In this document: positions 1 to 64,000 of the stretch, in pieces
Layout: every line of letters starts with the position of its first letter
How positions within the stretch are numbered: position 1 is the stretch's first letter
Virus record (IMG/VR): IMGVR_UViG_3300023174_000050
Location: 126,132-190,131 of that record
Source of the DNA: a virus
Strand: one strand, 5' to 3'
Length of the DNA: 64,000 nt
Made by a program: the position numbers and the translations under genes
The notes under the pieces: generated by a model
Databases searched by the model: none
What the model saw: only the letters and a program-made list of their open reading frames with translations
Told to the model about the DNA's origin: nothing

Positions 1-2
1 TT

Positions 3-1733
3 CCTTTAATTGATAGAATCAATCTTCACTATAAAGTTGGATCATATCTAAATATTCAGTTTAATTGTGAAGAACAATATTATATTGATCAAATTGATGC
101 AATCAAAACTTGGGAAGATGTTGTTCATATTTCCAAAGAATTATATCAATATGCAAAAGATGACGCAAGCAAATTAGCAGATATGGGCGATCTAATGGTG
201 CGTACTGGATCTTCGGATGGACATAACGATGAAGACTTCGATGACTTCGATGACTTTGAAGAAATAGATGTTGAAGATCCTGAATCTATCACTGATAGAA
301 ACTTTAGAGAGCGTGAACATGAATTAGTAGATGATTCTGTTAAACCGTACATATATGTAAATTGCCCTACTCCTAATTTGAGTAAGATAATTGTACCATA
401 TAAGAACATTAAAAAGTTTTACAACCAATTCAATCAACGTCATTTCACTGAAATGACACATGACGAATTTGATGCAGTAGTGCTGGAATCCAAAACAAAA
501 CTATTTAATAAATTTAATAATACGAATAAAAAATATATTTCTTATTTGATTAAAGAATTTGAAATGCGTCGTAATGCAAGGCAATTTGCAAGAACATCTG
601 TATCTAAAACTGGCGAATTAGATATGAAGAAAATTCATCAGTATAAATTAAATGATGATTTGTTCAAACGTATGGCGGTTGTGCCTAAAGGTAAATCGCA
701 TGGTTTAGTTATGTTCATAGATTATTCCGGATCAATGACAGACAATATTAAAGCAACAATTGAACAGACTTTGGTTCTTGCAACATTCTGCAGAAAGGTA
801 AATGTTCCTTTTAGGGTATATGCTTTTACTAATTCATCTTTATCCATTGAAGATGAGATTAAGGAATTTGGTCACATAGTAAGAAAAGACTTTACTAATT
901 TCGAGGATTATACTCAATCCTTTAAGTTTTCCCAAAATAATAATGAACTAAGTTTTAGGGGAAATAGTTTTAGATTGCGAGAATATTTGTCTAGTGAAAT
1001 GTCGAGTTTGGATTTTAAAGAAGCAACAAAATATTGGTTGCTTGTAGGCGAACTTTTTAGCGGCAAATCCTGGAGAAATAATACTACTAGCGATATACAT
1101 CCCGAAATCCTAGTTTCGGGATTTGAGGATTTGTCTGGTACACCCCTAAATGAAGCAATTATTTCATCTATGGAAATTGTCAAAGAATTTAGAAAACAAT
1201 ATAAATTAGATGTTGTTAATACTGTATTCTTAACAGATGGCGATAGTGACGAAAATAGATATGTGAATGGGGGAACAAATATTCCAAATCCTAAGTATCA
1301 ATCGTTTAATTTGATTATTCGAGATACTAAGACAATGAATGAAGGTAAAGCGTTACCGGGAACTGAGATGACGGTTGCCTTATTAGAATTGCTAAGAGCA
1401 AACACTGGCGTAAATGTACTTGGATTTTTTATTAGCGCAGGTAACCATAAAAGAAACATTCTAGCTCGGTTAAATAAAACTGGAAAAGTAATTAGTAATA
1501 TAGATGAAAGTTTGAAAAACTTTAGAAAAGAAAAATTCTTTATGATAAACGATGTTGGATATGATGATTTTTATATTATACCTGGCGGAGAAGACTTATC
1601 CATTGAGGATGAAGAAATGAAGGTGGAATCTGGAGCATCAACTGCGAATTTGAAAAAGGCCTTTATGAATATGCAAAAAGGCAAGAGTGTGAATCGAGTT
1701 CTTTTGAACAGATTTGTAGGAAAAATTGCTTGA
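3..1733 (+). CDS. VWA-domain (CobT-like) partner of MoxR ATPase, 5'-truncated by the window
   Basis: Frame is open from position 3 into the listed ORF 183..1733; MIDAS-like DYSGSM, GTPL and FLTDGD motifs; directly upstream of an AAA ATPase. Confidence 0.8.
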   Translation, partial: PLIDRINLHYKVGSYLNIQFNCEEQYYIDQIDAIKTWEDVVHISKELYQYAKDDASKLADMGDLMVRTGSSDGHNDEDFDDFDDFEEIDVEDPESITDRNFREREHELVDDSVKPYIYVNCPTPNLSKIIVPYKNIKKFYNQFNQRHFTEMTHDEFDAVVLESKTKLFNKFNNTNKKYISYLIKEFEMRRNARQFARTSVSKTGELDMKKIHQYKLNDDLFKRMAVVPKGKSHGLVMFIDYSGSMTDNIKATIEQTLVLATFCRKVNVPFRVYAFTNSSLSIEDEIKEFGHIVRKDFTNFEDYTQSFKFSQNNNELSFRGNSFRLREYLSSEMSSLDFKEATKYWLLVGELFSGKSWRNNTTSDIHPEILVSGFEDLSGTPLNEAIISSMEIVKEFRKQYKLDVVNTVFLTDGDSDENRYVNGGTNIPNPKYQSFNLIIRDTKTMNEGKALPGTEMTVALLELLRANTGVNVLGFFISAGNHKRNILARLNKTGKVISNIDESLKNFRKEKFFMINDVGYDDFYIIPGGEDLSIEDEEMKVESGASTANLKKAFMNMQKGKSVNRVLLNRFVGKIA

Positions 1734-1758
1734 CAGGAATTCAAAAAGGTGTTATAAT
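1730..1758 (+). promoter_or_regulatory. sigma70-type early promoter
   Basis: TTGACA-17nt-TATAAT with extended -10 TG. Confidence 0.85.
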
Positions 1759-1788
1759 TAATTATGAATTTTGAACAGGAGTTATATT

Positions 1789-2970
1789 ATGTCTAAGTCT
1801 CATTTTACCCCAGAACAACGAAAAGAATTAATTGTAAAATTAATTTCTAAGTTTGGTTCTAATGTAACCAAGGAACAGATTGTTTCTTATTGCGAAGGCA
1901 ACGGATTGCCTAACCCACATTTTCTTATCTCACGTCGAGACATTAAATCTGGGAAAAATTATATGTTGAATTTATTTGATAATGAAAGCGAGAATGTTGT
2001 GATGTCTAACGATGAGGAAATGGCTCCTGCTCTTCAAGCACAGGTAATTCCTTTTAAGCAAAAACGAATGACTGTGGATATTGATAGTGTTGTCCCAGAC
2101 AAAGATAATACTTATGTTCCTTTTGGATTTTTCAAGCAATTGGAAATGATTCTAAAATCTAAAACATTCTATCCTGTGTTTATTACCGGATTGTCTGGTA
2201 ATGGCAAAACTACTATGGTAGAACAAGTTGCTTCCAAATTAAAACGCGAATGTATTCGTGTTAACATTTCTGTGGAAACAGATGAAGAAGATTTGATTGG
2301 TGGCAATACCCTGCAAGATGGCAATGTTATCTATCGTGAAGGTCCTGTACTAACAGCAATGCGTCGAGGCGCTATTCTTTTGATTGACGAAATTGATCGT
2401 GGTTCTAATAAATTGATGTGTTTACAAAGTGTGTTGGAAGGCAAGGCGTACTTTAATAAAAAGACAGGTGAAGTTATTCGACCAGCGTCAGGTTTCAATG
2501 TTATCGCAACTGCTAACACTAAAGGTCGAGGTACGGAAGACGGTCGTTTTATTGCAGCGCAAATTTTGGATGAGGCTTTTCTAGAACGATTTCCTATTAC
2601 AGTAGAACAAGAATATCCTAGCACAACTGTAGAGAAAAAAATTATTGCTAATAAAATGGAATTCTATAATTGTGTTGATAAAGAATACGCAGAGAAATTA
2701 GTTAATTGGGCAGACATTATTCGCAAAACCTTTAAAGAAGGTGGTATTGATGAGATCATTAGTACACGTCGTTTGGTAAATATTGTTCAAGCATATTCTA
2801 TCTTTAATGATAAGACTGAGGCAATTAATTATTGTATCAATCGGTTTGATGATGACACAAAGACTGCATTCATGGATTTGTATACTAAAATGAATGCTCC
2901 TGTAGAAACAGTTAAAGAAAATGAATCAATGAAAGAAGTGACGGCAATTGATGATGAAATTCCATTTTAA
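1789..2970 (+). CDS. MoxR/CobS-like AAA+ ATPase
   Basis: Walker A GLSGNGKT, Walker B LLIDEID, ATANTKG, DEAFLERF; AGGAG RBS favours ATG at 1789. Confidence 0.85.
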   Translation: MSKSHFTPEQRKELIVKLISKFGSNVTKEQIVSYCEGNGLPNPHFLISRRDIKSGKNYMLNLFDNESENVVMSNDEEMAPALQAQVIPFKQKRMTVDIDSVVPDKDNTYVPFGFFKQLEMILKSKTFYPVFITGLSGNGKTTMVEQVASKLKRECIRVNISVETDEEDLIGGNTLQDGNVIYREGPVLTAMRRGAILLIDEIDRGSNKLMCLQSVLEGKAYFNKKTGEVIRPASGFNVIATANTKGRGTEDGRFIAAQILDEAFLERFPITVEQEYPSTTVEKKIIANKMEFYNCVDKEYAEKLVNWADIIRKTFKEGGIDEIISTRRLVNIVQAYSIFNDKTEAINYCINRFDDDTKTAFMDLYTKMNAPVETVKENESMKEVTAIDDEIPF

Positions 2971-2985
2971 TTTAAATTAAACTAA

Positions 2986-3007
2986 TTAGGGCACTTCGGT
3001 GCCCTAA
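2986..3007 (+). terminator. UUCG-tetraloop hairpin, probable terminator
   Basis: TTAGGGCAC-TTCG-GTGCCCTAA after the ATPase stop. Confidence 0.7.
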
Positions 3008-3017
3008 ACCTACCTAT

Positions 3018-3854
3018 ATGCACACTAACGAAATATTACACGATACCTTTATCCCAAGATGGTATGGAAGATTGGGAAACAATATACAGCAAATTTCTAA
3101 TGCTATTTATTTCTGTAGAGAAAATGGAATACATTTTACATCTCCAGATCATCCCATGATTAAAGCAATAGATATTCCTTTTGGAACAATAGAATACAAA
3201 ATACCAGAAACAAGCAATAACTGGTTTTATCACTTCGAAAAAGAATATAGCGATTTTGATGTAGACATAGATAGATTAAATTTGCTACGAAAAAATATTT
3301 GTGAGGATTATATTTTACCTAATCTAAAAGTAGATCATGAAAAATTAAAAGAACCATTACCGTATGATACTTTAGTTGTACATATACGAAGTGGAGATAT
3401 TTATACTAATTTTCCAAATACTCATCCACAAAATCCTTTGATGTACTATATAGAATTATATAGAAGATTCAATGAAAAGGTTATTTTTGTGGCAGAAGAT
3501 GATAAGAATCCGATTGTACAATATTTTCAAAGTATCAAGGCGGATATTAGAATATGGTGGGTTGAAGATACGTATACATTATTATTACGAGCACAAAACC
3601 TAGCGACTTCTGGCGCAGGATCTTTTGCAATATCATCTGCATTTTGTTCTACAAATCTTAGGAATTTTTATTGTACAGATTTATATATAGACCATAGTTT
3701 AAATCCGACTATGTTAAAAGAACAACTTAATGTTTTTATAGCGGATGTCTCAGGCAATAAATATTTTAGAGTGGGTGAGTGGAGCTCAGCTAAAAATAAC
3801 ATCAATAAAATTCTTGACTATCAAGAAAATATAATATTTAGGAGACTTACATAA
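3018..3854 (+). CDS. GT11-like (alpha-1,2-fucosyltransferase-like) glycosyltransferase
   Basis: N-terminal GRLGNNIQQ and VVHIRSGD motifs; next to gmd/fcl. Confidence 0.6.
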
Positions 3855-4867
3855 TGACAAACAAAGTAGCCCTTATTACGGGCATTACCGGACAAGACGG
3901 TTCTTATCTTGCAGAACTTCTTTTATCAAAAGGTTACGAAGTGCATGGCATTGTTCGTCGTAGCTCTTCTATGAATACTGGTCGCATCGACCACATCTAT
4001 TCAAATCCAAATTTACATCTTCATTACGGTGACGTAACAGATTCACTCTCTATTATGAGCGTACTTAAAAAGTATAATCCTAGTGAGATCTATAATCTTG
4101 CGGCGCAAAGTCATGTTAAGGTTTCTTTTGAAACTCCTGAGTATACAGCAATGGTAGATGGTTTAGGTACTCTTAAAATTCTAGAATCTGTTAGATTAAT
4201 GGGGATGGAAAAGACTACTAAAATTTATCAGGCATCAACATCTGAACTATATGGATTAGTTCAAGAAATCCCACAAAAAGAAACAACACCATTCTATCCA
4301 AGATCGCCGTACGGTGTAGCTAAGTTATATGCATATTGGATTGTTAAGAACTATCGAGAATCATATAATATGTTTGCGTGTTCTGGTATTTTATTTAATC
4401 ACGAATCTCCTAGACGAGGTTTCAATTTTGTGACTAAAAAGATTGTTAATGGATTAGAAGCAGTTAGCGCTGGTCGCCAAGAGTGTTTGACATTGGGCAA
4501 TTTAACAGCACTTAGGGATTGGGGTCACGCTAAAGATTATGTTGAGGCAATGTGGTTAATGCTACAACAAGATACGCCAGACGATTTTGTTATCTCAACA
4601 GGTGAGCAGTATACAGTTAAACAATTTGTAGAACATTGTGCCCCATACTTTGCTTTAAAGATTCGCTGGGAAGGCGAAGGATTGAACGAAGTAGGTATTG
4701 ATACTAACACGAATAAAGTAGTTATCAGAGTTGATCCTAAATACTTCCGTCCCGCCGAAGTTCAAACTTTATTAGGCGATTCGTCAAAGGCAAGGAGTGT
4801 GCTCGGTTGGTCACCTAAACATTCTTTTGATGACCTAGTCGAAGATATGTGTTTAAACTTTGCATAA
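3854..4867 (+). CDS. gmd: GDP-mannose 4,6-dehydratase
   Basis: [46 protein letters not shown]. Confidence 0.97.
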
Positions 4868-5504
4868 TATGTTTCCTCCTTCATACAAAGATACAAATAG
4901 AGCAGTTACAGAAAAATATTTAAACTATGATAATGGTTTTTATATTGAAGTAGGTGGCGCCGATGGTATTACTCAAAGTAATACTTGGCACCTTGAAATG
5001 TATAAAAAATGGACCGGTATATTGGTTGAACCAAATCCTAACGCTGCAAAACAGTGCAGAAACAATAGACCAAATTCTACAGTATTCAATTATGCTTTGG
5101 TCGGTGACAATTTTGAAAACGATACTATAAAAATGTTGTATCGTACAGTATACGGAGACGACCCAGGATTAATGACTTCTACTATAGATTCTCCTATTAG
5201 ACAAAATTTAGAATGGATGGCACCTGCAACTGATACTGATAAAACTGAGGAATTTGAAATTCAAGTAGCTACATTGAATGATATTTTAGAATCACAAAAT
5301 GTAACAAAAATAGATTTCTTTTCGTTGGATGTTGAAGGATATGAATTAGAAGTATTGAAAGGATTAGATTTGAAAAGATTTACTCCAAAAGTTATTTTAG
5401 TTGAATGGCATTTGGATTTTGAAGATATTAAACAGTTGTTAGATGCGACACACGTATACGCAGAACAATTAACTAAACATGATTATGTTTTTTTAGCGAG
5501 GTAA
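4860..5504 (+). CDS. FkbM-family methyltransferase
   Basis: [31 protein letters not shown]. Confidence 0.85.
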
Positions 5505-5505
5505 T

Positions 5506-6441
5506 ATGGAAAAAAATAGTAAAATATTTGTAGCAGGGCATAATGGCTTAGTCGGCTCAGCAATAATTAGAAAATTAAAAGAAGAAGGTTACACAAATCT
5601 TATTCTTAGATCAAAGGCCGAATTAGATCTTAGAGATCAACGAGCTGTCAGGAATTTCTTTAGTACTGAAATTCCTGAATACGTATTCTTATGTGCTGCC
5701 AAGGTTGGCGGTATCAATTGGAACTGGACAAATCCAGGTGAATTTATTTACGACAATTTGATGATTCAATCGAATGTTATAGATGCAGCATATCGCAATA
5801 ATACTAAGAAGTTATTGTTCTTAGGTTCTGCCTGCATCTATCCAAAGGTTACCCCTCAACCTATCAAGGAAGAATATCTTCTTACTGCTCCACTTGAGCC
5901 TACGAATGAGGGGTATGCATTAGCAAAAATTACTGGCTTACGTATGTGCGAATACTACAGACGTCAGTATGGATTCAATGCTATTAGTTGTATGCCTGCA
6001 AATTTATATGGTCCTAATGATAATTTCATTCCTGAACATGGTCATGTTATCCCAGGTATTATTACTAAGATGCACAATGCTATGAAAGCAGGTGAAAAAA
6101 GTATTGAATGCTGGGGTGATGGTTCGCCTACTCGAGAATTTTTATATGTTGATGATTTGGCAGATGCTTGTTTTTGGTTAATGCAAAACTATAATGAAGC
6201 AGAATTTGTTAATGTAGGCAGCGATGAAGAATTAACAATTAAAGAATTAGTAAATAAACTTACAAAAGAATTTGGATTTAAAGGTAAGGTTGTTTGGAAT
6301 AAAAATAAACCAAATGGCACCCCAAGACGTAAGATGGATAATAGTAAATTGAAAGCACTGGGTTGGTCTTCTAAAGTAACCTTTGATGATGGTTTAAAGC
6401 GTACTATAGATTGGTATAAAAAAGAAAAGGGATTATCATGA
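5506..6441 (+). CDS. fcl: GDP-L-fucose synthase (Fcl/WcaG; ColC-like reductase)
   Basis: VAGHNGLVGSA, AAKVGGI, FLGSACIYPK, NLYGPNDNF, TREFLYVDD. Confidence 0.93.
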   Translation: MEKNSKIFVAGHNGLVGSAIIRKLKEEGYTNLILRSKAELDLRDQRAVRNFFSTEIPEYVFLCAAKVGGINWNWTNPGEFIYDNLMIQSNVIDAAYRNNTKKLLFLGSACIYPKVTPQPIKEEYLLTAPLEPTNEGYALAKITGLRMCEYYRRQYGFNAISCMPANLYGPNDNFIPEHGHVIPGIITKMHNAMKAGEKSIECWGDGSPTREFLYVDDLADACFWLMQNYNEAEFVNVGSDEELTIKELVNKLTKEFGFKGKVVWNKNKPNGTPRRKMDNSKLKALGWSSKVTFDDGLKRTIDWYKKEKGLS

Positions 6442-7607
6442 GATGGCCTTTGATGGGTGAGACAATCACCTTTACTGATAGATTAAAGATGGCACACTTT
6501 GCTTTGACGGCAAAGAAATTTACCTTCGGCGAAAAAGTAGAACAATTTGAGCATGAGTGGAGCACCTGGCTAGGAGCTAAACATTCTTTATTTGTATCTT
6601 CGGGTAGCACAGCCAATTTTTTACTTATTGCAGCCGTTAAAGAATTATATGGATTAAAGAATGGAGATAAGGTTTTATTGCCAGCATGCACTTGGATGAC
6701 GAATGTTGCTCCTATTATGCAACTTGGTCTTGAACCAGTATTTTGCGATATCAATTTATACAATTTTAGTTTTGATTTAGCTGAAGCTAAAAACATTGCA
6801 ACAAAACATGATATTAAATTAGTATTCATTACTCACCTATTAGGATTTTCTGCAGATAATGAAAGCTTAAAGAAAATATTTCCAAAAGCTTTATTTTTAG
6901 ATGACGTATGTGAATCGCACGGTTGTACTAATCTATTAGGCGAAAAAAGGGGTTCGGATAGCTTAGGTGCATCATTTAGTTTTTATTTCGGTCATCATAT
7001 GTCTACAGTAGAAGGTGGTATGGTATCAACTAATAATACTGATCTTTATGATTTGATGCTAATGAAACGTAGTCATGGCATGGCAAGAGTTTCTACAAGA
7101 TTTGATGATTATGCAGAAGCATATCCTAACATAGATAAAAAATTCTTATTTGTGACCGATGGCTATAATTTTAGAAATCATGAAATATGTGCGGTGTTAG
7201 GTTCATCGCAACTTAGTCGTTTGGATAAAATGATAAAAATTCGTAAAAGAAATCACGAATTATTTACAGAAATTATTGACTCTTGTCCTACTTTATTTTA
7301 TAATATAAAGAATCCTGCAACAAATAGTAGTTTTTGTTTGCCATTCATTTGTAAGTCGCCAGAAATAATGAAGGCAATGAAAAAAGTATTTAACAAACAT
7401 GGTATAGAATATAGACCAGTTGTTGCGGGGAATTTATTGACACAGCCTTTTCTTAAAGACTATACGATTGATACTAAAAGAACAGTTACAAATGCAGACA
7501 TAATAAACAATCAAGGGGTTTATATTGGTAACAACCATTTTGTAACTGAAAAAGATATGGCATATTTAAAACAAGTTGTAGGAGAAATCGTTGACAAATT
7601 TAGGTGA
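6438..7607 (+). CDS. DegT/DnrJ/EryC1 fold PLP/PMP enzyme, ColD/RfbH-like 3-dehydratase
   Basis: SSGSTAN, DDVCES, and SFYFGHHMSTVEGG with His at the catalytic Lys position. Confidence 0.75.
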   Translation: MRWPLMGETITFTDRLKMAHFALTAKKFTFGEKVEQFEHEWSTWLGAKHSLFVSSGSTANFLLIAAVKELYGLKNGDKVLLPACTWMTNVAPIMQLGLEPVFCDINLYNFSFDLAEAKNIATKHDIKLVFITHLLGFSADNESLKKIFPKALFLDDVCESHGCTNLLGEKRGSDSLGASFSFYFGHHMSTVEGGMVSTNNTDLYDLMLMKRSHGMARVSTRFDDYAEAYPNIDKKFLFVTDGYNFRNHEICAVLGSSQLSRLDKMIKIRKRNHELFTEIIDSCPTLFYNIKNPATNSSFCLPFICKSPEIMKAMKKVFNKHGIEYRPVVAGNLLTQPFLKDYTIDTKRTVTNADIINNQGVYIGNNHFVTEKDMAYLKQVVGEIVDKFR

Positions 7608-7941
7608 GAGCATAGAATTAATTATTAAGGAAACAGTAGATCGAGTATTGATAGAAACTGGTCTACCTGATTCTGAATATGTAGCAACAGATAACTTAGG
7701 TGAGGTTATTGAAAAACTAGCTATTATTCATATTAGAATGTGGATGCTTGAAGACGCAATTCAAGCAGCAACATCTGCAGAAGAAATTGCTGAACTAAAA
7801 CGCAAATGCGATATTTGTTTTAAAGTTAAGCGTCCCCGGTATGTCCAAGCAATTAATTTAATTGTAGACGATGCCATCAAACACAATAAATCTTTGAGAG
7901 AAGATTCCGTTAAACTTTATAAGGGTGTAGACAATGCCTAA
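7591..7941 (+). CDS. small helical protein (DUF4254-like)
   Basis: TTG start after AGGAG; LGEVIEKLAIIHIRMW motif; coupled within the glycan operon. Confidence 0.5.
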   Translation: MTNLGESIELIIKETVDRVLIETGLPDSEYVATDNLGEVIEKLAIIHIRMWMLEDAIQAATSAEEIAELKRKCDICFKVKRPRYVQAINLIVDDAIKHNKSLREDSVKLYKGVDNA

Positions 7942-8905
7942 GATAGTATTTTTTAATCATTATCACCGAGGTGATCTATTGACGCATAAAGAATTTATTC
8001 GCCATATACAAAGCGAATTGGATGTCCAATATGAGTATATGCATTTTAATCATCCAAAATTAACTAGAGATCTAGATATTCCGTTGGTGGGTGATCCTAC
8101 TAATTTAGATCCTAAGACTCCTTTTTATCAAGAAGATGACTCTTTGTTTATTAATACTTGGATAGGTTGCCATTGGGATATATTCTGCCAACATGGCGGT
8201 ATTAATATGGAATCCTTGCGAGGACAATGGTATAGAATTTTTGAAATGATTAATCAATGCTTTGGAACTTCGTTAGTTATTAATCCTATTAAAGAATTTT
8301 ATTTGCCAAGAATAGATTTTACAAGATTTGATGTATCTAATATTGATGCATACTTACAGGAAAGTAAAAATAAGAAAATTTTAATTTGTAATGGTGCTCC
8401 TAAATCTGGCCAATCATTTGCCTCAAATATGAAAGAGTTTTTAGAACCCCTTGCTGAAGAAAATGATAGTGTAGATTTTATTTGTACAGAAAAATTTGAT
8501 ACTACATTTAGTAATATTAAATTTACTGATGACATTATTGGTGATACTGAAACAGTAGATAAAAGAGCTCCGTGGGAGGATCGATTAACTAATACATGTG
8601 ACGTACAAGAAATTTCTTATTTGAGTGAGAATTGTGATGCTATTGTAGGTAAGAATTCTGGTCCATTTGTTTTTTGTGAAACATGGAATAACTATAAAAA
8701 TCCGAATAAGAAATTTCTTTCATTCAATGTTAGTTGGGGCATTGGAAAAGAAACAACAGAAACAATGTCTCATGGTTTAGAAAAATTATGCGAATATAAT
8801 ATTATACCTGTTGAAGGCCCTGCAAAGGGAGATCTTAATAATCTAACTAGCGATGATATTGCTAATATTAACACAGCATTAGATACATTAGTGAGAAGCC
8901 TATGA
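7934..8905 (+). CDS. hypothetical protein, possible GT-B glycosyltransferase
   Basis: 323 aa ORF overlapping neighbours; FFNHYHRGD and IVGKNSGP motifs. Confidence 0.45.
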   Translation: MPKIVFFNHYHRGDLLTHKEFIRHIQSELDVQYEYMHFNHPKLTRDLDIPLVGDPTNLDPKTPFYQEDDSLFINTWIGCHWDIFCQHGGINMESLRGQWYRIFEMINQCFGTSLVINPIKEFYLPRIDFTRFDVSNIDAYLQESKNKKILICNGAPKSGQSFASNMKEFLEPLAEENDSVDFICTEKFDTTFSNIKFTDDIIGDTETVDKRAPWEDRLTNTCDVQEISYLSENCDAIVGKNSGPFVFCETWNNYKNPNKKFLSFNVSWGIGKETTETMSHGLEKLCEYNIIPVEGPAKGDLNNLTSDDIANINTALDTLVRSL

Positions 8906-9789
8906 GGAAATTGAAACTAGGGTTTACAGATACCCACGATCATTTACTGCAATTCTTTTATAATTTATTAGCTAATAGATTTGATATTGAAATTATAGAT
9001 GTAGAAAAGGAAACTCCCGATTATTTAATTTTTGGTGATGCTAATTTTGGTACTAACAATAAAAAGTTTTCTAAAAAGGACTGTATAAAGATTTTTTATA
9101 CTGGAGAAAATCAGAGACCTGAAGATTACGATTGTCATTATGCAATTAGTTTTGACCACAATTTTAATAATTGGCATTATCGTTTGCCGCTATTTGTTAT
9201 CTATATGTGGTCATTAGATATGATCCACAATACTAAATATGGTTATTATCATATTTTAGGGGAACATAATCCTATTCTAAAAACAGATTTTGCCTCTTTT
9301 GTGGTTGCAAATCCTAAATGTAATGAACGCAACGAATTTTTTAAAAAGCTAAATGCTATTAAAAAAGTAGATAGCGGCGGCCCTTTATATAATAATACCG
9401 GAACAAATCTTGAAGGCGAAGTTGCTAAAATTGATTTTTTGGCTAAGCGTAAATTTAATATTTGCTTTGAGTCTGGTTCTTATCCCGGGTACACTACAGA
9501 AAAAATTCTACATGCATTTTACGCAAGAACTATTCCTATTTACTGGGGAAGTCCTACAGTAACATCTGATTTTAATATTCAATCTTTTATTAATGTACAT
9601 GATTTCAATAATACAGATGAAGTTATTGAATACGTTATGAGATTAGATTCGGATGAAGATTTATATAATAGAGTTATTTCTGCACCTCCTTTAGCTTCCG
9701 GAATACCTAGAGATTATATGATATTGAATAATTTCCTAAATTGGTTTGATTCAGTTGTTTATAACAAAATAGATATGAGAGAAGAATGA
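8902..9789 (+). CDS. GT10 alpha-1,3/4-fucosyltransferase-like
   Basis: FYTGENQRP and KFNICFESGSYPGYTTEKI (GT10 motif). Confidence 0.85.
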   Translation: MRKLKLGFTDTHDHLLQFFYNLLANRFDIEIIDVEKETPDYLIFGDANFGTNNKKFSKKDCIKIFYTGENQRPEDYDCHYAISFDHNFNNWHYRLPLFVIYMWSLDMIHNTKYGYYHILGEHNPILKTDFASFVVANPKCNERNEFFKKLNAIKKVDSGGPLYNNTGTNLEGEVAKIDFLAKRKFNICFESGSYPGYTTEKILHAFYARTIPIYWGSPTVTSDFNIQSFINVHDFNNTDEVIEYVMRLDSDEDLYNRVISAPPLASGIPRDYMILNNFLNWFDSVVYNKIDMREE

Positions 9790-10505
9790 ATATACAAACT
9801 TTTATTTTTAATTGGCGCGGACAATACGAAAAGACAATAGAAAAAGAAATACAACTTTTGTCTATAGGTAAACATCCTATCGTAATTAATAGTGATGATG
9901 AAAAAACAAAAGAGGGTTGGTATAACATAGGTGAAGCTAGTTATTTTACAGATCAATTTCTAAAAGCAATTGAGTTATTTGATGGTGATGTATTATTCCA
10001 TATTCAGGGCGACGCGTCATATGATGATTGGGAAAAATTATATGCAGATGCTGAGAAATATTTTGAAGAAACAGAATGGGGAATCTATGCCCCAAATGTA
10101 GATTATACTTGGTATGATGCCTCAAGAACAGATATTGAATCCATTGGCTTTCCTTTGGATAAATTAAAAATTGTAGCAAACACAGATTGTACTTGTTGGT
10201 TTATTCACAAAGATGTAATTAATTGGTACAAGGAACGTAAATTAGATTTTTCTAAGTACAAAATGGGGTGGTGCTGGGATATTATTTTTCCTGCATTATG
10301 TTTTATAAATCAAAGACCAGTTATCCGAGACTATGCTCATACTATTGACCATCCTAGAGGAACCAATTATAATACAGATCAGGCTGAAAAAGAGATGTGG
10401 CAACTATTTGAAACATTACCCAAAGATCTAAAAGAAGCGTTTAGTTATATTAAAGGCGAAAGAGAAAACCTATCTAAATACTATGCAGAAAATCATATCG
10501 TTTAG
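9786..10505 (+). CDS. hypothetical protein, putative glycosyltransferase
   Basis: 239 aa ORF in glycan operon; IQGD and GWCWD motifs. Confidence 0.45.
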   Translation: MNIQTFIFNWRGQYEKTIEKEIQLLSIGKHPIVINSDDEKTKEGWYNIGEASYFTDQFLKAIELFDGDVLFHIQGDASYDDWEKLYADAEKYFEETEWGIYAPNVDYTWYDASRTDIESIGFPLDKLKIVANTDCTCWFIHKDVINWYKERKLDFSKYKMGWCWDIIFPALCFINQRPVIRDYAHTIDHPRGTNYNTDQAEKEMWQLFETLPKDLKEAFSYIKGERENLSKYYAENHIV

Positions 10506-11121
10506 TCTATGGGGCAATGACCCTAAGTATTGTGTTGGCGCAATACGCAATGCTCAATTAGCGCAAAAATATTTTCCCGACTGGATATGTAGATTTTATT
10601 GTAGCAGAGATGTTCCGGGAATTTATATATCCGCATTAAATGCTTTTGATAATACTAGAGTTTGGATACGGCCAAAAGAAGATAACACCTTTGGAGCATT
10701 TTGGAGATTTGACGCAATGGAATCTAACACCATTGTATTATCTAGAGATTGCGATTCAAGATTATCTGAAAGAGAAAAACAAATTGTGGATGAATGGGTA
10801 TCTTCTGATTCTAAATTATCTGTTATACGAGACCATGCCAATCATTATGAGTTTCCAATCCTTGCAGGGATGTGGGGAATAAAAGATGGATTGAGTAAAG
10901 ATATGGTATTAGGGCAATCTAAGTATAATACTCATCACACTTATCTAATGGATCAATTATGGTTAAGAGATCTTGTTTGGCCTAGCCTACAGAACAATGC
11001 CATGATACATGGCATTAAAGAAACAATGTGGATGAGAAATTCTTATACTAAAATAGGTAAAGATTTTATAGGACAAACTTATGATAGCAATGACAACCCA
11101 GTATACGATGGAAAATTATAA
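10483..11121 (+). CDS. putative GT-A-like glycosyltransferase
   Basis: KIISFSLWG, FWRF, SRDCDSR, LAGMWG, DQLWL motifs. Confidence 0.55.
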   Translation: MQKIISFSLWGNDPKYCVGAIRNAQLAQKYFPDWICRFYCSRDVPGIYISALNAFDNTRVWIRPKEDNTFGAFWRFDAMESNTIVLSRDCDSRLSEREKQIVDEWVSSDSKLSVIRDHANHYEFPILAGMWGIKDGLSKDMVLGQSKYNTHHTYLMDQLWLRDLVWPSLQNNAMIHGIKETMWMRNSYTKIGKDFIGQTYDSNDNPVYDGKL

Positions 11122-11849
11122 TGAGTAAAAAAGTAACAATCATCACACCAACAACAGGTTCACTTTATCTTAAAGAAAATTTGTTATCTGTTGCAGAGCA
11201 AACTTATGACAACATTGAACATCTTGTGGTAATTGATGGAACAAAATTTACCCCGAAGGTATCTTCAAATTGGACGGTTAAATCTAAAGCCACATTTATG
11301 CAATTACCACATAATACGGGACACAGTCAATATAATGGTCATAGAATTTATGGAGCAATACCATTTCTAATTGATTCAGACTATGTGCTGTTTTTGGATG
11401 AGGATAATTATATTAAACCCGATCATGTGGAGTCTTTAGTAAAAGTATGTGAAACAAATGACTGGGCATTTTCATTAAGAACTATTGTAGATCATGCAAG
11501 TAACTATGTATGCCTTGATGATTGTGAAAATTTAGGTAAGTGGCCTACTTGCTTAAGTGAACAAGAATATTTTGTAGATGTTGGAGCATACTTTTTACCC
11601 GTGCCGATAGCTGTTCAAATATCTCCTTTATGGTATCGCAGAGCAAGACATCCCGATGAACAACCAGAAGTAGATAGAATCATAATGCAAGTTCTTTTAG
11701 AACAAGGGTATTCTTATGATACTAATGGTAAATATACGTTACAATATAGAGTGGGTAATAGAGAAGATTCTGTTAAAGCCGATTTCTTTTTATGGGGTAA
11801 CGCGCAAATGGAAGCAAAGTATAAGAATGGATTCCCATGGAGAAAATAA
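11121..11849 (+). CDS. GT2-family glycosyltransferase
   Basis: VTIITPT, QTYDNIEHLVVID, FLDEDN. Confidence 0.85.
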   Translation: MSKKVTIITPTTGSLYLKENLLSVAEQTYDNIEHLVVIDGTKFTPKVSSNWTVKSKATFMQLPHNTGHSQYNGHRIYGAIPFLIDSDYVLFLDEDNYIKPDHVESLVKVCETNDWAFSLRTIVDHASNYVCLDDCENLGKWPTCLSEQEYFVDVGAYFLPVPIAVQISPLWYRRARHPDEQPEVDRIIMQVLLEQGYSYDTNGKYTLQYRVGNREDSVKADFFLWGNAQMEAKYKNGFPWRK

Positions 11850-12583
11850 AACAAACAATACTACATACACATTCTGGGTTAGGTGATACTTTATGTCTAT
11901 ATGGCATGGTAAAATATTTACTAGATACTAAGTATGAAAATATCTATTTAGTATGTAAAGATACCTATCTAGATTCCATCGCACATCTTTATAAAGATGA
12001 TGATAATGTACATATTATTTCTATGCCTAATCCGGGTAACGATATGGCACAAGAAATGGCATACGCAGCCCATTTTTCTGAGACAGAAAATATACCTATT
12101 ATACGAATAGGATTTGAGAACTTACAGCAACCTTTTCATTATTCTCAATTTTTTAATCAACTGTCGGTACCATACGAAACCAGTTGGAATAATTTTCCGC
12201 ACTTTGATTCTACGGATGAATCAAAAGAATTATATAAATCTTTAGATTTGGATGGAAAAGAATATGCGCTTTTAATTAATGAAAATTCATATGGTAAAAG
12301 CGATTTAAAAGTAACAACAGATTTACACACAGTATTACTACATAAAACTGAATTGGGTACAGGAGTATTTGATTGGTTGGATGTAATTAGAAATGCTTCT
12401 GTAATACATAGTGTAGGTACAGGACCCTTTCATCTTGTGGATCGCCTAGATAATTTAAAGGCAGTTGATAACTTATATTTTCACAATGTCAGAGATGACT
12501 TTAAAACAATTAGCACGCGTTTAGAATGGAATTTAATTGAATATGAACAAACATCACTTGGTTATTGGCGATCTGATACTTGA
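11837..12583 (+). CDS. hypothetical protein, putative glycosyltransferase
   Basis: HSGLGD N-terminal motif; operon context. Confidence 0.45.
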   Translation: MEKIKQTILHTHSGLGDTLCLYGMVKYLLDTKYENIYLVCKDTYLDSIAHLYKDDDNVHIISMPNPGNDMAQEMAYAAHFSETENIPIIRIGFENLQQPFHYSQFFNQLSVPYETSWNNFPHFDSTDESKELYKSLDLDGKEYALLINENSYGKSDLKVTTDLHTVLLHKTELGTGVFDWLDVIRNASVIHSVGTGPFHLVDRLDNLKAVDNLYFHNVRDDFKTISTRLEWNLIEYEQTSLGYWRSDT

Positions 12584-13475
12584 TAGATTTATCTATGGCA
12601 ATGCCAATAGAATATCTGCAGAAGCACCTTCATTAGTTTTAGATGTAGAAGAAGAAATAGATATGCTCGGTGGAGCATATAATGTTGCGGCTCATATAAG
12701 TTCTTTAGGTCATACTTGTAGTTTTGTAACTGTTACTGGTACAGATTTTGAATACAAGTATGAAAATTTTAAAGACAAATTTCATACAAAATGTAATCCT
12801 CTTATTTTAGGAGAGGAAAATCGTAGAACTTCCGTAAAAACTAGATTAATTTCTAAATATAAAAATACTCATTTATTAAGATATGATGATGAAACAATAC
12901 GGGATATTGATGAACAGAATAGATTAAACATACTTTCCTATATAGATAGTAAAAAAAATGAGATTGATGATATCATTATTATTGATTATAAAAAGGGAGT
13001 TGTTACAAAAGATCTTGCTGGAGTAATTATTAGATTTGCCAATCAAAATAACATACCTGTATATGTTGATACTAAGAAAGATGACTTAGGATGCTTTGAG
13101 GGATGCAATATTATTAAACCTAACAAGTATGAGTTTGAGAAAATTAAATTAAGATATGCCCCAGATTGTGAAATAGAAGAAGCTTGTAAAATAATTTGCG
13201 ATAAGTTAAATATAAAAAGAATTGTTGTTACTGCAGGGAATGAAGGTATATATGCGTATGATATAAATGAAGGACTTATTCATTCTGAGGCAATAAAGGT
13301 TGAAGTAAAGGAATTAAGCGGTGCAGGTGATTCTGTTCTTGCAGTATTAAGTTATTGTTTTTCTGAAGGTTACTCGTTTGCCAGTAGCGTGGATTATGCA
13401 AATAAACTGGCAGCAAAATTTGTTTCTTCAGGGATACAGTATAGAGCAAAAAAAGAAGATTTATTTGGAAGATAA
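12543..13475 (+). CDS. HldE/RfaE kinase-domain-like PfkB sugar kinase
   Basis: VIGDLILD, RISAEAP, GGAYNVA, IDYKKG, SGAGDSV. Confidence 0.85.
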   Translation: MNKHHLVIGDLILDRFIYGNANRISAEAPSLVLDVEEEIDMLGGAYNVAAHISSLGHTCSFVTVTGTDFEYKYENFKDKFHTKCNPLILGEENRRTSVKTRLISKYKNTHLLRYDDETIRDIDEQNRLNILSYIDSKKNEIDDIIIIDYKKGVVTKDLAGVIIRFANQNNIPVYVDTKKDDLGCFEGCNIIKPNKYEFEKIKLRYAPDCEIEEACKIICDKLNIKRIVVTAGNEGIYAYDINEGLIHSEAIKVEVKELSGAGDSVLAVLSYCFSEGYSFASSVDYANKLAAKFVSSGIQYRAKKEDLFGR

Positions 13476-13476
13476 T

Positions 13477-14484
13477 ATGAAACAATTTACAGCAGCAGTA
13501 TTAAGGGAACATTATAAACCTTTAACCATAGAAACATTTAATGCAGAACAACCTCGCAAAGGCCAAGTTCTAGTAAAGATGATTACCTCTGGTTTATGCG
13601 GCGCACAAATTAATGAGATAGATGCAGTAAAGGGACAGGACAAATACCTACCTCATTTTATGGGACACGAAGGATTTGGACAAGTTATTGCTTTCGGCGA
13701 AGATGTTACTACAGTAAAAAAAGATGACTATGTTGTCCTACACTGGAAAATAGGAAGCGGTTGCGATTGTTTTGGTGGGAAGTATTTTAGCAAATTAGGT
13801 ATAGTAGGTTCGGGTCCTGTGACTACTTTTGCAGAACAAACAATCGTTGCTGAAAATAGAGTAACACGAGTTGAGTTTGATACTGCATTAACCAATCTGT
13901 ATCCTTTAATGGGATGTGCATTATCCACCGCATATGGAATTGTAAAATCAGATATTAAACCCGACTCATCTGTTTTGATTACCGGGGCAGGCGGATTGGG
14001 ATTAACTATTGCATTCTGGCTAAAAGTGTTATATAATACTAATGTAGTTGTGATGGACAAGTATGAATCTAAAGAAAAATATGTTAAAGAATTTGGTGCT
14101 ACATTTGTTACCCCCGAAAAATTAAATGCGGATAAGTATGACTATGTGGTTGACACCACCGGGAATGTAGACGTTATTTCCATAGGATTTTCTTTAATTA
14201 AAAAGAAAGGTTCTTTGATACTTGTAGGCCAACCTAGAGTTGGAACAGATTTAGTTTTAAAGAATGCATTATCTATATTTGACGGAATAAAAATATTTAG
14301 TTCAGATGGTGGAAATTTTGTTCCAGATGCAGATCTTCCGAACATTATTAAACACGTAAAGAATAATTTAAGTATGGCTAATAAATTAATTACCCATACT
14401 ATAAAACTAGAAGATATTAACGAAGGCTTTGCCAAAATGAGGGGCGGCGAAGCAGGAAGAATTATTATTAATTTTAAGGAGTAA
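13477..14484 (+). CDS. Zn-dependent alcohol dehydrogenase (MDR family)
   Basis: GLCG and GHEGFG zinc motifs, ITGAGGLG Rossmann motif; ATG at 13477. Confidence 0.85.
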   Translation: MKQFTAAVLREHYKPLTIETFNAEQPRKGQVLVKMITSGLCGAQINEIDAVKGQDKYLPHFMGHEGFGQVIAFGEDVTTVKKDDYVVLHWKIGSGCDCFGGKYFSKLGIVGSGPVTTFAEQTIVAENRVTRVEFDTALTNLYPLMGCALSTAYGIVKSDIKPDSSVLITGAGGLGLTIAFWLKVLYNTNVVVMDKYESKEKYVKEFGATFVTPEKLNADKYDYVVDTTGNVDVISIGFSLIKKKGSLILVGQPRVGTDLVLKNALSIFDGIKIFSSDGGNFVPDADLPNIIKHVKNNLSMANKLITHTIKLEDINEGFAKMRGGEAGRIIINFKE

Positions 14485-14486
14485 GA

Positions 14487-15689
14487 ATGAGAAAAACATG
14501 GACAGAACAAGAGCTTATTGCTTTTGAAGATAGGATCGGCGAATTATATTTAGATAATAAATTGCCATTTTTGTTTCATTTATCTGGTGGCAATGAAAAA
14601 GAATTAATTGATATTTTTAAAGATATCAAAGAAGGCGATTATGTTATTTCTAATCATAGAAGCCACTATCATGCATTGCTCCATGGCATTCCCCCCGAAG
14701 TGGTTGAGGATAGAATTTTAAATGGTCGTAGTATGTTTATCTATGATCGTGAAAGAAACTTTTTCTGTTCTGCTATTATTGGTGGCACTCCCGCAATTGC
14801 TGCAGGTATTGCCTGGGCATTGAAACGTAAAGGATCCGATAAAAAGGTATGGTGTTTTATTGGCGATGGCACAGAAGATAATGGTCACACATATGAAGCA
14901 ATTCGGTATGTAGATGGTTGGGATTTACCGTGTAAATTTGTAATTGAAAATAACAATCGTTCTGTGGAAGCATCCAACGAAGAGCGTTGGGGCAAGCAAG
15001 CAGACTATGTTTGGAACTCACCTTCAGTAATTAAGTATTACTATAACATCACATATCCTCATGCTAGAAAACCCGGTATGATTGATTTATCTAAAGCTGT
15101 TAAGAAAACTGACGATGATTACTTTCCTAAGTTGCCAGAAATATCCTATCCAAACATTACTGGATCTGGTCTAAGTTATAAAGAAACAGCAACAAAAGTT
15201 ATGACAGAGTTAGGCAATGAAGGTTTTATCTTTGTTGGTTATAATGTTAACAATGCCCCAGGCGGTAATGCTATGGGCACACTTAAAAATGTTCCAGACA
15301 ATCAAAAATTAGAAACGCCTGTTGCTGAAAATTTAATGGCTGGACTTTGTATCGGTATGAGTTTTGAAGGATATAAACCTGTACTATATATTGAACGACA
15401 TGATTTTATTCTAGTTGCAATGGATGCTATTGTAAACCATATTGATAAGATTGAGCGTATATCTCATGGCGAGTATAAAGTCCCAGTTATTATTAGAGCA
15501 GTTACTGCCGATGCTGGTCCTTTCTATTCAGGCATTACCCATACACAAGACTTTACTAATATGTTTAAGGCAGCTGTTAGTATTCCAGTTTATGATCCTG
15601 TAACAGGAAATGATTTAGAAGAAGCATATGCTAAAGCAAAATATAGTGGCAGACCTGCTATCATTGTTGAAAGAAAGTCTAGATATTGA
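14487..15689 (+). CDS. fused TPP-dependent E1 alpha + E1 beta/transketolase pyrimidine-binding domain protein
   Basis: HLSGGNE, HRSH, GDG...ENN TPP motif, then TPVAENLMAG and PVIIRA. Confidence 0.75.
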   Translation: MRKTWTEQELIAFEDRIGELYLDNKLPFLFHLSGGNEKELIDIFKDIKEGDYVISNHRSHYHALLHGIPPEVVEDRILNGRSMFIYDRERNFFCSAIIGGTPAIAAGIAWALKRKGSDKKVWCFIGDGTEDNGHTYEAIRYVDGWDLPCKFVIENNNRSVEASNEERWGKQADYVWNSPSVIKYYYNITYPHARKPGMIDLSKAVKKTDDDYFPKLPEISYPNITGSGLSYKETATKVMTELGNEGFIFVGYNVNNAPGGNAMGTLKNVPDNQKLETPVAENLMAGLCIGMSFEGYKPVLYIERHDFILVAMDAIVNHIDKIERISHGEYKVPVIIRAVTADAGPFYSGITHTQDFTNMFKAAVSIPVYDPVTGNDLEEAYAKAKYSGRPAIIVERKSRY

Positions 15690-16522
15690 TGGAAAAATAT
15701 TATGTCGAGGATAGCGAATTTAATTATATTCGTTATAATAGTTTACCGATTCTTGCAGACCATATATTAGATCATCCTGTAGAATACTATAAAGGATGGG
15801 GTGTTACTGTTGCACATAATAAACCTATAGGATTAGGTGAAGTAGAACAGTATCATTCTGTTTTTGTTAATGCGGATTTAATAGAACAGTATATAGATAC
15901 ACTTACTAGTATTACGGTACCATATCATTTAATAACCGGCAATGCCGATAGAATAATACCAGATGAGACAATACAAAGAGTATTGCAAACTAAAATTGTA
16001 ACTTGGACTGCTCATAACTGTAAAAAGATTGATGAAAGATTTTTACAAATACCAATGGGCTTTACAGAAATGGGGTCTCAAAGGCCTAACAGTTTTACTG
16101 AGTATATGGAATGCCCAAAAGAAAAATTAATTCCAGTTATAGTAACTCCGTTTGGTGCTACTCATGGTAGTAGATCTGATCTTAATAATTTATATGGAGA
16201 TGGAATTTTAAATTTAAAAGGCAGAATAGATTATGAGCAGTTTTTAACATTGCTTTCAATATCTAAATATTCTTGCTGCCCTCGAGGCAATGCTTTGGAT
16301 TCTCATAGATTTGTAGAATCCATATTATGCAATAGTATACCTATAGTAATGACTTCTGATTTAGATCCTGTGTATAAAGAAATGGGCGCAATTATAGTAA
16401 ATGATTGGAACGAATGTAAAGATATTGAAAATTTGCCGACACCTATTTTAAATCGCGATGTAATAACAATGCAATATTGGCAAGATAAAATTACAGAACA
16501 TCAACAAAAATATGAAAGATAA
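15686..16522 (+). CDS. exostosin/GT47-like glycosyltransferase
   Basis: SKYSCCPRGNALDSHRFVESILCNSIPIV. Confidence 0.6.
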   Translation: MMEKYYVEDSEFNYIRYNSLPILADHILDHPVEYYKGWGVTVAHNKPIGLGEVEQYHSVFVNADLIEQYIDTLTSITVPYHLITGNADRIIPDETIQRVLQTKIVTWTAHNCKKIDERFLQIPMGFTEMGSQRPNSFTEYMECPKEKLIPVIVTPFGATHGSRSDLNNLYGDGILNLKGRIDYEQFLTLLSISKYSCCPRGNALDSHRFVESILCNSIPIVMTSDLDPVYKEMGAIIVNDWNECKDIENLPTPILNRDVITMQYWQDKITEHQQKYER

Positions 16523-16524
16523 TA

Positions 16525-17346
16525 ATGTACAATACAAATCCTGAATATCTTACACTTAAAAAATTAACTAATATCTTAGGAATTCAAGGTGGCTTGATAT
16601 TAGATATAGGTGCTCATGATGGTATATCTGGTTCTTGTGCATATCCATTTTGGAAAGATGAAACCGATAAATGGAAAGGCATAGCTGTAGAAATAGATCC
16701 TACAAGATGTGAAATCATGAAAAGTTCTTATGCTGGATTAACTGTTGCCGTAGAAAATATGAAGGTTACTCCTGAAAATATTGTAGAACTTTTAGATGGT
16801 TATGACATAGACGAAGGAATAACTATTATGAATATTGACATTGACTCATATGATTTAGAAGTTGCTGATACAATGTTAACTGCAGGATATAGACCTGGAA
16901 TTATAACTATTGAAGTTAATCCTATTATACCTCCTCCTATATATTTTGAAGTTTTATATCATCCTGAGCAGCATCATAGAGCAAACAATTTCTTTGGTTG
17001 TTCAATAACTGCAGCAATAGAAAAAGTTATACCACATGGTTATGTTCTATATTCTTATGAAATAGGAAATGCTTTCTTTATACGAGAAGATTATGCTAGA
17101 AATAAAATAAAAAATATTAGTGCAGATGAAGCATATGATATGGGATATAGAAAAATGTCAGATTGGAAAGATCACTTTTGGTACCACGAACCATTGAGGG
17201 AATGGTTAGATATGGATCCCAAAGTTGTTATAGAAGAACTAAGAAAACATTTTACAGATATTATCAATGGCGAAGGTCCTCACGTCAATCCTAGTTGGAC
17301 TGGCAAATATTGGTGGGAACCTAAATATATTTTAGAAATGAGGTAA
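16525..17346 (+). CDS. FkbM-like methyltransferase
   Basis: LDIGAHDG, IAVE, NIDIDSYD. Confidence 0.7.
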   Translation: MYNTNPEYLTLKKLTNILGIQGGLILDIGAHDGISGSCAYPFWKDETDKWKGIAVEIDPTRCEIMKSSYAGLTVAVENMKVTPENIVELLDGYDIDEGITIMNIDIDSYDLEVADTMLTAGYRPGIITIEVNPIIPPPIYFEVLYHPEQHHRANNFFGCSITAAIEKVIPHGYVLYSYEIGNAFFIREDYARNKIKNISADEAYDMGYRKMSDWKDHFWYHEPLREWLDMDPKVVIEELRKHFTDIINGEGPHVNPSWTGKYWWEPKYILEMR

Positions 17347-17348
17347 TA

Positions 17349-17639
17349 ATGATTAATTACAAATATAATGAAGATGCTCTTTTAATAGAACTAAAAGAAT
17401 ATATTGATGCAACATATGGTCAGCATTATTCTCAAAATAAATTTCAAACAACTGAATTTATAATTGACAGCGGCCACGGTGTAGGGTTTACCGTTGGTAA
17501 CATAATGAAGTATACCCAAAGATATGGAAAGAAAGCCGGAAGGAATAGACAAGACATACAAAAGGTGTTACACTATGCTTTAATGCTGTTATATACGCAT
17601 GACATTGAAACCAAGGAGCTATACAATGCAAATAAGTAA
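17349..17639 (+). CDS. DUF3310-like protein (putative nucleotide kinase)
   Basis: HYSQ, GFTVGNIMKYTQRYGKK motif. Confidence 0.65.
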   Translation: MINYKYNEDALLIELKEYIDATYGQHYSQNKFQTTEFIIDSGHGVGFTVGNIMKYTQRYGKKAGRNRQDIQKVLHYALMLLYTHDIETKELYNANK

Positions 17640-18282
17640 TGAGACGATTCAAATTTTAAAGAACTTTGCTACAATCAATAGTAACATATTGATTCGAAAA
17701 GGCAAGGTATTATCAACAATTAGTACAGCAAAAAATATTTTTGCTCGTGCAGAAGTAACCGAGGACTTCCCTGAGGAGGTTGCGGTATATGATTTAAATT
17801 CTTTGTTGGCATTGCTGACATTAATGGAAAATCAAAATGTAGAATTTGGCGATAAGAGCTTAACCATTTCTAAAGACAATGGTAAGTTCGAATATTTTTA
17901 TTCGGCACCAAATGTAATCGTAGCAGCCCCTGCTAAAGAAATTGAAATTGATACACACTATGAATTTAAATTGACTGCAGAAGATGTTAATATGATTATG
18001 AAGGCATCTGCTATTACGGGTGCTCCAACAATTACAATTTCAAGTAAGGGTGAAAATGTAACCTTGACCGTTGGTGATAAAAAGAACGATACTGCAAATA
18101 CCTATAAGAAAATTATTGGCACTAGTGAACATTCTTTTGATTGTCATATGGCAGTTGAAAACTTTAAGATTGTTCCTGATGCATATAATGTTACAATCTC
18201 AAAGAAAAAGGCATTTCAGTTTAAACATGCGACAAAGCCACTGGGATATTTTATAGCAATGGAACCTGATTCGGTGGTATAA
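17626..18282 (+). CDS. sliding clamp (T4 gp45-like)
   Basis: MQISNETIQILKNFATINSNILI; position upstream of the clamp loader; AGGAG RBS. Confidence 0.9.
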   Translation: MQISNETIQILKNFATINSNILIRKGKVLSTISTAKNIFARAEVTEDFPEEVAVYDLNSLLALLTLMENQNVEFGDKSLTISKDNGKFEYFYSAPNVIVAAPAKEIEIDTHYEFKLTAEDVNMIMKASAITGAPTITISSKGENVTLTVGDKKNDTANTYKKIIGTSEHSFDCHMAVENFKIVPDAYNVTISKKKAFQFKHATKPLGYFIAMEPDSVV

Positions 18283-18692
18283 TGAATGGACGTCGTTCTT
18301 TTGTTAAAGGCATCAGTTTGTTTGGTGCTTTGGGTGCTGGCTATGCTACAGCTCTTCTACAAGATAGAGTCACCCAAATGGCTAGCACCAGTGTACCTGA
18401 TGCTGATAGTAATCCTGTTGTTGAGGACATAAGTCACCTAGCTCCGCTAGGATCTACAACACTTATTCTTTCAGCAAACAATGAACCGCCACCGCCGCCG
18501 CCACCGATAACATCTAGTGATGGAACTATATTCACAACAACCGGCGGGTATTATAGCATGGTATCTTCTACATTACACATTAACAGTTCAGGTAATCCTG
18601 AACAAAATAATGTAAAAATGTCTGTGGGCAAAGATGATAGGTTGTGGATTGAAGTTGGTGGTAAGTGGCGCCGAGTTGCGCTTGACGCTTAA
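18282..18692 (+). CDS. hypothetical protein with Tat-like signal and poly-Pro stretch
   Basis: MNGRRSFVK followed by hydrophobic segment; PPPPPPP. Confidence 0.6.
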   Translation: MNGRRSFVKGISLFGALGAGYATALLQDRVTQMASTSVPDADSNPVVEDISHLAPLGSTTLILSANNEPPPPPPPITSSDGTIFTTTGGYYSMVSSTLHINSSGNPEQNNVKMSVGKDDRLWIEVGGKWRRVALDA

Positions 18693-18709
18693 AATATTAT
18701 GAGGTTATT

Positions 18710-19651
18710 ATGGATTATCGTGAAAATGAATTTTTGTGGGTTGAAAAGTATCGACCACGCAAATTAGAAGATTGTATTTTACCTGCAGATCAAAAGAACA
18801 TCTTTCATGAGATGTTGGCTAAGGGTGAAATACAGAATATGCTTTTATGCGGCGGCGCAGGTATGGGCAAGACCACAGTTGCCCGAGCATTATGTGAAGA
18901 GTTAGAAACAGATTATATCATCATTAACGGTTCGGAAGAATCTGGTATTGATGTTCTTCGTACTAAAATTAAACAGTTTGCATCTACTGTATCGTTCAGT
19001 GGTAAGCCAAAGGTTGTTATTTTAGACGAGGCAGACTATCTAAACCCTAATTCTACACAACCTGCATTGAGAGCATTTATAGAAGAGTTCTCAGCAAATT
19101 GTAGATTTATTTTAACCTGCAACTTTAAGAATAGAATTATTCCTCCACTTCATTCTAGAACTGCGGTTATTGAATTTAAACTTCCGAAGTCTGAAAAGCC
19201 AAAGATTGCCGCAGCATTCTTTAAACGTGTTACGGAAATCATGGGCATTGAAAAGATTGATGCCGATGGTAAAGTAATTGCAAAAGTTATTGAGAAACAC
19301 TTTCCCGATTATCGGCGAGTCTTGAATGAGCTACAACGATATTCAGCTTCGGGTAAAATTGACGAGGGCATCTTTGTTAATCTAGGTGAGTCCAATATGC
19401 AAGAACTAATCTCATCTTTAAAAGATGGTGATTGGAAGAAAATGCGTACTTGGGTTGTTAATAATATTGACAATGATCCCGGAACTATTTTTAGAAAACT
19501 ATATGATACATTAACGGATCAGGTTAAACAGGTTCCGCAACTTATTCTTCTGCTTGCTGATTATCAGTATAAAGCAGCATTCTGCGCAGATCAAGAAATT
19601 AATCTAGTAGCCTGCTTGACTGAGATTATGGCTGCGGTAGAATTTAAATGA
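18710..19651 (+). CDS. clamp loader ATPase subunit (T4 gp44-like)
   Basis: WVEKYRP, GGAGMGKT, DEADYL, SRT/RFILTCN. Confidence 0.95.
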   Translation: MDYRENEFLWVEKYRPRKLEDCILPADQKNIFHEMLAKGEIQNMLLCGGAGMGKTTVARALCEELETDYIIINGSEESGIDVLRTKIKQFASTVSFSGKPKVVILDEADYLNPNSTQPALRAFIEEFSANCRFILTCNFKNRIIPPLHSRTAVIEFKLPKSEKPKIAAAFFKRVTEIMGIEKIDADGKVIAKVIEKHFPDYRRVLNELQRYSASGKIDEGIFVNLGESNMQELISSLKDGDWKKMRTWVVNNIDNDPGTIFRKLYDTLTDQVKQVPQLILLLADYQYKAAFCADQEINLVACLTEIMAAVEFK

Positions 19652-19932
19652 TTGATTTATTTAGACCTACTTTTGAATGGATTCGTAATGATTATCGTAC
19701 TAATCGCTTTCGTTTTGCTGTTGAGCTCCTGGCTTGGTCTATTAGTGTTGGCTGCTCAATTACCATGGCACTCACAGTACCAACCCCTCCTCTTCTTTAC
19801 ATGTATCCTGTTTGGATCAGTGGTTGTGCCATGTATGCTTGGGCTGCATATACTAGGAAATCATTTGGCATGCTTGCCAATTATGTACTCTTAACAACTA
19901 TTGATACTATTGGTTTGGTGAGAATGCTATGA
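19648..19932 (+). CDS. small membrane protein
   Basis: Hydrophobic 94 aa ORF overlapping both neighbours by ATGA. Confidence 0.6.
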   Translation: MIDLFRPTFEWIRNDYRTNRFRFAVELLAWSISVGCSITMALTVPTPPLLYMYPVWISGCAMYAWAAYTRKSFGMLANYVLLTTIDTIGLVRML

Positions 19933-20372
19933 GTTTATTTGGAGAACCTGTAGTAAAACCTGTAGCAGAACCATATAAAGCGCCTGCTATATCTCCCTTT
20001 GATTTTATCAATGCAATTCATCATGGCAAAGATAATCTTATTGTGGACGATTGGTCTGAGAAACAATATAACCCCTATATCATTAATAAAGGATTATCAT
20101 ACGGTCACGATACAGTAATTCCTGCCAACGAGATGAATTCTCGCCCCCATTTGGACAAGATCCTACAATTTCATTTTCTTATAAATATTGTTAGGCCTCG
20201 GAAAAGATACAACAAATGGATCAAGGCCGAGAAGATCGATGATTTGGAAGTTGTCAAAGAATATCATGGCTACAGCACAGAAAAGGCCAAACAAGTTTTA
20301 CCACTTCTAAACTCTTCGATTATTGAAGATATGAAAAGAAAAATAACAAAAGGTGGTAGGAATGAGTACTAA
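19929..20372 (+). CDS. clamp loader small subunit (T4 gp62-like)
   Basis: SPFDFINAI, YNPYIINKGLS, RPRKRYNKW; gene order. Confidence 0.88.
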   Translation: MSLFGEPVVKPVAEPYKAPAISPFDFINAIHHGKDNLIVDDWSEKQYNPYIINKGLSYGHDTVIPANEMNSRPHLDKILQFHFLINIVRPRKRYNKWIKAEKIDDLEVVKEYHGYSTEKAKQVLPLLNSSIIEDMKRKITKGGRNEY

Positions 20373-20796
20373 TATGATCAATATTAATTTCTCTGGGTAT
20401 AAGCCCTTAGAAGTTACACTAACAGAACCCGACGATTTTTTAAAGGTAAGAGAAACCTTGACTAGAATAGGTGTGGCATCTAGAAAAGACAAAACACTAT
20501 TTCAATCTTGCCACATTCTACATAAACAAGGCCATTATTTTATAGTTCATTTTAAAGAGCTCTTTGCTCTAGATGGAAAGACTGCTGATCTATCAGACAA
20601 TGACCTGCAACGAAGAAACACTATTGCTAAATTATTAGTAGATTGGGGATTAGTTAAAATTAACGATCCTGATTTATTTAAAGATTATGCTCCGTTATCT
20701 CAAATTAAAGTTATTTCCCATAAAGAAAAAGATGACTGGAAATTGGAAACAAAGTATAATATTGGTAAGAAAAAATTAGGCAACGACAATAAATAA
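20362..20796 (+). CDS. regA: translational repressor RegA
   Basis: DDFLKVRETLTRIGVAS, QSCHILHKQG, YFIVHFKELFALDG. Confidence 0.95.
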   Translation: MSTNMININFSGYKPLEVTLTEPDDFLKVRETLTRIGVASRKDKTLFQSCHILHKQGHYFIVHFKELFALDGKTADLSDNDLQRRNTIAKLLVDWGLVKINDPDLFKDYAPLSQIKVISHKEKDDWKLETKYNIGKKKLGNDNK

Positions 20797-20878
20797 TTTT
20801 ATTCCCGGGATGGGAAAGGGTTGACGGATCCCAATAAAACCGTCACTTAACGCTACGCCGCAAGGGTAGTATTTTTAA

Positions 20879-20897
20879 CTCGCTTATTTAAGGAGAG
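20879..20897 (+). promoter_or_regulatory. ROSE-like RNA thermometer hairpin occluding the hsp20 SD
   Basis: CTC(G)CTT pairs with AAGGAG leaving a bulged G; contains U(U/C)GCU. Confidence 0.55.
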
Positions 20898-20901
20898 CAC
20901 T

Positions 20902-21420
20902 ATGACACATTTGTCAGTATTTGGTCCAGGCTTTAAGGACTTCGATAAATTCTTTGTTGGGTTTGACGATCAATTCAATCGCATTGCAAAAATGCATGAT
21001 GATCTAACAAAAAACATTCCCAACTATCCTCCATACAACATCAAGAAAACAGGCGATAACACCTATGTTATTGAATTAGCTGTTGCTGGTTTTGCTAAAC
21101 AGGATATTGAGATTGAGCTTGCTGATGGCAAAATGCTAATTAAAGGTAATACGCAGAGCCAAGAAGAAGAAGAAAATTTCTTGTTCAAAGGTATTGCAGG
21201 AAGAAACTTCATTAGAACATTCGCATTGGATGATCAAATTGAAGTTAAAGATGCAGCTATGTTGAATGGCATGCTAAAGATTTTCTTAGAACGTATTATT
21301 CCCGAACATAAGAAACCTAAAAAAATTGAGGTTAAAGATGTAGAAGAAGGTACAACTAAAACATCTAAAGCAAGCAAAAAACAATTGCTTACAGAAGATC
21401 CTGAATCTAGGGTACTATAA
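20902..21420 (+). CDS. small heat shock protein Hsp20 (IbpA-like)
   Basis: NYPPYNIKK, ELAVAGF, FLFKGIAGRNF, LNGML. Confidence 0.95.
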   Translation: MTHLSVFGPGFKDFDKFFVGFDDQFNRIAKMHDDLTKNIPNYPPYNIKKTGDNTYVIELAVAGFAKQDIEIELADGKMLIKGNTQSQEEEENFLFKGIAGRNFIRTFALDDQIEVKDAAMLNGMLKIFLERIIPEHKKPKKIEVKDVEEGTTKTSKASKKQLLTEDPESRVL

Positions 21421-21423
21421 TCC

Positions 21424-21441
21424 ATGGGGCTTCGGCCCCAT
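21424..21441 (+). terminator. UUCG hairpin, probable terminator
   Basis: ATGGGGC-TTCG-GCCCCAT followed by TT. Confidence 0.65.
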
Positions 21442-21460
21442 TTAACACAAAGGAAATAAA

Positions 21461-21739
21461 ATGCTAGATCCAGTAAATCTAACTATAGACGCAATACAAA
21501 ATGGCAAGAAACAATTCATTGAACAGTACATTAAAAATGCTAATCTCAAAAAATCTTGGACAAAGTATGTAGACACACAAGGTGCATTTTTGCATAGTGC
21601 ATTAGAAACACAATTAGAAATGACATCCGAATTAACTAAAACATTTATGGATACTAAATTGGAAAAATTATATAATCCATTTGGTATAGATTGGTTTCAG
21701 GCCGGTTGGGATGCCTACCAACAAAACAATAGGAAATGA
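21461..21739 (+). CDS. hypothetical protein
   Basis: 92 aa ORF with AAGGA RBS. Confidence 0.65.
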   Translation: MLDPVNLTIDAIQNGKKQFIEQYIKNANLKKSWTKYVDTQGAFLHSALETQLEMTSELTKTFMDTKLEKLYNPFGIDWFQAGWDAYQQNNRK

Positions 21740-22071
21740 TAATGATTAAAATACTTAAACTTGTTACAGGCGAAGAAATTATTGGGCAATTGACATATGG
21801 CGATACGCACATTGAGGCGGTTCGTCCATGTGCAGTTATGTTGGTTGCTTCAAAATCAACACCAGACCAACATTCTATGGCATTAATTCCGTATGCAGGA
21901 TATGCTAAAGATCATACTATTACAATTGATAAAACGGCAGTAATTTGGGAAGCAGACTTAGAAGATTCTGTTTATAATCAGTATCAATCTATTTTCGGAT
22001 CGGGCATTGAGATATTCACACAAGATGCGGCAAGCCCAAATAACGCATCATTAAATATTGTTAGAAGTTAA
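21736..22071 (+). CDS. conserved T4-like phage protein (Sm-like fold suspected)
   Basis: IKILKLVTGEEIIG start typical of the small gene preceding gp43. Confidence 0.6.
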   Translation: MIMIKILKLVTGEEIIGQLTYGDTHIEAVRPCAVMLVASKSTPDQHSMALIPYAGYAKDHTITIDKTAVIWEADLEDSVYNQYQSIFGSGIEIFTQDAASPNNASLNIVRS

Positions 22072-22364
22072 TCTTTTTTATTGATTCTTTCTGTCACTAT
22101 GTCGGGACAAGTTTTTGATGCATTATAGTAAGTTCTATATATTGAAACCTTGTCCTCACCTCTACATTGATATTCGCATACTAAAAATTTATTATCAGTA
22201 ACAGTCTTGCTTTTTATATCGCAGACCGCTTCCGCTGTCCTATAAGTTTTTTCTTTTTTGCCGGATTGTTCCATTGTAATATTTAGATTTACAGTTTTTG
22301 GAATCAAAGGTGCGACTATTGCTGCTACCGTAGCAATACTTACAAGTGTTTTTTTACTTAACAT
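22068..22364 (-). CDS. hypothetical exported protein
   Basis: Hydrophobic N-terminus, four Cys. Confidence 0.6.
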   Translation of the reverse strand: MLSKKTLVSIATVAAIVAPLIPKTVNLNITMEQSGKKEKTYRTAEAVCDIKSKTVTDNKFLVCEYQCRGEDKVSIYRTYYNASKTCPDIVTERINKKD

Positions 22365-22367
22365 TGT

Positions 22368-22517
22368 TTAGTAACGTGTAGGATCAGTTACAAACCAAAC
22401 TATTGTCAATGCTGTTACTACTGCCACCACGGCAATTAGTGAAGATACCATTATAAACTTTAATGTATTTATTTTCTCAAGCCACATCCATAATTTTGAT
22501 GCGCTTTCTGTTGGCAT
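22368..22517 (-). CDS. small membrane protein (49 aa, not in ORF track)
   Basis: MPTESASKLWMWLEKINTLKFIMVSSLIAVVAVVTALTIVWFVTDPTRY; fills the gap between co-oriented genes. Confidence 0.55.
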   Translation of the reverse strand: MPTESASKLWMWLEKINTLKFIMVSSLIAVVAVVTALTIVWFVTDPTRY

Positions 22518-22534
22518 AATGCCCTTCTTTAAAA

Positions 22535-22879
22535 TTAAGTTTTACTGTTGAATATACTATGTTTTTCAATCCAGTGTTCTAATTCTTTTAAATTAATGTC
22601 TCCGTCAAAGTGTTTTTTGAATGCGTGATATCTTTCAAGCAATTGTTTATTACCATGAAACCTGTGTAGCATTTGTTCTTCTTCTATTTCATGTTTTCTA
22701 ATTACTGGTAATAAATCGTGATATGCATAATAACTAACCAAAGCAAAGCATGCAATAGTTGCAGACGCAAAAATTATTGCACTTATATAATTATGTAATA
22801 ATATTAAAATTCCAGGTACTAAGAATATTGCGAATAACAAACTCAAAACAATTAAAAATGTTTTAGTTGTTGGTTTCAT
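22535..22879 (-). CDS. membrane protein, two TM segments
   Basis: Hydrophobic N-terminal half. Confidence 0.6.
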   Translation of the reverse strand: MKPTTKTFLIVLSLLFAIFLVPGILILLHNYISAIIFASATIACFALVSYYAYHDLLPVIRKHEIEEEQMLHRFHGNKQLLERYHAFKKHFDGDINLKELEHWIEKHSIFNSKT

Positions 22880-23684
22880 TTTCCTTTTGAGAATTTTTTA
22901 AGTATAGATAATCCTCATATTCTTGTAGTTTGCGCTTATGGTCGTACCATTCTTGTCTTCTAACTGCTTCTAATCTTTTTTGATATGGTTTATCATCTAG
23001 ATCTCCCCATCGTTGTTTTGCGTCATGGGCAATATACATAAACAACATCATTGTAAAAAAGAAAAATATTATGCCAGCTATAGCTATTGCAATCTCAAAA
23101 TAATATATTGATCTTCTTTGACGACGTTGTCTATCTTTTTCAATTTGTTTTGTAATAAGAATTTTTTGTTGAGCCCCTAACACTTTAGTCATAGACTCAA
23201 CTTCAGTATATAATGCTCCTAACTCAGGAGGGCTTTGATATATCATTAACTCTCGTAATTCTTTTCCCATTTGTTCTAATTGTTTTTGCATTAGAACTCT
23301 TTTTAGGGCACGCTTTGCTAGACTGTCGCCGCCAGTATATACCTCAGTAGAACTTCTTTTTTCTTCATCCTCAAGAACAGCGACACATTTAAAATAGTTG
23401 TCATAATATTGGCCTAGATAATCACCTATTTCAACATAAAGATCAGAAGTTTCTTCACTACGTTTGTTTAATTCTGTAACACGAGCTTTTTCCTCCGCTA
23501 ATTGTTTTTTAGCTTCAGGGGGTGCGGCTTTCCCCTCGTACTTTTTATGGAACTGATCATCAAGATCTTTAAGTACGCCTTTTACATCACCAGCGGCACT
23601 TTTGATGTCTTTATATAATTGACAACCTTTTTTTACTGCAGCCACCGCACCATTGCAAAGAGCAAATAGTGTTAAAGGATCCAT
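22863..23684 (-). CDS. coiled-coil protein with C-terminal TM segment
   Basis: MDPLTL N-terminus, long helical body, IAIAIAGIIFFFFTMMLF. Confidence 0.65.
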   Translation of the reverse strand: MDPLTLFALCNGAVAAVKKGCQLYKDIKSAAGDVKGVLKDLDDQFHKKYEGKAAPPEAKKQLAEEKARVTELNKRSEETSDLYVEIGDYLGQYYDNYFKCVAVLEDEEKRSSTEVYTGGDSLAKRALKRVLMQKQLEQMGKELRELMIYQSPPELGALYTEVESMTKVLGAQQKILITKQIEKDRQRRQRRSIYYFEIAIAIAGIIFFFFTMMLFMYIAHDAKQRWGDLDDKPYQKRLEAVRRQEWYDHKRKLQEYEDYLYLKNSQKENETNN

Positions 23685-24233
23685 TTACAACATTAAGGGA
23701 ATCCATAACCAAATAGCCTGGCTCATCAATAACATAGCAAAAATGCCTACTCCTAGACTTGCCCAGTATAATCTATTGTTAACTGCTAGTATACTTGCTG
23801 TCAATAGAACAATCGCAATTTGAAATAATGAGCCTGCATAAGTATACCAAGGCCCGCGACTTTTTGCTATAGCACGATCTGCTTCTAACATGCGAGCCTT
23901 TAAAGATAATTCTTTTTTACCCTCATTTGTAACAGGATCAGATTCATATCTTTCTATTTTAGCTTTCAATGATTCCATTTTCTTTTTATCGTGTGCTCTT
24001 TCAGCATCATCATACGCCATTTCTGCAAGTGTACCTTTAATACTTTTTGCCTGATAAAAAGCCCAGGTGTTATTTGCTTCTATAGTGTTGTTTAAAACTT
24101 TGCCCGAATTACTTCCGCCCATTAAAGTATTGATTGCCAGTAATGCTGCAAGTACCGTAATTACCCAACCCGCTTTATCCTTTATTAGAGCTTCTTTTTC
24201 GCTTCTGGATAAAGGTTTGATTGTTTCAGCCAT
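23685..24233 (-). CDS. DUF4337-like membrane protein
   Basis: ANNTWAFYQAKSIK motif plus TM segments; AGGAG RBS favours ATG at 24233. Confidence 0.65.
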   Translation of the reverse strand: MAETIKPLSRSEKEALIKDKAGWVITVLAALLAINTLMGGSNSGKVLNNTIEANNTWAFYQAKSIKGTLAEMAYDDAERAHDKKKMESLKAKIERYESDPVTNEGKKELSLKARMLEADRAIAKSRGPWYTYAGSLFQIAIVLLTASILAVNNRLYWASLGVGIFAMLLMSQAIWLWIPLML

Positions 24234-24251
24234 TTTATTCTCCTTATTATA

Positions 24252-24280
24252 TTGACACAACTTTGTTTTTATAATATAAT
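24252..24280 (+). promoter_or_regulatory. sigma70-type promoter for DNA polymerase
   Basis: TTGACA-17nt-TATAAT. Confidence 0.8.
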
Positions 24281-24289
24281 GTTACTTAA

Positions 24290-24297
24290 TATTTATG
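24290..24297 (-). promoter_or_regulatory. possible late promoter for the minus-strand cassette
   Basis: CATAAATA on the minus strand (7/8 match to TATAAATA). Confidence 0.35.
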
Positions 24298-24313
24298 ATC
24301 TAAAGGTTTTCTA

Positions 24314-26803
24314 ATGAAGTTTTATACTAGCGTAAATCAGTATGGCAACAATATCCTTGTCCGTGGGATAAATAACGGGCACAAAGTACAGGATAGGATT
24401 CCCTTTAAACCTACTCTGTATGTAAATTCTCAAAAAGAATCAAAATTTAAATCAATATATGGTCAGAATCTTGCTCCTATAGAATTTAGCAGTATTAATG
24501 ATGCAAAAGAATATGTCCAACAATATAAAGAAGTTGAGAATTTTTCAGTATTTGGTAATACAAATTTCGCATACCAATACATATCGTCAGCATTTAAAGA
24601 TGATGTAGAATTTGATATTTCTCAAATGAAGATATGGTCATTGGATATTGAGACTACTGCAGACTTAGGATTCCCCGATGTAGTGAACACTAATGAAAAA
24701 GTATTGTTGATTACCACACAAGATTACGAAACAAAACAAATTGTTACCTTTGGTTTACACCCCGCAAAACCTGTTAGTGAAAAACATACTTATGTTCATT
24801 GTTCTGACGAAATAAGTTTACTAAAAGAATTTTTAGATTATATTTCTGAGGATCATCCTCATATTATTACAGGATGGAATGTGGAATTTTTTGATATCCC
24901 ATATCTATGTAATCGTATTACTAAAATTCTTGGCGAGGATGCTTTAAAGAAATTATCTCCTTGGAAAATAGTAAATGAGAAACGTATTCTAAAATTAAAA
25001 AAAGAAAATGTTTCTTTCGAGGTAATGGGTGTAGCCATTCTAGACTATCTGGACTTGTATAAAAAGTTTACATATAATGCACAAGAATCTTATAAGTTAG
25101 ATCATATTGCTAAGGTTGAATTGGGTAGCGAAAAATTATCATATGATGAATATGATTCTTTTACTGCATTTTATAAAGGCAACTGGCAAAAGTTTGTAGA
25201 GTATAATATTCGAGATGTAGAAATTGTTGACCAACTTGAAGATAAGATGAAATTGATTGAACTTATTCTTACAATGGCATATGATGCCAAGTGTAATTAT
25301 ATTGACATTTTCTCTGCAGTAAGAACTTGGGATTGTATTTTATATAATCAACTACTAAAGAAAAATATTATTGTCCATCAAAGAGAGGATAAGCCCGGTA
25401 GACAAATTGCAGGAGCATATGTTCAAGAACCTAAACCGGGAAAATATAATTGGGTGGTTTCATTTGATGCAACAAGTCTGTATCCTAGTATTATTATGCA
25501 ATATAATATGTCTCCAGAAACACTTGTTAATAATCCAAAACACTTTGATATACAAATTAAAGATCTTCTAAAAGGCGATGATTTATCTGATCTAACAGTT
25601 AAAGATTATTGTATGGCATCTAATGGTAGATGTTTTACAAGAGATAAACAAGGCATCTTTCCTGAGATTGTTCAAAAGTTATTTGACGATAGAAAGCAAT
25701 ACAAGAACTTGATGTTGGATGCACAAGCCGAATATGAGAAAACAAAGAATCCAATTTGGCAAAAAGAGATATCAAAATATAACAATTTTCAGATGGCTAG
25801 AAAGATTCAAATGAATTCTTTATTTGGTGCCTTAGCCAATGAATATTTCAGATTCTATGATTCTAACATTGCGGAAGGTATCACTTTAACCGGCCAATAT
25901 ATTATTCAGAAAGTCGGTAGAGATTTAGATACATACTTGAATAAAGTTTGCGGAACAAAAGATCATAGCTATTCTTTTTATTCTGATACTGATTCTTGTT
26001 ATGTTACCTTCGCACCTCTTGTAGAAAAATTCTATAAAGGAAAAGATCCAGAAAAGATTGTAGACATTCTTGATGAAATCTGCGAGGGAAAGATTCAAGA
26101 AATTCTAAATAAGAGTTGTAATGAAATTGCAGAGTATACTAATGCGTTTGATAAGAAGATTTATTTTAAACGAGAAGCAATCGCAGAAACAGGAGTATGG
26201 GTTGCGAAGAAACGATATGCTTTAAATGTTTATAATAATGAAGGGGTTAAATACTCAGAGCCCAAGCTAAAGGTTATGGGATTGGAGATTGTAAGATCTT
26301 CTACCCCTGAACCTATTAGAGATGGTTTGCGAAAAGCAGTTAAATTGGCTTTGACTTCTGATGAACAGACTCTTCAAGATTATATTCGAGGATTTGAGAC
26401 AGAATATAGAAAAATGAAACCTGAATTGATATCTTTTCCTAGAAGTGTTAACGGATTGGATAAATATACAGATAGAGCCAATATATATAAACAGGCTACC
26501 CCGATGCATGTCAGAGGGGCACTATTATATAATTTTTATCTTGACAAATATGATCTAGGTAAAAGATATGAAAAGATTAAAGAAGGCGATAAAATTAAGT
26601 TTATTTATTTAAAAGAACCAAATATTATCGGTGAAAATTGTATAGCATTCAATACTATTATACCCCCTGAATTAGATCTGATTAAGTACGCAGATTATGA
26701 TACTATGTTCGAGAAATCATTTCTGGAACCTATGAATACAATATTAGATGGAATAGGTTGGTCTGCTAAACCTCAAGCAACATTAGAAGGATTATTCGGA
26801 TGA
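24314..26803 (+). CDS. family B DNA polymerase (T4 gp43-like)
   Basis: Exo DIET, SFDATSLYPSII, KIQMNSLFG, YSDTDS, KKRYAL. Confidence 0.98.
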   Translation: MKFYTSVNQYGNNILVRGINNGHKVQDRIPFKPTLYVNSQKESKFKSIYGQNLAPIEFSSINDAKEYVQQYKEVENFSVFGNTNFAYQYISSAFKDDVEFDISQMKIWSLDIETTADLGFPDVVNTNEKVLLITTQDYETKQIVTFGLHPAKPVSEKHTYVHCSDEISLLKEFLDYISEDHPHIITGWNVEFFDIPYLCNRITKILGEDALKKLSPWKIVNEKRILKLKKENVSFEVMGVAILDYLDLYKKFTYNAQESYKLDHIAKVELGSEKLSYDEYDSFTAFYKGNWQKFVEYNIRDVEIVDQLEDKMKLIELILTMAYDAKCNYIDIFSAVRTWDCILYNQLLKKNIIVHQREDKPGRQIAGAYVQEPKPGKYNWVVSFDATSLYPSIIMQYNMSPETLVNNPKHFDIQIKDLLKGDDLSDLTVKDYCMASNGRCFTRDKQGIFPEIVQKLFDDRKQYKNLMLDAQAEYEKTKNPIWQKEISKYNNFQMARKIQMNSLFGALANEYFRFYDSNIAEGITLTGQYIIQKVGRDLDTYLNKVCGTKDHSYSFYSDTDSCYVTFAPLVEKFYKGKDPEKIVDILDEICEGKIQEILNKSCNEIAEYTNAFDKKIYFKREAIAETGVWVAKKRYALNVYNNEGVKYSEPKLKVMGLEIVRSSTPEPIRDGLRKAVKLALTSDEQTLQDYIRGFETEYRKMKPELISFPRSVNGLDKYTDRANIYKQATPMHVRGALLYNFYLDKYDLGKRYEKIKEGDKIKFIYLKEPNIIGENCIAFNTIIPPELDLIKYADYDTMFEKSFLEPMNTILDGIGWSAKPQATLEGLFG

Positions 26804-27645
26804 AAAAATTATTAAAACAAACAATATGGGCAACACTTGCTATAGCAGGTTTATTATTTCCCGCATGGAATAACCATGCATTTGCCTGGGATCAACGACA
26901 ACCATTGCCGACAGAGCAATGTAAAATACATAGCCCATTCGGATTTGCTGATAGCGCTAAAAAATATTCGCCTATTTGTCGACAAGCATATTTTGTGGCA
27001 TATGATGCACCTGCAAAAATTCCCGCATATGTGGCATATACATTGGAGCCAAAGAATGCTCTTGGGTGTGTTGCAAGAACAAATGCTTTTGCAACAGATC
27101 AATCTGTTAAAGGTGGCGCTGTTCCTGCAGACTATGCAGGAACAGGATATGACAAAGGTCACGTATCACCCGATGGGGATTTATCCTGGGATACTCAGGT
27201 TGAATTTGAAAGTTTCTTGATGACAAATATGTTACCTCAAGCGGGATCTTTGAATCGTGGAATTTGGAAATTGTTAGAAACATCTGTACGCGGATGGGCA
27301 GTCCAATTAGATTCGCCATTTACTATTTACGGCGGTGGTATCTATAATGATACTAATAAAAAAATTGGTAGCGGAGTAGTTGTCCCGCACGCGTATTATA
27401 AAATTGTTATTAATAGAAAAACAAATGAATATGCTGCATGGATGTTTCCTCATACTGCACCATATCCAAATTTAGGAAATGATTTAACAAAATATAGAAC
27501 ACAAGTTTCTGCTATTGTAAAAGAAGCAAAGATCGGATTTCTTGTGCCACCAAATGGTAAAGAATTGCAGCCAGGAAAAGAATGGCCTGTTGATTTTGGC
27601 AAATTGACTAATGCTAAAAGGACAAAGTGCGGCAAAGATGAATAG
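26800..27645 (+). CDS. DNA/RNA non-specific endonuclease (NucA family) with signal peptide
   Basis: YDKGH catalytic motif, TNMLPQ, LNRGIW; N-terminal signal ending AFA. Confidence 0.9.
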   Translation: MKKLLKQTIWATLAIAGLLFPAWNNHAFAWDQRQPLPTEQCKIHSPFGFADSAKKYSPICRQAYFVAYDAPAKIPAYVAYTLEPKNALGCVARTNAFATDQSVKGGAVPADYAGTGYDKGHVSPDGDLSWDTQVEFESFLMTNMLPQAGSLNRGIWKLLETSVRGWAVQLDSPFTIYGGGIYNDTNKKIGSGVVVPHAYYKIVINRKTNEYAAWMFPHTAPYPNLGNDLTKYRTQVSAIVKEAKIGFLVPPNGKELQPGKEWPVDFGKLTNAKRTKCGKDE

Positions 27646-27671
27646 ACAAAAAATACATTATGCTATATAAT
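27643..27671 (+). promoter_or_regulatory. sigma70-like promoter for uvsX
   Basis: TAGACA-17nt-TATAAT. Confidence 0.65.
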
Positions 27672-27696
27672 ATTGAAACATACTTAAGGAGTTATT

Positions 27697-28776
27697 ATGT
27701 CTTTACTTGACAAATTGAAGAAAAATTCGACGATCAAGGAAACAGAGGTTTTAAATAAATCAAAATTCTTTCAAAAGAAAGATATGATTCAAACATCTGT
27801 TCCTATGATCAATGTGGCGCTGTCGGGAAGTTTAGAAGGTGGACTAACACCTGGTTTAACAGTTTTTGCTGGACCTTCCAAACATTTTAAGACAGCTTTT
27901 TCATTATTACTTGCGAAAGCTTATTTGGAAAAATATGAAGATGCTATTTTATTGTTTTATGATTCTGAGTTTGGTAGTCCTCAGTCTTATTTCGATAGTT
28001 TCGGAATTGATACGAACAGGGTATTACATACTCCTATAACAGATATTGAACAACTAAAGTTTGATATTATGAGTCAAATTAATAATATTGAGCGAGGCGA
28101 TCATGTTCTTATTTGTATTGATTCAGTAGGCAATCTTGCTTCTAAGAAAGAAGTTGATGATGCACTTGAAGGTAAATCTGTTGCAGATATGACCCGTGCT
28201 AAACAAATGAAATCTTTATTTAGAATGGTTACGCCGCATTTGACTATTAAAGATATTCCAATGGTCGTCGTTAATCATACTTATTCCGAAATTGGTCTGT
28301 TCCCTAAACAGATTGTATCCGGAGGAACAGGCATTTATTATTCCGCGGACAACATCTTTATTATTGGTCGCCAGCAAGAAAAAGATGGCACGGAGGTGGT
28401 GGGATACAACTTTATTGTGAATGTAGAAAAATCTAGATTTGTAAGAGAAAAATCTAAGATTCCTGTCGAGGTAACATTTGAGGGTGGTATTAGTACTTGG
28501 TCTGGTCTATTGGATGTAGCAATTGAAGGTAAGTTTGTTATTAAACCATCAAATGGTTGGTACTCAAAAGTAGATACAAAGACGGGCGAAACAGAAGAAA
28601 AAAAGTATCGTATCAAAGACACATACACAAAAGAATTCTGGATGCCTATTCTTCAATCAAAAGCATTCCGAGATTATATTGAAGGCCGCTATAAAGTAGC
28701 ATCTATTGATATGGTTGGAACAGAAATGACAAACATAGATATAAGCGAGGAGTTCGAACATGCAAGTGAATTATGA
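27697..28776 (+). CDS. uvsX: RecA-like recombinase UvsX
   Basis: AGPSKHFKT, FYDSEFG, DSVGNLAS, GGTGIYYSAD. Confidence 0.95.
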   Translation: MSLLDKLKKNSTIKETEVLNKSKFFQKKDMIQTSVPMINVALSGSLEGGLTPGLTVFAGPSKHFKTAFSLLLAKAYLEKYEDAILLFYDSEFGSPQSYFDSFGIDTNRVLHTPITDIEQLKFDIMSQINNIERGDHVLICIDSVGNLASKKEVDDALEGKSVADMTRAKQMKSLFRMVTPHLTIKDIPMVVVNHTYSEIGLFPKQIVSGGTGIYYSADNIFIIGRQQEKDGTEVVGYNFIVNVEKSRFVREKSKIPVEVTFEGGISTWSGLLDVAIEGKFVIKPSNGWYSKVDTKTGETEEKKYRIKDTYTKEFWMPILQSKAFRDYIEGRYKVASIDMVGTEMTNIDISEEFEHASEL

Positions 28777-29062
28777 ACCTTGGGTAATCAGAAAAGATGA
28801 CGAGGAAATATGGGGCGTTAAATTATTGGATGGGGAATTTGCAGGTACTGCATTATCCATTAATGAATTAGATGAAAAAGATGGGTCAAAAGAATTGATC
28901 CTAGATTATACCGTGGTACAGCCACCCGACGGTATGACGGTTGAACAAGTTGCAGGAAGTAATTTTGATGCAATTCTAAATTTTATTATTAGTGATATAT
29001 TACAAAAGGCTGTCGATGAATACGAAAATAGAAAAGGTAATACTTCAGAATCTAGCGAATGA
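28760..29062 (+). CDS. hypothetical acidic protein
   Basis: 100 aa ORF between uvsX and helicase, overlapping both. Confidence 0.65.
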   Translation: MQVNYEPWVIRKDDEEIWGVKLLDGEFAGTALSINELDEKDGSKELILDYTVVQPPDGMTVEQVAGSNFDAILNFIISDILQKAVDEYENRKGNTSESSE

Positions 29063-30428
29063 TGATGTGTTTATGAGAAAAGTAATCCCGTTTCTACAAC
29101 GCGATTACTTTATAGAAAACACAGAAAAAATTGTTTATGAAAAGATAAAGAGTTTTATTGATGAGTATAATGTAATCCCTACAAAGGATGCATTGGTAAT
29201 TGCTGCACAAAATGATAAAACTTTAAATGAAGATCAGTATAAGGAAGTTGTGGAGCTTATACATGAACTAGAACCCACAGAACATAATAAAGATTGGCTT
29301 TATAAAGAAACAGAAAAATTCTGTAAAGATAAGGCAATCTATAATGCTATTCTACAATCTATTTCTATTATAGATGGAAGAGATAAAGCAAGGTCCGAAG
29401 ATGGTATTCCTCAATTATTGCAGGATGCACTCGGTGTTTGCTTTGACAATAATGTGGGACATGACTATATTGAAAGCGCAGATAAACGATATGAATTCTA
29501 TCACCGCGTAGAATCCAGAGTTCCTTTTGACTTAGATTACTTTAATAAAATTACCAATGGCGGAATGCCTAACAAGACTTTGAATGTCTGCCTAGCTGGT
29601 ACCGGTGTTGGTAAATCTTTATTCATGTGCCATGTTGCTGCATCAGTACTCGCACAGAACAAAAATGTATTATATATTACTTTAGAGATGGCAGAAGAAA
29701 GAATTGCAGAACGTATTGATGCAAATTTAATGAACATCACTATGGATCAGCTTAAAGATCTTCCTAAATCTATTTTCGATAATCGTATTGAAAAGATTAA
29801 AGCAAAGACAGAAGGTACTTTAATCATTAAAGAATATCCTACAACTGGCGCACATACCGGACACTTTAAAGCATTGTTGAATGAGCTACAACTAAAGAGA
29901 CAATTCAAACCTGATCTAATTGTTATTGATTACTTGAATATTTGCGCATCATCTAGATTTAAAGGTGGGGCAAATATTAATTCGTATACTTTAATTAAAT
30001 CTATTGCTGAAGAACTTAGGGGGTTGGCAGTAGAAGAGAATGTTCCTATTCTATCTGCTACACAAACTACAAGGGGTGGTTATGGTAATACGGATGTAGA
30101 ATTAACAGATACTTCTGAATCTTTTGGTTTGCCTGCGACAGTAGATTTTATGTTTGCTTTGATATCCACTGAGGATATGGAAAAGATGAATCAGTTAATG
30201 GTCAAACAACTTAAGAATAGATATAATGACCCTACACTTAATAAGAGATTTGTAATAGGTGTAGATAGAGCAAAAATGAAACTATATGATTTAGAACAAT
30301 CTGCACAAAAAGGTTTGAGTGATTCTGGAATTGTTCACGAACGTCCTTCACATAAACCTGCAGTTGATCCGGCATTTGATGGAATTTTTAATAGTCCAAG
30401 ACGAGACTTCTCAAAGATAAAGGTCTAA
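29016..30428 (+). CDS. replicative DnaB-like helicase (T4 gp41-like)
   Basis: AGTGVGKS, ITLEMAEERI, VIDYLNI, SATQTTR, TSESFGLP. Confidence 0.96.
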   Translation: MNTKIEKVILQNLANDDVFMRKVIPFLQRDYFIENTEKIVYEKIKSFIDEYNVIPTKDALVIAAQNDKTLNEDQYKEVVELIHELEPTEHNKDWLYKETEKFCKDKAIYNAILQSISIIDGRDKARSEDGIPQLLQDALGVCFDNNVGHDYIESADKRYEFYHRVESRVPFDLDYFNKITNGGMPNKTLNVCLAGTGVGKSLFMCHVAASVLAQNKNVLYITLEMAEERIAERIDANLMNITMDQLKDLPKSIFDNRIEKIKAKTEGTLIIKEYPTTGAHTGHFKALLNELQLKRQFKPDLIVIDYLNICASSRFKGGANINSYTLIKSIAEELRGLAVEENVPILSATQTTRGGYGNTDVELTDTSESFGLPATVDFMFALISTEDMEKMNQLMVKQLKNRYNDPTLNKRFVIGVDRAKMKLYDLEQSAQKGLSDSGIVHERPSHKPAVDPAFDGIFNSPRRDFSKIKV

Positions 30429-30429
30429 T

Positions 30430-30624
30430 ATGCAGAAATTAAGTAGCACTAGATTAACAACCAGTAATTTAAAATTAAAAGCAAATGTAAATAACACGAT
30501 ACAGGAAGTGGATACTCCAATCCCAATGAACATTTCAGATTTTAAGTCGAGCCAAAAATTAGAATCCACTCAAAAGATTGAAGGCGTAGATTTAACTTAT
30601 ATTAAACATATAAATAAAATGTAA
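30430..30624 (+). CDS. hypothetical protein
   Basis: 64 aa ORF immediately after the helicase. Confidence 0.4.
   Translation: MQKLSSTRLTTSNLKLKANVNNTIQEVDTPIPMNISDFKSSQKLESTQKIEGVDLTYIKHINKM
30609..30616 (+). promoter_or_regulatory. T4-type late promoter
   Basis: TATAAATA 25 nt upstream of the next ATG. Confidence 0.55.
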
Positions 30625-30640
30625 CCAACAAGGAGGCGAT

Positions 30641-31153
30641 ATGCTAATTACTGTTAGTGGAGCGAAAGATATGCATCTTACAAAACTACTAAAATTAGCA
30701 GCACGATCATTCGCAGACAAACTCCTGTCCTCTCAATTAGAAAAAAATATTTCAATTAAAATTAACATCAAAGAAAAACTTGATGCTGGCGGATATTGTG
30801 ATTTTATAGAAGAAGGGTTACCTTGCCCTAGAAGGTTTGTAATAGACATTCAAAGAACAAAAAAGAAAATACATATGTTTTCTGTACTTGCTCATGAAAT
30901 GGTTCATCTTAAACAAATGGCTACGGGCGAGATGAAAGATAGATATAAAAAGACAAAATATGTAACAGTGTGGAGGGGAGAAACTTACGAAGACGATGTT
31001 CATTACTGGGATCAGCCTTGGGAGATTGAGGCATACGGTTTGGAAAATAGTCTTGTTGCAAAGTTTTTGATAGAACACAACCAATTTAAAAATCTTAGAC
31101 AGCGGCAAAAAGATTGGTTTGTGTATGAAGAAGATAATGTTTTGGATGATTGA
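30641..31153 (+). CDS. SprT-like zinc metallopeptidase
   Basis: LAHEMVHLKQ (HExxH), QPWEIEA. Confidence 0.75.
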   Translation: MLITVSGAKDMHLTKLLKLAARSFADKLLSSQLEKNISIKINIKEKLDAGGYCDFIEEGLPCPRRFVIDIQRTKKKIHMFSVLAHEMVHLKQMATGEMKDRYKKTKYVTVWRGETYEDDVHYWDQPWEIEAYGLENSLVAKFLIEHNQFKNLRQRQKDWFVYEEDNVLDD

Positions 31154-31197
31154 TAGGAGTATATCATGTAATTCAAACTTAATTATAAGGAGAAGTA

Positions 31198-31377
31198 ATG
31201 GAACATTTTACATTTACATTTTATGATATAGTGCAAATCATTTTATTATTAGCAGCATGCTGGGCTTGTAAAATTAATGGATACCATCAGGGCATAACTG
31301 ACACTGTTGGTTTTTTTGAAGATAAAGGTATTATAGAAATAACCGAAGACGCAGAAGTCCGAAAAACCAAAGATTAA
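31198..31377 (+). CDS. small membrane protein (59 aa, not in ORF track)
   Basis: AAGGAG RBS; MEHFTFTFYDIVQIILLLAACWAC... Confidence 0.6.
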   Translation: MEHFTFTFYDIVQIILLLAACWACKINGYHQGITDTVGFFEDKGIIEITEDAEVRKTKD

Positions 31378-31388
31378 TAATAAATTAT

Positions 31389-31417
31389 TACCCCAGTAAG
31401 GACTGGGGTATTTTTTT
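31389..31417 (+). terminator. intrinsic terminator
   Basis: TACCCCAGT-AAGG-ACTGGGGTA followed by a T tract. Confidence 0.8.
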
Positions 31418-31429
31418 GGCAGAAAATGC

Positions 31430-31458
31430 TTGACTTCTGATCCAAAAGGTATTATAAT
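31430..31458 (+). promoter_or_regulatory. sigma70-type early promoter
   Basis: TTGACT-17nt-TATAAT. Confidence 0.75.
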
Positions 31459-31482
31459 TATGGTTCGAATGAGGAAAAGGTT

Positions 31483-31851
31483 ATGAATTTTTCAATTGGT
31501 GCGGATATAGAATTGACAACAAAATGGAGATCTAATCTCTTAGGTCAGGAGTTCGATATCAAGTCCTTTAAGGGCAAAGTAGTTCCTAATCCAAAATGGT
31601 TGGACGGGGATTACATATCTCTTCGTACAGGCAATCCAGAATATCCCATATCCTATATTCATAAGAAGTTTATAGTCGGGCATACTTTTACAGAAACAAG
31701 AAGCATAGCGCGCATATTTGTAGTCAAATCAAAATCGTCGGGCAAGACCTATAACGTCATGTCCGAAGATGGCGAAGTTACTTGTGATTGTGTTGGTTTC
31801 CAATTCCGTAGAATGTGCAAACATTCTGCTAAAGTTAAGTCGGTGTTGTGA
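31483..31851 (+). CDS. SWIM zinc-finger protein
   Basis: CDCVGFQFRRMCKH (CxCx8CKH). Confidence 0.75.
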   Translation: MNFSIGADIELTTKWRSNLLGQEFDIKSFKGKVVPNPKWLDGDYISLRTGNPEYPISYIHKKFIVGHTFTETRSIARIFVVKSKSSGKTYNVMSEDGEVTCDCVGFQFRRMCKHSAKVKSVL

Positions 31852-31877
31852 AAGAACAACACTGCCAAACTTTATGC

Positions 31878-31906
31878 TTGACACAGGATCGAATCGGTGT
31901 TATAAT
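31878..31906 (+). promoter_or_regulatory. sigma70-type early promoter
   Basis: TTGACA-17nt-TATAAT with extended -10 TG. Confidence 0.85.
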
Positions 31907-31967
31907 AGAGTTTGAGAGCAGATGCTTTCGGTGAAGTTTGTTTTTTTTTATTATTAAGGAGTATTTT

Positions 31968-32390
31968 ATGTTTTCAGTTGCCGGTGTTTCTACACAAAAT
32001 GGTATCACAAAAGTTCGTTTCGCAAACGATATCGTATCCCGCACTAAGGTCTTGGCCAAGGGCGGACATTCTCCCTTGGAACTCATTGAGTTGCCCAATC
32101 TAATGACTAAGTATGATGCTTGTCAGTATCTCTTAGATCGCGGTGGCGTATTTGCACAATGGTCTGGTCTTATCATCGAGACAATGTCCAAGAAAGATGA
32201 CAAGGCCCCTGCTAAGCCCGTTAAGGCTCCTGCAAAGGCACCTGCTAAAAAGACAGCACCAGCGCCTACTAAGACCCCTGCCCCAGCAAAGCAACCCAAA
32301 ATTACTAAGCCTGCAAAAGCAGAAGACGATCTAGAAATTAAAGAGATCAAAACTCTTGCAGAAGTAATGGCAGAACCAGCATTAGTTTAA
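31968..32390 (+). CDS. hypothetical protein with Pro/Ala/Lys-rich tail
   Basis: AAGGAG RBS before ATG 31968; KAPAKPVKAPAKAPAKK repeats. Confidence 0.7.
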   Translation: MFSVAGVSTQNGITKVRFANDIVSRTKVLAKGGHSPLELIELPNLMTKYDACQYLLDRGGVFAQWSGLIIETMSKKDDKAPAKPVKAPAKAPAKKTAPAPTKTPAPAKQPKITKPAKAEDDLEIKEIKTLAEVMAEPALV

Positions 32391-32403
32391 TTAGGAGAAC
32401 AGC

Positions 32404-32967
32404 ATGCCCAATTGGTGCCAAAACGTATTGACTCTTACACATGAGAATCCAGAGGTTATCAAAAGGGCAGAATCTGCTTTTGTTAATGGTAAATTTTTAG
32501 AAGAATTTATTCCAACTCCCGAGGAGTTGAAATCGGATGATTCTACTACCCGAGGTGGACCTAATTCTGAGAAATATGATAAGTTGCGTGAACAACTATT
32601 AGACAAATATGGTTATGATAGTTGGTACCATTTTCGTATTAATGAATGGGGTACCAAATGGGATGTGGGCGATGCACACGGAATCAACGAAGTGTCCGAA
32701 AATTCGTTATGCGTTTATTTTGATTCTGCTTGGTCTCCTCCGATTGCAGCATATGAAAAACTAAGTGACCTAATTGGGTTTAAAGTTGAAGCATATTACT
32801 GTGAAGAAGGTGTAGGATTCTGCGGTAAGTGGACCACTGAAGGTGGGGATGAGGAATATGAAATTCCTAGTTCTCTTGAAGAAATTAAAGAAAAAATTCC
32901 TGCAGAATTAGATGATATGTTTTGTATATCTGAAAATAAAGCAGAATTTGATGAAACTATAGATTGA
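32404..32967 (+). CDS. DUF1281/YubB-like ferredoxin-like fold protein
   Basis: MPNWC start, WYHFRINEWGTKWD, FDSAWSPP. Confidence 0.75.
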   Translation: MPNWCQNVLTLTHENPEVIKRAESAFVNGKFLEEFIPTPEELKSDDSTTRGGPNSEKYDKLREQLLDKYGYDSWYHFRINEWGTKWDVGDAHGINEVSENSLCVYFDSAWSPPIAAYEKLSDLIGFKVEAYYCEEGVGFCGKWTTEGGDEEYEIPSSLEEIKEKIPAELDDMFCISENKAEFDETID

Positions 32968-32984
32968 CCTAAATTTCTAATTGG

Positions 32985-32992
32985 TATAAATA
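32985..32992 (+). promoter_or_regulatory. T4-type late promoter
   Basis: TATAAATA upstream of the glycine-rich genes. Confidence 0.7.
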
Positions 32993-33016
32993 TACAGTAT
33001 ATCAATTAGGAATAAT

Positions 33017-34024
33017 ATGGAAATTGGTCAAGGTATAACAATATCTGGTGGTACTGCAATAAGTACCACCAAACCTTCGTTTGGTCAGAATATTAATTTT
33101 TTATTAGTTGCAGGTGGCGGGGGAGGTGGTGGTTTGGCCTTTGGCGGTGGCGGTGGAGGCGGGGGATTTGTATCATCCACTACTACTATAAATGTTGGCA
33201 CAAACTATAATGTAATAGTAGGTGCCGGCGGCGGTGTTGTTCAAAATTGGCCGAGTTATCCTAATTATGGGTATTGTGGTGATAACGGTGCAAATACCAC
33301 GTTTAACGAAATAACAGCTGTCGGTGGTGGCGGTGGCGGAAATTATATTAGTCCTTTTGTAGGAACTCCTACATCTGGAAACCATGGCGGAAGCGGCGGT
33401 GGCGGCACTGCAGGTTCTAACCCAAACGGGTCTGGTGAAACTGCAGGTGGAGCTGGATATGATTATCCGTCACCTACTCAACAAGGTTATCCAGGGGGAT
33501 ATGGGAGGATGGGCCCATCGGGTGGCGGCTCAGGTGGCGGCGGTGGCGCTGGCGGATCAGGTGGGGTAAATCCCGGGAGGTATAATGTTTCAGGCGGAGG
33601 CAATGGTGGCATTGGGCGACAGTGGTGGGATGGTAACTACTATGCTGGCGGTGGAGCTGGTGCTTCCAATTTTTCAGCTCCAGGACAAAATTTAGGCGGC
33701 CTCGGAGGAGGCGGCAACAGCGGGGTATTCGACAACTCCTACGGTGCAAATAATAACGGTGCCAATGCAGCAATAAACACTGGCGGTGGAGGTGGTGGCG
33801 CAGCATGGTATAATTCTTCGGGGGTTCCTCCGGGATCACCAATCAATTCAATTGCAGGACAGGGCGGTTCTGGTATAGCAATATTTTCTCACCCGACAAA
33901 AATACCTGTAGCAAATACCACAGGCTCACCTAATGTAACATATGTTTCAGGTAATATAATTTATAAATTTAATCAATCTGGCACAATACGTTGGGACTTT
34001 TCTAATTCTTTAGATTTCATATAG
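33017..34024 (+). CDS. glycine-rich domain virion/tail-associated protein
   Basis: FLLVAGGGGGG, YYAGGG, ANAAINTGGGGGG, GGSGIAI motifs. Confidence 0.7.
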   Translation: MEIGQGITISGGTAISTTKPSFGQNINFLLVAGGGGGGGLAFGGGGGGGGFVSSTTTINVGTNYNVIVGAGGGVVQNWPSYPNYGYCGDNGANTTFNEITAVGGGGGGNYISPFVGTPTSGNHGGSGGGGTAGSNPNGSGETAGGAGYDYPSPTQQGYPGGYGRMGPSGGGSGGGGGAGGSGGVNPGRYNVSGGGNGGIGRQWWDGNYYAGGGAGASNFSAPGQNLGGLGGGGNSGVFDNSYGANNNGANAAINTGGGGGGAAWYNSSGVPPGSPINSIAGQGGSGIAIFSHPTKIPVANTTGSPNVTYVSGNIIYKFNQSGTIRWDFSNSLDFI

Positions 34025-34034
34025 CAGGAATACA

Positions 34035-35765
34035 ATGATAATAACCAATGGAGTAGTAATTAGAGGCGGTGGTATATTAGACACAAATGCGCCTTCGGGT
34101 TCTGCAGATTTTATTACCCCAGGAATTTATACGTGGAAACCTCCAGTAGATGTATCATTTGTAGATGTTACAGTTATTGGTGCTGGAGGTGGAGGAATGA
34201 GTTATATTTCCTCTGCACCATATGCAGGTTCATATGCCGCAGGCGGCGGCGGCGGACTTGGATTTATGTCAAATTATCCAGTTAATCAAAACCAAGTTTA
34301 TTACATAAAGGTTGGGCAAGGTGGCTCTGCTGGTTTTTATAACATGCCTGCCGGTCCAGGTACAAGTGGCGGTACGGGCGAAGACACTGCTTTTAATACA
34401 GATAATTCATTCCCAGCAGGCAGTAGTTTAGTTTACATATATGGCGCAGGTGGAGGTCAATTTCCTCCTTTTGTTACTAACGGTGGCACAAATAACGGCG
34501 GCACTCAAGCCGGCGGCAAATTAAATTGTAATGGTTATTTATATGCTGGGGGAACGGGACAACCCGGTAGTCCATCTGACACATCTGGAAAACAGGGCGG
34601 CGGTGCAGCAACCCACACCGGAGTAGGAACTCCTGGTTCTACAAATATAAGTGAACTTGGAATTGGTTCTCCCTTATATGGTCCTAGTGTCACTCCTTCT
34701 TTTCCTACTAAGGCAACGGCTTTGTATGGTGGAGGTGGTGGCGGCTCAGGTACAAATCCAACAAGACGCACAGCCATAGATGGTAGCCCAGGCGCAGTTC
34801 GTATTTCATGGGGTTCTGAAAATTCGAGACTATATCCTCGTCCAACCGAAATTATTTTATTAGATTTCATTGTTGTTGCGGGTGGGGGTGGAGGCGGAGG
34901 TGCCAATTTTGGTGGTGGCGGTGGCGCAGGTGGATACATACAAAATTCTGCAAGACTTCAGGGGCCTGGTCCGGCAGGAGTGGGAAGTAGTTATACTGTG
35001 ATTGTGGGTGCAGGTGGCACCGAATCAGCGACAGCTGCTTCCTCCCCTGGCACAAATTCTTCTTGGTTCTCAAACGTTGCTATCGGTGGCGGCAGAGGCG
35101 GTACTGGTCTTGGCACTGTAGGTGATACTGGGGGGTCAGCTGGTGGTGCTGGAGGGTACCAATTGTCCCAACCAACACCAACTAGAGGCGTATCGCGCAC
35201 AGGTCCTAGCAATCCTACTCAAGGATTTGCTGGAGGCGGTGGAGAATTTGATCAAAATATGGGACCAGCTCCATTCTTTGGTACGATGTCCGGCGGCGGC
35301 GGCGGCGCTGGCGGCGCAGGCACATACAATATTTCTAGCCCATATCCATACGGTCCTGGCGGCAGTTCTCCCCCAAGCGGCACTGCAAGAGGAGGCGCTG
35401 GCGGTATTGGAAGACAATCTTCTATAACAGGTTTATCTGTATACTATGCCGGGGGCGGTGGTGGTTCAGGTGCAATTTCTGGATCAGCTGGTCTAGGCGG
35501 AGGTGGTGCTGGCGGAATAATATCTACTCCTGGCACAGGTACACATGGAGCTAATGCAACAGTAAACACCGGCGGTGGCGGTGGCGGTGGGGCATTTAAT
35601 ACCTCTACCGGGCCTTCGCGAGGTGGCGCTGGAGGTTCAGGTGTAGTTATTATTAGTCAATATGCTGCAAATGTTTTACCAACAGTTACAGGTTCGCCGA
35701 ATGTAATATACAATGGAGATAAAATAGTTTATAAATTTTGGCAATCTGGAACAATACAATGGTAA
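34035..35765 (+). CDS. glycine-rich domain protein with two such domains
   Basis: Repeated VIGAGGGG / VVAGGGGGG domains; C-terminus paralogous to the previous gene. Confidence 0.7.
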   Translation: MIITNGVVIRGGGILDTNAPSGSADFITPGIYTWKPPVDVSFVDVTVIGAGGGGMSYISSAPYAGSYAAGGGGGLGFMSNYPVNQNQVYYIKVGQGGSAGFYNMPAGPGTSGGTGEDTAFNTDNSFPAGSSLVYIYGAGGGQFPPFVTNGGTNNGGTQAGGKLNCNGYLYAGGTGQPGSPSDTSGKQGGGAATHTGVGTPGSTNISELGIGSPLYGPSVTPSFPTKATALYGGGGGGSGTNPTRRTAIDGSPGAVRISWGSENSRLYPRPTEIILLDFIVVAGGGGGGGANFGGGGGAGGYIQNSARLQGPGPAGVGSSYTVIVGAGGTESATAASSPGTNSSWFSNVAIGGGRGGTGLGTVGDTGGSAGGAGGYQLSQPTPTRGVSRTGPSNPTQGFAGGGGEFDQNMGPAPFFGTMSGGGGGAGGAGTYNISSPYPYGPGGSSPPSGTARGGAGGIGRQSSITGLSVYYAGGGGGSGAISGSAGLGGGGAGGIISTPGTGTHGANATVNTGGGGGGGAFNTSTGPSRGGAGGSGVVIISQYAANVLPTVTGSPNVIYNGDKIVYKFWQSGTIQW

Positions 35766-35772
35766 TAAGATG

Positions 35773-35780
35773 TATAAATA
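35773..35780 (+). promoter_or_regulatory. T4-type late promoter
   Basis: TATAAATA. Confidence 0.5.
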
Positions 35781-35785
35781 AATAT

Positions 35786-35905
35786 ATGAATAAAGAAACC
35801 AACATGCTCAAATCCTCCCAACCCATTATATGTAAAGATACGTATGGCAGACAGCCACACGCCTTTGCACGTAAGGAATCAAATTGGAGTCTGTATCGAG
35901 GTTGA
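35786..35905 (+). CDS. possible 39 aa leaderless peptide
   Basis: ATG 5 nt after the late promoter; ORF ends just before a hairpin. Confidence 0.3.
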   Translation: MNKETNMLKSSQPIICKDTYGRQPHAFARKESNWSLYRG

Positions 35906-35927
35906 CGTAAGTATTTTCATATTCTAC

Positions 35928-35958
35928 AAAACCTCGGTACCCTAAAGTCCGAGGTTTT
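35928..35958 (+). terminator. hairpin terminator
   Basis: AAAACCTCGG-11nt-CCGAGGTTTT. Confidence 0.65.
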
Positions 35959-35993
35959 CCTTTCTTAAAACCTTTTTATTAATACCCTTATGC

Positions 35994-36022
35994 TTGACAA
36001 GGTTACTAAAAGGTGTTATAAT
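35994..36022 (+). promoter_or_regulatory. sigma70-type promoter P1 of tRNA array
   Basis: TTGACA-17nt-TATAAT. Confidence 0.85.
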
Positions 36023-36091
36023 AGAGACATAGAACAAAGAAACCGCAAAGTTCAAGTACCAAAGCAAGCTAAAGGGTTATTCTTTTTAGAT

Positions 36092-36119
36092 TTGACAAAA
36101 GTACTAAAGGTGTTATAAT
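36092..36119 (+). promoter_or_regulatory. sigma70-type promoter P2 of tRNA array
   Basis: TTGACA-16nt-TATAAT; shares TACTAAA(A)GGTGTTATAATAG with P1. Confidence 0.8.
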
Positions 36120-36176
36120 AGTGTTTTCGGTTGATCGTGATCGAGACAAAGTTCTTTTAAAATTTGCATTCCATTT

Positions 36177-36250
36177 CCTCTTGTAGCTCAAAGGTAGAGC
36201 ACTCGCTTGATAAGCGATAGACGTTGGATCGTTACCATCCAAGAGGACCA
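36177..36250 (+). tRNA. tRNA-Ile(GAT), atypical T-loop ATCGTTA
   Basis: CCTCTTG/CAAGAGG acceptor, loop TTGATAA, encoded CCA. Confidence 0.85.
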
Positions 36251-36253
36251 TAT

Positions 36254-36329
36254 ATCCCGTTCATCTAGAGGCCTAGGATACCGCCCTTTCACGGCGAACA
36301 CACCGGTTCGAATCCGGTACGGGATGCCA
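36254..36329 (+). tRNA. tRNA-Glu(TTC)
   Basis: ATCCCGT/ACGGGAT acceptor, loop CTTTCAC, TTCGAAT, CCA. Confidence 0.95.
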
Positions 36330-36364
36330 TTATTTTGTGTACAGGCTACAAAATAATGGTTTAT

Positions 36365-36442
36365 GCCTAGGTGGCAGAGAGGTCAAATGCAACGGATTGC
36401 AAATCCGTAAAATCGTCAGTTCGAATCTGACCCTAGGTTCCA
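36365..36442 (+). tRNA. tRNA-Cys(GCA)
   Basis: Cloverleaf, loop TTGCAAA, U73, CCA. Confidence 0.95.
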
Positions 36443-36452
36443 AAATTAATGC

Positions 36453-36480
36453 TTGACAAATATTGTAATGATGTTATAAT
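36453..36480 (+). promoter_or_regulatory. sigma70-type promoter
   Basis: TTGACA-16nt-TATAAT with extended -10 TG. Confidence 0.8.
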
Positions 36481-36495
36481 AGAAACAAGTAAAAA

Positions 36496-36684
36496 GATCC
36501 CGTTACTATTTTCGTTAAAATAGCGTTTGATTAGCGATAGAGATCCGGTGGCAGAAAACCGTTAGCGAGGTTCCCTCAGACTCTGATAGGCAGAATCCTA
36601 ACTGCACACAGACGTTAGAATAAACAGGATGGACAGAGTAACTGCTCAATTAAGGGCTGGCCTGGAAACCAGTAGCTTATCCTA
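36496..36684 (+). ncRNA. putative structured ncRNA of unknown class
   Basis: Own promoter, no ORF, several nested stems (see findings). Confidence 0.5.
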
Positions 36685-36688
36685 ATAT

Positions 36689-36764
36689 GGTCTTAAAGTG
36701 TTCATGGACGCACGACGGCTTGTCACGCCGTAAGAGTGGGGATCGTTACCCCCTAAGACCGCCA
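36689..36764 (+). tRNA. tRNA-Asp(GTC), atypical T-loop ATCGTTA
   Basis: GGTCTTA/TAAGACC acceptor, loop TTGTCAC, G73, CCA. Confidence 0.88.
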
Positions 36765-36770
36765 GTATTT

Positions 36771-36847
36771 GCCCCGGTGACGGAATTGGTATACGTGTTG
36801 GTCTTAGAAGCCAAATTTTGCGAGTTCGAGTCTCGCCTGGGGCACCA
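36771..36847 (+). tRNA. tRNA-Leu(TAG), short variable region
   Basis: Cloverleaf, loop CTTAGAA, CCA. Confidence 0.9.
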
Positions 36848-36935
36848 AATAGGAGTACAAGCTCTTTATAAATCTTGTCTTTGTGTGGAACCGAACAATG
36901 CTACTACTTGTATAAGTATCGGTTCAAAGAATTTC

Positions 36936-37010
36936 GGGGGATTGGCGTAATTGGGAACGCAGTAGCTTTGCAAGCTTCAGTCAGGAGTTCGAATCTCCTA
37001 TCCTCCACCA
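36936..37010 (+). tRNA. tRNA-Ala(TGC)
   Basis: G3-U70 pair, loop TTTGCAA, CCA. Confidence 0.95.
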
Positions 37011-37017
37011 AATTTAT

Positions 37018-37094
37018 CCGTGTGTAGCTCAGCCTGGTAGAGCTCCTGGTTTGGGACCAGGTGGTCGCATGTTCGAATCGTGTCACACGGACCA
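37018..37094 (+). tRNA. tRNA-Pro(TGG)
   Basis: Cloverleaf, loop TTTGGGA, CCA. Confidence 0.95.
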
Positions 37095-37101
37095 TGTATA
37101 T

Positions 37102-37176
37102 TCCCTTGTAGCTCAGTGGTAGAGTAGATGACTGTTAATCATTTGGTCCGTGGTTCGAGCCCACGCAGGGGAGCCA
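37102..37176 (+). tRNA. tRNA-Asn(GTT)
   Basis: Cloverleaf, loop CTGTTAA, CCA. Confidence 0.95.
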
Positions 37177-37180
37177 AATT

Positions 37181-37265
37181 GGAGGTACGGCGCAGTTGGA
37201 GAGGCGCGGCAGACTGTAAATCTGTTCTTTCGGGTGAGTTGGTTCGAATCTAACTACCTCCACCA
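37181..37265 (+). tRNA. tRNA-Tyr(GTA)
   Basis: Loop CTGTAAA, long variable arm, CCA. Confidence 0.95.
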
Positions 37266-37269
37266 AATT

Positions 37270-37344
37270 GCCTGGTTAGCTCAGTGGTAGAGCGTCTCGT
37301 TTACACCGAGAGGGTCGGCAGTTCGAAACTGTCACCAGGTACCA
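37270..37344 (+). tRNA. tRNA-Val(TAC)
   Basis: Cloverleaf, loop TTTACAC, CCA. Confidence 0.95.
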
Positions 37345-37346
37345 AT

Positions 37347-37420
37347 GCCCTATTAGTATAATGGTATTACACCTGTTTTGTAATCAGGCTACGGCAGTTC
37401 GATTCTGTCATGGGGCACCA
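37347..37420 (+). tRNA. tRNA-Thr(TGT)
   Basis: Cloverleaf, loop TTTGTAA, CCA. Confidence 0.93.
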
Positions 37421-37425
37421 AATTA

Positions 37426-37500
37426 CTGCCGATAGTTCAACGGATAGAACAGTAGCCTTCTAAGCTATTAATAGAGGTTCGATTCCTCTTCGGCGGACCA
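37426..37500 (+). tRNA. tRNA-Arg(TCT)
   Basis: Cloverleaf, loop CTTCTAA, CCA. Confidence 0.95.
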
Positions 37501-37507
37501 AATCAGT

Positions 37508-37581
37508 TGGGGGTTAGTGTAGCGGCAACACTACAGACTTTGACTCTGTCATCACTGGTTCGATCCCAGTACCCTCTGCCA
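37508..37581 (+). tRNA. tRNA-Gln(TTG)
   Basis: Cloverleaf, loop CTTTGAC, CCA. Confidence 0.93.
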
Positions 37582-37584
37582 AAT

Positions 37585-37613
37585 TTGACAAAATTTTAAA
37601 AAGATGTTATAAT
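37585..37613 (+). promoter_or_regulatory. sigma70-type promoter
   Basis: TTGACA-17nt-TATAAT with extended -10 TG. Confidence 0.85.
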
Positions 37614-37632
37614 AGTGTTTTAGGAGATAAAA

Positions 37633-37773
37633 ATGAAGCACAAGATAATCGTCAGGCAACGTAACCCCTTCGTTGTTTTGGCATTAAAAAGAAAAGCGGG
37701 TAGCCATCGTAAGCCTAACAAAGCATTACGAAGAGCAATGAATGCGGGTATAGCTCAGTCGGTAGAGCAGTAG
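37633..37773 (+). CDS. small basic protein (46 aa) reading into tRNA-Lys
   Basis: Own promoter, AGGAG RBS; MKHKIIVRQRNPFVVLALKRKAGSHRKPNKALRRAMNAGIAQSVEQ. Confidence 0.65.
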   Translation: MKHKIIVRQRNPFVVLALKRKAGSHRKPNKALRRAMNAGIAQSVEQ

Positions 37774-37819
37774 ACTTTTAATCTATTGGTCGTGGGTTCG
37801 AATCCCCCTGCCCGTACCA
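37744..37819 (+). tRNA. tRNA-Lys(TTT)
   Basis: Cloverleaf, loop CTTTTAA, CCA. Confidence 0.95.
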
Positions 37820-37906
37820 TATAAAAACATATTTGACTAAACTCGGGTTCATCCGTGATAGCAAATGCTACTATATCAAGTGTGTTTCTATATGGTAATA
37901 TATAAT

Positions 37907-37983
37907 CGGTCCTTAACTCAACTGGATAGAGTGTCAGTCTTCGAAACTGGAAGTTGGGAGTTCGAATCTCTCAGGACCGGCCA
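37907..37983 (+). tRNA. tRNA-Arg(TCG)
   Basis: Cloverleaf, loop CTTCGAA, CCA. Confidence 0.93.
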
Positions 37984-37988
37984 CATAT

Positions 37989-38065
37989 GGTGCTTGTCGT
38001 CAAGCGGTTAAGACCTCGGGTTGTGATTCCGATATGCGTGGGTTCGAATCCCATCAAGCACCCCA
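37989..38065 (+). tRNA. tRNA-His(GTG)
   Basis: G-1/C73, loop TTGTGAT, CCA. Confidence 0.95.
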
Positions 38066-38073
38066 ATTAATTT

Positions 38074-38149
38074 GGCGACGTAGCTCATCAGGTAGAGCAG
38101 CAGACTGAAAATCTGTGTGTGATTGGTTCGAGTCCAATCGTTGCCACCA
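38074..38149 (+). tRNA. tRNA-Phe(GAA)
   Basis: Cloverleaf, loop CTGAAAA, CCA. Confidence 0.95.
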
Positions 38150-38160
38150 AGAGGAAATAT

Positions 38161-38931
38161 ATGAAAAAATTTTTATTTGTATTACTTTTTTGTTTATGTT
38201 ATAAAGCATTTGCCGATACTAGCGTAATGGTATATGATATTACAGAAGACAACCATCAATACAATAGTAACATTAATAAGACCAGACCAATAGCAAGCAT
38301 AACTAAGTTAATGACTGTTATGGTAAGTTTAAACAATGATCAAAATTTACTTAAAGAAGTTAGATTGGTTAACAAAATTAAAAGTAGTTTGCCAATGCAA
38401 TCATACAAAAGATATGATTTAATTAAAGCAGTATTAGTTAAAAGTGATAATGGTGCAGCAGAAACTATAGCAGAGGATTATCCAGGTGGAAGGAAAGCAT
38501 TTATTAAAGCAATGAATGATACTGCCAAAAAAATTGGTATGATGAGTACGCATTTTGATGATCCAACAGGACTTAGTTCTAAGAATACTTCCACTGCAAG
38601 TGAGGTTGCTATCATGGCAAGTTATGCTGCAAATTATTTAATCATTAGAGAAATTAGTATACAAAAACAAATAGCAATTGAAGCAAAGTTTAAAAAGAAG
38701 ATACGAACAATAATTTTAAATAATACTAACAAACCTATACTATTTGAATTTGATACTATAATAGTTAGTAAAACAGGCTTTACCAATCCTGCAGGTTGGT
38801 GTAATGTTTTGATTGTAGAAAAGAATAAAAAAAGATATGCGATTGTTGTATTAGGTGCGCCTAATAAACAGGCAAGAATAAAAACAGTTGAGAATATGAT
38901 GTACAATCATATCAACGATAACGAAATTTAG
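38161..38931 (+). CDS. peptidase S11 D-Ala-D-Ala peptidase (PBP7/PbpG-like)
   Basis: Signal peptide; SITK (SxxK), SDN (SxN) and KTG motifs; GAGGA RBS. Confidence 0.9.
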   Translation: MKKFLFVLLFCLCYKAFADTSVMVYDITEDNHQYNSNINKTRPIASITKLMTVMVSLNNDQNLLKEVRLVNKIKSSLPMQSYKRYDLIKAVLVKSDNGAAETIAEDYPGGRKAFIKAMNDTAKKIGMMSTHFDDPTGLSSKNTSTASEVAIMASYAANYLIIREISIQKQIAIEAKFKKKIRTIILNNTNKPILFEFDTIIVSKTGFTNPAGWCNVLIVEKNKKRYAIVVLGAPNKQARIKTVENMMYNHINDNEI

Positions 38932-39022
38932 GAAGATGATGCAGCGGGGTTGGTCCTGCGACTGGCCTTGAAAACCAGGTTCTCTTAACAGGGATGGGGT
39001 TCGACTCCTCCGTCTTCCGCCA
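38931..39022 (+). tRNA. tRNA-Ser(TGA)
   Basis: GGAAGAT/GTCTTCC acceptor, loop CTTGAAA, long variable arm, G73, CCA. Confidence 0.88.
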
Positions 39023-39033
39023 GAGTCAGATAA

Positions 39034-39119
39034 GGAGAGTGGGCCGGATGGTAAGGCAGCAGTTTGCTAAACTGTAGACCCGCAAGGGTCAATGGGTTCG
39101 ACTCCCATACTCTCCGCCA
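39034..39119 (+). tRNA. tRNA-Ser(GCT)
   Basis: Loop TTGCTAA, long variable arm, G73, CCA. Confidence 0.95.
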
Positions 39120-39126
39120 AAGTTAT

Positions 39127-39218
39127 GCCAGCGAGACTGGGTAGTCAGAGAGGTCTTATACACCTTTTAGCGCCAGATTAGCGTTCTTGAGAGAGTTCGA
39201 GTCTCTCCGCTGGTACCA
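39127..39218 (+). tRNA. atypical tRNA, anticodon TAT (Ile UAU)
   Basis: GCCAGCG/CGCTGGT acceptor, mini D-arm, GAGGT-CTTATAC-ACCTT, long variable arm, canonical T-arm, CCA. Confidence 0.65.
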
Positions 39219-39221
39219 TAT

Positions 39222-39296
39222 GGTAGTGTAGCATAACGGTAGTGCAACAGCTTCATACGCTGCAAAGTGTAAGTTCGATTCTTACCATTACCACCA
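39222..39296 (+). tRNA. tRNA-CAT (elongator Met or Ile2)
   Basis: Cloverleaf, loop TTCATAC, CCA. Confidence 0.88.
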
Positions 39297-39302
39297 GTTT
39301 GA

Positions 39303-39376
39303 TGCGGAATAGAGAAATGGTATCTCGTGAGTCTCATAAGCTCAAGTTCTTGGTTCGACTCCAGGTTCCGCTACCA
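39303..39376 (+). tRNA. tRNA-CAT, initiator-like (fMet)
   Basis: 1:72 T-T mismatch, A11-U24, loop CTCATAA; lacks three G-C pairs in the anticodon stem. Confidence 0.85.
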
Positions 39377-39959
39377 ATTGTTTTAATTCGTGAGAAATAG
39401 CAATACGTTCTATTAGACCATAACTATAGTCTTTAAGTATTTCTATTTCAAGATCACACACTAGAATACGACGAGTAAAATCTGCGTGTTCTCGATCACG
39501 TTGTTCCAATTGTTTTTGTACGAATTCAAGTAATAAATTTTTCTTATTGTTATTTACATTTAATCTCGCAATAACTTTATTTAGATTGTCCTTAAACTTA
39601 TTGCAAATAGAAATATTATTTGTTGTTTCTGCTTTTATATTTAATACTTGATTTCGCATTTCCTGTATTAGATCACCTGCCTCGGCATCGAAGTTGGGTA
39701 TAACAGAGTTTAGCATTTGATTAATATGATCTATAGCATTGTTTCTAATTTGCAGATTTGATTCTGCATCGCCAGATATGTCGTAAGATTTTCTTCGAAT
39801 AGGATCAGATAAAATTTCATACGCTTCTTTTATGCGTTTAAATTTTTCCTCATCCCCGCCCTTATCAGGATGATGTATGTTTGCCAAGTGTCTGTATTTG
39901 AGTTTTATTTCTTCCTCATCTGCATCAATTGGCAATTCTAGTTCTAGATATGGGTCCAT
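39342..39959 (-). CDS. J-domain (DnaJ-like) protein
   Basis: EIKLKYRHLANIHHPDKGG...AYEILSD; only minus-strand gene in the tRNA array. Confidence 0.88.
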   Translation of the reverse strand: MDPYLELELPIDADEEEIKLKYRHLANIHHPDKGGDEEKFKRIKEAYEILSDPIRRKSYDISGDAESNLQIRNNAIDHINQMLNSVIPNFDAEAGDLIQEMRNQVLNIKAETTNNISICNKFKDNLNKVIARLNVNNNKKNLLLEFVQKQLEQRDREHADFTRRILVCDLEIEILKDYSYGLIERIAISHELKQLVAEPGVEPRT

Positions 39960-40002
39960 AGAGAGATATATATTAGTATCAATTATTTATAGGAGTGTGC
40001 AA

Positions 40003-40185
40003 ATGAGTGGAAAAGGTTCGGCTCCAAGGCCATTTAGTGTCAGCAACGAAGAATACGAAAAAAGATGGGATGCAATTTTTCAAAGAGATATCAGAGAAGT
40101 TGAGGATGATTTGAATGAAAAAGAAGAATTTGAAAGAATTCTAAAACATAATGAGAGTAAAGAAAAAAATTCCGGTGTAGTATAA
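40003..40185 (+). CDS. small protein (60 aa) reading into tRNA-Trp
   Basis: AGGAG RBS; MSGKGSAPRPFSVSNEEYEKRWDAIF... Confidence 0.65.
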   Translation: MSGKGSAPRPFSVSNEEYEKRWDAIFQRDIREVEDDLNEKEEFERILKHNESKEKNSGVV

Positions 40186-40244
40186 TGGCAGTGCGGCGGT
40201 CTCCAAAACCGTTAGTGGGAGTTCGATTCTCTCCACCGGAGCCA
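40171..40244 (+). tRNA. tRNA-Trp(CCA)
   Basis: Cloverleaf, loop CTCCAAA, CCA. Confidence 0.95.
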
Positions 40245-40255
40245 AGATGAAAAAT

Positions 40256-40329
40256 GCGGGATTGGTTTAATGGTAAAACGAAACCTTGCCAAGGTTTAGT
40301 CACCAGTTCGATTCTGGTATCCCGCTCCA
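40256..40329 (+). tRNA. tRNA-Gly(GCC)
   Basis: Cloverleaf, loop TTGCCAA, U73, CCA. Confidence 0.95.
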
Positions 40330-40342
40330 ACAAAGGTGCACT

Positions 40343-40825
40343 ATGAAAAAATTAGACATGAATGAAGTTACTGCTTTTATCGAAGCGCAAAGTCCAGAGA
40401 CCAAAATATACATTGGAGCGGATTCCGAACGATATAGAAGAAACGATAAATGGTACGCCGACTATACTCTTGCTATTGTAGTCCACATCGATGGACGCCA
40501 TGGTTGTAAAATCTTTGGTGAAGTTCAAACCGAAATTGATTATGATGCAAAAAATAGCAGACCTTCCATGCGTCTAATGAATGAAGTATATAAAGTTGCA
40601 GAACTATATCACAAACTTATAGATGCAGATGTAATTGGTGAAAAAGAAGTTCAAATTCATCTTGACATTAATCCCAAAGAATGTTATAATAGCTCTATAG
40701 TGATTCAACAAGCAGTTGGTTATATTAAAGGGACCTGTAATGTGGTACCGATGGTTAAGCCAAATGCTTTTGCAGCTAGTTATGCTGCCGATAGACTGAA
40801 AGAGGTCATGGCAATGGCGGCATAA
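40343..40825 (+). CDS. YkuK/DUF458 RNase H-like protein
   Basis: IYIGADS, RLMNEV, IHLDIN, KPNAFAASYAAD. Confidence 0.8.
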   Translation: MKKLDMNEVTAFIEAQSPETKIYIGADSERYRRNDKWYADYTLAIVVHIDGRHGCKIFGEVQTEIDYDAKNSRPSMRLMNEVYKVAELYHKLIDADVIGEKEVQIHLDINPKECYNSSIVIQQAVGYIKGTCNVVPMVKPNAFAASYAADRLKEVMAMAA

Positions 40826-40835
40826 ATAATTTTAT

Positions 40836-41147
40836 TGTTGTATGAAGCGAAGAGAAATGTGTTCTGGACGGGGGTGCAAATCCCCCCAGGTCCACCATAA
40901 ACATACTAGCCTTTGGGTGTAGTCCGTAAGGATCAAGAGATAATTTCAAAGACCCCATATAACCAAGTTAGTATGTTTTTGATGGGCCTGCATAGTTTCG
41001 ACAGGGCAAATAGTAACGGAGTGGACAGCACATCAGAGTAGATGTTAAAACTAAAACAACGTAAACGCAAACGACGAAATGTTCGCATTAGCAGCCTAAA
41101 CACTGCTTAGGGTTTCGGTAGGTTTCCTCGTAACAGAATAACCTACC
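40836..41147 (+). ncRNA. ssrA: circularly permuted two-piece tmRNA (5' boundary approximate)
   Basis: T-arm and CAGGTCC-A-CCA (to 40897) precede GGGCCTG...TTCGAC (from 40984); G3-U70; tag ORF ANDEMFALAA* at 41067-41099. Confidence 0.92.
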
Positions 41148-41152
41148 TTTTT
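41117..41152 (+). terminator. hairpin + U tract at the end of the tmRNA
   Basis: GGTAGGTT...AACCTACC-TTTTT. Confidence 0.6.
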
Positions 41153-41171
41153 AAATTTAAAAAGGAGTTTT

Positions 41172-41735
41172 ATGAAAAAAACAGTATTAGCACTTGCGCT
41201 TTTGGCAAGTTTAACAGTCTTTGCTAGCGATAATGTAGCAGTAGACTATTCAGTTAAGAAAAAAGTTGATTCAACACAACACAATGATGTATATGGATTA
41301 ACCGTTGGTCATAAATTAGACAACGGCATTACTTCAGAAATTCGTTTTGAAAATGAAACAACTAACACTGGCAAACAAGAAGGTTTAATGCAAGTTAAAG
41401 GCATTTATGATTTGACCGGTGTGGCAGGTGTTACACCATATGTTGCAGCAGCAGTTGGTCATAAAATGAAAGCAACTGAGAATTTTGAATTCTATGTTGC
41501 GGAGGTTGGCGCAAAAACAAATTTAGGTCCTGTAGGATTAAAATTTGCATCTCGTATTCGCTCACCCTTTGATGAAGGACATATTGGTGCAGGTAGTAAA
41601 TATCGTACATATGAAAATAGTTTGACTGCAGGTTATAAGTTAAACAAACTTGATACTATCAGTGTCAAATATGCAAATGAAAAAGGTGATAGTAACTATC
41701 ATACAACAGGCGTATCCTTTAGTCACGCATTTTAA
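41172..41735 (+). CDS. outer-membrane beta-barrel protein
   Basis: Sec signal peptide, alternating beta-strand pattern, C-terminal Phe (GVSFSHAF). Confidence 0.7.
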   Translation: MKKTVLALALLASLTVFASDNVAVDYSVKKKVDSTQHNDVYGLTVGHKLDNGITSEIRFENETTNTGKQEGLMQVKGIYDLTGVAGVTPYVAAAVGHKMKATENFEFYVAEVGAKTNLGPVGLKFASRIRSPFDEGHIGAGSKYRTYENSLTAGYKLNKLDTISVKYANEKGDSNYHTTGVSFSHAF

Positions 41736-41740
41736 TTAAC

Positions 41741-41814
41741 GCGAGTTTAGTTTAATGGTAGAATTAGAGCCTTCCAAGCTCAAGGCACGGGTTCGATTCC
41801 CGTAGCTCGCTCCA
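41741..41814 (+). tRNA. tRNA-Gly(TCC)
   Basis: Cloverleaf, loop CTTCCAA, U73, CCA. Confidence 0.95.
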
Positions 41815-41819
41815 AACTT

Positions 41820-41924
41820 CCAGACCTGTAAATTGCTTACAAAGCACTCTGGATCCGCTGACGCGAAAACAGGATGGGCTGCGCTCACGGGGTTTACTGG
41901 TTTCCTGACACAAAAATAACCAGT
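41820..41924 (+). ncRNA. putative structured RNA with loop-loop pairing
   Basis: Three hairpins; loop CAGGA is complementary to loop TCCTG. Confidence 0.45.
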
Positions 41925-41934
41925 CCTACCCTGC

Positions 41935-41963
41935 TTGACAGGGTTTCTTTTTGGTGTTATAAT
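41935..41963 (+). promoter_or_regulatory. sigma70-type promoter
   Basis: TTGACA-17nt-TATAAT with extended -10 TG. Confidence 0.85.
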
Positions 41964-41983
41964 ATAGGCATAGGAGAGATCAA

Positions 41984-42571
41984 ATGCCAGCAGTATTTTT
42001 AGTTAGTGATACACATTTCGGTCATGCAGGGGTGTGTCGTTTCATGCGTAACGACGGTATTACTAAACTTCGTCCATGGGATAATCCAGAAGAAATGGAT
42101 GAAGAAATGGTCAAGCGCTGGAATGAAATTGTCAGACCAAATGACAAAGTTTATCATCTTGGTGATGTTGTTATTAACCGCAAGGCTTTAAAAACACTTG
42201 AGCGTTTGAACGGTGATAAGGTATTGATTCGTGGTAACCATGATATCTTTCGAGATGATGAATATAGACAATACTTCCGAGAGCTTCGTGCATATCATGT
42301 GATGAACGGAATGATTCTGTCGCATATTCCTATTCATTCAGAATCTCTAGCTAGATTTGGTACCAACATTCATGGACATCTTCATGCCAATCGAGTAATG
42401 ATCCGAGACTTTTTTAGCGACGCACTAGAGATTGATACTAGATACCATTGCGTATGTGTTGAACAAACCGACTTTAGGCCTATTCTTTTTGAGGATGTTA
42501 TCAAACGAATTACAGAAGAAGGTGGTACTGTAGGTTTTAAAAATGGCAACGGTTCACAATGCGCAGATTAG
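41984..42571 (+). CDS. calcineurin-like metallophosphoesterase
   Basis: SDTHFGH, HLGDV, RGNHD, NIHGHLH. Confidence 0.92.
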   Translation: MPAVFLVSDTHFGHAGVCRFMRNDGITKLRPWDNPEEMDEEMVKRWNEIVRPNDKVYHLGDVVINRKALKTLERLNGDKVLIRGNHDIFRDDEYRQYFRELRAYHVMNGMILSHIPIHSESLARFGTNIHGHLHANRVMIRDFFSDALEIDTRYHCVCVEQTDFRPILFEDVIKRITEEGGTVGFKNGNGSQCAD

Positions 42572-42837
42572 AAAATGAATCCTATAATGCATGGGTAGAG
42601 CGTGTTCGTTTATTTGAACATGGATACGCTCTACAACGTGTTGCCAAGGGCGAAGATTCGGAAACAATAATTGAAGAAATGAGTATTCGCATGATAGATA
42701 AACTTATGAATCCTGTTTACAAAATCATACGTGATACTGGTCGCAAAACTTTTAATGTTGAAAAATCAAGAAAAGATTACTATGATAAATATCTTAGCAA
42801 GCATAAAACAAAACCAGATCATGTTTTGGATGACTAA
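42559..42837 (+). CDS. stand-alone glutamyl-tRNA reductase dimerisation-domain-like protein
   Basis: ALQRVAKGEDSETIIEEMSIRMIDKLMNP resembles the HemA C-terminus. Confidence 0.5.
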   Translation: MRRLENESYNAWVERVRLFEHGYALQRVAKGEDSETIIEEMSIRMIDKLMNPVYKIIRDTGRKTFNVEKSRKDYYDKYLSKHKTKPDHVLDD

Positions 42838-42840
42838 AGG

Positions 42841-42869
42841 TTGACAGAATATTGAAAAGATTATATAAT
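42841..42869 (+). promoter_or_regulatory. sigma70-type promoter
   Basis: TTGACA-17nt-TATAAT. Confidence 0.8.
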
Positions 42870-42878
42870 ATTATTTGA

Positions 42879-42964
42879 GCCAGAGTGGTGGAATGGTATA
42901 CACAGCAGACTTAAAATCTGCCGCTCGCAAGGGCATACGGGTTCGAGTCCCGTCTCTGGTACCA
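42879..42964 (+). tRNA. tRNA-Leu(TAA)
   Basis: Loop CTTAAAA, long variable arm, CCA. Confidence 0.95.
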
Positions 42965-42982
42965 AGATAACTAAGGAACAAA

Positions 42983-43228
42983 ATGATTGATTATGTTATA
43001 ACATTTTTTGCAGTATTTGTTACAGACATCCTATATACTTTTTATTTAAAATCAGTACAACATAATAGCCCTTTAAAAGCTAGTTTTTGGGCTACTGTAG
43101 TTACAGCGACCGCAAGTATTGCAGTAATTAATTATACAGAAAATCATTTGATGTTGATCCCAGCTTTGATAGGTGCCTTTGCTGGGACATGGTTTGGAAT
43201 GAAATTTAAAAAGAAGGAGTTGGAATGA
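42983..43228 (+). CDS. small multi-pass membrane protein
   Basis: Three hydrophobic segments; AAGGA RBS. Confidence 0.65.
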   Translation: MIDYVITFFAVFVTDILYTFYLKSVQHNSPLKASFWATVVTATASIAVINYTENHLMLIPALIGAFAGTWFGMKFKKKELE

Positions 43229-43674
43229 GTATTACAATAAAAAATTTAGAAGATGCGCTGGCAGGCGAGAGCCAAGCACATATCAAATATCGTTATTTCG
43301 CAAAGATTGCCCGTGAAGAAGGTCATGAAGAAGTTGCACAACACTTCGAACATACTGCAGATCAAGAGTTGCTTCATGCCTGGGGTCATCTAGAATTGCT
43401 AATCGGCAAGCCTAGTACAAAAGAATGTCTACAAAAAGCTATTGATGGCGAGACATATGAGTTTACACAAATGTATCCTACAATGAAAAGGCAAGCTGAA
43501 TTAGAAAATAATCAAGAAGCAGTTCGTGAAGCAGCCCATCAAATTGCAGAATCACAAACTCACGCTGAAGAATTTCGTGCAGTTCTTGCTAAAGCAGAAA
43601 AGCGTTTCTCGGCTTTAACTAAAATCGAAAAGCGTCACGCCGCAGCTTATCAACAAGTATTGGAGACATTATAA
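43225..43674 (+). CDS. rubrerythrin (ferritin-like diiron domain)
   Basis: ALAGESQA..Y..FA, ELLHA, GETYE..MYP, ESQTH. Confidence 0.9.
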   Translation: MSITIKNLEDALAGESQAHIKYRYFAKIAREEGHEEVAQHFEHTADQELLHAWGHLELLIGKPSTKECLQKAIDGETYEFTQMYPTMKRQAELENNQEAVREAAHQIAESQTHAEEFRAVLAKAEKRFSALTKIEKRHAAAYQQVLETL

Positions 43675-43802
43675 TGGAACACGTATGCGTAGTTTGTGGC
43701 CATGTCCACGATGAAGAAATAGAAGGCAAATGGGAATCTCTTCCAGAAGATTTTCTATGCCCCGAATGCGGTTGCGGAAAAGAAGATTACGAAGCAATAT
43801 AA
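43674..43802 (+). CDS. rubredoxin (42 aa, not in ORF track)
   Basis: CVVCG...WESLPEDFLCPECG; TAATG coupling to rubrerythrin. Confidence 0.88.
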   Translation: MEHVCVVCGHVHDEEIEGKWESLPEDFLCPECGCGKEDYEAI

Positions 43803-43809
43803 CTAACAC

Positions 43810-43844
43810 GCGCTTGTAGCTCAGTTGGTTAGAGCAGTGGACTC
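43810..43844 (+). pseudogene. 5' half of a tRNA truncated in the anticodon loop
   Basis: GCGCTTG-TA-GCTCAGTTGGTTAGAGC-A-GTGGA-CTC, then unrelated AT-rich sequence; no matching 3' half seen. Confidence 0.75.
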
Positions 43845-43860
43845 CTTAAAATTTATTTTT

Positions 43861-43868
43861 TATAAATA
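43861..43868 (+). promoter_or_regulatory. T4-type late promoter
   Basis: TATAAATA upstream of the endonuclease RBS. Confidence 0.6.
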
Positions 43869-43883
43869 TAAAAAGGAGTAAAT

Positions 43884-44399
43884 ATGCCTAACCAATGGAC
43901 TAAAGCTAAAGAAACAGGAATACCCTACATTATTAAGGATTCTACTAGAAAAAAACTTAGCAATGCTGCAACAGAAAAAAATCTAAAATATTTTTCATCT
44001 AAAGAAAATAGAGATAAGCATTCTGATGCTATGAAATTAGCAGTAGAAAAATTTCCAAATTCGTATACATCTTCTAACAGAGGAAGAACCAAGCAAATAG
44101 TATATGATGGTATAAAATTTCAAGGTAGGTGGGAATTAGATTTTTATAAATGGTGCATTTCTGAGAATATACAAATTAAAAGATGTGAAGAATTTTTTGA
44201 ATATAAATGGAATGGTATAAGAAAATATTTTCCAGATTTCTTTTTGCCTGAGCAAAATTTGTATGTAGAAATAAAAGGGTATGAAACTGAAAGAGATCAA
44301 GCTAAATGGTCTCAGTTTCCAAAAAAATTATTTGTGGTTAAACGAAAAGAAATATTACAAATAAAAAAAGGTAATTTTAATAAAGCGACTCTAGCATAG
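43884..44399 (+). mobile_element. PD-(D/E)xK endonuclease, homing-endonuclease-like
   Basis: YFPDFFLPEQNLYVEIKG catalytic motif; basic NUMOD-like N-terminus; sits between a tRNA half and an intact tRNA. Confidence 0.65.
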
Positions 44400-44459
44400 C
44401 GGTAGTGCCGAGAACTCATAATTCTTACGGGACTGGTTCGAATCCAGTGGGTCGCACCA
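44385..44459 (+). tRNA. tRNA-CAT (elongator Met or Ile2)
   Basis: GCGACTC/GGGTCGC acceptor, loop CTCATAA, CCA. Confidence 0.92.
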
Positions 44460-44472
44460 TTTAAGAAAACAT

Positions 44473-45066
44473 ATGAAACATTTTTTCGACATAGGCGGTA
44501 ATCACGGACAAACTTTTGATTACCTTGCCACATTAGATCGTAGTTATAAAGATCACAAATTTTGGGTTTTTGAACCTTCCCCTAGGCATTTTGCTGTTTT
44601 GTTGGACAAGTGTAAAAGTATGTCTGCACAATATGACATTACAGTATGTCCGTTTGGTATAGGCGGCAAAACTGAGGTTAGGCACTTCCTAGAAAAAGAT
44701 GATTACATGGGGGATTCATTTCAAACATGGCATGCATCTGATCATGAGGTGTTTAATTTAGACAATGGATATTCTGTATTTTCATCTATTATTAGTTTGC
44801 CAGAGTTCATTATGAAATATACTAATTCAGATGATACTATTGTTTTGGATATTGATACTGAGGGAAGCGAGTATGAAATTATGCGCGCATTGCTAGACCA
44901 TCCTCAAGCATTATCTAGGGTAACAGAGGTTATGGTTGAATGGCATCATGTAAAAGAAGATGTGGCTACAGTATCTCCTGAGGAAGTTTCATCGGTGTGT
45001 GATCAACTTGGCATTTCGCTAGTACATAGAGGTGATAGTAAACTATTTGAAGGGATGGCGGTATGA
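44473..45066 (+). CDS. FkbM-family methyltransferase
   Basis: FFDIGGNHG, VFEPSP, LDIDTEGSEYEI. Confidence 0.8.
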   Translation: MKHFFDIGGNHGQTFDYLATLDRSYKDHKFWVFEPSPRHFAVLLDKCKSMSAQYDITVCPFGIGGKTEVRHFLEKDDYMGDSFQTWHASDHEVFNLDNGYSVFSSIISLPEFIMKYTNSDDTIVLDIDTEGSEYEIMRALLDHPQALSRVTEVMVEWHHVKEDVATVSPEEVSSVCDQLGISLVHRGDSKLFEGMAV

Positions 45067-45305
45067 AAGATTTAGATAGAGGCAGATATACATCAGAGGA
45101 TGCTGCCAATAAAATTGGCAATCGATATGATTTGGTTTTAGTTGCAACTGCAAGAGCACGAGAAATTAAAAAAGAAAAACATGGTTCTGCACGAAGTAGC
45201 ATTTTGACTGCACTTGAAGAAATTGAAGATGGTAAGATTGGTCGCGAATACTTAAAGCATTATGCCAAAGGAAACCGTTTGAGCAGACATCATCGAAATG
45301 GATAA
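45063..45305 (+). CDS. rpoZ: RNA polymerase omega subunit-like
   Basis: NRYDLVLVATARAREI and ALEEIEDGKI motifs. Confidence 0.8.
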   Translation: MKDLDRGRYTSEDAANKIGNRYDLVLVATARAREIKKEKHGSARSSILTALEEIEDGKIGREYLKHYAKGNRLSRHHRNG

Positions 45306-45313
45306 CTTAGTGC

Positions 45314-45342
45314 TTGACAAGATTCGCATTATATATTATAAT
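45314..45342 (+). promoter_or_regulatory. sigma70-type promoter
   Basis: TTGACA-17nt-TATAAT. Confidence 0.8.
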
Positions 45343-45415
45343 AGTGTTATAGTAATGAAAGATCGCCGTTACTGTAATTTTTTCTGAGCGATTATATTTT
45401 AATGGAGTTGACACA

Positions 45416-45667
45416 ATGTTGAAACAACGTGTTTTGAAAGTACTAGAGTCTGGTCGTCAGTTTACCCCAGCTCAATTGGCAGGTCTTACAGGTAGCTCTG
45501 AAGACAGCATTCGTCCCCGTATCAGCGAACTTCGCGCAGAAGGTTATGCTGTTTACACTAACCAAACTAAGAATGGTAAAACCGCTTACCGTCTAGGCAC
45601 ACCAAGCCGTAAAATGGTAGCCGCTGCTTACGCAATGTTCGGCGGAGACGCATTTAGCCGCGCTTAA
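45416..45667 (+). CDS. winged helix-turn-helix protein
   Basis: FTPAQLAGLTG...IRPRISELRAEGYAV. Confidence 0.7.
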   Translation: MLKQRVLKVLESGRQFTPAQLAGLTGSSEDSIRPRISELRAEGYAVYTNQTKNGKTAYRLGTPSRKMVAAAYAMFGGDAFSRA

Positions 45668-45769
45668 TGCAAACATACGAGCACTCCCCCTACCTTTTAT
45701 CGCAACGATAAAAAAGTGCTTCCGTAAGGCGTAAGCGGAATCTTTTTATAATTTGACTTTGAACACATC

Positions 45770-46333
45770 ATGACACACAATTTTGAAGACCCAGTAATTC
45801 GTAAAGAAGCAAAGCGTTTACATTTAATTCGTCGTATTGATGCAAGACCATTAACTGAAGAAGAAGATGCCATGGCAACTGCCTTTGGTAAATGGGACTA
45901 TCAAAAGAAGAAAGATAATTTGACTCCCTCACAAAAAGAAGCTATTCGTAAAAAAGTACGAGAAGTTGCGAGAGCAAAAAAAGCATTACCTGAGAACTTT
46001 GGTAAGCTTGAATTTACTGCTCTAAAGAATCGAGTTAAAGCAAAGGCCAAGGATGGTCGAGTAATGGGTTTCAACCTTACTCCTGAGTATATTCAAAAGG
46101 TTTTTGATGAGTGCAAAGGCAAGTGCACACTAACAGGTATTGATTACAGTATGGAATTAGGTACCAAAAAGAAACGTAATCCGTTTCGCCCTAGTGTGGA
46201 TCGTATCAGTTCCAGCAAAGGATATGTCAAGGGTAACATTCAAATTGTTTTAGCAATTGTGAACACTATGAAAATGGACTACACCGACGATATTTTACAT
46301 CCGGTAATTAAGGCATGGGCTGCCAAAATTTAA
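45770..46333 (+). CDS. HNH-like endonuclease
   Basis: CTLTG...PSVDRISSSKGYVKGNIQIV...N. Confidence 0.65.
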   Translation: MTHNFEDPVIRKEAKRLHLIRRIDARPLTEEEDAMATAFGKWDYQKKKDNLTPSQKEAIRKKVREVARAKKALPENFGKLEFTALKNRVKAKAKDGRVMGFNLTPEYIQKVFDECKGKCTLTGIDYSMELGTKKKRNPFRPSVDRISSSKGYVKGNIQIVLAIVNTMKMDYTDDILHPVIKAWAAKI

Positions 46334-46349
46334 AGTTAAAAACCCCTTT

Positions 46350-46374
46350 AGGGCGCTTCGGCGCCCTTTTTTTT
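46350..46374 (+). terminator. intrinsic terminator
   Basis: AGGGCGC-TTCG-GCGCCCT plus a run of T. Confidence 0.9.
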
Positions 46375-46400
46375 GCTTAGTTTACACTAATGTCTGTAGG

Positions 46401-46408
46401 TATAAATA
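46401..46408 (+). promoter_or_regulatory. T4-type late promoter
   Basis: TATAAATA just after the terminator. Confidence 0.7.
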
Positions 46409-46433
46409 TTATGTACTTATATAAGGGCGTATC

Positions 46434-46667
46434 ATGGAATCATTCAAAAGTTATGTAGAAAAACATACACCAAAGCTAGTCCAAAAACTACACCATCCCG
46501 ATAAAACCAATTATAATTTATACGCGAAGGGCAATGGATCACATCATATTAAAGATATCCACGGTGAAGTATTACACACATTCAAAGGAATGTCTGCAAA
46601 AGAAATAGTAACTTCATTAAAAGGATTGGGATTTAAGGAAGGGCACCATGCTAAATTCCATAAGTGA
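46434..46667 (+). CDS. hypothetical protein
   Basis: 77 aa ORF after a late promoter. Confidence 0.6.
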   Translation: MESFKSYVEKHTPKLVQKLHHPDKTNYNLYAKGNGSHHIKDIHGEVLHTFKGMSAKEIVTSLKGLGFKEGHHAKFHK

Positions 46668-47640
46668 AAGAGCATTGCAATCTGACGCAGCAGGTGCTAA
46701 CCAGACAAGAGGTGCTTATAATGAGCATATGTTTGCCTATCATTTAAATGGTATGAAATGGACAGACTCTGATCATAAGAATCAGGCAATGAAGTTAAAG
46801 AAAAGTTTAGATTCTATAGGCCCCCAAGAAGCAAGAATACAAGATGACAGAGCGAAAGAACAAGCGTCTGCATTTTTAGATCATGCAAAAAGTTTAGGAT
46901 ATTCTGGAGTAGATGAAATACACAATACTGCGAAGGCGGGTGGTATAGAAGCTGCTACAGGAATAAAATTAAGCCAGCAGGAAAATCCATCAGATATAAT
47001 TGTAAAATTTAAAAAGAAACCGGCAAAAGCAACTCATGGATTTTTTGGCGCATCATTAAAATCTTCAACCGCAGCAAAAATTGGTTTTCACAATGGCGGC
47101 GCTGGTACTATGGATAAAGAACTTGGTACAAACATTGAGGCTATTGCAAAAGAACGACACGAAAATTTTAGAAAGAAAAATAACTTATCTACAGCAGTAG
47201 GTGAGAGAGCCAAACAAATTAAAGGCGAAGGTGACCAAAAAAGAAATAATTCTTTATATGATGCTGCATCCGAGGCGGCAAATAATACTCATGAGGATAT
47301 TAGAAATCATTTAAATGATCACTATTCTGGTATGAAACAAAAAGATTTAAAGAGTCATTTACTTAATACATTTTTAAAAGCAGATTCTAGTAAAGAAAAT
47401 ATTCCTTATGTTAAAGCACACGGAAGAGGCGGCGGCGATAAAGATGCATCTGCACATATAGAAGCACCTCACGACAATCCTGTATATCATGCAATTAAAA
47501 ATGCTAATAACATAACAATGGAAAAATCTGGTAAATCATATTTGCGAGTAATGGCAGATGGAAAGAAAGCATTTTCTATTCAAGTGAAACATAATAATGA
47601 GCCAATGGCATCGTCAATTAAAATATTAGGACAACCATGA
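46648..47640 (+). CDS. hypothetical protein, possible PD-(D/E)xK nuclease fold
   Basis: NPSDIIVK...GASLKS pattern. Confidence 0.5.
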   Translation: MLNSISERALQSDAAGANQTRGAYNEHMFAYHLNGMKWTDSDHKNQAMKLKKSLDSIGPQEARIQDDRAKEQASAFLDHAKSLGYSGVDEIHNTAKAGGIEAATGIKLSQQENPSDIIVKFKKKPAKATHGFFGASLKSSTAAKIGFHNGGAGTMDKELGTNIEAIAKERHENFRKKNNLSTAVGERAKQIKGEGDQKRNNSLYDAASEAANNTHEDIRNHLNDHYSGMKQKDLKSHLLNTFLKADSSKENIPYVKAHGRGGGDKDASAHIEAPHDNPVYHAIKNANNITMEKSGKSYLRVMADGKKAFSIQVKHNNEPMASSIKILGQP

Positions 47641-48800
47641 TATCTTTCTTTCAATATTTAACTGAAGCTAAAAGTAAAGCCATACCTCACCTATCACACT
47701 TAGGTGGCGAGGAACACTTGTATGGTAAAGATAGAGCCAATGATGAGATGTCTCGTATGGAAGACATGTCTAAGTATTTTAAAGGCGAAAAATCTAATGT
47801 AGATACTGTAGGAATTAAGGCAGACGGTTCGCCATCGTTTGAAATGGGGCACGTAGTAAATCCGCATACAGATAAAAGAGAATTTGGAGTAGCATATAAA
47901 GGTGCAGCCAAAGGTTATGCATTCTCTCAATCAGACGTTAATAGAATGTTTGGTCACAATGAGCATCTAAAATCTAAGATGTCGCAACTATTAGAACATG
48001 GACATAAGATAGTAGGACCTATACATGGTGTCATTCAGGGCGACTTTATGGGGAGCAAAAAAGATGGCACCATAAAAAAAGAAGGTAACGAAGTAACACA
48101 TAAAGAAAATTTAATTAAATATCATTATCCTGCAAATTCGGATGAGGGCAAAGAATTACAAAAAGCAAAAATAAGTGTATCCCTGCATACAAGAATAGAT
48201 AAAGAAAATCCAGAGTATAATATTGATACTAAAAAATTACACGAACACCCAGACGTACACGTATTCAATAATAAATTAAATAAAGAAAATGTACACTATA
48301 CACCTGAGGATGATAAAGAATACCAATCCAATATGGACAAGGCAAAAAAGAGTTTAGGTAAAATAAAAAATCACGATGAGCTTGTCGAAGGACACTCTGA
48401 GCATCTACAAACATACATCAATAAAACCGTTAGAGAAGGAACTGCCCCATCCGCATCCGGTTACAAGAAACATCTACACGAAAAACTAATGAAGGAAGTA
48501 GATAAGGTTTCTAGAGAAGATACTAAGAAACGCAAAAAAGAACACGCCGAATCAATGGCAGAAGATGTGGAAAATAATAAGGAAGACTTTACTCATCTTT
48601 TTACTGCGCATAAACATTTAGACAAAGCAAAGAATGTATTCTTAAGAACACTTGAGAATAGTGGACAGAATCAAAAACACACTATTAATGGTGTGTCAAC
48701 TAAGCCAGAGGGATTTGTAGTATCCTATAAAGATGGTAACCCTCGCAAGATTGTTAACCGAAGCAAAGAAGGCTTCTCCGGACAGAACTTAAACAAATGA
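47637..48800 (+). CDS. DUF6267-like protein with ligase-type nucleotidyltransferase motifs
   Basis: KADG, QGDF, EGFVV, KIVNR. Confidence 0.55.
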   Translation: MISFFQYLTEAKSKAIPHLSHLGGEEHLYGKDRANDEMSRMEDMSKYFKGEKSNVDTVGIKADGSPSFEMGHVVNPHTDKREFGVAYKGAAKGYAFSQSDVNRMFGHNEHLKSKMSQLLEHGHKIVGPIHGVIQGDFMGSKKDGTIKKEGNEVTHKENLIKYHYPANSDEGKELQKAKISVSLHTRIDKENPEYNIDTKKLHEHPDVHVFNNKLNKENVHYTPEDDKEYQSNMDKAKKSLGKIKNHDELVEGHSEHLQTYINKTVREGTAPSASGYKKHLHEKLMKEVDKVSREDTKKRKKEHAESMAEDVENNKEDFTHLFTAHKHLDKAKNVFLRTLENSGQNQKHTINGVSTKPEGFVVSYKDGNPRKIVNRSKEGFSGQNLNK

Positions 48801-49231
48801 TAAATTTTAAATCTTACATCAAAGAAGAAACAATTTTAGATGAGTTGTTTGATATAGTAGAAGACTATATAGAAACTTTATCCGCGGAACAGGGAATAGA
48901 CTCCGAAGTCCTTTGGGAACATTATGAGGATACAGATGATGATACTCTATTTGGTTTAGCCGAAGATTGGCAAGACTCCAAATACAAGAATCCAGAAGGC
49001 GGTTTGACCAAATCTGGGGTAATGGCTTATAGAAGAGAACATCCCGGAAGCAAACTACAAACTGCTGTTACTACTAAACCATCTAAACTAAAGCCCGGAA
49101 GTAAAGCAGCAAATCGTCGTAAATCCTTTTGTGCTCGTATGGGCGGAATGAAGAAGCGCTTAACATCTGCAAAGACTGCTAGAGATCCTGATTCAAGAAT
49201 CAATAAAGCTCTGCGTAAGTGGAATTGTTAA
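48797..49231 (+). CDS. conserved phage protein (DUF6321-like)
   Basis: GGLT..G..AYRREHPGSKLQTAV, RRKSFCARMGG, LRKWNC. Confidence 0.6.
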   Translation: MINFKSYIKEETILDELFDIVEDYIETLSAEQGIDSEVLWEHYEDTDDDTLFGLAEDWQDSKYKNPEGGLTKSGVMAYRREHPGSKLQTAVTTKPSKLKPGSKAANRRKSFCARMGGMKKRLTSAKTARDPDSRINKALRKWNC

Positions 49232-49316
49232 TGCTAGAATCAACCGGGGTACATAGACAATGATAACATCGAGTCAATAGAAAGTCAATATATTTTGAAT
49301 AACTTTGGAGTAGTAT

Positions 49317-49481
49317 ATGAGTTGGTATAATAGAAAACCTAGATTAAAGGAACCTAAGAAATTGATTTCTCCTAAACACATTAGTCCTGCAACGGAGAAG
49401 ATACTAAAAGATACTAAAAAAAGGGTATCAGCTAAAGAAATTGTCGATGAGAATCCAGTACACAAACATATACAGAATTAA
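49317..49481 (+). CDS. small basic protein (54 aa, not in ORF track)
   Basis: GGAG RBS; MSWYNRKPRLKEPKK... Confidence 0.5.
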   Translation: MSWYNRKPRLKEPKKLISPKHISPATEKILKDTKKRVSAKEIVDENPVHKHIQN

Positions 49482-49497
49482 CCAAACAATCAAAACA

Positions 49498-49505
49498 TAT
49501 AAATA
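49498..49505 (+). promoter_or_regulatory. T4-type late promoter
   Basis: TATAAATA upstream of 49536. Confidence 0.65.
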
Positions 49506-49535
49506 AGTAGATACAACTAAATTCTAATAGATTTC

Positions 49536-51371
49536 ATGAACTTTAAAGACTATATCAAAGAAGCCGCAGCAAAGGCTAAAAAGCCTGAGAAACCGGAGGA
49601 AACCACGGCGGTAATGGCTTTTGGCAGAATGAATCCTCCCACAGTTGGGCATGAAAAACTTATCAATAAACTACATGATGTTGCATCTGATCACAAAGGT
49701 GAGGCTCATTTATTTACATCTCATAGCCAGGGTACTGCAAAAGACCCTTTAGATCAAAAAACAAAAATTGGTTACCTTCATAGTATTGTTCCGGGCGGTA
49801 TGCAGGTACATGGTTCGACAAAAGAAAAGCCTACCTTCTTGCACGCCGCAGCAAAGTTATATGCACAAGGTCATAAACATTTGGTGATGGTTGCTGGCTC
49901 TGATAGAGTGGATGAATACAGAAACATATTGGAAAAATATAATGACGGAAAAGAACATGCACATGGCAAGTATAAATTTAAATCTATAAAGGTTGTTTCC
50001 GCTGGACAAAGAGATCCTGATGCAGAAGGCATCGAAGGTATGTCTGGAACAAAGATGCGAGATTATGCCAGGGGTAATCGTATAGATAAATTTAAGACTG
50101 GGTTGCCTGACGTATTAAAAGCTCATGCACAAGAAATTGCTAATCACATTCGTGCAGTAAAAGTCAAAGGTGTGGATATAAAAGAGGATTATGAAAATCC
50201 TTATCGCTTTGATGATGCCACTCCTCAAGGCACGGAGTATATGAAAAAGATGACTCCGGGACAAAAAATAGAATGCGTTACTGGCGTATGGAGTGAAAAA
50301 TTAGGTACCTGTGTATCTGTTAGAGAAGCTTATATACAAAACGAAATATTTAAACTTAATGATATAGTTGAAGCAATGAATGGCGACAAAGGCCCTATAG
50401 TATTCAGAGGTTCGGCGTATGTTACTATACAATTGAAAGAAGGTAAGTCTGTGAAGCATTGGTTAAAAGATATACAAGAGTCCAGTACAAAAGAAACTAT
50501 TGCTCTTACTAAACCTGCAAGAAAAGTTATAGAAAATAAAACACCTGCATTATTCATGTCTAAAAAGCAATTGGAGGAAATGAATAATAATAGAATGGAA
50601 CTGGAATATAATGGATATCAAACAGACCATTTACATATGTGCCCGGGTGCTTCTGCACAATTAAAAGAATTAATAAAAAGAACTGATTTAAATCCAACAT
50701 ATATACTACAAGCAGTTCAAGCATCAGATCAATATTTAGGTATTGAAGAAGAAGCGAAGAAAAAAGGATTTGCAGACGATCAAATGGTTCACGACTTTAA
50801 TATGAAACTTGCGATTGCTCATGACACACTTAATATGCTAGGTTATCCTGATAAAGATTTAATGTATATGTCTAAGCATATACAAGATATGGCAAAATTA
50901 TCTATGCACAAAGATGGTTCATTTGCCAACGAAACAGAAAATACAGTACCAACTTTCGGTTCAGGGGATGCGTCCGAAAGTTATATTCCTAATGTTAAGG
51001 AGACGATAACAATGTCCAATTTAAGAAAACGAATTGCGGAAATGACAAATAATGTGTCGACTCCTGCGCCCCAATATACAAACTCAGGCAATTATCCTGA
51101 AGATCCCCCTACTGCTCATAGAGATGTAAATTTATCAGGTAGTAAAGAAGTTTATCATGGTATAGATCATACTATAGATTTAAAAGGTTTTGATGGTAAA
51201 CCTCTTGGTTTAGTTTCATTTAAATCTTTTCTTGCATCACCCGAAACCAGTAAAATAGAAAAAGAAAAAGGCGACGCTATGCAAGATGTACATAGAGCAA
51301 AGGCCGAATTAGCAGTACATTCTTCTGCATATAAATTAATGAGAAAATACCAACAATCGAGTTTACCATGA
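49536..51371 (+). CDS. cytidylyltransferase-like (HxGH) nucleotidyltransferase with long C-terminal extension
   Basis: FGRMNPPTVGHEKL, VAGSDRV, GMSGTKMR. Confidence 0.75.
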   Translation: MNFKDYIKEAAAKAKKPEKPEETTAVMAFGRMNPPTVGHEKLINKLHDVASDHKGEAHLFTSHSQGTAKDPLDQKTKIGYLHSIVPGGMQVHGSTKEKPTFLHAAAKLYAQGHKHLVMVAGSDRVDEYRNILEKYNDGKEHAHGKYKFKSIKVVSAGQRDPDAEGIEGMSGTKMRDYARGNRIDKFKTGLPDVLKAHAQEIANHIRAVKVKGVDIKEDYENPYRFDDATPQGTEYMKKMTPGQKIECVTGVWSEKLGTCVSVREAYIQNEIFKLNDIVEAMNGDKGPIVFRGSAYVTIQLKEGKSVKHWLKDIQESSTKETIALTKPARKVIENKTPALFMSKKQLEEMNNNRMELEYNGYQTDHLHMCPGASAQLKELIKRTDLNPTYILQAVQASDQYLGIEEEAKKKGFADDQMVHDFNMKLAIAHDTLNMLGYPDKDLMYMSKHIQDMAKLSMHKDGSFANETENTVPTFGSGDASESYIPNVKETITMSNLRKRIAEMTNNVSTPAPQYTNSGNYPEDPPTAHRDVNLSGSKEVYHGIDHTIDLKGFDGKPLGLVSFKSFLASPETSKIEKEKGDAMQDVHRAKAELAVHSSAYKLMRKYQQSSLP

Positions 51372-51805
51372 ACGAAAATTTAATAGATGCCTTACAAAAA
51401 GTTTTATCAAATACATTTACAATGTATTATAAAGCACATTCTTCTCATTGGAATGTAGAAGGATCTAATTTCCCTCAGTATCATGAATTTTTTGAAAATA
51501 TTTATACTGAACTATGGGCAGCAGTGGATGATATTGCCGAAAAAATTAGACAACTTGATGGTTATACTCCATCATCATTGGCAGAATTAATGTCTCATTC
51601 TATGGTGTCGGAAAACACTGAGCATTTAACTGCTGCAGAATATATTTCTAAATTAATAGATGCAAATAATTTAGTATTAGCATCTTTATTAATGGCGTAT
51701 AAAGAAGCAGAAGCGGTTACTGAAATTGGTGTGTCTAATTTTATTCAGGATAGAGTAATGGCACAGCAAAAACATGGCTGGATGTTAAAATCAACAGCAA
51801 AATGA
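51368..51805 (+). CDS. dps: Dps-family ferritin-like protein
   Basis: HWNVEGSNFPQYHEFFE...DDIAEKIRQL, KHGWML. Confidence 0.9.
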   Translation: MNENLIDALQKVLSNTFTMYYKAHSSHWNVEGSNFPQYHEFFENIYTELWAAVDDIAEKIRQLDGYTPSSLAELMSHSMVSENTEHLTAAEYISKLIDANNLVLASLLMAYKEAEAVTEIGVSNFIQDRVMAQQKHGWMLKSTAK

Positions 51806-52245
51806 TTTCATTCAAAGAATTTATTGAGGTCGAAATAACTGAAGAAGATATTGATGCTTTGATAGAAAGTCTTGAATGGGAAGATGTAATAGATTTGTTT
51901 GATACTGAAGATATGATTTTAGAAGATATTAGTTCTTCGCAAAGATTAAAGATGTCAACAAAGACCAGATCAAGAAAACATTTGTTGGCGTTGGCTAGAA
52001 ATATTAAGTTAAAAAGATCTGCTGCTTTGCCCATATTGAAAAAAAGATCTGTAACAGATGCTCGCAAATTACTCATGAGAAAATTTTTAAAGGGCAGAGA
52101 TAAGAAGCATTTATCTGCAGGCGAAAAGAATAGACTTGAAACACGTGTAGCTGCAGCATTATCCATGATGAAAAATTTACCTACAAAATTGTTACCTAAG
52201 GTAAGACAATTAGAACGAACAAGATTAGCGAACAAGGGCAAATAA
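51802..52245 (+). CDS. hypothetical protein
   Basis: 147 aa, acidic N-terminus and basic C-terminus, coupled to neighbours. Confidence 0.65.
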   Translation: MISFKEFIEVEITEEDIDALIESLEWEDVIDLFDTEDMILEDISSSQRLKMSTKTRSRKHLLALARNIKLKRSAALPILKKRSVTDARKLLMRKFLKGRDKKHLSAGEKNRLETRVAAALSMMKNLPTKLLPKVRQLERTRLANKGK

Positions 52246-53318
52246 TGAAAACATTAAGTAGTTTAAGACAGGAAGTATCCGAAGCCAAAAAAATGAAGGG
52301 TGAAGATCCTTGCTGGACAGGTTATAAGATGCTAGGTACAAAAGACAAGGGCGGCAAACAAGTTCCTAATTGTATTCCTGAAGAAATTGAATCCATTGAT
52401 GAAATATCTACAAAAGGATATTATACTGCTGCTGCCAAGAGTAGACTGAGTAATGCTGTTAAAGTAGCATCTAGTATGGGTACAGATAAACAGGCAAAGA
52501 CAAAACTTGATGCTCGCAATGCCGGAATGAAACGCGTTGAAAAACGAACTCAGGATGATATGAAAAAAGCAAACTCTGGTCCTCAAAAGCCAAGAGTAGA
52601 AAAAGAACCTACCGAAGCCGAACGTCGTGGTTACGGTCAAGGTCGCTACATGGGCGATAGTTATGAACCAAATGCTTCTACACAAATTTATGAAAAAAAT
52701 AAAGATGAGAAAGAATATGGTTATGAAGGCGACATGGCTCTAAATCAATTGAAAACATTAGTGCGATGTGCTGAAATGATTGAAGATATGCTAAAGCCAG
52801 ATACTGATTTACCAGAATGGGTTCAATCTAAAATTACTCTGGCTACTGACTACATTCAAACTGCAGCCGACTATATGTACTCTGAGATGAATGAAGAGAA
52901 TAATTTAATTGATGAAGCAGACCAAACAGACGAATCCAGAAAATCATACTATATCAATAGCAGAGCAAGAAAAGATCCTGCAGTTGCGCTTGCAAGAAAA
53001 CAAAGAAGAAACTTTAGAAATCCTCCAATGGTGAGAGGCAAAAATGTAAACTTAGAAAATGTTTCCGGGCCACTCGCCGAGGCGTTAAGTGCAAGAGATA
53101 GATTGACAATGGCTATGAATAGAGAAAAAGAAAAACGTGAAGCGCACGAAAAGGCAAGTGAAGCAAGAGAAGCTGCAAAAAAAATGTCTCAGCAACCTAC
53201 GCAACCCGAACAAAAAATTAAAGAAGGCATTGCAAGTTTAATATCTAATAATATTAAAAAAGTAACTGCAACCAAACCCACTCCTCAACAAAAGGCCGAT
53301 ATTAGGCTTAATAAATAA
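52245..53318 (+). CDS. hypothetical late protein
   Basis: DPCWTGY...VPNC and PEWVQSKITLATDYI motifs seen in T4-like late proteins. Confidence 0.65.
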   Translation: MKTLSSLRQEVSEAKKMKGEDPCWTGYKMLGTKDKGGKQVPNCIPEEIESIDEISTKGYYTAAAKSRLSNAVKVASSMGTDKQAKTKLDARNAGMKRVEKRTQDDMKKANSGPQKPRVEKEPTEAERRGYGQGRYMGDSYEPNASTQIYEKNKDEKEYGYEGDMALNQLKTLVRCAEMIEDMLKPDTDLPEWVQSKITLATDYIQTAADYMYSEMNEENNLIDEADQTDESRKSYYINSRARKDPAVALARKQRRNFRNPPMVRGKNVNLENVSGPLAEALSARDRLTMAMNREKEKREAHEKASEAREAAKKMSQQPTQPEQKIKEGIASLISNNIKKVTATKPTPQQKADIRLNK

Positions 53319-53342
53319 AAAGAACAATAGAAGGAAACCATT

Positions 53343-54389
53343 ATGAACTTACTAGACCCAACAAACCACAGAATCTCTAATAGCCTATTTGATGCTATTA
53401 ATAAAGTGAGACGCGGAGAACCTCAACAATTGGTTGAGAATGAAGAAACTTCTGTAGAAGAAGGTAGAGTAGATGGTGCACACTATTGCGCTACTCATGT
53501 AGAACATTCTTTATATGGGGAAGGTGAATGCATCTCCGAAGATCACGCTGCACCGGATGAAAATGGAAACATTTCCTGGTACAACGTTAAATTTCCTGAT
53601 GGCAATCGCAGAATTCAAACCGAAGCAATGAAAATTAAAAAAGCTAAAATGCACGAGCATGCTATTAAAGATGGCGAAACTATTGAAGAAGCAGACACCG
53701 TAGAAGAAGGTAATGATGGTAATTTAGCAAATAACTATCCTCCATATGATAAAGTTACAAGAGGCGATGTAATTGCTGGTCGTTTGGGTAAAGACCAAAT
53801 GGGTGGTAAGAAAAAAGTTAAATCGGATGCTTCATCTGTAAAAGAATCTAGATCTAAAGGTACTGCATTTGATATGTCTATGCCAAGCCAAATTCCAAAG
53901 GCACCTGGCGAATTGACAGGTCACACTGCTAAGAAAACTAAAACCGGTGTTGAATATACTAAGAATCCACCTAAGCAGCCCAAGGATACCGGTGTTCCTC
54001 ATTCTCCAAAAAAGAAAGCAATGAAGGAAGGCATTTCTCAAACCGTTATCAATTATAATGATTTCGTTTTAGAAGTAACTGATAATCCTACATACGGCGA
54101 TTATCTAAAAGCATTGCAATCTATGGTTGGTGAATCCAACGAAGAACTACAAAAAGATATCGTTAGTATTGCTACAGAAGCATTTAACGAAAAATACGAA
54201 GATGTGATTATTGAATCGCATACTAAACAAATCTTTGAAAATAAATTTAAGCAATTCCGCGAAGCGGGTTCTAAAGTTGTAAGTGAAAGTTATATGGTAG
54301 AATCAGGTGACCCTTATGTCGAGTATGTTTTAGAAAAAAATGGTGAACGCATTCAATACATTCATATCGGAACAATAGAAAAGAAATAA
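53343..54389 (+). CDS. hypothetical late protein
   Basis: 348 aa; HYCATHVEH motif; AAGGA RBS. Confidence 0.65.
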   Translation: MNLLDPTNHRISNSLFDAINKVRRGEPQQLVENEETSVEEGRVDGAHYCATHVEHSLYGEGECISEDHAAPDENGNISWYNVKFPDGNRRIQTEAMKIKKAKMHEHAIKDGETIEEADTVEEGNDGNLANNYPPYDKVTRGDVIAGRLGKDQMGGKKKVKSDASSVKESRSKGTAFDMSMPSQIPKAPGELTGHTAKKTKTGVEYTKNPPKQPKDTGVPHSPKKKAMKEGISQTVINYNDFVLEVTDNPTYGDYLKALQSMVGESNEELQKDIVSIATEAFNEKYEDVIIESHTKQIFENKFKQFREAGSKVVSESYMVESGDPYVEYVLEKNGERIQYIHIGTIEKK

Positions 54390-54447
54390 ATTATAATCGA
54401 CAGTACAAGGTCGTTAGCTTGTTCGAAAAGACATAAAGGAGAAAATA

Positions 54448-55350
54448 ATGTCTCAATGGGGTAAATTAGATAGACAGGTAATCCCTGGCTCAGTAATAGC
54501 AAATTTAAGTAGCACAACAGTTGTTACTTCACAAGATCAACTTGCAAACATTAAAATTGGGTATGCATTAGTTTTAGGTAATGTGGAATATGTGGTTGCA
54601 AACGTTGTAAATGCAACCACATATACATTAGATGTGGCATATGAATCAGCAAACACTCAAGGAGCACAATCCTTTATAGCTGTTCAACAATCGCCAAAAA
54701 ATTTAAGAACATATGGTTGGGGCGGACACGGTGCAGCAAACTTATTATATGGTGCGAATACTGTAAATTCACGAAACGTATATGGCGTAGACATATACGA
54801 GGCAATGAGTGCTCAAAATAAAGCAAAAGGTATTTCGCATTCTGGTTGGGTGCATTATCAAACTTGGGTTAATACTCAAGGTACAACAAGAAATAGAGCT
54901 GAAGTATTGGTAGCAATGTCTAAGAACTTTAACCGTTCTAATGTAGACTTTAATATTGGTTTAGATGCAAACGAAGACGCAATCTTGGCAGACTTATCAT
55001 TATTCTTCGTAAGAGTACCTGCAGTCAATGGTCGTATTGCTAATGCGCAAACATTTAGTGCAAGCTATAGCTTTGAGGCAAATTCTACATTAGGTACACA
55101 ATACTCAGGCGCAGTACTAAGTTACAAGTGGCAAAAATCTCCAAACGCTACAGTTTGGACAGACATTATTGACGCACCATACTCAGGAAATGCTCAGTTC
55201 AGTGGCAACACTACAGCGAACTTAGTTATCTCTAACGTATTTGCAACTACTGGCACTGTAGGTATATATCTAAGAGCTATTGTTACAGCAAATGCTGCAG
55301 CAAATCTAATATCTGATCCAATACAAGTATTAGTATCGCAAGCACAATAA
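54448..55350 (+). CDS. virion structural protein with C-terminal Ig-like domain
   Basis: MSQWGK start, HSGWVHY, YKWQKS...TANLVI...YLRAIVT. Confidence 0.65.
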   Translation: MSQWGKLDRQVIPGSVIANLSSTTVVTSQDQLANIKIGYALVLGNVEYVVANVVNATTYTLDVAYESANTQGAQSFIAVQQSPKNLRTYGWGGHGAANLLYGANTVNSRNVYGVDIYEAMSAQNKAKGISHSGWVHYQTWVNTQGTTRNRAEVLVAMSKNFNRSNVDFNIGLDANEDAILADLSLFFVRVPAVNGRIANAQTFSASYSFEANSTLGTQYSGAVLSYKWQKSPNATVWTDIIDAPYSGNAQFSGNTTANLVISNVFATTGTVGIYLRAIVTANAAANLISDPIQVLVSQAQ

Positions 55351-55383
55351 TTGAATCTATAACTACAAACTAGAAAATACAGA

Positions 55384-58302
55384 ATGGCAGATTTAAAATT
55401 ATCTGATTTAGCTGCGGCTTATAACGTTACTGATGACACGTATTTTTATACGATTCAGGGCGGAATAAGCCGCAAGTTGGGTTCCAATATCTTAGCTCAA
55501 AATTTAGTTGACCCCATATTAAAAGGTGCAATAGTACTGGACGGGGTCCAATTAATTAATGGCACAGATACTAATCAAACTATTAGCTTAACAAAGTCTA
55601 GAACAGAATTTAATATCGGGCCACGATCTGTAAATCCTACACTACCAGATGGCACCAGAGACGGATTAGTTAAAGTTATTACTCTTGCTAATGTTTCTGG
55701 TGGTGCTGTCTATATAACTACAGACAACTCAAATATCTATCCAAATACATGGGTAACATTAGGTAAAACTGGAGATACAGTTACCTTAATGTATACATCC
55801 AATACATATACCAAAGGATGGGTAATTTTAGGAACTTCTCCTGGAGTAAAAACAAATCAAACATTGGATGAGGCAAATGTTTCTTTTGATAGAATACGAA
55901 GAGCAATAAGTGCAAAAGATGAAACAATAATATATGATCAGGCTAATGGTAAGATCTCTGTAGGAAATATTGCAAATTTAATAGCTCAAGCAAATTTATT
56001 AGGGTTAACTACAGATAATTTGAGAGAAGGTAATGTAAATCTCTATTTTACTAATAATAGGGCAGTAATTGCTTTAACACCGGATTTAAATCAATTAAGA
56101 AAAAGAAATGCAAATATAATATATGTTGCAGTAAATGGTGATGATAGATTAGATGGTTTTACAATGGCAAATGCTATTGCAAACATTCATGTGGCTTTGG
56201 CAAGAGCTAACGCATACATGACAGTGCACGTATTTCCCGGAAGACACACGTTATATAATAACCCAGTAACAATACCTAGAAGAGTATCGTTAGTGGGGCA
56301 CGATTTAAGAACAACTGATGTATACGGCGCTAATCCAACTGCAGATATGTTCTATATGAACACTGGCGCTTATGTAAATGGATTTACTTTTAGGGGGCAT
56401 AGAGCAGCTAACCCAAATAATATTAAAGCAGGGCCTGCAGTATTCTCATATAATCCAGATGGTTCTGCTGGCAATATTACAACCAGCCCATATATTCAAA
56501 ATTGTTCATCAATTACAACTACAGGTACAGGCGTAAGGGTAGACGGTTCGTATGTTGGTGGATTAAAATCCATGGTGTTAGATGCATTTACTCAATTCAA
56601 TGAGGGCGGTATAGGTATACACTTATTGAATCAAGGATATATGCAATTAGTTTCATTGTTTACTATTTGCTGCAATTATTCTGTATTAGCTGAAAAAGGC
56701 GGTTTTGCTTCTATAACAAATTCCAATACATCATTTGGTACATATGGATTATATGCTGATGGCGTGAGTCCAGTATTATACAGAGGGAAAGTACTTCGAC
56801 AGTTATCAAGTAGAACTATTGAGTATGAAGGTACCAAAGTGCCCAATCTAAATGATAGATTGATAATGGCAAATTATAATAAGGCAAAATGTTTTAGAGA
56901 TACTGGACTTATTGTAGATGCATTATCATATGATTTAGCATACCAAAGTAATACTCAATCAAGATTTTCTGGTCTACAGTATTGGGCACAGGGTATAAGT
57001 CAAGTATCAGATCAAACGACAGAAGTATTAAATGCTGTTACATATTTTAAGAATTTAGCTACTAATGTAGTTGTAAACAGTACATCATGGGATGTTGATG
57101 CAACAACTCCATATCAGTCAGCTAACGCGCAAGTTATAATTAGCGGAGCACCTGGTTCTTCTGATTCTGCAAGAGAAGTTGCCAATTTATTTACTACATA
57201 TATTGATATATTTACAAATGGTACTTTTGGTGTTACTGATAAAATTATACCAAATTTATATAAGCCTGTAATACCCGCAGGTTACTATAACGCAGCAAAC
57301 TTATTAATTGCTAATAAGAATTTTATTAGCTCAGAAGTTGCAACATATTTTGCAAATAATTATCCATATGCAACATATATTCCTGGTAAAACTATATTCT
57401 CAGATGTTGGTAAACTTATAGATTCTATTTCTTTTGATATATTAAATAGTAATAGTACAGTTACATCTAATAAACAGACTCTAACTCGTGCAATATTAAA
57501 TTATAATTATAGTACAGATTTAAGTACAATTCAAAATCAAAGACCTCAGACTGCAGGTGCGTTCTCATTTATTAAAACATTTGTAGATGAAGTATTGTTT
57601 AAACAGGCAATTGCAAATACTTATCAAACTGCATATGTGCAAAATACAACTATAGCAGGCAATGTAACCGCATCCGAAATAAGTTATGTGCGTGCAAGAA
57701 TTGATGATATTGTAGATATTATTAATAATGGTCCTACATGGCAAAATGTACAGTATAATATTTTACCAATATCACTCACTGCCAATACTAATCCAAATAT
57801 AGTAGCAGCAACAAATATATTGATAGCAAATAGAGATTTTATTAGAGCAGAAGTACTTGCTTATGTTGATCAAAATTGGACAGATATTAGTAATGGTACA
57901 AGAAACTTCTACACCGTTAATGAAACAACAAATCTAGTGTCTAATATTTGCATAGTTACATTCGATGAAAAAATTCTAGCAGTAGATAGACCGCTTGCAA
58001 ATAGTGTAGTTTCTTTCCATCAAGGAAGTTATATTCAAACAAGTACACATACATTTGAATATGTTGGCTCAGGTGATACATTGACCACAGCATTGCCATA
58101 CAATGGCGGAAAACCTATTCAAGATAATGAAGTTGTATCTATAAATGGCGGAGCAGTTTATTATACCAGTACAGATCACAAGGGTGATTTTAGAATTGGC
58201 GATGAACTCTTAATTAGTAGAGCGACAGGTACCATTAATGGAAGAACATTCAATAAGAGTTTATTTGCAGTAATGACGCCATATATACTCGCATTACAAT
58301 AA
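55384..58302 (+). CDS. large tail/baseplate-associated protein with beta-helix region
   Basis: IYVAVNGDD...VHVFPG...VSLVGHDLRTT; SPYIQNCSS; C-terminal GDFRIG. Confidence 0.6.
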   Translation: MADLKLSDLAAAYNVTDDTYFYTIQGGISRKLGSNILAQNLVDPILKGAIVLDGVQLINGTDTNQTISLTKSRTEFNIGPRSVNPTLPDGTRDGLVKVITLANVSGGAVYITTDNSNIYPNTWVTLGKTGDTVTLMYTSNTYTKGWVILGTSPGVKTNQTLDEANVSFDRIRRAISAKDETIIYDQANGKISVGNIANLIAQANLLGLTTDNLREGNVNLYFTNNRAVIALTPDLNQLRKRNANIIYVAVNGDDRLDGFTMANAIANIHVALARANAYMTVHVFPGRHTLYNNPVTIPRRVSLVGHDLRTTDVYGANPTADMFYMNTGAYVNGFTFRGHRAANPNNIKAGPAVFSYNPDGSAGNITTSPYIQNCSSITTTGTGVRVDGSYVGGLKSMVLDAFTQFNEGGIGIHLLNQGYMQLVSLFTICCNYSVLAEKGGFASITNSNTSFGTYGLYADGVSPVLYRGKVLRQLSSRTIEYEGTKVPNLNDRLIMANYNKAKCFRDTGLIVDALSYDLAYQSNTQSRFSGLQYWAQGISQVSDQTTEVLNAVTYFKNLATNVVVNSTSWDVDATTPYQSANAQVIISGAPGSSDSAREVANLFTTYIDIFTNGTFGVTDKIIPNLYKPVIPAGYYNAANLLIANKNFISSEVATYFANNYPYATYIPGKTIFSDVGKLIDSISFDILNSNSTVTSNKQTLTRAILNYNYSTDLSTIQNQRPQTAGAFSFIKTFVDEVLFKQAIANTYQTAYVQNTTIAGNVTASEISYVRARIDDIVDIINNGPTWQNVQYNILPISLTANTNPNIVAATNILIANRDFIRAEVLAYVDQNWTDISNGTRNFYTVNETTNLVSNICIVTFDEKILAVDRPLANSVVSFHQGSYIQTSTHTFEYVGSGDTLTTALPYNGGKPIQDNEVVSINGGAVYYTSTDHKGDFRIGDELLISRATGTINGRTFNKSLFAVMTPYILALQ

Positions 58303-58311
58303 AGGATAAAA

Positions 58312-58674
58312 ATGGCAACACTAGTTCCCTTAAATACATTTAAAACAATTACGTCTAATTTATATACAAATGATACTATTTTGTATACTACGCCGGGTGA
58401 AACTGCAACTATTATATTGACTGCTCAAGTTAGTAACATTAGCGATAGGATTGCGAATGTTACCGTAATACATAGATCAAATGTTTTATCTGGAGGATTT
58501 AGAGTTATAACAGATACAGAATTGGTAAATAAGTTTGAAATAAATAAAAATGATGCAGCATCGGTTGTTGTAGGTAAAATTGTTTTAGAAGAAGACCAAG
58601 CTATTATTGCAAGGGCGGGTGCAAATGCGCACTTAAAGATACTCTTAAGTTTATTAGAAACATCGTTACAATAA
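58312..58674 (+). CDS. small virion-associated protein
   Basis: [27 protein letters not shown]. Confidence 0.6.
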
Positions 58675-58675
58675 A

Positions 58676-60436
<1,761 letters not shown>

Positions 60437-60437
60437 T

Positions 60438-60908
60438 ATGTTGACCTTGCAAGAATTTGATTATATTATTCATGATAATATTGTATATGATTTACAATTA
60501 TTAAATTATATTGATTCCGAAGGGAAAGATCATGTTGTTAAAGATTTAGGAACTCTTCATTCTTTAGTTGCATCTCAAAATTGTTCAATAAAATTAGAAG
60601 GTCTAGATTATTATAATAAAGAATTATATGATTGTTGTTTATCATTTAATCATACTGGTCCGGTGACCTGCCATGCCTTTCGGGCATTCAAAAATTCAAA
60701 AAGTTTTCCAGCACACGAAGATCCATATGACGTAGTACTACGAGTTATGTATGGCACAAAACATATTATTATGAATGAACAAGAGATTGTTCTTAAAGAA
60801 GGTGACCAGCTATTCATACCAAAAAACACTATGCACGAGGCAATTAATAAAGAAGAATCTTTAATTTTAAGTTTTGGTTTGGAAAAATTTTTAATAGACA
60901 AAATGTAA
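60438..60908 (+). CDS. JmjC/cupin 2OG-Fe(II) oxygenase (ROX/Cupin_4-like)
   Basis: FPAHEDPYDV (HxD) and LFIPKNTMHEA (distal His). Confidence 0.75.
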   Translation: MLTLQEFDYIIHDNIVYDLQLLNYIDSEGKDHVVKDLGTLHSLVASQNCSIKLEGLDYYNKELYDCCLSFNHTGPVTCHAFRAFKNSKSFPAHEDPYDVVLRVMYGTKHIIMNEQEIVLKEGDQLFIPKNTMHEAINKEESLILSFGLEKFLIDKM

Positions 60909-60923
60909 AATTTATATTATAAT
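60895..60923 (+). promoter_or_regulatory. sigma70-like promoter, probably giving a leaderless mRNA
   Basis: TAGACA-17nt-TATAAT ending 6 nt before ATG 60930; no SD. Confidence 0.5.
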
Positions 60924-60929
60924 GTATGA

Positions 60930-61997
60930 ATGAATAATATTTTAGTTTATCTTAAAACAACAGAAACTTGTAATTTAAATTGCAAACACTGTTTTACCAA
61001 TGGTACAAATGGTGCAAAAATATATTGGGATACCAATTTGGTTATAGATTGGATAACCAGATTATATAGACATACGCCAAATTTAGATAGTATACATTTT
61101 GAATTTCATGGCGGAGAACCTTTTTTGGTACCTGTTTCGGAAATGCAAAAGGTATATTGTGCCTGTAATTCTTTTTGGAAAAATACTACCTGGGGAGCAA
61201 CGTCAAATCTTACGTTCAAACTACAACAGGATCAAATACAATTTATAAAAAATGAACTTGGAAATAGAATAGGTACAAGTTGGGATCCAAAGATCAGATT
61301 TGCAAACAACAAACAATCTGATCTTTGGTTAAAAAATGTAAAAACATTGTTATCTGAAGGTGTAACTGTAAAATTATTCATTAGTGTTACTCAAGATACT
61401 ATTAACATAGAACCAATACACCTATTGAGTTGGATTAAAATGTTAGGAGTTCAAGAAGTATCCTTTGAGCGCTTGACGCATAATGGTAGTGCAAATCTAC
61501 ATCCAGAAATATTTCCTACAAACAAAGAACAGGATGCTTGGTTTTTAAGAATGCATGAACAAAGTGAATTATATGGTGCTAGAAACTGGTTTGATAATGA
61601 ATTTTTGGAAACAATCTATTCTAAATTTGAGTCCGGTTTTAATAGAGGAGGCACTTTTTGCAGGGATTGTGAGGAAAAATTATTTACCATTAATGCAGAT
61701 GGTAGTATATCCGGATGCCCTAATAGTGCACCCGAGGAGCATTTTGGTAAAATTACGGATAGTATAGAAAATCTATTATATAATCCAACAAGGATTAATA
61801 ACATTGCATGTGAAAGAAACATGGATGTGCGATGTTATTCCTGCGAAGTTTTTGAGTATTGTGGCGGAGATTGTCACCAATTATCATGGCAAGATGACGT
61901 ATGCGGTGCACCAAAAAGCCTAATGAAATCTCTGGCAGGTATAAATATTATATCAAATAAGATTATTAATATAAGGAAAGAAAAATGGCCGCACTAA
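60930..61997 (+). CDS. radical SAM protein with SPASM-type C-terminal domain
   Basis: CNLNCKHC (CxxxCxxC), FHGGEP, CRDC...GCPN, CYSCEVFEYCGGDC...C. Confidence 0.92.
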   Translation: MNNILVYLKTTETCNLNCKHCFTNGTNGAKIYWDTNLVIDWITRLYRHTPNLDSIHFEFHGGEPFLVPVSEMQKVYCACNSFWKNTTWGATSNLTFKLQQDQIQFIKNELGNRIGTSWDPKIRFANNKQSDLWLKNVKTLLSEGVTVKLFISVTQDTINIEPIHLLSWIKMLGVQEVSFERLTHNGSANLHPEIFPTNKEQDAWFLRMHEQSELYGARNWFDNEFLETIYSKFESGFNRGGTFCRDCEEKLFTINADGSISGCPNSAPEEHFGKITDSIENLLYNPTRINNIACERNMDVRCYSCEVFEYCGGDCHQLSWQDDVCGAPKSLMKSLAGINIISNKIINIRKEKWPH

Positions 61998-62605
61998 GTG
62001 ATCCGGTTAACGCCAACAATGTAATAAGCAGATTCTTCGACTACGTTAGAGCAACGGCTCAATCAGGTGTGACCTGGGGCTCGAATTATTTACCTACGTA
62101 CCAACCAGGATACGGGTATGCAGACGTTCAAGTTATACAAGCTGCCAGTATGGGCGGTCCCAATTATGGTGATCCTGGAATAAACACATTTATTAATAAT
62201 GCGTATCCGGGACAGGTAATTAATGCATACAATATTTACAATTACCTCAATTATTTTACATATGAATATTGCTACATAAGAAGTGTTAGGGCCGTTTTAA
62301 CTGTTACTGGTGACGGCGGTGATCAAGGCACACTACCTACTCCGGGCAACGTATACGATGCTACTGCAGTAGCGTATTTAAACTTTCGTAATACTCAGGC
62401 CGGATATGTCTCCGATTATGCAGCACCGGCGCAAGGAACAGTTGCTGCAGGGGAAAAAATAACTGCATTTTCAATGGAGGATTTTTTATCAAGATGTAGA
62501 ACGGCGTATAATAATTTTGCAAGAAATCAGACTTATCTGTGGAACCCGATAATTTGTCATGCATCTTGCCATACATCATGTCATGCATCTAGAGGAAGAA
62601 GATAA
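61985..62605 (+). CDS. 206 aa protein with C-terminal (C-H-x-S)x3-RGRR; candidate radical SAM substrate
   Basis: Ends ICHASCHTSCHASRGRR; overlaps the rSAM stop. Confidence 0.75.
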   Translation: MAALSDPVNANNVISRFFDYVRATAQSGVTWGSNYLPTYQPGYGYADVQVIQAASMGGPNYGDPGINTFINNAYPGQVINAYNIYNYLNYFTYEYCYIRSVRAVLTVTGDGGDQGTLPTPGNVYDATAVAYLNFRNTQAGYVSDYAAPAQGTVAAGEKITAFSMEDFLSRCRTAYNNFARNQTYLWNPIICHASCHTSCHASRGRR

Positions 62606-63312
62606 TGAATTTACCAAATAATGTGATTAAAACTATTGCACCCATTGCAATTGAGGATTTAAAAAAATATTTTTTAGATAAATCTATAACATATAATATA
62701 GATTATACTAATAGTAAAATTAAAGGTACAAAACTTTTAACGTATATTTCCAATTTGGATATACCATGCGATATTACCTTTAATGATAAAAATGAACAAG
62801 AAGAACTTTTAAAAGAGTATCTTAATTCGTCAGTTCTTTGTACTATTCGAAGTTTAGAAATTCTAACAATAAATTTATTGTTGGAATATAAAGAAATAAT
62901 TACAGAAAATTCGATACCCTATAAAAATTTTATAACAGATAATCTAGAAATTATAAAACAATGGGAAAGCAAATTGGATAGTTTGACACTATATAATATG
63001 TATATTGTGAATTCACCTGAGATGCAAGAATTTGCTAAAGGATTTCCTGAAGATAATAATGAAGAACTAGCAGGTATAAATTTTTTATCTTTATTAAAGC
63101 ATAATTCTTTTTATATTTACTATAGCAAGATTAAGGAATCAAATTTAAAATTTTATAAAAAATATTTCAATGAGTATATGTTTAAGGGAAAAAATTTATA
63201 TTCATATTGGGCCAACGAAAGTAACCCGTTATTTTTAATAACTTTTGGTATATCCGAAGGAATACAATTAATAGAAAATCAGGAGGTAGAACTTAATGAT
63301 ACACTTATTTGA
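62605..63312 (+). CDS. hypothetical protein
   Basis: 235 aa, TAATG coupling to the previous gene. Confidence 0.7.
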   Translation: MNLPNNVIKTIAPIAIEDLKKYFLDKSITYNIDYTNSKIKGTKLLTYISNLDIPCDITFNDKNEQEELLKEYLNSSVLCTIRSLEILTINLLLEYKEIITENSIPYKNFITDNLEIIKQWESKLDSLTLYNMYIVNSPEMQEFAKGFPEDNNEELAGINFLSLLKHNSFYIYYSKIKESNLKFYKKYFNEYMFKGKNLYSYWANESNPLFLITFGISEGIQLIENQEVELNDTLI

Positions 63313-64000
63313 CAATAAATTCTTACAATTAGATAAGTATGTTCGGCATTTTGATTATCGAGTAATTATATCAGAAGAATATGCCACGGACGATCTTAAA
63401 GATACCTCGGTAAATCCTAAAGTATTAAAATCTGGCAAAAATTTTAAAGATGCTCTGGGCGAAGATAAAGATGTCGATCATTTAATTCGATTACTTTTTA
63501 ATTTTAAATCAAAGGTAATTATACTTGCTGATATCAAAACTTATGCTAAAATATTAACTATTTGGTTAAAATCCATTACTAACATGGATAAAGAAAGATT
63601 TGACATATATGCAGATTGTTTTGCACATAAGGAATCCAAACTATATAATAATACGTCATTTTATAGAATATCTGCTATCATGAAATCTGAATGGGAAAAT
63701 TCTCCACAATTTGATTTTTCGGATTTAGATTATATGCCCTCCATAGAATTTATGTTTGCGTCTGCATTCTATGATAATAATTTTAGTAAAAAAGTAAAGT
63801 TGCAAACACAGCTTACAAAATTTATTAAAAGACAGTATGAGTTTCATATACTGGAAGCTAGGAGTTATATAGATACTTATATTTTAGATGCAGATATGCA
63901 GAAAATTCTTGGCGGAAGCGATAAGACATTATATAACTATTTAGAATTACCAAGAATGTCTGCATATAGACAGCCCTTTTTTAAAGAAGATATAGCCACT
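63296..64000 (+). CDS. hypothetical protein, 3'-truncated by the window
   Basis: AGGAGG RBS; MIHLFDNKFLQLDKY... open to the end of the window. Confidence 0.7.
   Translation, partial: MIHLFDNKFLQLDKYVRHFDYRVIISEEYATDDLKDTSVNPKVLKSGKNFKDALGEDKDVDHLIRLLFNFKSKVIILADIKTYAKILTIWLKSITNMDKERFDIYADCFAHKESKLYNNTSFYRISAIMKSEWENSPQFDFSDLDYMPSIEFMFASAFYDNNFSKKVKLQTQLTKFIKRQYEFHILEARSYIDTYILDADMQKILGGSDKTLYNYLELPRMSAYRQPFFKEDIAT

Follow-up and report, generated by a model that had tools for sequence, protein, structure and literature searches.

The window analysed here, a 64-kb stretch of DNA, is the final part of a 190,131-bp IMG/VR virus record rated complete, and the segment of the window from 36.1 to 44.5 kb contains 26 tRNA genes together with a two-piece tmRNA. 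Our interest lay in a small open reading frame of this array, which the ORF listing places at 37633-37773 (46 amino acids, ATG at 37633, TAG at 37771-37773). A sequence-only reading of the region had described a promoter, a ribosome-binding site and a 46-codon frame whose last nine codons and stop lie inside a tRNA-Lys gene, and all of these are present. The promoter (37585..37613, plus strand) is of the sigma-70 type, with TTGACA and TATAAT separated by 17 nt, a TG extension and a 12/12 match. Perfect promoters of the form TTGACA-N16/17-TATAAT occur seven times in 35.5-45 kb, six times with the TG extension, and the distance from the -10 element to the ATG is that of a bona fide metallophosphoesterase gene (promoter 41935-41963, ATG 41984). 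The Shine-Dalgarno sequence AGGAG (37622..37626, plus strand) lies 6 nt 5' of the ATG and is kept in related loci, as is the promoter block in the relatives L001, L011, L015 and L019-21. The tRNA-Lys gene (anticodon UUU, encoded CCA; 37744..37819, plus strand), recognized by ARAGORN and Rfam with 71 bits, begins 111 nt from the ATG, exactly after codon 37 as the reading had it, and the TAG is found 27 nt inside the tRNA. The 5' end of the tRNA is the predicted RNase P site at which the mRNA of the small ORF would end. The product expected from such a cleaved, non-stop mRNA is the 37-codon part (37633..37743, plus strand), a small basic protein with seven Lys codons, which is supported by homologues and purifying selection; the read-through codons 38-46 and the TAG (37744..37773, plus strand) lie inside the tRNA and are unconserved as protein.

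The same array contains the permuted, two-piece tmRNA (40805..41190, plus strand), which encodes the tag ANDEMFALAA and has its own perfect promoter (40662-40690). This promoter sits inside the 3' end of an RNaseH-like ORF (40286-40825), which overlaps the tmRNA start at 40805. A permuted tmRNA is present in the phage of the window and in four of five large related phage records, and the sole large relative which lacks it (G407, locus L028) has a small ORF with its own stop. We found no genes for SmpB, an RF-1 domain protein or RtcB in the five large phage records carrying the small ORF. Two-piece tmRNAs are known in aquatic myophages, with no companion protein described (PMC9004378).

Several other features of the region deserve mention. 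Ahead of the tRNA array, at 33017-35765, stand two neighbouring genes that encode the glycine-rich domain PF21722; the array itself includes an S11 peptidase gene as well as one with a DnaJ domain (39342-39959, minus strand). Between a perfect promoter at 36453-36480 and tRNA-Asp lie about 200 nt in which no credible ORF is seen. Conservation of this segment (36453-36688) in L001 is about 90%, and both sides of one stem have changed (GAGG..CCTC versus GAGAAG..CTTCTC); the segment gave no Rfam match and an MFE z-score of 0.1, and it may be an unknown small RNA. A tRNA-like element at 38931-39018, which begins at the stop codon of a D-Ala-D-Ala carboxypeptidase gene (38161-38931), matched the Rfam tRNA-Sec model with 36.6 bits, below the gathering score, and was not called by ARAGORN.

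The small-protein family and its junction with tRNA-Lys

A word-indexed search found 30 homologues of the small ORF, and an exhaustive phmmer search of 1.8 billion representatives gave a family of 66 clusters at 50% identity. The core common to all of them reads RNPFV..LA..RKAGSH.K..KA.R, and the residues N11, A22, G23, H25 and R33 are invariant. Across the 24 ungapped core codons of 14 loci it is every third position that varies, with pairwise pS saturated at 0.6-1.0 and pN at 0.02-0.25. Since synonymous sites are saturated while the protein is kept, the ORF is under purifying selection, and it is almost certainly a real protein gene. Pfam, NCBIfam and PHROGs contain no family for the phage or bacterial members even at permissive E-values, tblastn against GenBank phages and PLSDB plasmids gave no match to the protein, and blastn of the region returned tRNA similarity alone. 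Those database members which have names are annotated as 'hypothetical protein'. A faint lead to DUF7230, obtained for a bacterial homologue in the ESM Atlas among otherwise unnamed clusters, was unsupported by hmmscan and was discarded. We regard the family as previously unannotated and as a new candidate for one with the logic of the ribosome-rescue factors ArfA and BrfA. An AF2 model of the 37-residue protein (pLDDT 72) predicts helices at residues 12-21 and 30-36 with a loop over AGSHRKPN between them; it appears neutral with regard to a likeness to ArfA, speaking neither for nor against it.

The junction between ORF and tRNA was compared in the DNA of 30 phage or MAG loci. In all 26 loci which keep an intact ORF and a downstream tRNA-Lys, tRNA-Lys(UUU) starts 48-60 nt past the AG of AGSH, and the first in-frame stop comes 7 to >93 nt after the tRNA has begun and in several loci lies beyond the entire tRNA. 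These stop-less junctions fall into 11 types, among which the tRNA-Lys sequences are strongly unlike each other, all three reading-frame offsets are found and the upstream neighbours vary (tRNA-Gln, Phe, Arg, Met, Ile, Ala, Asp, or a promoter). In the two close phages L020 and L021 nearly the same ORF is followed by different tRNA-Lys genes. The tRNA is tRNA-Lys(UUU) in every homologous locus that abuts a tRNA. The sequence-only reading had proposed to look for homologues that also abut tRNAs, and they do so, at tRNA-Lys(UUU) and with no prior stop, in the 11 junction types; the architecture it suggested, that of a small basic protein whose stop codon would be lost by 5' processing of a tRNA, has strong comparative support, from these junctions, from the terminators which bacterial homologues have inside the ORF and from the tmRNA of related phages. 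The coincidence of the tRNA 5' end with a codon boundary, on the other hand, was rejected as a general rule, since related loci use frames 0, 1 and 2.

The same arrangement is visible in the protein databases. HMMER matches to the family end at query residue 35-46 (mostly 36-42), and total protein lengths range from 39 to 153 aa. The C-terminal tails of the homologues differ and consist of translated tRNA sequence, and it is because of the abutting tRNA that the protein end is unconserved. Such tails were recognized in at least 40 of 94 database proteins, and for 33 of the 40 tRNA-Lys is the best match; the count is a lower bound, since a tail of only 3-6 residues is too short to score. As a control we considered the ORF 40003-40185, which ends 12 nt inside tRNA-Trp (40171). 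In L001 the homologous ORF ends just short of the tRNA, which argues that chance overlaps in packed arrays are not conserved, unlike the junction of the small ORF with tRNA-Lys. A further ORF of the window, 43884-44399, also ends 12 nt inside a tRNA, in this case tRNA-Met (44385). Completion of a stop codon by A-addition to a T or TA before the tRNA was considered as well and rejected, as only one of the 11 junction types has a fitting T (L031).

Variant loci and bacterial relatives

A number of loci depart from this pattern. L062 has a TGA 18 nt ahead of tRNA-Lys, and L060, L063/L064, L030 and P0091 have ordinary stops with no adjoining tRNA, P0091 being flanked by a TilS-like gene on one side and by a peptide deformylase gene on the other. 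Homologues with ordinary stops away from tRNAs, which would speak against the sequence-only reading, are a minority of divergent members only. In L025 (3001-3140) a deletion fuses codon 29 to the 3' half of tRNA-Lys and destroys both; the ORF is a pseudogene, an instance of the unit being lost in nature. L028 and the related L059 carry a TAA in the apical loop of a hairpin of ~17 bp directly before an unusually long tRNA. The stems of the two hairpins have completely different sequences, and the hairpin might stabilise the 3' end or be cut by a nuclease. Long genes of 92-101 nt that resemble tRNA-Ile(UAU) and contain an extra insert occur at 39127-39218 of the window, at 3139-3239 of L028 and at 1675-1771 of L059. 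A hairpin over the RNPFV codons, seen in MFE folds, was regarded as incidental, its pairs being forced by the amino acids and its outer pairs lost.

Distant relatives of the small protein are also encoded on bacterial chromosomes. The phage-only profile gave matches in nine of 401 Pseudomonadota genomes, and a combined profile detected relatives in 43 of 301 genomes of a single order. The members of this order that have names are Chitinimonas, in which the homologues are annotated as 'hypothetical'. Canonical ArfA is rare in the same 301 genomes, with three occurrences, none of which overlaps the 43 with the new family. None of the bacterial homologues has an adjoining tRNA. In about ten of 28 bacterial loci (L075-L080, L082, L086, L087, L092) the reading frame itself contains a canonical intrinsic terminator, whose GC-rich stem of 7-12 bp pairs perfectly or nearly so and is followed by a T-run, the loop being short. 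In the protein it reads as G-R-D-D-F-P-P-F-F, a motif which is the terminator hairpin translated; L075 has another stem sequence in the same place. Past the terminator the frame runs through unconserved sequence to a stop 12-98 nt on. The remaining bacterial copies, about 60% of the loci, have ordinary stops and, as some phage or MAG members have them too, non-stop expression does not seem to be obligatory for the protein.

The bacterial loci (L066-L092) can be divided by context into those directly after rtcB, those directly after hslU and those elsewhere. In 10 of the 28 loci rtcB precedes the small ORF on the same strand at a distance of up to 1.3 kb, and in six of these it is within 50 nt. 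The hslU gene lies 18-67 nt upstream in five of 28, and the hslU-linked homologues carry an N-terminal MANK... extension. A frame which in some loci separates rtcB from the small ORF had no Pfam match and may be spurious. In the phage-like locus L005, rtcB is located 1.2 kb downstream of the small ORF. The gene context points to translation and RNA damage.

The missing stop codon and its possible meaning

The family conserves its non-stop architecture and has arrived at it in at least two ways, in the phages through tRNA processing and in bacteria through an in-ORF terminator. Non-stop regulation calls for a processing or termination site ahead of the in-frame stop, and at the level of gene architecture the window, the 11 junction types and about ten of the 28 bacterial loci have one. 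As the missing stop has been conserved through saturated divergence and is brought about by two unrelated devices, it is hard to explain unless it is selected; the design looks selected, and it is probably functional. To our knowledge, the sole use of such a design is to couple the level of a protein to trans-translation capacity. Taken together with its selection, this favours the logic of the sequence-only reading, a scheme in which ribosomes stall, tmRNA tags the product and free protein appears upon saturation. In the phage of the window the small ORF and tRNA-Lys(UUU) would be transcribed together from their own early-type promoter, and an RNase P cut at 37743/37744 would leave a message with no stop codon, at the 3' end of which ribosomes would stall. 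While trans-translation has spare capacity, provided by the host tmRNA-SmpB and the phage tmRNA, the product would be tagged and degraded. Once the rescue capacity is exhausted, for example by nuclease attack on tRNAs or mRNAs in infection, untagged protein would build up. The likeliest activity of the free protein would be of the ArfA/BrfA/ArfT type, its basic tail probing the empty mRNA channel and recruiting a release factor. The ends of the RNA in vivo, the tagging and the rescue activity are what we infer. RNase P cleavage of an abutting tRNA is a candidate for a previously undescribed way of producing a non-stop message.

How probable is this explanation as a whole, a non-stop small gene with a rescue product of the ArfA/BrfA/ArfT type? 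We consider it a good possibility, though we would stop just short of calling it probable, and that the protein itself is a rescue factor we propose tentatively. Several observations sit uneasily with it. The protein has no sequence-detectable homology to ArfA or BrfA, some members of the family manage with ordinary stops, and genes for SmpB or a release-factor domain are absent from the five phage records. Four freshwater metatranscriptome runs contain small parts of the stretch as contigs, and in assemblies of several studies contigs 97-99% identical to 37619-37833 cross the junction and could be unprocessed precursor or DNA; as the contigs show neither ends nor strand, nor whether they stem from RNA or from contaminating DNA, they decide nothing. 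Moreover, an invariable tRNA-Lys is unneeded by pure ArfA logic and hints at a role specific to Lys or to tRNA damage. It is well known that tRNA-Lys(UUU) is the classic target of anticodon nucleases. Could the protein, rather than being a rescue factor, help in counter-defence and in the repair of damage to tRNA or RNA, working with tRNA-Lys(UUU) or RtcB, while the non-stop design merely tunes its level? For instance, it might shield tRNA-Lys or escort it, block an anticodon nuclease, or aid RtcB. Such a role would accord with a partner that is always tRNA-Lys(UUU) in otherwise rearranged tRNA arrays, with the tRNA-Lys linkage that L062 keeps despite its own stop, and with rtcB, which is directly upstream of bacterial homologues and near the gene in L005. 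However, it leaves the two independent stop-removing devices unexplained, there are hslU-linked and stand-alone bacterial copies with neither tRNA nor RtcB nearby, and RtcB is missing from the five records of phages which have the gene. We find this explanation unlikely on its own. Still, a partner that is always tRNA-Lys(UUU), together with the linkage to rtcB, points to some connection with tRNA damage, and such a connection is either the main rival of the rescue explanation or its complement.

It may also be asked whether the overlap is incidental, an ordinary small basic protein being made mainly from the unprocessed precursor, with translation ending at any stop in or behind the tRNA, and the stop being missing just because tRNA arrays are tightly packed. 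Other ORFs of the window end a few nt inside tRNAs, the RNA-library contigs bridge the junction and several homologues function with ordinary stops, all of which would be expected in this case. Yet the control overlap is not kept in the relative, whereas the stop-less junction is kept through 11 types and saturated divergence. Unconserved tails of 2 to >80 residues, often running through a whole folded tRNA, are hardly to be expected for a 37-residue protein, and packing cannot account for the bacterial in-ORF terminators, so that we think mere packing quite improbable. Another explanation would make the Lys-rich ORF a cis-acting leader which senses charged tRNA-Lys and controls the maturation of the tRNA-Lys abutting it: fast translation would unfold the tRNA, and stalling at Lys codons would let it fold and be cut by RNase P. 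The many Lys codons, the tRNA-Lys which is always the downstream gene and the fact that ribosomes must enter the tRNA, with no stop ahead of it, agree with such a leader. What makes it very unlikely in our view is that the whole peptide is conserved, with its five invariant residues and low dN/dS, and not just the Lys codons, that bacterial homologues have no downstream tRNA, and that no alternative pairing between ORF and tRNA is conserved, cross pairs numbering 0-3 in eight of the 11 junction types (MFE folds). The leader and incidental-overlap models fit the data less well than the logic of non-stop rescue.

We know of no back-up for trans-translation in most bacteria outside the lineages with ArfA, ArfB, ArfT and BrfA, and the authors of the BrfA work reportedly predicted further, unidentified rescue factors. 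An unannotated family which has arrived at the non-stop design by two independent routes is a concrete and easily testable candidate. If the rescue explanation is true, the phage protein would be the first phage-encoded factor of the ArfA/BrfA kind, and tRNA processing would be usable for making a regulatory non-stop mRNA. It would also help to explain why tmRNA genes stand beside tRNA arrays in large aquatic phages. In infection the output of the factor would depend on the tmRNA capacity of both host and phage, and perhaps also on whether tRNA-Lys is attacked by anticodon nucleases. Perhaps ribosome rescue is connected with defence against RNA damage, as the links to rtcB and tRNA-Lys suggest.

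Comparison with known systems

The sequence-only reading had drawn attention to the segment KRKAGSHRK, which weakly resembles a segment of ArfA, and had proposed a profile comparison. No homology emerged: hmmscan with Pfam, including ArfA (PF03889), and with NCBIfam found no match to the small protein at E<=10, and hhalign of the family profile with an ArfA alignment made for this comparison gave a probability of 0.2%. The family profile also found nothing at E<=10 among all PDB chain sequences, a search which would include BrfA, whose structure is solved. The likeness holds at the level of the motif and does not extend to sequence homology. In the ArfA alignment K-G-K-G-S-Y is invariant, whereas in the small-protein family it is A-G-x-H within (K/R)KAGSH(R)K, so that the two motifs appear similar in character but not the same. 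Like the phage protein, ArfA is small (about 55 aa when mature) and basic, its ORF loses its stop before translation and its level is set by trans-translation. Both have a Lys/Arg-rich segment with a G-S-(aromatic/His) centre (KGKGSY and KRKAGSH) after a hydrophobic P-(L)-F patch, but the spacing from the PF patch to GS is 2-3 residues shorter in the small-protein family. The stop of arfA is removed by RNase III or a terminator hairpin, while that of the phage ORF would be removed by tRNA 5' processing. ArfA (PF03889) belongs to beta- and gamma-proteobacteria, and the small gene of the phages is phage-borne and always linked to tRNA-Lys. Judged from its sequence, the small protein is ArfA-like in logic and not an ArfA.

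An in-ORF terminator has been shown experimentally to yield a non-stop mRNA for brfA and, with RNase III, for arfA, and the products accumulate only when trans-translation fails (PMC6881298). The rho-independent terminator inside the ORF of BrfA (YqkK of Bacillus subtilis; PMC6881298) has its counterpart in about ten of the 28 bacterial homologues described here. BrfA is an evolutionarily independent rescue factor with no sequence similarity to the small-protein family, and its taxonomic range differs from that of the latter, which is found in aquatic phages and in bacteria of the Burkholderiales type. In Francisella tularensis, ArfT is a basic protein of about 40 aa with a KKGGSTNKK-type segment near its C terminus (PMC6299226). 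It is undetectable by homology searches with ArfA, has an ordinary stop and is reportedly not regulated like ArfA, although a hydrophobic P-F patch and a G-S-centred Lys/Arg-rich tail are said to be common to both (PMC6299226). By its description ArfT is like the small protein in being short and basic, and some bacterial homologues likewise have ordinary stops.

Two further arrangements are comparable. In the tRNA punctuation of mitochondria, tRNAs on either side mark off the mRNA, which RNase P and 3' processing set free, and in L005, L026 and L027 the small ORF is similarly a mere spacer between two tRNAs. In mitochondria, however, a terminal U or UA is completed to UAA by polyadenylation, whereas the phage message would stay stop-less. 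In the PrfH-RtcB2 system a release factor is encoded together with an RtcB RNA ligase. PrfH is a paralogue of RF2 with a GGQ domain, whereas the small protein is a peptide of 40-60 aa which contains no catalytic motif; its bacterial homologues are likewise linked to an RtcB gene, standing directly 3' of rtcB in six loci and within 1.3 kb of it in ten of 28. With all these comparisons in mind, we tentatively suggest that the phage gene could represent the phage branch of a fourth family of release factor-dependent rescue factors, after ArfA, ArfT and BrfA, with its message made by RNase P at tRNA-Lys. Such a family might, with the same reservation, extend over Burkholderiales-type bacteria, in rtcB and hslU operons, and large aquatic phages.

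Follow-up and report, generated by a model that had tools for sequence, protein, structure and literature searches.

Do the enzymes encoded beside a phage protein that ends in three Cys-His repeats act on this terminus, and what would the virus gain from it? The locus that raises the question lies at the 3' end of a 190-kb contig (record G000:C1, 190131 nucleotides) from a T4-like phage of lake origin; the stretch that we analysed, hereafter the window, comprises the last 64,000 nucleotides of this contig (126132-190131). An initial annotation had proposed a RiPP-like system here, in which a JmjC-type oxygenase and a radical SAM enzyme modify the tail of a full-size protein. The reading that we favour, with moderate confidence, is that the locus is the 5' part of a late-gene cassette whose radical SAM enzymes modify the tail of a virion protein. 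Our literature search found no paper describing this cassette.

Gene layout of the locus

The list of open reading frames bears out the layout first described at 60438-64000. Five genes, all on the plus strand, encode a cupin (156 aa, 60438..60908), the radical SAM/SPASM enzyme rSAM1 (355 aa, 60930..61997), the tailed protein, which is the candidate substrate (206 aa, 61985..62605), U4 (235 aa, 62605..63312) and U5 (63296..64000). Just upstream, and outside the cassette, lies a gene for a collagen-like tail fibre of 586 aa (58676..60436, plus strand), which matches Pfam Collagen (6e-29) and many PHROG tail-fibre families; its C-terminus is of the intramolecular-chaperone type (Peptidase_G2 IMC, 2.2e-05), with a score of 24.4 bits, slightly below the 25-bit cut-off. 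The genes are tightly packed: the gap from the fibre stop to the cupin start is 1 nucleotide, the last 13 nucleotides of rSAM1 are also the first of the tailed gene, and U4 and U5 each overlap the gene before them. Because the window stops where the contig does, at its 3' end, the cassette is incomplete here, and U5 is cut after the first 235 of about 395 codons. Two coupled genes of unknown function do run off the window, as initially noted; the 'next window' in which their continuation was to be sought does not exist, since the contig ends at 190131, and no continuation was found at the opposite end, the contig start.

A match to the T4 late-promoter consensus, TATAAATA (61940..61947, plus strand), stands 37 nucleotides 5' of the ATG of the tailed gene and is followed by a ribosome-binding site, AAGGAAAG. 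In 13 of 70 loci such a motif lies no more than 70 nucleotides 5' of the start of the tailed gene, at varying spacing. As it is not enriched across the whole window, the case for a late promoter driving the tailed gene is only suggestive.

U4 matches phrog_20767 (7e-65) and no Pfam or NCBIfam family, and a search of the Atlas with it came back empty; in essentially every complete locus it is the gene directly 3' of the one for the tailed protein. Its orthologue alignment contains no conserved Cys or His, the kept residues being aromatic or Asn only, and such a protein may be a non-catalytic helper. U5, which is present in 30 loci, is 67% identical over all its 235 residues to a 395-aa protein of the relative L009; neither the window copy nor that of the relative matches a Pfam or NCBIfam family.

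A near-invariant Cys-His tail

The tailed protein ends in ICHASCHTSCHASRGRR; its last 16 residues, together with the preceding Ile, read I-CHAS-CHTS-CHAS-RGRR (codons 62555-62602), exactly as first reported for this gene. A search for the corresponding DNA pattern, CH-xx-CH-xx-CH, gave a single match in the window, which was also the only one in the 190-kb record, and none in 100 shuffles. Similarity searches at E<=1e-3 gave a family of 546 representatives. Among 170 family members, CHxxCHxxCHxx is present in 164, and 161 terminate exactly four residues after the repeats, with RxRR; four repeats were never seen. No Cys occurs outside the tail in 99 of the 164 tail-bearing members, and all three His of the 206-aa protein are located within it. 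The invariant residues of the tail are Cys, His and the R-x-R-R end only: the fourth repeat position is Ser in 95, 81 and 85% of cases (repeats 1, 2 and 3) and otherwise Asn or Ala. The fixed Ser of the motif as initially written, CHxSCHxSCHxS, does not hold therefore, and the analogy with His-Xaa-Ser repeat proteins is weaker than had been stated.

Tail and body differ strongly in their conservation, with a mean pairwise identity of 80% versus 28% among 141 representatives, and an identical type of tail is borne by bodies of about 125, about 200, 296 and 453-541 aa. The N-terminus of the protein is conserved, and in some relatives a Gly_rich_2 domain is joined to it by fusion. An AlphaFold2 model (pLDDT 78.7 overall, below 50 in the tail) predicts a folded body of three long helices and a beta hairpin, followed by 16 disordered residues.

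The enzymes of the window

The cluster motif CX3CX2C of rSAM1 (C14/C18/C21) is invariant among 25-45 orthologues, and the protein passes the SPASM model TIGR04085 with 30.6 bits (cut-off 27). Eight C-terminal Cys are kept in orthologues (C244, C247, C263, C302, C305, C311, C315 and C325), arranged as CX10GX4C and CX2CX5CX3C...C, so that the annotation as a radical SAM enzyme with a full Cys-rich SPASM domain proved correct. Since the score against Pfam Radical_SAM is only 21.3 bits (cut-off 29.5), the assignment rests on the motif and on full-length NCBIfam alignments. The best named NCBIfam families are PapB (1.3e-13), DynA (1.2e-11) and anSME (4.9e-11), all scoring far under their cut-offs; a grouping with anSME or with nucleotide-modifying radical SAM enzymes, which the initial annotation regarded as adverse to its proposal, is thus not what we find. 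Profile comparison against the PDB returned 8vpo, anSME 4k36-39 (5e-07) and CteB 5wgg. At 42-50% identity, rSAM1 has relatives in Atu_ph07, Phosso, the RSL2 group and DT01. An N-terminal RRE is excluded in rSAM1, because the CX3CX2C motif begins at residue 14 and leaves no space for it, and Pfam and NCBIfam searches gave no RRE or PqqD match in any cassette gene, though U4 could be a divergent recognition protein.

The first cassette gene had been read as a 2OG-Fe(II) oxygenase of the JmjC type. The protein passes Pfam JmjC_2 (PF08007) with 40.9 bits (cut-off 22), only the C-terminal part of the model being aligned, and residues H79, H93, D95, K108 and H133, which include the iron triad H93-x-D95...H133 (HxD...H), are kept among 45-50 orthologues. 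However, it is a minimal cupin of 156 aa, for which the name JmjC says too much; it also passes Pfam Cupin_2 (31.9 bits, cut-off 27.2), and its closest solved chains are small Cupin_2 barrels, not JmjC enzymes. It thus shares the model match, the triad and the Lys with ROX-type JmjC enzymes (YcfD/RoxA, NO66, MINA53) and differs from them in its size, in its partial alignment and in its nearest structures. Going by its conserved residues, the cupin is probably an Fe(II) oxygenase. ROX-type enzymes hydroxylate protein His or Arg, and both residues are invariant in the tail.

The complete cassette in related phages

We fetched 57 loci from IMG/VR by peptide patterns of the tailed protein (tail or body) alone. 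All 51 loci from L012 to L062 display the order cupin-rSAM1-tail protein-U4-...-rSAM2-...-rSAM343-...-rSAM309-U134. The remaining six (L063-L068) encode two tailed proteins and then proteins with a CX3CX2C motif; rSAM2 is recognisable there and rSAM1 and the cupin are not, so rSAM1 may not be the tail-specific enzyme. The co-occurrence of tail and enzymes predicted by the initial annotation is therefore real, with an rSAM orthologue and a cupin adjoining the tailed gene in 51 of 57 loci and CX3CX2C proteins in the other 6. Likewise, all 15 cultured-phage records with the rSAM gene also contain the tailed protein, and DT01, RSL2 and Atu_ph07 (tails ICHTSCHTSCHSARGRR, VCHSSCHTSCHGSRGRR and FCHSSCHASCHNSRSRR, respectively) have the same gene order.

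In close relatives the cassette extends beyond U5 and adds several 2OG oxygenases as well as a further three or four radical SAM enzymes. Core genes of the complete copies include the SPASM-type rSAM2 and rSAM343, the twitch-like rSAM309 and the small protein U134; rSAM1 and its two SPASM-type paralogues each conserve 7-8 Cys for auxiliary clusters. Accessories are optional. They comprise a B12-dependent radical SAM methyltransferase-like enzyme and between one and four 2OG-Fe(II) oxygenases, several of which belong to the 2OG-FeII_Oxy_3/5 families; minimal cassettes lack any extra oxygenase (L014, L016, L019 and L044). Loci with the same tail differ in their number of oxygenases (0-4) and in whether they have the B12 enzyme. 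Since the tail does not covary with these accessory enzymes, they at least may act on other targets. Family searches of the cassette genes revealed neither protease nor exporter in the conserved core.

A collagen-like fibre homologue immediately precedes the cupin in 44 of 56 loci; the cassette adjoins fibre genes in the relatives examined and lies within their fibre/host-recognition region (PMC7029224). The rSAM1 and tailed genes remain together even where the fibre type differs or the fibre is absent, as in a Bdellovibrionaceae locus. This cellular copy of the cassette, from a MAG, stands beside fatty-acid-type genes. The gene content, the near-invariant tail and the strict co-occurrence and coupling of tail and enzymes are direct observations, as is the detection of one homologue in virions (below); the cassette is widespread among large phages and conserved, and probably of late-gene type.

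A homologue in purified virions

The tailed-protein homologue of Atu_ph07, gp170, is among the proteins identified in purified virions (8 unique peptides, 35% coverage; PMC6102473, Table S5), and its mass of 31.89 kDa exactly matches P0003. Its abundance peaked in gel slice 1, a slice dominated by proteins of about 75-139 kDa, and the gel buffer lists no reductant; the high-mass gp170 could be a disulfide-linked or SDS-resistant oligomer. The neighbouring products gp171 (rSAM), gp172 (cupin) and gp169 (U4) are missing from the virion list (PMC6102473). The view that the tailed protein is probably virion-associated thus gains support from one homologue. In the genome annotations of RSL2, FLC6 and S13, the tailed protein is not among the listed virion proteins.

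Comparison with known maturation systems

How does the cassette compare with characterised radical SAM pathways? In the HXS antiphage system, HxsA is matured by the radical SAM enzymes HxsB and HxsC with HxsD, and the modification maps to a single repeat, as +8 Da on SHRSS (Li et al., Nat Commun 2026, PMC13128918). Both systems comprise a full-size protein with short His repeats and basic residues, more than one radical SAM enzyme and a small helper, and both relate to the phage-cell envelope interface. However, HXS is bacterial (99.7% Pseudomonadota) and defensive, whereas the present cassette is phage-borne, with invariant Cys, exactly three repeats at the extreme C-terminus, a cupin and four core radical SAM enzymes. 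Nor are the enzymes the same: rSAM1 reaches only 25.3 bits against HxsB (TIGR03978, cut-off 370) and the rSAM343 of a relative 25.8 bits against HxsC (TIGR03977, cut-off 267.9). NCBIfam searches gave no match to any family, HxsA (TIGR03979) and HxsD (TIGR03976) included, either for the tailed protein, U4 and U5 of the window (E<=0.1) or for U5, U134, U191 and U237 of L009 (E<=0.001).

By analogy, the best precedent for the proposed chemistry is CrpC of Methanococcus voltae, a SPASM enzyme with three [4Fe-4S] clusters that forms ranthionine thioethers on the Cys-rich CrpA (PMC13692751). There too, a protein-sized Cys substrate is encoded adjacent to the enzyme; yet CrpC has a predicted RRE, which rSAM1 lacks, the organism is an archaeon, and motif and setting are different; the likeness drawn here is one of described features. 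PapB (NF047865) is the best-scoring named family for rSAM1 and aligns over residues 8-317, but with 50.9 bits against a cut-off of 340, and the tail has no Asp, the Cys-x3-Asp core being absent. CteB, the SCIFF maturase (PDB 5wgg), aligns over nearly the whole rSAM1 profile. Unlike in these two systems, the phage substrate is a folded, virion-type protein of 200 aa, leader peptide and RRE are lacking, and the acceptors Asp (PapA) and Thr (CteA) are absent from the tail.

The C-x3-C-x3-C spacing of the tail appears similar to the repeated Cys cores of ranthipeptides and sactipeptides. A canonical RiPP, with a short precursor, a leader and an RRE, is not what we see: the precursor is folded and about 200 aa long, and no cassette gene matches an RRE. 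A full SPASM domain without RRE, as in rSAM1, is seen in maturases with whole-protein substrates. SPASM enzymes are known to take such substrates, as CrpC does with CrpA and HxsB/C with HxsA, and the best rSAM1 hits, PapB, anSME and CteB, are all maturases of Cys. The anSME enzymes (TIGR03942; 4K36-4K39) share with rSAM1 this minimal architecture of about 360 aa and, presumably, a whole-protein Cys/Ser substrate, and differ in that rSAM1 is set in a multi-enzyme cassette; membership in that family is rejected by a score of 42.3 bits against a cut-off of 349.45.

What happens to the tail?

From these observations we infer that the tail is modified at all, and by what chemistry, where in the particle and to what end. 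The tailed protein would be synthesised late, alongside the fibre genes, and would offer its exposed, disordered 16-residue C-terminus, (Cys-His-x-Ser/Asn/Ala)x3-Arg-x-Arg-Arg, as a substrate to the radical SAM enzymes, which probably alter it chemically before the protein joins the particle. Cys-derived cross-links are the most likely product: hydrogen-atom abstraction beside the tail would convert the three Cys into covalent links, for which our best guess is thioether bridges of the sactionine or ranthionine type to neighbouring residues. The cupin may in addition hydroxylate the His or Arg of the tail. The matured protein would then be incorporated into the virion, near the fibre/baseplate apparatus.

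Is modification needed to explain the conservation of the tail? Three Cys and three His form a classic ligand set and, besides Arg, theirs are the only invariant side chains, so that binding of Zn, Fe, Ni or Cu by the unmodified tail of a fibre-associated virion protein, perhaps between subunits, would explain the conservation equally well. Metal ions bound by His are known from phage fibre and needle proteins, T4 gp37, gp12 and gp5 among them. The enzymes would then act elsewhere, for instance on the collagen-like fibre that so often precedes the cassette, a target compatible with the 2OG-FeII_Oxy_3/5 accessories and with a tail sequence independent of accessory content. We consider this unlikely, however: rSAM1 and the tailed gene overlap and are always paired, whatever the fibre; exactly three repeats, their spacing and the terminal RxRR are akin to radical SAM core peptides; and four dedicated Fe-S enzymes would be superfluous in L014, L016, L019 and L044, the minimal loci that lack any extra oxygenase. 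Somewhat less probable still is an anSME-like conversion of one or more tail Cys (or Ser) to formylglycine, whose aldehydes would tie the protein covalently to another virion protein. The full-length anSME match and the shared architecture fit this idea, as does the peak of the 32-kDa gp170 at the gel top, where a covalent species would run. But the anSME score is far too low (42 versus 349 bits), four paralogous enzymes exceed the need, and reductant was apparently missing from the Atu_ph07 gel. Nor does the family keep the sulfatase motif C/S-x-P/A-x-R: C-H-A-S-R fits it by chance in the window, and two residues past the last Cys the family members have G, S, N, T, A or F.

Many tailoring enzymes would serve these 16 residues, with four to nine radical SAM enzymes, the B12 methyltransferase-like enzyme and the oxygenases, and a core at the C-terminus is what MftA-type and PqqA-type systems typically have. 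The tail might accordingly be the precursor of a small PQQ- or mycofactocin-like cofactor or peptide, built on the C-terminus of a carrier and released, so that the product would matter and not the protein; the cellular copy near fatty-acid-type genes would suit such a role. We find this improbable, given a conserved core in which family searches found neither protease nor exporter, a folded body with a conserved N-terminus, a homologue in the virion and the location of the cassette in the host-recognition region of the relatives examined. More improbable still is a tailed protein that serves the enzymes as Fe-S carrier or electron donor instead of being their substrate. The cassette does require many [4Fe-4S] clusters and a reductant, and in other environmental T4-like genomes an abundance of radical SAM genes is accompanied by genes for Fe-S assembly proteins (PMC5332604). 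But the tail is predicted to be disordered, Pfam, NCBIfam and the model display no ferredoxin, Nfu or A-type signature, the Atu_ph07 homologue is found in virions from which the enzymes are missing, and some relatives are fused to a glycine-rich domain of structural type.

Modification of a virion protein's tail by the radical SAM enzymes thus remains our preferred reading. A more specific version, which we put forward tentatively, is that a phage RiPP-like pathway with multiple radical SAM enzymes makes the tail of the phage's own virion protein non-proteinogenic, to serve either as a covalent cross-linker that ties the protein to the fibre or baseplate, which would fit the position of the 32-kDa Atu_ph07 homologue at the gel top, or as a built-in metal or redox group for adsorption or penetration at the cell surface. 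If true, a virus particle would for the first time be seen to carry a modification installed by radical SAM enzymes.

An overlapping cassette behind the fibre genes

Directly 3' of the fibre-type genes lie five co-oriented genes, as the initial annotation had described and the ORF listing bears out. The fibre region comprises a tail fibre gene with a PHROG tail fibre match (55384-58302; 972 aa), a collagen-like fibre gene (58676-60436), whose product carries a C-terminal Peptidase_G2/IMC-type domain of the autoproteolytic kind, and a further fibre-type gene between the two (58312-58674). The cassette then runs through a cupin (60438-60908), the radical SAM enzyme rSAM1 (60930-61997; 355 aa), the tailed protein (61985-62605; 206 aa), whose gene overlaps that of rSAM1 by 13 nucleotides and whose C-terminus reads I-CHAS-CHTS-CHAS-RGRR-stop, and two uncharacterised proteins, U4 (62605-63312; 235 aa) and U5, which starts at 63296 and is cut by the window end. 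Intergenic distances from the collagen-like fibre gene through U5 are 1, 21, -13, -1 and -17 nucleotides, and by this spacing the cassette and the fibre genes look like one late operon.

A strong ribosome-binding site stands just 5' of the tailed-protein gene. The T4 late-promoter consensus TATAAATA occurs at 61940-61947, within the 3' end of the rSAM1 gene, with the tailed-protein ATG 37 nucleotides downstream. In 13 of 70 related loci the same motif lies at most 70 nucleotides from where the tailed-protein gene begins, with varying spacing. As a putative late promoter of this gene it is suggestive only. Scans for sigma-70 promoters and terminators performed no better than chance, and a DNA search of the 3.5-kb cassette region against phage records gave no match. 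A DNA pattern for three CH-xx units was found once in the window, once in the whole record and in none of 100 shuffles.

A near-invariant tail on variable bodies

An initial search yielded 23 relatives of the tailed protein, in whose alignment the Cys, His and Arg positions of the tail are invariant and the N-terminus is conserved (MA-L--P-N). When a profile was searched against 1.84 billion cluster representatives (50% clustering), the family grew to 546 proteins at E<=1e-3. Among the 170 sequences analysed, 164 contain CHxxCHxxCHxx, 161 end in R-x-R-R exactly four residues past the repeats (RGRR in 119) and none has a fourth repeat; repeat position four is Ser in 81-95%, and otherwise Asn or Ala. 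Cysteine is confined to the tail in 99 of the 164 repeat-bearing members. Mean pairwise identity reaches 80% in the tail, against 28% in the body. Three family members (P0093, P0115 and P0161) have rare tails that lack the middle Cys (CHSNH[AS]NTCH[TS]S) or have Gly residues in place of the third repeat, while keeping an RSRR end; such naturally occurring forms may help to show which tail residues matter.

The AlphaFold2 model of the tailed protein (pLDDT 78.7) has three long helices and a beta hairpin, with the tail at low confidence. With the body as query, Foldseek retrieved nothing from the PDB at E<=0.001, the ESM Atlas gave TM<0.4, and BFVD returned orthologues only, among them gp170 of phage Atu_ph07. 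The best match in a wide VIA-align search was a designed helical protein (Z 6.1); a baseplate chain of phage Milano, at Z 3.4, was within noise. Searches with this model thus give neither a fold assignment nor evidence of a new fold. The same type of tail is also borne by bodies of about 125 aa (paired, after a giant ORF), 296 aa (Atu_ph07) and 453-541 aa. In some relatives (P0174-P0178 and P0076; 453-461 aa), the whole tailed protein is preceded by a fused N-terminal Gly_rich_2 domain (PF21722). A Gly_rich_2 protein is also encoded by the first ORF of this phage's contig (L005:3-602), which is cut at its 5' end.

The neighbouring enzymes

In rSAM1 the CX3CX2C motif spans residues 14-21 and eight C-terminal Cys are retained; the enzyme scores above the threshold of the SPASM domain model, and its N-terminus is too short for an RRE. 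Its top named families are PapB (50.9 bits), DynA, anSME and other peptide maturases, all several-fold under the family cut-offs. Compared with PDB sequences, its profile matched an unnamed radical SAM protein (8vpo), anSME (4k36-39) and CteB (5wgg), then weaker entries. By sequence, rSAM1 is one of the SPASM peptide or protein maturases, outside every named family. The low family scores also set it apart from anSME and from nucleotide-modifying enzymes, the affinities that the initial annotation had regarded as contrary to its proposal. A SPASM-like Cys set is kept in each of the core paralogues, rSAM1 and, in relatives, rSAM2 and rSAM343; a further paralogue, rSAM309, has a shorter set. The three SPASM enzymes match the three tail repeats in number. 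A complex predicted for rSAM1 (from its alignment) and the C-terminal 57 residues of the tailed protein, with SAM and three 4Fe-4S clusters included, scored 0.01, which speaks neither for nor against binding.

The cupin had been annotated as a JmjC enzyme. It passes the JmjC_2 model and keeps the iron triad (H93-x-D95...H133) together with K108, but it passes Cupin_2 as well, is only 156 aa long and has small cupin barrels as its closest solved structures. The sequence goes no further than to make it a probable Fe(II) oxygenase. For U4, an Atlas feature search returned nothing but unnamed clusters scoring <0.9.

Co-occurrence and distribution

Related IMG/VR loci were fetched by tailed-protein peptide patterns alone, and their ORFs were classed by phmmer and HMMs. 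The proposed association of the tail motif with radical SAM and cupin neighbours held throughout L012-L062, where the order cupin, rSAM1, tailed protein recurs in 51 of 51 loci. There the cassette continues through U4, U5 (in some), rSAM2, rSAM343, rSAM309 and the 134-aa protein U134, with other genes on either side of rSAM343, to each contig's limit. In 44 of 56 loci the gene next to the cupin on its 5' side is a homologue of the collagen-like fibre gene. In the other six loci (L063-L068), tailed proteins, two of them in five of the six, are followed by two to five CX3CX2C-motif proteins; four of these loci have a recognisable rSAM2 orthologue, and none a recognisable cupin or rSAM1. Apart from that orthologue, these motif proteins are too divergent for family models. 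This second architecture is seen, for example, in L065:254-18977, with a giant ORF (at least 3,140 aa), then tailed proteins of 124 and 127 aa, then five or six CX3CX2C-motif proteins. Covariation of the tail sequence with the accessory enzymes was looked for, and none was found.

In cultured phages, the tailed protein adjoins an rSAM1 homologue in all 15 rSAM1-bearing records (Atu_ph07, Phosso, the RSL2/RSF1/FLC/RsoM3USA/SURPRISE13 group and pPa_SNUABM_DT01). Carriers are T4-like aquatic phages and jumbo phages of Pseudomonas, Ralstonia, Burkholderia, Agrobacterium and Sinorhizobium. A scan of 185,579 prokaryotic species, with one representative genome each, gave just five loci, mostly in MAGs. 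One of them, in the Bdellovibrionaceae MAG UBA2316 (contig DDVI01000089.1), has a cassette with two rSAM1-like genes, flanked upstream by genes for a FabH-like KAS III and an AMP-binding (acyl) ligase; phage structural genes are absent within 10 kb, and this cassette may be a cellular copy.

The window makes up the final 64 kb of its source, a linear IMG/VR record of 190,131 bp, in which a gene for a major capsid protein of T4 type was identified (Gp23 family, 2.9e-141). U5 is truncated by the contig end at 64000; no continuation of the cassette was found at the contig start, where the first ORFs are without counterpart in the fetched relatives. The visible genome therefore holds only one SPASM enzyme, rSAM1. 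CheckV rates the record as 100% complete, yet both contig ends cut ORFs (window 64000; L005:1-602) and the cassette breaks off. Lake metagenomes contain close relatives that share the fibre genes and whose tailed proteins are 62-67% identical to this one. Beyond the cut, relatives carry the remainder of U5 (395 aa in full), a second radical SAM enzyme, small uncharacterised proteins, 2OG-Fe(II) oxygenase-like proteins, two more radical SAM enzymes and the 134-aa protein; some have an additional B12-binding radical SAM enzyme of the KedN5 methyltransferase type. Judged from these relatives, at least about 8-10 kb would be absent from the record.

Papers on carrier phages name the cassette genes merely as cupin, Fe-S oxidoreductase or radical SAM of unknown role (PMC8066314, PMC11898562), and a comparative survey of jumbo phages makes no mention of them (PMC7824862). 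'Radical SAM cassettes' have been noted in host-recognition regions of pelagimyophages (PMC7029224), and a T4-like marine genome has 12 radical SAM genes (PMC5332604). Our full-text literature search found the tail or the pathway described nowhere.

The tailed protein in Atu_ph07 particles

Purified Atu_ph07 particles contain gp170 (31.89 kDa; 8 unique peptides, 35% coverage; PMC6102473 Table S5). The translated tailed gene of this phage (L003:6059-6949) has a computed mass of exactly 31.89 kDa, and adjacent gene numbers agree by mass. gp170 was spread across gel slices 1-9 and peaked in slice 1, as proteins of about 75-139 kDa do (PMC6102473); the only other small proteins peaking there are gp321 and gp616 (Table S5 of the same paper). 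The concentration of a 32-kDa protein in this slice indicates a larger SDS-stable species. Since the loading buffer as described was without reductant (PMC6102473), the high-mass form may be disulfide-linked or an SDS-resistant oligomer. The homologues of the radical SAM enzyme (gp171), cupin (gp172) and U4 (gp169) are absent from the virion list (PMC6102473). Annotations of the RSL2 group give the tailed protein no structural label, which is neutral evidence.

Is the tail a substrate?

We think it probable, though well short of certain, that the radical SAM enzymes encoded alongside have the tail as their substrate and that the resulting product becomes part of the virion. As for the chemistry, our first choice, a guess, is that the three tail Cys would be converted into thioethers. 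The nearest relatives of rSAM1 favour this, as does the tolerance of Ser, Asn or Ala at position four, which fits C-H abstraction better than a hydroxyl-requiring chemistry. Alternatively, an anSME-like formation of formylglycine might precede cross-linking. Two characterised systems come nearest: in HXS, a bacterial defence system, HxsB, HxsC and HxsD mature the repeat protein HxsA, with +8 Da on SHRSS (PMC13128918), and in CrpC/CrpA a SPASM enzyme puts thioethers on a whole protein (PMC13692751). Family-model tests ruled out membership of the cassette in the HXS, anSME or PapB families.

The tail could instead bind metal unmodified, with the fibre as the enzymes' target. For the cassette's 2OG-FeII_Oxy_3/5 proteins, the substrate might be the preceding collagen-like fibre rather than the tail. 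The tailed protein might also be an Fe-S carrier, or a cofactor or peptide might be released from its tail. We rejected a DNA-modification pathway, since it accounts neither for the invariance of the protein tail nor for the translational coupling of its gene with rSAM1. As several carriers are cultured, modification of the tail is open to direct mass spectrometry and phage genetics.

If the tail is truly modified, the cassette would represent a widespread, uncharacterised maturation step of phage particles. Radical SAM peptide chemistry would then extend from small secreted natural products to structural virus proteins, and SPASM enzymes would gain a new substrate motif. Such a step might also help to account for the presence of 'radical SAM cassettes' where pelagimyophages and other large phages encode host recognition (PMC7029224).
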